DNA from: an uncultured archaeon
GTDB lineage: Archaea; Asgardarchaeota; Lokiarchaeia; Sigyniarchaeales; SOKP01
DNA: 15,588 nucleotides
Assembly: GCA_964583985.1 (NCBI GenBank)
Contig: CAZOYD010000075.1
Span: forward strand, 1 to 15,588
Direction of reading: 5' to 3'
Both the position numbers and the translations under genes were made by a program. This document shows, in pieces, positions 1 through 15,588 of this stretch (positions are counted from its first letter, which is position 1; every line of letters begins with the position of its first letter). The notes beneath the pieces were generated by a model. That model saw nothing but the letters and a program-made list of their open reading frames with translations, was not told the origin of the DNA and did not search any database.

Positions 1-1
1 A

Positions 2-1213
2 TGCATCCAAAGGTGTATGGGGTGTGATGCAGCCAATGCTGTATATAATGTTAGCTATGAGGCTGATAAATTAAACAATGGTGAAACTAAATATCACGAA
101 AACTTTAAAAAATGGATGGAACGATTTCAAAGAGAAGATTTAATTGCTGCGTGTGCTCAAACGGATGTTAAAGGGGATCGGATAAAGCGACCTGCTGAAC
201 AAGAAGATCCCGATATGTATGTTCATGTCTTGGAAAAAAAAAATGACGGAATTATTGTGAGTGGATGCAAATTGCACATATCAGAAGCCTCAGTTTCTGA
301 TGAAATATTAGTAGTGCCTACAAGATCGTTGAGACCAGAAGATAAGGACTATGCAGTTGCTTTTGCAATCCCAGGTGATTATGAAGGTGTAAAACAAGTT
401 GTCACTATTCACAATTTTAGGGAGAGAGAACATTTCAAGAGAGGTTTTATGGGAGGAGCCACGGATTCATATATAATTTTTGATAACGTTTTCATTCCTT
501 GGGAGAGAGTGTTTCTTTGTGGGGAATATCAACATGCGGGTGCTCTTGCGTTGCTATTTGCATTATTTCATCGACACAGCTATTCGGGGTGTAAACCAGC
601 AATAGGAGATTTAATGGTAGGTACGGCTGCATTAGCCGCTGAATATAATAACATTCATAAGGTTTCCCATGTAAGAGAAAAATTGGCAGAACTGATCATG
701 GTTACGGAACTTGGCTATGCGGCCGGGTATACTGCATCTGATCTCGGCAAACCAGAAATTTACATGCCAGGTTTAGGGTTTATTCCATATGGTCCAGGAA
801 GTTATATACCTAATTCTATTTATTGTAACGTAGGAAGATGCTTAACTGGAGAGAATGTATATCGTGAAGCGGAAATTTTATGTGATATCTCTGGAGGTAT
901 TCCAGCTACTTTCCCTCATGAGAGAGACTTCTTAAATTCAGAATTGAAGGATTATCTTTATAAATACATCACAAGAAATCCAAAAATAGCACCTTATAAT
1001 GCAGCACAATTCTGGCGCTATGTTGGAGACATGCTTTGTTCAGCAACGGGAGGGATATATCAAGTTGGAGGTTATCACGGTGGAGGTTCCCCCGTAATGG
1101 AACAAATTGCCATCACATCACAATATGATATAGAATCCAGAAAAACAATGGTAAAGAAAATTGCGGGAATCAATGACCAACTCAATGTTAAGCAAAAAAA
1201 GACCCGAAATTAG
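2..1213 (+). CDS. abfD: 4-hydroxybutyryl-CoA dehydratase / 4-hydroxyphenylacetate 3-hydroxylase family FAD + [4Fe-4S] protein, 5'-truncated by the window edge
   Basis: The frame is open from base 2 and reads CIQRCMGCDA, matching CFQRCVGMDA of Clostridium aminobutyricum AbfD (Cys99/Cys103), so ATG 17 is internal. Other family motifs: TDVKGDR, FDNVFIPWERVFL, HRHSYSGCK at 569-595 (His292/Tyr296/Cys299/Lys300 equivalents) and HGGGSP. The family is secure, the substrate is not. Confidence 0.85.
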   Translation, partial: CIQRCMGCDAANAVYNVSYEADKLNNGETKYHENFKKWMERFQREDLIAACAQTDVKGDRIKRPAEQEDPDMYVHVLEKKNDGIIVSGCKLHISEASVSDEILVVPTRSLRPEDKDYAVAFAIPGDYEGVKQVVTIHNFREREHFKRGFMGGATDSYIIFDNVFIPWERVFLCGEYQHAGALALLFALFHRHSYSGCKPAIGDLMVGTAALAAEYNNIHKVSHVREKLAELIMVTELGYAAGYTASDLGKPEIYMPGLGFIPYGPGSYIPNSIYCNVGRCLTGENVYREAEILCDISGGIPATFPHERDFLNSELKDYLYKYITRNPKIAPYNAAQFWRYVGDMLCSATGGIYQVGGYHGGGSPVMEQIAITSQYDIESRKTMVKKIAGINDQLNVKQKKTRN

Positions 1214-1223
1214 TTTTAGAAAC

Positions 1224-1272
1224 AAAATTAGTAATCTAATTTTTACTTAATTTTATTTTTCCGTTTTCTTTT
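1224..1272. terminator. Probable terminator region between convergent genes
   Basis: Perfect inverted repeat AAAATTAG-taat-CTAATTTT at 1224-1243, followed by T-rich tracts on +. The A-rich tract near 1293-1309 reads as T-rich for the minus-strand operon. Confidence 0.45.
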
Positions 1273-1316
1273 AATTCCAAAATTATTTTAGTTAAAAAAG
1301 AAATAAAAATATGAGA

Positions 1317-1715
1317 TTATTTTTTGGTTTGAGACTTGATATAGGATACGATATCTGAAGTCATTGATCCTGGGCCAAATACATTTCCTACACCCATCTC
1401 TTTTAATTTATCAAAATCTTGAGCGGGAATTACACCGCCAACTACGATCAATATATTGTCAAAAACACCTTTTTCTTTCAAAATATCTATCAGTTGTTGA
1501 GTGTAAGCAAAATGGGCACCCGAATGAATACTCAAACCAATGACATCCACATCTTCTTGAATTGCGGCTTCTGCAATTTCTCGAACATTTTGAAATCCTC
1601 CAAAAATGAGTTCCATTCCAGCATCTCTTAAAGCACGTGAAACTACGATGCCCCCTCTCCAGTGACCATCAATCCCAGGTTTACTCATTAATACTCTAAT
1701 TTTATTTTCTGACAT
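1317..1715 (-). CDS. Acyl-CoA mutase small (cobalamin-binding) subunit
   Basis: Base-off/His-on B12 motif DxHxxG (DGHWRG), plus GLSIHSGAH and VGGVIP. 132 aa, 25 bp downstream of the large subunit, SD-like GAGGGAA upstream. Confidence 0.93.
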   Translation of the reverse strand: MSENKIRVLMSKPGIDGHWRGGIVVSRALRDAGMELIFGGFQNVREIAEAAIQEDVDVIGLSIHSGAHFAYTQQLIDILKEKGVFDNILIVVGGVIPAQDFDKLKEMGVGNVFGPGSMTSDIVSYIKSQTKK

Positions 1716-1740
1716 TTAGTTTCCCTCTTATTTTCTCCTA

Positions 1741-3414
1741 TTAAATTGCCAATGGAGGTTCCCAGATACCGTAAATTTCTCGATATATATCACAAATCTC
1801 CTGAATCGTTGCACCTTCCTTAGTTGCTTCCATAATAACGGGCATTACATTTTCTTCCTTTTCACAGACTTTCCTAAGTTCATCTAAGATTCTCTCCAAT
1901 TTTGCATTATCCCTGCGCTCTTTGAGCTTTTTGATTCTATCCAATTCAATTTGGATGCTCTCGGGGTTTGTTCTGAAGACATCTGTACACGTATCATATG
2001 GCACCTTGTATTTGTTTACTCCAATCATTATTTCGTCTCCATTTTCAATTTTAGTTCTTCTCTTATGGAAAGCATCACGCATTTCTTTATAGAGCCAACC
2101 TGACGAGAGTGCTTTATCAATAGTTCCAACTTTTTCAATTTTAGCTAAATAATTCCATACTTTTTCTTCAATTTCGTCGGTTAACCATTCAACATAATAA
2201 GAGCCTGCCAATGGATCAATCGTGTTTGTTATTCTTGTTTCATCTGCAATAACTTGTTGGGTTCTTAATGCAACAAGAGCAGCAGCTTCACTAGGTAAGC
2301 AAATGGCTTCATCATATGAATTGGTGTGTAAAGATTGGCAACCGCCTATGTTCGCTTCTAGTCCTTGAATTGCTGTTCGTACTATGTTAATCATTGGTAA
2401 TTGTGCTGTTAAGGAACTTCCTGCAGTTTGCACGTGAAATCTGAATTGTAGAGAATGTTGATCTTGCGCATTATATCTATCTTTCATTAAAGTTGCCCAA
2501 ATTCTCCTTGCGGCACGATATTTAGCAATTTCTTCAAAGAAATCCTTATGAGCTGCTAGATGAAATGCTAATCGATTTACAAAATCATCAATCTTCCACC
2601 CTCGAGCAATCAAGTTATCAATATGAGAAATAGCACTGGCAAACACAAAACCTAATTCTTGAACAGCATCAATTCCTCCTTCACGATAATTGTACCCTGT
2701 GAAGTTGATAGGATGCCATTTTGGTACATTTTTTTGTGGAACCGTCCATTCGATGAAATCGCAAGCTAAACGCAATAAGTGATTAGGAGGACAATTTTTG
2801 TAAGGAATATACCCCACAGTCATGGTCAAAATGTCATTCTGAGTTGTTCCTATCAATTTAGATATGTCATAACCTCGTATTTTAGCCATATTAAAATACA
2901 TGGCACAAACAGGTGCACAAGTGAAAGGCTCCACAACCAGAGCCACGCTTACCTTATCAATTGGTATATCTTTCGCAAGTGCAAATAAGGAGTCAATACA
3001 ATATAGAGGAACTCCACTAGTTCCTACTTCAGGGGCACCATCGCGATTTGTTGGATCAATTCCATTAAATGTTAAAGCATCCACAGCTGCACTAAATCCA
3101 GTTTCACCATTTTCATAGAGATATTTCCATCTTTTATTAGTTTCTTCAGGAGTTCCGTGACCTGAAAATAGACGCATTGTCCACAATCTTCCTCTATACA
3201 TATTAGGATAAACTCCTCGAGTGTATGGAAATTGCCCCGGAAAGTTGATCTTCTCAAAATAATCTCCTTTCACATCAAGTGGAGTGTATAAATTCTTTAT
3301 TGGTATGCCGGAATCTGTTTCAAATTTTATGTCACGTTCTTTCGAATTCCTAGCTAGTTGTTCCCAGTTTTCTTTTTCCTTTTTTACTTTCTCTAAAAAG
3401 TTTTTATCATACAA
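1741..3414 (-). CDS. Methylmalonyl-CoA mutase family large (substrate-binding) subunit, specificity atypical
   Basis: Motifs PGQFPYTRG, WTMR, GTTQNDIL, HVQTAG, QSLHTNSYDEA and DPLAGSYYVE. TTG start preceded by GTGA. 557 aa, no fused B12 domain. Confidence 0.93.
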   Translation of the reverse strand: MYDKNFLEKVKKEKENWEQLARNSKERDIKFETDSGIPIKNLYTPLDVKGDYFEKINFPGQFPYTRGVYPNMYRGRLWTMRLFSGHGTPEETNKRWKYLYENGETGFSAAVDALTFNGIDPTNRDGAPEVGTSGVPLYCIDSLFALAKDIPIDKVSVALVVEPFTCAPVCAMYFNMAKIRGYDISKLIGTTQNDILTMTVGYIPYKNCPPNHLLRLACDFIEWTVPQKNVPKWHPINFTGYNYREGGIDAVQELGFVFASAISHIDNLIARGWKIDDFVNRLAFHLAAHKDFFEEIAKYRAARRIWATLMKDRYNAQDQHSLQFRFHVQTAGSSLTAQLPMINIVRTAIQGLEANIGGCQSLHTNSYDEAICLPSEAAALVALRTQQVIADETRITNTIDPLAGSYYVEWLTDEIEEKVWNYLAKIEKVGTIDKALSSGWLYKEMRDAFHKRRTKIENGDEIMIGVNKYKVPYDTCTDVFRTNPESIQIELDRIKKLKERRDNAKLERILDELRKVCEKEENVMPVIMEATKEGATIQEICDIYREIYGIWEPPLAI

Positions 3415-3569
3415 TTAAAAATCACACTGGTTATATTATATTACTAAATAGTAGTAGTTCAAATTTAATTAGAATTATGAAAATAATTTTTTTTATACAA
3501 AAAACAATTTTAAGAATTCACTATATATTCCTTATTTATTTTGTTAATTGGTTAAATTAAAAAAAAAGA

Positions 3570-3755
3570 TTAAGGTTGAGAGAATATTTTCTCTATTCGT
3601 TTTGGTAGGAGAAAACCAATAAAGAAAAAAATTGCGCTTATAATTAAGATTAATCGTGTAACTATCAGAGTTATTGTATTAAGAGGTATAGCCGCGTCAA
3701 GAAATGTTCCAATTGTAAAAGACACGAACGCAGCCAATAGAAACTTCCCTTCCAG
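3570..3755 (-). pseudogene. C-terminal fragment (two TM helices) of a membrane protein
   Basis: GKFLLAAFVSFTIGTFLDAAIPLNTITLIVTRLILIISAIFFFIGFLLPKRIEK has two hydrophobic helices and a basic tail. The nominal N-terminus (MTDFFLRR, TTG 3782) is simply the antisense of the DUF1801 remnant on +. Confidence 0.5.
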
Positions 3756-4040
3756 AAATCGCCTTAAAAAGAAATCTGTCAAAAATTAAGAGAAATCATA
3801 TTAAAGGAATTCTCAAATATAGAAGAAAGAATGAAGTATGGAGTTCCATATTATGATGATAAATATTACATTGTAGCTCTGAAAAATCACGTTAATTTGG
3901 GAGTTTCAATTAAAAATTTAAATAATGAAGAGATTAAATTATTTGAAGGAGCTGGCACCATAATGCGACATTTTAAAATTAATTCTCTCGAAGATATTAA
4001 TGAACAAAAAATCGTTGGTCTGCTAAGATTGATTAAGTAA
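3753..4040 (+). pseudogene. DUF1801 (YdhG-like) domain gene, 5'-truncated with an in-frame stop
   Basis: In frame with ATG 3831 the upstream sequence reads QKSP*KEICQKLREIILKEFSNIEER-MKYGVPYY...HVNLG...LFEGAGTIMRHFKI. This is the DUF1801 pattern (LR..I, KYGVP.Y, HVNLG, EG.G..MRH). TAA at 3765-3767. Confidence 0.7.
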
Positions 4041-4141
4041 GAACTTAAGTAAATACAAAATCAATAGTTTACATTCAATAGGAATTCCTAAAAATTGGAC
4101 TTATAAAATCTTATATAAAATTATGCTAATTTGATATTAGT

Positions 4142-4945
4142 ATGACTCTCCATAATGTTGTTAATAAATATGCACTTACTCTTTTCTTTATACTCAGTTA
4201 TTCTCTCATGATATTTCCAACAATAATTTACATGCTTGGATATCTTCCCGATTTAATGATTGTTATAATGATTTGGAGCCCAACTATTGCAGGTATTATA
4301 ATATCAATTCTAATAGGGGAATGGAATGAATTAAAAAAATTCTTGGGTGGGTTTCTTAAATGGAAAATTGGTATAAAATGGTATATTGCTGGATTTACCC
4401 TAATGATTGGTCCATTGATTTTCGCTGGATTTTACCTACTTATTAGTGGTTCCTCCCCGACTCCTGTTCCCGGATTATCATTTCCTACAATAATAATTAA
4501 TTTATTTCTTTGTTTAATTAGAGGACCCTTGAGCGAAGAAGCAGGTTGGCGTGGTTTTGCCTTACCAAGACTCCAAAAAAAATTCAATGCTTTAGTATCA
4601 AGCATAATTTTGGGTGTAATTTGGGCATTTTGGCACGTACCCTTATATTTTATTGAAGCAAGGATGCCTTTCTATATTTTTATAGCCCTTGTTCTTGTTA
4701 TTTCAATTCTAATGACTTGGGGCTATAATAATACACAAGGCAGTTTGATATGTACGATTATTTTCCATTTTAGTTTTAATTTTAATGGAGCTTTCATTAC
4801 GGGGTTATTTGGATTATTGCCGATGATGGTGTTTTATATTGGAGGAGGAATTATGATTGGAATATACGTGTTAATAGTTATCATTTATGCTGGACCAAAG
4901 AAACTTTCTCGAAAACCAGATTCAGAATTGATTTTTAATACGTAA
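4142..4945 (+). CDS. CPBP family (CAAX/Abi) intramembrane glutamic endopeptidase
   Basis: Multi-TM protein with the three family motifs: SEEAGWRG (EExxxR), WAFWH (F/WxxxH) and HFSFN (HxxxN). Confidence 0.92.
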   Translation: MTLHNVVNKYALTLFFILSYSLMIFPTIIYMLGYLPDLMIVIMIWSPTIAGIIISILIGEWNELKKFLGGFLKWKIGIKWYIAGFTLMIGPLIFAGFYLLISGSSPTPVPGLSFPTIIINLFLCLIRGPLSEEAGWRGFALPRLQKKFNALVSSIILGVIWAFWHVPLYFIEARMPFYIFIALVLVISILMTWGYNNTQGSLICTIIFHFSFNFNGAFITGLFGLLPMMVFYIGGGIMIGIYVLIVIIYAGPKKLSRKPDSELIFNT

Positions 4946-5007
4946 AATTACGTCTTTATCTCTTTAATAATTTCCTTTTTCTTTCTAATTAAAAAACATC
5001 TTGTTAG

Positions 5008-5038
5008 TTTCTTTCTTTTTAAATCTAAAAGAAAGAAA
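5008..5038. terminator. 12-bp perfect inverted repeat, possible terminator hairpin
   Basis: TTTCTTTCTTTT (5008-5019), 7-nt loop, AAAAGAAAGAAA (5027-5038), about 60 bp after the CPBP stop. Confidence 0.4.
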
Positions 5039-5211
5039 TAGAAGATTAAAAGCGATTATGTCAAATCGAATTTATAATTCTGGGAAACTTTTCTGTTCTT
5101 CTCATTATTTCCACGTCTCATTCGATTTATGAAATTGAATGTAAAACTTTATAATAAAGCCTACAAGAATTTTAACTTATATGGAAGAATAATATTCATA
5201 AGTGTTAAGGA

Positions 5212-6657
5212 GTGTTAATTAGCGCAATAATAATCATATCATGCTTTATCGGAGTTATAATCTTTATTATTACTGAAAAAGTAAATAGAGCAATCATCTC
5301 ACTGATAGGAGCTATGATTACTTATTTTGTTTTGGTTTTCATCGAAAGTCTTAATTTTACTGTCATAGTTGAATTATTATTTGGGTCTGAAAGTGATGGA
5401 TTCGTGAATCTTCATTCACTAATATTGATTATAGGGATGATGATCATTGTCCAGATTTCAAACCAAGCAGGAGTATTTCAATTTATTGCAAGTAAATTAA
5501 TCAAATTTTCAGGAGGTAATCCTATAAAATTAATGATTATCTTTTGCTCAGTTACAGTTTTAATTTCAGCAATTTTAAATAATATACTTACAGTTATTAT
5601 TCTAATCCCTCTTACAATTACGGTATCTCGCATTCTGAACATTAATCCTTCTCCCTATATTCTAACTCAAGCAGTATTAGTCAATGTTGGGGGAACTGTC
5701 TTTTCAATCTCATCCATACCAAACATTTTAATTACATCTTATACCGGAATAGATTTCTTAGAATTCTTTCTGAATGTTGGACTGATATCCTTGGTTATAT
5801 TTGTCTTGACGACTCTTTTTTTTGTCATAATTTACAGGAAGGATTTAGTCATCCCAGAGGGGGGAGAAAAGACCTTAGAAGAATTTAACGTATGGAACGT
5901 GGTCCAAAACAAGAATTTATTATATAAATGTTCTATCGTTCTCATTGTTCTATTCGTACTATTTATGATTGTTCCATCCAATATTTTGCCTCCAGATATG
6001 ATCGCTCTGAGTCTAGCACTCATTTTAATAATTATAAGCAAGCTTGATGAAAAAGAGATAATTTCAAGCATAGATTTTGAATTGATATTCTATTTATTAG
6101 GAATCTTTGTCATTGCGGGTGGTTTAGAATTAACAGGAGTTACTGAAGCCATTGGAGTAGCTCTCTTAAGCGTTGGAGATGTCAGTTTATATATTCAGAT
6201 ACTTATTGTTTTATGGTTCTCTGCGTATTTAAGTAGTGCCATTGATAATATTCCAATTACAAAAGTACTCATACCTAGCATAGGTCAAATAGCTCAAAGT
6301 TTACCTGTTTCAGAGAGAAATAAAGTATTTTATAGTTTAGCTTTTGGTGCTAATTGGGGTGATAATCTAACACCTTTAGGAGATAATATACTTGTCGTAA
6401 ATATAGCCGAAAGGAACAAACGTCCGATTAGTTTTAAACTATTTTTCAAGTTAGGATTTATCACAACAAATTATCAATTATTAATACTCTCTGTTTATTT
6501 CACCTTTCTCGATAATATTATTAATGGCATATTTGTATCAATAATTTGTTTTGCAGCAATCTTGATTGTGACTATATTGAGTAAAAAAGGCCCGAAAAAA
6601 ATAAGAACAAACTTAAACAAAATTCTAGAAAAGGTTCGAAATTTTATAATAAGGTGA
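5212..6657 (+). CDS. ArsB/NhaD/SLC13 (ion transporter superfamily, P-protein-like) permease
   Basis: Many hydrophobic segments; motifs LIIGMMII, SAILNN, NVGGT, IDFELIFYLLGIFVI, SSAIDNIP and LAFGANWGDNLTPLG. GTG start. Confidence 0.85.
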   Translation: MLISAIIIISCFIGVIIFIITEKVNRAIISLIGAMITYFVLVFIESLNFTVIVELLFGSESDGFVNLHSLILIIGMMIIVQISNQAGVFQFIASKLIKFSGGNPIKLMIIFCSVTVLISAILNNILTVIILIPLTITVSRILNINPSPYILTQAVLVNVGGTVFSISSIPNILITSYTGIDFLEFFLNVGLISLVIFVLTTLFFVIIYRKDLVIPEGGEKTLEEFNVWNVVQNKNLLYKCSIVLIVLFVLFMIVPSNILPPDMIALSLALILIIISKLDEKEIISSIDFELIFYLLGIFVIAGGLELTGVTEAIGVALLSVGDVSLYIQILIVLWFSAYLSSAIDNIPITKVLIPSIGQIAQSLPVSERNKVFYSLAFGANWGDNLTPLGDNILVVNIAERNKRPISFKLFFKLGFITTNYQLLILSVYFTFLDNIINGIFVSIICFAAILIVTILSKKGPKKIRTNLNKILEKVRNFIIR

Positions 6658-6663
6658 AAAAAA

Positions 6664-7287
6664 ATGGTATTTAAGAATATATCTCGAATTAAAGCAGCTT
6701 TACCAGAAGTAATGCATGTGGTTATGTTCTACGACAATGGAACGATTTTCCAAACCACTTTTGAACAGGACATTAACATTCCAAAATTGGGTGAAAATTT
6801 AGCTGAAGTGCTAAATCATATGAGAAAATTATATGAAATCAGTCAAATTTCCCTAAAAAGTTATGAAAAAATCATATTTGAAACTGATAACATCTCCATT
6901 ATGATCCTCAAACTAGGAGAAGAAAGTAATATTGCTCTTTTTTTCCTTAAAAAAGAAGTAGATGATGGATTAAAAATTAGTAATATCAGGAGATACCTGA
7001 AAAGAATCGAAGATATGATTGATATGGATAAAATGGAGATAGGTTTTCAAGAAATCCTTAATAAGGAAGAGGAATTAAAAAAATTAGAAGAAAATGGCAA
7101 AGAGATCCAAGAAGTAATTATTAATTTACGAGAAAAGGAGTCTGAGTTTGATAAAGAAGAACTTAATCAAAAAATTTCTTCATCCAATGAGGAATATGAG
7201 AATCTCTTGGTAGTAATGGATAAACTGAAGGAAGAAATTTCCCTATTAAAAAGTAAATTTCAACAAAAATCAGATAGTACAGAATAA
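6664..7287 (+). CDS. Hypothetical protein: roadblock/longin-like N-terminal domain plus C-terminal acidic coiled coil
   Basis: The first ~120 residues suggest helix-beta-beta-helix-beta-beta-beta-helix (VMHVVMFYDNGTIFQT; YEKIIFETDNISIMILKLGEESNIALFF). The remainder is E/K-rich heptads. SD AGGTGA overlaps the upstream stop codon (6-bp gap). Confidence 0.65.
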   Translation: MVFKNISRIKAALPEVMHVVMFYDNGTIFQTTFEQDINIPKLGENLAEVLNHMRKLYEISQISLKSYEKIIFETDNISIMILKLGEESNIALFFLKKEVDDGLKISNIRRYLKRIEDMIDMDKMEIGFQEILNKEEELKKLEENGKEIQEVIINLREKESEFDKEELNQKISSSNEEYENLLVVMDKLKEEISLLKSKFQQKSDSTE

Positions 7288-7389
7288 TCACCATTTGTCT
7301 CCTTATTCGATAAACTTCTAATCCAAAATCTAATATTTTATATAGATTTAACCATAATTTTAAGTAAAAAAAAAATGTGAATTGAGAAA

Positions 7390-8199
7390 ATGATACTACA
7401 AAATTTTTTTGATGTTATCATATCTTGGTTTTTTGCTAATATCTTAAAAATCATATTATCGGCTGCTGCAATTGTTATTGGGTGGATAATCTATATTCTT
7501 ATTAAAAAACAATTAAATAAAATGACAGAAAAGAATAAATTAGATGTTTCTACTGCCAAAACAATTAAAAGAATTCTTAAAATAATAATTGGATTGATAA
7601 TAATAAGTGCAATATTATATCAATTTATCGAATCGCTTGGTGTAATTACGTCCCTATTTACACTTATGGGAAGCACTATAATTGGATTTGCGTCTATAAA
7701 TACGCTTGGTAATATCATCGCGGGATTTATCATCATGGCAAGTCGCCCTTTTAACGTGGATGATTACATTTTGTTTAATAATCGGATTTCTAAAGTTGAA
7801 GAGATTAAACTCATTTTTACCCAATTAGTTGATCTTGATGGTGTAAAGATATCTGTACCAAATCAGAAATTCCTATCTGAAGAAACAGAAGATCTAGGAA
7901 AAAAAGGTGTGATAAGAAGGAATATCATAATAACAGCAGATTATGGAGAAGATCGGCTTAAAGTTGAAACTGCTCTATTAGAAGCTGCTAAAGTTGTCCC
8001 TTCCATATTGGAAGACCCTAAACCTTTTGTATGGATAAGCGGATTTTTAAATTTTGCTGTAGAATATAAGCTTTTTGTATTTATAAGAAACATTGCGAAA
8101 GTGAGGGTGATAGAGGCCGATTTACGAGCTAGCATATTAGATACTGCGAGAAAATATAAGATTGAAATTAGCACACCAACAATGGTAAAAAATGTTTGA
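7390..8199 (+). CDS. mscS: Small-conductance mechanosensitive channel family protein
   Basis: Three N-terminal TM segments, then IIGFASINTLGNIIAGFIIMASRPFNVDDYI, ISVPN and a C-terminal domain with DPKPFVWI. Confidence 0.9.
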   Translation: MILQNFFDVIISWFFANILKIILSAAAIVIGWIIYILIKKQLNKMTEKNKLDVSTAKTIKRILKIIIGLIIISAILYQFIESLGVITSLFTLMGSTIIGFASINTLGNIIAGFIIMASRPFNVDDYILFNNRISKVEEIKLIFTQLVDLDGVKISVPNQKFLSEETEDLGKKGVIRRNIIITADYGEDRLKVETALLEAAKVVPSILEDPKPFVWISGFLNFAVEYKLFVFIRNIAKVRVIEADLRASILDTARKYKIEISTPTMVKNV

Positions 8200-8244
8200 A
8201 TAAAGTAATAGCTATTTCAATTCTTTCCTGTAGGGTGGTAGAAA

Positions 8245-9303
8245 ATCACAAGAGTAATTAAAAAAAAGAAATTTAAAGTTGGAGAACCTCCTGGAACACC
8301 AATATATACTGGTGATGTCAAGGAAGGAGAATTTAAGGTAGAAATAATTGATTATAGTGAAGAAAGTTATGAAATAAGGGAAGGAATAGAAAATACTGGA
8401 GATTTGGATGATATACCTAAAGGAATGATAAGATGGATAAAGTTTACCGGATTGACAGATTCATCAGTTTTAGAAAAAGTTAGTGAAGATTTGCATCCTC
8501 TCGTGATGGAAGACATATTAAATCCCTTTCAGCGTCCTAAATTCGAAGATTATGGTGAATATATTTATATCATATTAAAAAAAATGGATTTTGACCAATC
8601 TTCAGATGGAATTAATTTCGAGCAAATTAGCCTTATTTTGGGAGATCATTTTGTTATGTCATTTGAAGAACAAAAATCTGAACTTTTTGACACAATTATA
8701 GAGAGGATTAAGGTACCAAAGGGACGTATCAGGTTTATGGGACCTGATTATTTAATGTATGCTTTAATAGATGTCGTAGTAGATTATTATTTTATTGTAT
8801 TAGAAACATTTGGTGTGTCTATTGAAGAGATTGAAGAAGTTTTAATATATGACCCAGAACCAGAAGTTCTTCAAAGAATTTATGATTTAAAACGGAAAAC
8901 GATTAATATTAGGAAATCAATTTGGCCCATGAGAGAAGTTATTAACAAGCTGCAGAGAGAGCATTCAAAATTAATATCTGATGGTTTACAATATTATTTA
9001 AGAGATATCTATGACCATGTATTTAGAATCACTGATCTATTGGAAAATTATCGCGATATCATCTTTGGCATGTTGGACATGTATTTATCAAGCGTTAGCA
9101 ATAGAATGAATGATATTATGAAAGTTTTGACAATTATTTCGACTGTTTTCATCCCATTATCATTTTTAACTGGATTTTATGGGATGAACTTTCATTACAT
9201 GCCTGAGTTAGCCATTCCAATTGCATATCCCATTTTAATACTTGTAATGATAACGATATTTAGTGTGATGATATTTTTTTTTAGAAGGAAAAAATGGATT
9301 TAA
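8245..9303 (+). CDS. corA: Magnesium/cobalt transporter CorA (start extended upstream of the ORF-track TTG 8404)
   Basis: Motifs HPLVMEDILNPFQRPK, YLRDIYDH, MNDIMKVLT and FYGMNFHYMPEL, with two C-terminal TMs and KKWI. The typical N-terminus KVGEPPGTPIYTG is in frame at 8275-8313. Exact start is uncertain; ATC 8245 is proposed. Confidence 0.92.
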   Translation: MTRVIKKKKFKVGEPPGTPIYTGDVKEGEFKVEIIDYSEESYEIREGIENTGDLDDIPKGMIRWIKFTGLTDSSVLEKVSEDLHPLVMEDILNPFQRPKFEDYGEYIYIILKKMDFDQSSDGINFEQISLILGDHFVMSFEEQKSELFDTIIERIKVPKGRIRFMGPDYLMYALIDVVVDYYFIVLETFGVSIEEIEEVLIYDPEPEVLQRIYDLKRKTINIRKSIWPMREVINKLQREHSKLISDGLQYYLRDIYDHVFRITDLLENYRDIIFGMLDMYLSSVSNRMNDIMKVLTIISTVFIPLSFLTGFYGMNFHYMPELAIPIAYPILILVMITIFSVMIFFFRRKKWI

Positions 9304-9380
9304 AGGAATCATTTTTGATTTAAGAAACGCATTTAAAATATTGGAATTTATCGAAATTATAGAAAAAAAGAGCATGGGTC

Positions 9381-10025
9381 ATGGCAAGCAATATTTCACT
9401 GACATATATAAATGTTTTCGTTTCCTCGGCCGTTTTATTATTCATAATTTGGGATCATTTAAAGGACGATCGTCAATTGACAAGACAAATTCAAAATTTT
9501 TATAATGATCTTGAGATGCTGATTTATAGTTATATCCAAATTAAGTATTATAACACGATTGAAAAAAAACATATCGACGATAGTGATCTTAAAACTCTCA
9601 ATAGGACAAAAAATAGAGATATCATTCAAAATTCTTATTTAAAAAAAAAAATTAAACAAAATTTTCATGAATATAGTAATTATCTTGGTCTGACTTTTGA
9701 TGAGGAGACAAATTCCTATTTAAACAATACGATTTATGTTTTAGGTATTGACGGTCTTTTGAAAAAAAGAAATTTTGAAAATAATACTGTTGACGAAATA
9801 ATTAATTCCTATATAGATATAACTAGTGAAGAATTAGAAGATATCCTGAAATTTTTACGTAGCACGAGATTTTTTTGGAATAAGAATTTTAAAAAATTTA
9901 TATTTCGTACTCATCTCAAACCTCAGTTAAATTTTAGTGAAGTATTAGGTAGCTCAATTCCTTTGGAGCAAACGCGAAAACGATCAAAATTTCTATTACT
10001 AAAGAAACCCACTTTGGTATCTTAA
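9381..10025 (+). CDS. Hypothetical protein with a single N-terminal TM helix
   Basis: 214-codon ORF in AT-rich DNA. Hydrophobic INVFVSSAVLLFIIW followed by a soluble N/K/I/Y-rich domain; no family recognised. Confidence 0.7.
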   Translation: MASNISLTYINVFVSSAVLLFIIWDHLKDDRQLTRQIQNFYNDLEMLIYSYIQIKYYNTIEKKHIDDSDLKTLNRTKNRDIIQNSYLKKKIKQNFHEYSNYLGLTFDEETNSYLNNTIYVLGIDGLLKKRNFENNTVDEIINSYIDITSEELEDILKFLRSTRFFWNKNFKKFIFRTHLKPQLNFSEVLGSSIPLEQTRKRSKFLLLKKPTLVS

Positions 10026-10156
10026 AGTTAGTCTTCAGGATTATATATCAAAAGAATTATCAACTCGCGGTTTGATATGCTAGGAATTGAATCTAAGGCA
10101 ATAAAAAAGGGAATAGGGTCGATCTTTCGTTTAAATATTAAGATATGATGATTTTA

Positions 10157-10813
10157 TTAGCTACTTATTTGTGGCCGAATTTTTTCTCTGCGAGACAATA
10201 TCTCTGAGAGTGCTTTTTTCATATCTGAAATTTTAAGATCAACTCTATTTACATCAATTGTTCTTTCATTTACTTTTTCCTTTATCATATCCAGTTTTTC
10301 TTCTTGTTTTTTAATATCTTCTATGATTCTTTTTACGTTTTCTGCAGATGCATCTTTTTGTGTTAAATTGACATATTTATACTGTATTTTAGAAAGCTTT
10401 CCTCTTTCTTTAGCAAGAATCAGCTTTTCTTCTGCCAATTTAATTTTAGCGGCAGCAATTTCTCTTTCAAGTTTAGCTATTTTCAAATGATTTTCTGCAA
10501 TTTCAATATGAATCTCTGCTACCTTTTCGACATAATTAGCGCGGTCTAATTCTATTTTTAAACCACTTTCAGATAGTTTTAATATTTCTTTTACTTCTTG
10601 TTTATCTTTTATGTATTGCCGTGTTTTCTCTGACAAGATTTCTTTAGCTTTTGTTAAATCAAGTTCTTTTTTCGCTAAATTTTCCATCGCTTTTGCCTTT
10701 TCTAGCTCGTTTTTTGCGACTTTTTTTAATTCTAACCCGATTATTTTCTCATGGGATCCAATATTGAAATTAGACTGTGCCGCGTTCTCAATATTAAGAG
10801 TATCTTCCATCAA
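10157..10813 (-). CDS. Hypothetical long coiled-coil protein
   Basis: Nearly continuous heptads (IAENHLK IAKLERE IAAAKIK LAEEKLI LAKERGK LSKIQYK). SD AGGTGA immediately upstream; ATG 10810 is the likelier start. Confidence 0.8.
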   Translation of the reverse strand: MMEDTLNIENAAQSNFNIGSHEKIIGLELKKVAKNELEKAKAMENLAKKELDLTKAKEILSEKTRQYIKDKQEVKEILKLSESGLKIELDRANYVEKVAEIHIEIAENHLKIAKLEREIAAAKIKLAEEKLILAKERGKLSKIQYKYVNLTQKDASAENVKRIIEDIKKQEEKLDMIKEKVNERTIDVNRVDLKISDMKKALSEILSRREKIRPQISS

Positions 10814-10878
10814 ATCACCTTTTATTTTGAAATAAAATAATAATTTTAAATTATATTGAAATACAAATAAAGATATTA

Positions 10879-10896
10879 GGGAAAATTATTTTTAAA
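10879..10896 (+). promoter_or_regulatory. Candidate archaeal BRE/TATA promoter for the micro-ORF
   Basis: Purine-rich GGGAAAA (10879-10885), then TTTTTAAA (10889-10896), about 35 nt before ATG 10931. The AT-rich background makes this weak. Confidence 0.3.
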
Positions 10897-10930
10897 TTTT
10901 TATCGAATTATTCTAAATCAATCTATTATC

Positions 10931-11095
10931 ATGAATGTTTACAAGAAGATGAAAAAAAAGAAAAAAATCCAATCTGATGTATATGGAGATGAAGTTGAAA
11001 TTGAAGAAGAAAAAGATGATTTAGATGAAATAATTGGAGAAAATAGTGAATCTGAAGAATTAAATGAAGAAGATAGAGAAGAATTATATCGCTAG
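10931..11095 (+). CDS. Unannotated 54-aa micro-protein with basic N-terminus, acidic tail and C-terminal LYR
   Basis: Manual translation: MNVYKKMKKKKKIQSDVYGDEVEIEEEKDDLDEIIGENSESEELNEEDREELYR*. Strong GAA/GAT codon periodicity, tandem stops TAG TAA and a T8 tract at 11107-11114. Alternative start at ATG 10949. Confidence 0.7.
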   Translation: MNVYKKMKKKKKIQSDVYGDEVEIEEEKDDLDEIIGENSESEELNEEDREELYR

Positions 11096-11372
11096 TAATG
11101 CAAATATTTTTTTTAGAAATCTTTCATATCTTTCAGTAGTAAGATCTCATACTTAGTTAAATGCATTGAAGATGTAATTATTAAAACGGATAATATCCAA
11201 TTATTAGCTAGAAGATTAACTTTTACAAACCTTGCTATAATTATTAAAGAGTATCATAGCTATATCAGTATTATTTTGCTGTAAAATTTAACATTTTATT
11301 AGAGATTACTACTATAAATTTTTTTTAGGATGATAGATGTATAAAGATATTAATTATGGAGTTAATAAAATT

Positions 11373-12524
11373 ATGGATTTTGCATTAACAGAAAAGCAGA
11401 AAATGATAAGAAAGATTACCCGTGAGTTTGCGGAGGAATACATAGCACCTGTTGCTGAAGAGAGTGATCGCATCTCAGAATTAAATCCTAAGATAATGGA
11501 AAAAATGAAGGAGATGAATTATTTTGGCACTTGCATACCTGAAGAATACGGTGGTGCGGGATTACATGAAGATACAATTGCATTTGCAATATGCACTGAG
11601 GAGATTGGTCGTGTTGATGCTTCATGGTCAATAACTACAGGGGTGCACTGTAGTGTATGTACATATCCGATTTATCGATTTGGTGATGATGAGCAAAAAG
11701 AAAAATTTCTAAAACCACTAGCTAAGGGCGATAAAATCGGTGCATTTTGTTTAACAGAAGCAAATGCAGGTTCAGATGCTGGAGGCGTGCAATTGACCGC
11801 AGAAAAGGATGGAGATGAGTATGTTCTTAACGGAAGTAAAATATTTGCCACTAATGGTGGGATAGCAAATACATTATTAGTTGTGGCTAAATCAGGAGAA
11901 ACAAACTCACGAAAACAATTGACTGTATTTATCGTTAATACAGATACTCCAGGATATAGTGTAGGTGTAAAAGAAGATAAATTAGGTGTTCGAGCGTCAA
12001 ATACATCAGAATTAGTATTCCAAGATGTTAGAGTGCCTGAAGAAAACATTTTAGGAGGTTTAGGTAATGGTTTTAGACTTGGTTTACAAATTTTAGATTA
12101 TGGACGGATTACTATTGCTGCTCAATGCTTAGGTCTTGCACAAGGTTGTTTAGAAGCATCTGTTAAATATTCAAATGAAAGAGAACAATTTGGAACTAAA
12201 ATTGGTAAATTTCAAGGAATTCAATGGAAAATCGCGGATATGGCTACAGATGTAGAATCTGCTCGCTTATTGACGTATAAAGCAGCATGGATGTGTGATC
12301 AAAAGATGGATTACGGATTAGCGGGATCAATGGCTAAGCTAGTTGCTTCAGAAGCTGCGATGAAAGCTGCTCATCAAGCAGTTCAGATACATGGTGGTTA
12401 TGGTCTAATGAAAGCTTATGCTGTTGAAAGGTACTTTAGGGATGCTAAGATGGGAGAAATATATGAAGGTACTTCTGAAATTCAAAGAATGGTGATTGCA
12501 AACCATATGTTAAAAGGAAGATAA
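11373..12524 (+). CDS. Acyl-CoA dehydrogenase (short-chain/butyryl-CoA dehydrogenase-like)
   Basis: Motifs IPEEYGGAG, AFCLTEANAGSDA, LNGSKIFATNG, REQFG, QIHGGYG and IYEGTSEIQ (catalytic Glu). Start MDFALT at 11373 is preferred over 11337 because it is the family-typical N-terminus and has GGAG upstream. Confidence 0.95.
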   Translation: MDFALTEKQKMIRKITREFAEEYIAPVAEESDRISELNPKIMEKMKEMNYFGTCIPEEYGGAGLHEDTIAFAICTEEIGRVDASWSITTGVHCSVCTYPIYRFGDDEQKEKFLKPLAKGDKIGAFCLTEANAGSDAGGVQLTAEKDGDEYVLNGSKIFATNGGIANTLLVVAKSGETNSRKQLTVFIVNTDTPGYSVGVKEDKLGVRASNTSELVFQDVRVPEENILGGLGNGFRLGLQILDYGRITIAAQCLGLAQGCLEASVKYSNEREQFGTKIGKFQGIQWKIADMATDVESARLLTYKAAWMCDQKMDYGLAGSMAKLVASEAAMKAAHQAVQIHGGYGLMKAYAVERYFRDAKMGEIYEGTSEIQRMVIANHMLKGR

Positions 12525-12695
12525 TTTTTATTATATCTATTTTTTTGTAATTATCTAAATTCAATTCATTTTGACATTAATTTCCATTTATTTTATCAGT
12601 TTGTAAAAAGAAAGAGCATAATTTGATAATATTTTATAGTAACCTTTGATATTTTGATCTAATTATCAAATTATTATAGGATAAATGGATAAATT

Positions 12696-13505
12696 ATGAA
12701 AATTTTCGTTTGCATAAAACAAGTACCGGGGGTATCTGAGGTCAAAATAGATCCAAAGACGAATACTTTGGTAAGGGAAGGCATCCCATCAATAATCAAT
12801 CCTCATGACAAGCATGCAGTTGAATTGGGTATTTCTATTAAGGAGAAACATGGCGGTGAGGTCATTGCTTTGAGCATGGGACCGCCTCAAGCAGAAGTAG
12901 CACTTAGGGAAGTACTTTCTATGGGTGTGGATAAAGCATATTTATTAACTGATAGGGCTTTTGCAGGAGCTGATACTCTCGCGACCTCACACACGCTATC
13001 ATTAGCTATTAAGAAATTACTCAAAGAAGCAAGCGTGGATGATAAATATATTGTTATTTGTGGAACGCAGGCGGTTGATGGGGATACTGCTCAAGTAGGT
13101 CCTGAATTGGCAGAAGAATTAAAAATTCCTCAAATTACCTACGTTTTGAAATTCCAACTGGAAAATAATGATAAAGTAAAAGTTGAACGGGCTTTTCGAG
13201 TCGAGGAAGTCGTAGAGATTGAGACTAAACTTCCCGTGTTAATATCTGTCGTAAAAGAGATTAATCATCCACGAATACCAGGGATTCAAGGAATCGTAGA
13301 TGCCTACCTGAAAAAGGAGGTCATAAACCTGAATGCTGATGATATTAGCGCAGATAAATCTGAAGTTGGCTTGAACGGTTCCATGACGGAAGTGTGGAAA
13401 ATTTTTATTCCCAAAAAGAAGGTAGATCACGTGGTTTTAACAGGAACAGTTGAGGAGATGGTACAAGAGTTATGCATTAATTTACATGAGGATAAGGTGA
13501 TTTAA
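12696..13505 (+). CDS. etfB: Electron transfer flavoprotein beta subunit
   Basis: Motifs VCIKQVP, INPHD, SMGPPQA, DRAFAGADTLATS and GTQAVDGDTAQVGP. Confidence 0.96.
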   Translation: MKIFVCIKQVPGVSEVKIDPKTNTLVREGIPSIINPHDKHAVELGISIKEKHGGEVIALSMGPPQAEVALREVLSMGVDKAYLLTDRAFAGADTLATSHTLSLAIKKLLKEASVDDKYIVICGTQAVDGDTAQVGPELAEELKIPQITYVLKFQLENNDKVKVERAFRVEEVVEIETKLPVLISVVKEINHPRIPGIQGIVDAYLKKEVINLNADDISADKSEVGLNGSMTEVWKIFIPKKKVDHVVLTGTVEEMVQELCINLHEDKVI

Positions 13506-13516
13506 GAGGTGATTTC

Positions 13517-14713
13517 ATGAGTATAATTATTGATAGCGAACAGTGCACTGCTTGTGAATCATGCATTGCAGCTTGCCCTTATGGAGGAATAGAAATTATA
13601 GAGGGTTCTGCAGTAATTACTCCTGATTGTAATTTATGTGGTGCGTGTGTAGATGCATGTCCTGTTGGAGCCATCACCTTAGAACGTGCAGAGTATGTGG
13701 ATAAAGTTGATAAAAAGCAATTTAAAGGAGTCTGGGTAATAGCTGAACATTATGGAGGAGAAATCCATAAAGTTGCTTATCAATTGCTAGGAAAAGGAAG
13801 GCAATTAGCGGATATTTTAAAAACGAATTTAACGATAGTATTACTCGGTACCGATTTTGACGAAAATTTGTCCACCTTTGGTGATTTCGGAGCAGATCAA
13901 GTAATTTATGTAGAATCGAAAATATTGAAAAATTACTATTCAGATATCTACGTAAATATTTTATCAGAGTTAGTATCTGAAAGAAAACCTGAGATCATTT
14001 TAATTGGAGCCACACCTACGGGTCGAGATTTTGCCCCCCGTTTAGCCAAGCGTTTGAATGTTGGATTAACCGCCGATTGTACAGGACTTGAAGTCGAGGA
14101 AGAAACGAGAAATTTGAGACAGACCCGACCAACATTTGGTGGAAACTTAATGGCAACCATTCGTACTCCAATAAGCAGACCACAAATGGCTACCGTGAGA
14201 CCTGGAATTTTTAAAGCAAATAATGAAATTAAAAAGAAAATTAAGATAATAAAAATCAAGCGAGATTTAAACGAAAAAGATTCAGTCACCAAAGTGTTGA
14301 AGGTTATTAAAAAACAAAAAGCAAAGATAAATCTAGAAGATGCGGAGATTATCGTATCAGGAGGGAGGGGTGTTGGATCCAAAGAAGGTTTTACTATAAT
14401 CAAGGATTTAGCTGATGCTTTAGGAGCAGAGATAGGAGGATCTCGGGTCACCATTGAACTCAATTGGATTGATCCCGATAGACAAGTCGGTCAAACAGGG
14501 AAGACTGTTTCACCTAAATTGTATATAGCTTGTGGGATATCAGGAGCGATTCAACATTTGGTAGGCATGCAAAATTCTGAAATCATCGTCGCAATTAATC
14601 GGGATAAAGATGCACCAATCTTTAGTATTGCGCATTATTGCATCATTGGTGATTTGCATAAAATTGTTCCTATTTTGACTAAAGAAGTTAGAAAAATGAA
14701 ATCAGAAGAATGA
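13517..14713 (+). CDS. etfA: Electron transfer flavoprotein alpha subunit with N-terminal 2x[4Fe-4S] ferredoxin domain
   Basis: CTACESCIAACP and CNLCGACVDACP at the N-terminus; then GLTADCT, RPTFGG, QVGQTG and GISGAIQH. SD GAGGTGA at 13506-13512, 11 bp gap after etfB. Confidence 0.96.
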   Translation: MSIIIDSEQCTACESCIAACPYGGIEIIEGSAVITPDCNLCGACVDACPVGAITLERAEYVDKVDKKQFKGVWVIAEHYGGEIHKVAYQLLGKGRQLADILKTNLTIVLLGTDFDENLSTFGDFGADQVIYVESKILKNYYSDIYVNILSELVSERKPEIILIGATPTGRDFAPRLAKRLNVGLTADCTGLEVEEETRNLRQTRPTFGGNLMATIRTPISRPQMATVRPGIFKANNEIKKKIKIIKIKRDLNEKDSVTKVLKVIKKQKAKINLEDAEIIVSGGRGVGSKEGFTIIKDLADALGAEIGGSRVTIELNWIDPDRQVGQTGKTVSPKLYIACGISGAIQHLVGMQNSEIIVAINRDKDAPIFSIAHYCIIGDLHKIVPILTKEVRKMKSEE

Positions 14714-14782
14714 ACTCAGAAAAATAAAAAGTAATCAAAAAAAAAATAAAAGAAAAAAGACAAGAGACTTTCTCTCTTTAAA

Positions 14783-15574
14783 TTATACTTTATCTAATCG
14801 ACCGCCATTAATTCCAATTATTTCTCCATTCATGAACCAGGCATCATCACTGCATAAAAATAAGATTACACGGGAGACATATTTAGCTTCACCAATCCCT
14901 AAGGGGATTCTTTCCGAATAATACTTTCTCCATTTACCTTCTTGTTTGCTAAGTAATTCACCTAAAATTGGTGTTTCTATTAATGTGGGCATGATTGCGT
15001 GGGTTCGTATGTTATATCGAATTAATTCTAAACCGGCAGTTTTTACCATCCCAATCATTCCCGCTTTTGCAGCGGAGTAATTTAATTGACCAATATTTCC
15101 TTCAGCAGCTTGACTGCTAATGGTTATTACTCTTCTATCGGGATTATCAGCAATTTTTTCTTTAGGATTATCTTTACAGATATCAATCCAGCGTTTCGTG
15201 CATGCTTGAAGAGTTAGGAAAAATCCTTTAAGATGGGTGTTAATCACATCATCCCATCTCTCTTCTTCTAATTTATGAATCATTCCATCTTTAAGAATTC
15301 CCGCGGAATGTATTAAAAAATCTACCGCACCCACTTTTTCAAAGGCAGTCTTCACGGCATGTTCTACTTCAGAAGCTTTTCGCACATCACAATCGATGAA
15401 TAAAACATTGCCGCCCACGTCCTTAATTTCTTTTTCTACTCTTTTTCCATTTTCTTTATCGAAATCAGCAATTATTACTTTTGCTCCTTCTTTAGCAAAA
15501 TTCTTCGCAGTTTCTTCACCTAACCCAGAAGCACCTCCAGTTATAAAAGCCACTTTTCCATCAAACCTTACCAA
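14783..15574 (-). CDS. Short-chain dehydrogenase/reductase (FabG-like, probably NAD-dependent 3-hydroxyacyl-CoA/3-oxoacyl reductase)
   Basis: Motifs TGGASGLG, IIADFD, HSAGI, ISS and YSAAK. TTG start with GAGGT upstream. Confidence 0.92.
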   Translation of the reverse strand: MVRFDGKVAFITGGASGLGEETAKNFAKEGAKVIIADFDKENGKRVEKEIKDVGGNVLFIDCDVRKASEVEHAVKTAFEKVGAVDFLIHSAGILKDGMIHKLEEERWDDVINTHLKGFFLTLQACTKRWIDICKDNPKEKIADNPDRRVITISSQAAEGNIGQLNYSAAKAGMIGMVKTAGLELIRYNIRTHAIMPTLIETPILGELLSKQEGKWRKYYSERIPLGIGEAKYVSRVILFLCSDDAWFMNGEIIGINGGRLDKV

Positions 15575-15588
15575 ATTAAACGACCTCG

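Follow-up and report, generated by a model that had tools for sequence, protein, structure and literature searches.

A two-motif micro-protein family of Promethearchaeia with a Cdc48-like C-terminus, a candidate ligand of the proteasome alpha ring

The micro-gene in its spacer

The window, i.e. the whole analysed stretch of 15,588 nucleotides from an uncultured Asgard archaeon, contains a spacer of 523 bp between a minus-strand gene for a 218-aa protein (10157-10813) and an acyl-CoA dehydrogenase gene (11337-12524). In this spacer lies an open frame of 54 codons (10931-11095, plus strand), which is closed by a TAG stop (11093-11095) and followed directly by an in-frame TAA (11096-11098). Its translation carries a K-K-M-K-K-K-K-K block and has the C-terminus E-E-L-Y-R, the last three codons being TTA TAT CGC (11084-11092). 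The product is acidic, with a pI of 4.3: aspartate and glutamate make up 20 of the last 39 residues, and lysine and arginine number 10 in all. The upstream block (10860-10930, plus strand) contains an A/T-rich, TATA-like box, TTTTTAAATTTTTATC, at ~10889-10904, that is 27-42 nt 5' of the micro-gene ATG, and is near-identical in contig L071 of the closest relative. Downstream, 12 nt 3' of the stop, a run of eight T (11107-11114, plus strand) is a possible archaeal terminator signal and is partially retained in L071. No other frame of at least 40 aa was seen to overlap 10931-11095. The frame had been described in an earlier note with its lysine block, the 20 acidic residues among the last 39, the L-Y-R end, the TAG-TAA pair, the T8 run and the A/T box, all of which we find as described.

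Taken on its own, such a frame is unremarkable and weak evidence for a gene. Open stretches of 54 codons are expected at ~0.8% in DNA of such composition, this genome holds 4,972 frames of 40-80 aa that begin with ATG, and [LIV]-Y-x is the ending of about 1% of all its frames (1.0-1.7%). The micro-frame rises above chance because it is conserved in other genomes.

Conservation, distribution and gene neighbourhood

A search with the single protein in its own genome and 40 relatives gave weak matches only, though these led to two homologous frames in a same-genus genome (G018), 56 and 57 aa long, which share the layout and end in D-E-I-Y-R. A profile from the first homologues then recovered full-length members in two more genera of the same family, and homologous frames (52-61 aa) are spread over three genera of a single Promethearchaeia family and also turn up in metagenomes. 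Profile searches returned 11 clusters from 1.84 billion representative proteins, with no length limit, and 27 proteins from a collection of 5.8 billion; the DNA pattern of the N-terminal motif described below hit no more than 5 loci in 185,579 species genomes, each of which carries the label Promethearchaeota or Promethearchaeia, which makes the source of the window a Loki-type Asgard archaeon, in line with the Asgard origin assumed in the earlier note. Altogether 29 distinct relatives were found, every one of them from Promethearchaeia (Loki-type Asgard) genomes or metagenomes, and several carry the label "hypothetical protein" in NCBI MAG records. Other searches yielded little: a word-indexed search with the single protein found near-identical copies only, in relatives the spacer DNA had no matches beyond the beginning of the dehydrogenase gene and low-complexity sequence, and a contig pattern search produced 44 matches, none confirmed by tblastn, probably owing to the shortness and low complexity of the query. 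Neither Pfam nor NCBIfam holds a family that matches the micro-protein at E 0.1 or better. Rfam assigned no RNA family to the locus, where it gave only a sub-threshold C/D-box match (18 bits against a gathering score of 50).

The substitutions among close relatives point to selection on a protein. From Nei-Gojobori counts, dN/dS is 0.18, 0.18, 0.13 and 0.56 for four close pairs, and the three unsaturated close pairs pooled give a pN of 0.10 against a pS of 0.33 (dN/dS ~0.31; Fisher p = 1.8e-6). Length differences among homologues are all in frame, even within slippage-prone A-runs. In a comparison with contig L071, conservation covers the frame and the 70 nt that precede its ATG but is lost in the DNA after the stop, and in other genera ribosome-binding sites of GGAGG/GGTG type are located 7-12 nt before the ATG. 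The earlier suggestion of a standalone gene is thereby strengthened, both by the conserved promoter block and by the purifying selection.

It could still be argued that the frame opened by chance in an A/T-rich spacer and is without expression, given that short frames are abundant in this genome, that the DNA of the frame went undetected in most same-genus genomes, and that one relative (L004) has the permease operon beside the dehydrogenase with nothing between. However, this reading, which we regard as hardly credible, is already contradicted by the conservation data: the sequences of 29 distinct homologues keep the frame across saturated synonymous divergence at a dN/dS of ~0.3, and start, stop and promoter are conserved. 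Judged by these comparisons of sequence, 10931-11095 is a genuine gene and belongs to an Asgard micro-protein family that is new and narrow in its distribution.

The family is patchy. Only 9 of the 399 genomes in the phylum carry it, and these belong to a single family; 3 of the 9 carriers, all from the genus of the window, have remnants only, in which the N-terminal part is kept. Any role of the micro-protein must be dispensable because of this patchiness and the decayed copies. The remnants (L022, G019:C56; L028, G011:C115; L026, G143:C111) comprise the lysine block and the N-terminal motif, or part of the motif, after which unrelated residues lead to an early stop. The copies in G018 (L011 = G018:C75 and L020 = G018:C228) represent one three-gene locus on two short contigs; their distance of dS ~0.45 suggests two strains or species binned together and not a true duplication.

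Proteasome, PAN, Cdc48 and ubiquitin-system genes are absent from all micro-gene neighbourhoods examined. The only recurrent neighbour within the genus is the divergent gene for the 218-aa all-helical protein (10157-10813, minus strand), whose pairing with the micro-gene recurs in L071, L074, L077 and G011, and in G018 with one extra gene between. A structure model of the 218-aa protein consists of three long helices (pLDDT 93), for which eukaryotic BAR domains (Lsp1/Pil1, SNX1, SNX9, I-BAR) are the closest folds, with TM ~0.5 and E ~1e-3. A BAR-like Asgard protein is only a lead, as any long three-helix bundle may match BAR domains. Pfam and NCBIfam searches with the neighbours of 218, 192, 330 and 385 aa gave nothing useful. 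Elsewhere the surroundings change: in another genus the micro-gene lies ~65 bp upstream of a CitMHS/ArsB-type permease gene on the same strand, in two genomes; in a third genus it comes after Hsp20 and a DUF6897 gene, and in a metagenomic clade it is found near a Ras-family GTPase. Membrane proteins (CitMHS-type permease, MscS, CorA, DUF308) are frequent neighbours.

In the same-genus genome L004 (G023:C31), a CitMHS-type permease gene and a 207-aa gene are placed directly upstream of the acyl-CoA dehydrogenase gene. This arrangement implies that a block at ~7300-11330 of the window, with MscS, CorA, a 214-aa gene, the 218-aa gene and the micro-gene, is variable, i.e. was inserted here or deleted there. 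In G018 and G019 a gene of 192-198 aa on the strand of the micro-gene immediately precedes it, with a gap or overlap of 11 nt (L011:1034-1612 and L020:1038-1634, both minus strand); its N-terminus shows some likeness, weak and below threshold (E 0.0035), to aCcr1, a ribbon-helix-helix regulator of the cell cycle, and the window has no such gene. A link to mobile elements was considered and appears unlikely, because no integrase or transposase was seen in any locus and a loose synteny with the permease operon extends over three genera.

The varied surroundings also bear on the idea that the frame is a cis-acting leader peptide, whose A-rich poly-lysine run stalls or slips the ribosome and so regulates the dehydrogenase gene here and the permease gene in another genus. 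The lysine block is indeed encoded by A-runs of 8 and 7 bases, and the frame precedes the same-strand permease gene closely in the two genomes mentioned. Yet the downstream gene differs in every clade and is convergent in several, the T8 run and 240 bp separate the micro-gene from the dehydrogenase gene, and a conserved C-terminal tail and a linker under purifying selection would not be expected of such a leader. We regard a leader peptide as very unlikely.

Architecture of the family

In the alignment of the family, two short conserved modules flank a drifting acidic linker. The N-terminal module begins with the lysine block (residues 5-12; 10943-10966, plus strand), which is encoded by A-rich runs, varies in length by in-frame indels only and has 6-10 lysines or arginines in every member. 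It continues with the N-motif, I-Q-S-D-V-Y-G-D-E-V in the window (10967-10996, plus strand) and [IV]-x-[SA]-[DE]-[VIA]-Y-G-[DE]-E-F as a consensus, of which Y18, G19 and E21 are invariant in 27 aligned sequences. A six-frame translation of this genome contains the N-motif once only. The linker (residues 23-43; 10997-11059, plus strand) is D/E/N-rich and poorly conserved, with indels, and drifts across the family in sequence and in length (20-30 residues). The C-terminal module, L-N-E-E-D-R-E-E-L-Y-R in the window (11060-11092, plus strand), has a conserved leucine or isoleucine at position -11, then acidic residues and the terminal L-Y-R, of which the tyrosine is invariant among aligned members.

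The sequence [LIV]-Y-x stands immediately 5' of the stop in 27 of 29 distinct proteins. The ends of 26 of the 27 aligned members are I-Y-D (8), L-Y-Q (5), L-Y-R (3), I-Y-R (2), L-Y-T (2) and L-Y-G (2), together with one each of I-Y-C, I-Y-K, V-Y-S and L-Y-S, and the hydrophobic residue is written with different codons in different members (TTA, ATC, ATA, GTA). Such a combination of a varied last residue, a fixed tyrosine and a drifting linker is the pattern expected if the tyrosine and a correctly spaced free carboxylate are read and the last side chain is not. It is also what the earlier note had proposed to look for among homologues, i.e. a kept penultimate tyrosine next to an acidic tract that drifts.

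Modelled alone with AlphaFold2 and the family alignment, the micro-protein adopts no stable fold (pTM 0.20, mean pLDDT 63) apart from a short predicted helix at residues 46-53 (pLDDT ~76); it is predicted to be intrinsically disordered and net-acidic. These properties (a net charge of about -10, pI 4.3, predicted disorder) would suit a prothymosin-like charge chaperone or mimic, in which the acidic tract binds histones or ribosomal proteins or imitates nucleic acid and the motifs are incidental. But the acidic tract is the least conserved part, and selection acts on the two motifs and on the exact position of the stop; moreover, the N-terminal lysine block would partly neutralise the tract, and the protein matches no known DNA-mimic or histone-chaperone family. 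We therefore consider a charge mimic improbable, and the related proposal that the acidic tract captures basic clients found no support. For a second binding site, the conserved N-terminal motif, which the earlier note had not picked out, is a likelier candidate than the acidic tract, as far as the alignment can tell.

Several variants depart from the common layout. In P0149, which is present on 4 contigs from different samples, a CAG-to-TAG change drops the last residue and leaves the tyrosine terminal (read in L075:5001-5183 against L070:1822-2007, both plus strand). P0006, of 61 aa and complete as a gene on its contig, has the lysine block and the N-motif in tandem duplicate and is without the [LIV]-Y-x tail, which suggests that the N-motif may be an independent binding module. 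A metagenomic variant of 142 aa from a single contig (L072:1142-1570, plus strand) has a two-helix membrane segment in place of the lysine block; from Y-G-D-E-F onward the micro-protein is fused to it in frame, and it ends in I-Y-D. This variant hints that the lysine block may act as a membrane-proximal anchor.

Another frame of this genome, of 60 aa (G000:C26:14699-14881, minus strand), combines a basic K/R/I-rich N-terminus with an acidic, Trp-containing C-terminal half and ends in N-Y-D-T; it is unrelated in sequence.

Candidate partners of the tail and comparison with known systems

The ending of the micro-protein resembles the hydrophobic-Tyr-x (HbYX) tails with which proteasomal ATPases contact the 20S alpha ring. 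The three PAN-like genes of this genome end in L-Y-S, L-F-M and I-Y-T, and its four Cdc48-like genes in M-Y-R, L-F-V, F-Y-K and L-Y-R (contigs G000:C1, C5, C16, C53 and C101, the two alpha subunits being included); one PAN tail (L-F-M) and one Cdc48 tail (L-F-V) thus have phenylalanine in place of tyrosine. Cdc48 tails in five other carrier genomes read S-E-E-L-Y-R, [AVS]-E-D-L-Y-R, E-N-L-Y-G and E-T-I-Y-G, to be compared with micro-protein tails such as E-E-L-Y-R, D-E-I-Y-R and Q-L-Y-G. The micro-protein tail is nearer to Cdc48 than to PAN tails, and the close match makes the micro-protein resemble a free-standing Cdc48 tail. The PAN of Methanocaldococcus jannaschii has arginine as its last residue, as does the protein of the window (PMC10349142) and as the earlier note had it.

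The last position departs most from the ATPase pattern. Aspartate (8) or glutamine (5) occupies it in 13 of 27 aligned members, the others having R, K, T, S, G or C, and no acidic last residue was found among the PAN or Cdc48 proteins of two genomes with I-Y-D micro-protein tails. The compounds Z-Tyr-Asp, Z-Tyr-Glu and Z-Tyr-Gln do not activate the mammalian 20S (PMC10349142), and a relaxed form of the motif is present in 63 of 1,484 Thermoplasma proteins (PMC3493965). HbYX-type endings are common, and most of them are not proteasome ligands. A lone HbYX tail also binds weakly, as it is without avidity. Other motif classes were compared by inspection, and the conserved positions do not fit MIM1-type Vps4-binding, PDZ-, TPR(EEVD)-, AIM/LIR- or SIM-type motifs.

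On the side of the ring, HbYX contacts are known in some detail: Lys66 binds the carboxylate, and the carbonyl of Gly19, close to the turn at Pro17, binds the tyrosine hydroxyl; the tyrosine ring is flanked by K33 and L81, and the hydrophobic residue goes into a pocket that the adjacent subunit provides (PMC10349142). This genome has two alpha subunits. The equivalents of Pro17, Gly19, Lys66 and Leu81 (Thermoplasma numbering), i.e. P18, G20, K67 and L82, do not vary among the 22 alpha subunits aligned, which include the two paralogues of this genome, and K33 of the pocket is replaced by R34 in the alignment. Seven-residue tail peptides of PAN, Cdc48 and AMA stimulate the archaeal 20S (PMC3493965), and a tyrosine dipeptide mimetic alone opens its gate (PMC10349142). 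Since isolated HbYX peptides open gates, a single disordered chain would be sufficient in principle.

Modelling with the cognate alpha subunit, a check put forward in the earlier note, was carried out with three alpha copies (22-row alignment) and residues 25-54 of the micro-protein (13-row alignment). The runs reached ipSAE values of 0.40, 0.46 and 0.49 (median 0.46), and all three controls scored 0.00; partner pLDDT was at least 51 and contact agreement between runs at least 70%. In the calibration of this procedure, 58 of 80 solved complexes attained the mark, as did 2 of 110 mismatched pairs; at 0.60 or lower, however, there were just 7 of the 80 solved complexes plus both mismatched pairs that passed, and a pass in this range is therefore wrong more often than it is right, except where docking had been a likely guess to begin with. 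The score of 0.46 may furthermore reflect a memory of solved HbYX-alpha structures. Set against the silent controls, the outcome counts as weak support for alpha-ring docking.

As the best single mechanism we propose that a Cdc48-like tail docks in alpha-ring pockets and the N-motif holds a second partner, to which we give a probability of roughly 0.4. The free tail, [DE]-[DE/Q]-[LIV]-Y-x-COOH, would insert between adjacent 20S alpha subunits in the manner of PAN and Cdc48 tails, with its carboxylate on K67 (K66 in Thermoplasma), the tyrosine hydroxyl on the backbone of Gly20 and the leucine or isoleucine in the neighbouring subunit. Because the micro-protein is a single chain and has no ATPase, it would be an ATP-independent gate modulator or a competitor of PAN and Cdc48 for the ring. 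The N-terminal module (lysine block and S-D-V-Y-G-D-E-F) would hold the second partner and make the micro-protein a bivalent adaptor. The 20S binding itself, whether it would activate or inhibit, and the existence of a second partner are our inferences here. The HbYX assignment made in the earlier note stands in so far as 27 of 29 tails have the motif, the tails are like those of Cdc48 and the pocket is intact; it is weakened by the 13 D/Q endings and by the two variants without the motif.

Alternatively, the micro-protein may be real and both [LIV]-Y-x-COOH and the N-motif may be read by partners other than the 20S proteasome, for instance a Cdc48-type tail reader, the divergently encoded BAR-like helical protein, or a membrane complex with the lysine block on anionic lipids. 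We consider this a serious possibility, and a non-proteasomal partner nearly as likely as alpha-ring docking. It would agree with a tail that is nearest to Cdc48 and not to PAN, with the acceptance of D or Q at the last position and the existence of the terminal-Tyr variant, with the recurrence within the genus of the 218-aa helical neighbour and its BAR-resembling model, with the two-helix membrane anchor that takes the place of the lysine block in one variant, and with the membrane proteins that often adjoin the micro-gene. In eukaryotes, PUB and PUL domains read the tail of p97. On the other hand, no PUB domain was found in this genome (control genomes being equally silent), the 218-aa neighbour is absent from other clades, and we know of no archaeal reader of such tails besides the alpha ring.

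Returning to alpha-ring docking, a more specific version of this reading would make the micro-protein the first single-chain, ATP-independent micro-protein ligand of the archaeal 20S alpha ring, in which a disordered mimic of the Cdc48 tail acts at the gate as a competitor of PAN and Cdc48 or as a complement to them and is tethered through the N-motif to a second partner. We hold this version to be rather doubtful as a whole. Were it correct, a 54-residue Cdc48-tailed peptide would be a simple, synthesisable probe of gate control and of competition with PAN and Cdc48, and the second motif would point to a further partner. Even if the proteasome link fails, what is left is a micro-protein family under selection and without annotation, whose hallmarks are two short linear motifs; one of these can be read only at a free C-terminus, a situation that is rare for prokaryotes.

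Proteasome regulators of archaea beyond AAA ATPases and PbaA/PbaB are almost unknown (PMC9540759). PAN and archaeal Cdc48/VAT share with the micro-protein the hydrophobic-Tyr-x-COOH tail after acidic residues. In contrast to them, the micro-protein has no AAA module and forms no hexamer, hence has no avidity; it possesses a second, unrelated motif and often ends in D or Q. Pbp11 (Q9UZY3) of Thermococcales is a small lineage-restricted protein with a disordered basic N-terminus that binds tRNA and is associated with the PAN-proteasome (PMC9540759). It differs in its folded core and reported interaction with PAN, and the accessible part of its description mentions no HbYX tail (PMC9540759).

PbaA/PbaB of the archaeal PAC2 family and yeast Pba1-Pba2 likewise work independently of ATP and bring an HbYX tail to the alpha ring (PMC3493965, PMC9540759). 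They are, however, folded oligomers of ~250 residues that belong to a Pfam family, whereas the micro-protein is predicted to be disordered and is without a family, matching the PAC2/PbaA-PbaB profile (PF09754) not at E 0.1 or better.

Among eukaryotic regulators, PI31/Fub1 acts without ATP through a disordered region that ends in an HbYX-type motif. Unlike the micro-protein, PI31 contains a folded FP domain, and its Pro-rich tail reaches into the chamber; it has no lysine block or acidic linker, and the two are not related in sequence. DSS1/Sem1 and Pup are tiny, acidic and disordered partners of proteasome systems, of which DSS1 binds lid subunits via acidic-Trp patches and Pup ends in G-G-Q/E and binds the coiled coil of Mpa. 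The micro-protein contains no tryptophan and has no Pfam match to DSS1/Sem1 (PF05160) or to Pup at E 0.1 or better, and in place of the di-glycine of a Pup, SAMP or ubiquitin-like signature the family ends in [LIV]-Y-x. No known lineage is more closely related to eukaryotes than the Asgard archaea. If docking on the alpha ring is true, the family would represent a minimal adaptor or regulator in the lineage nearest to eukaryotes, with a role analogous to that of PI31 or DSS1 and a sequence unrelated to either.
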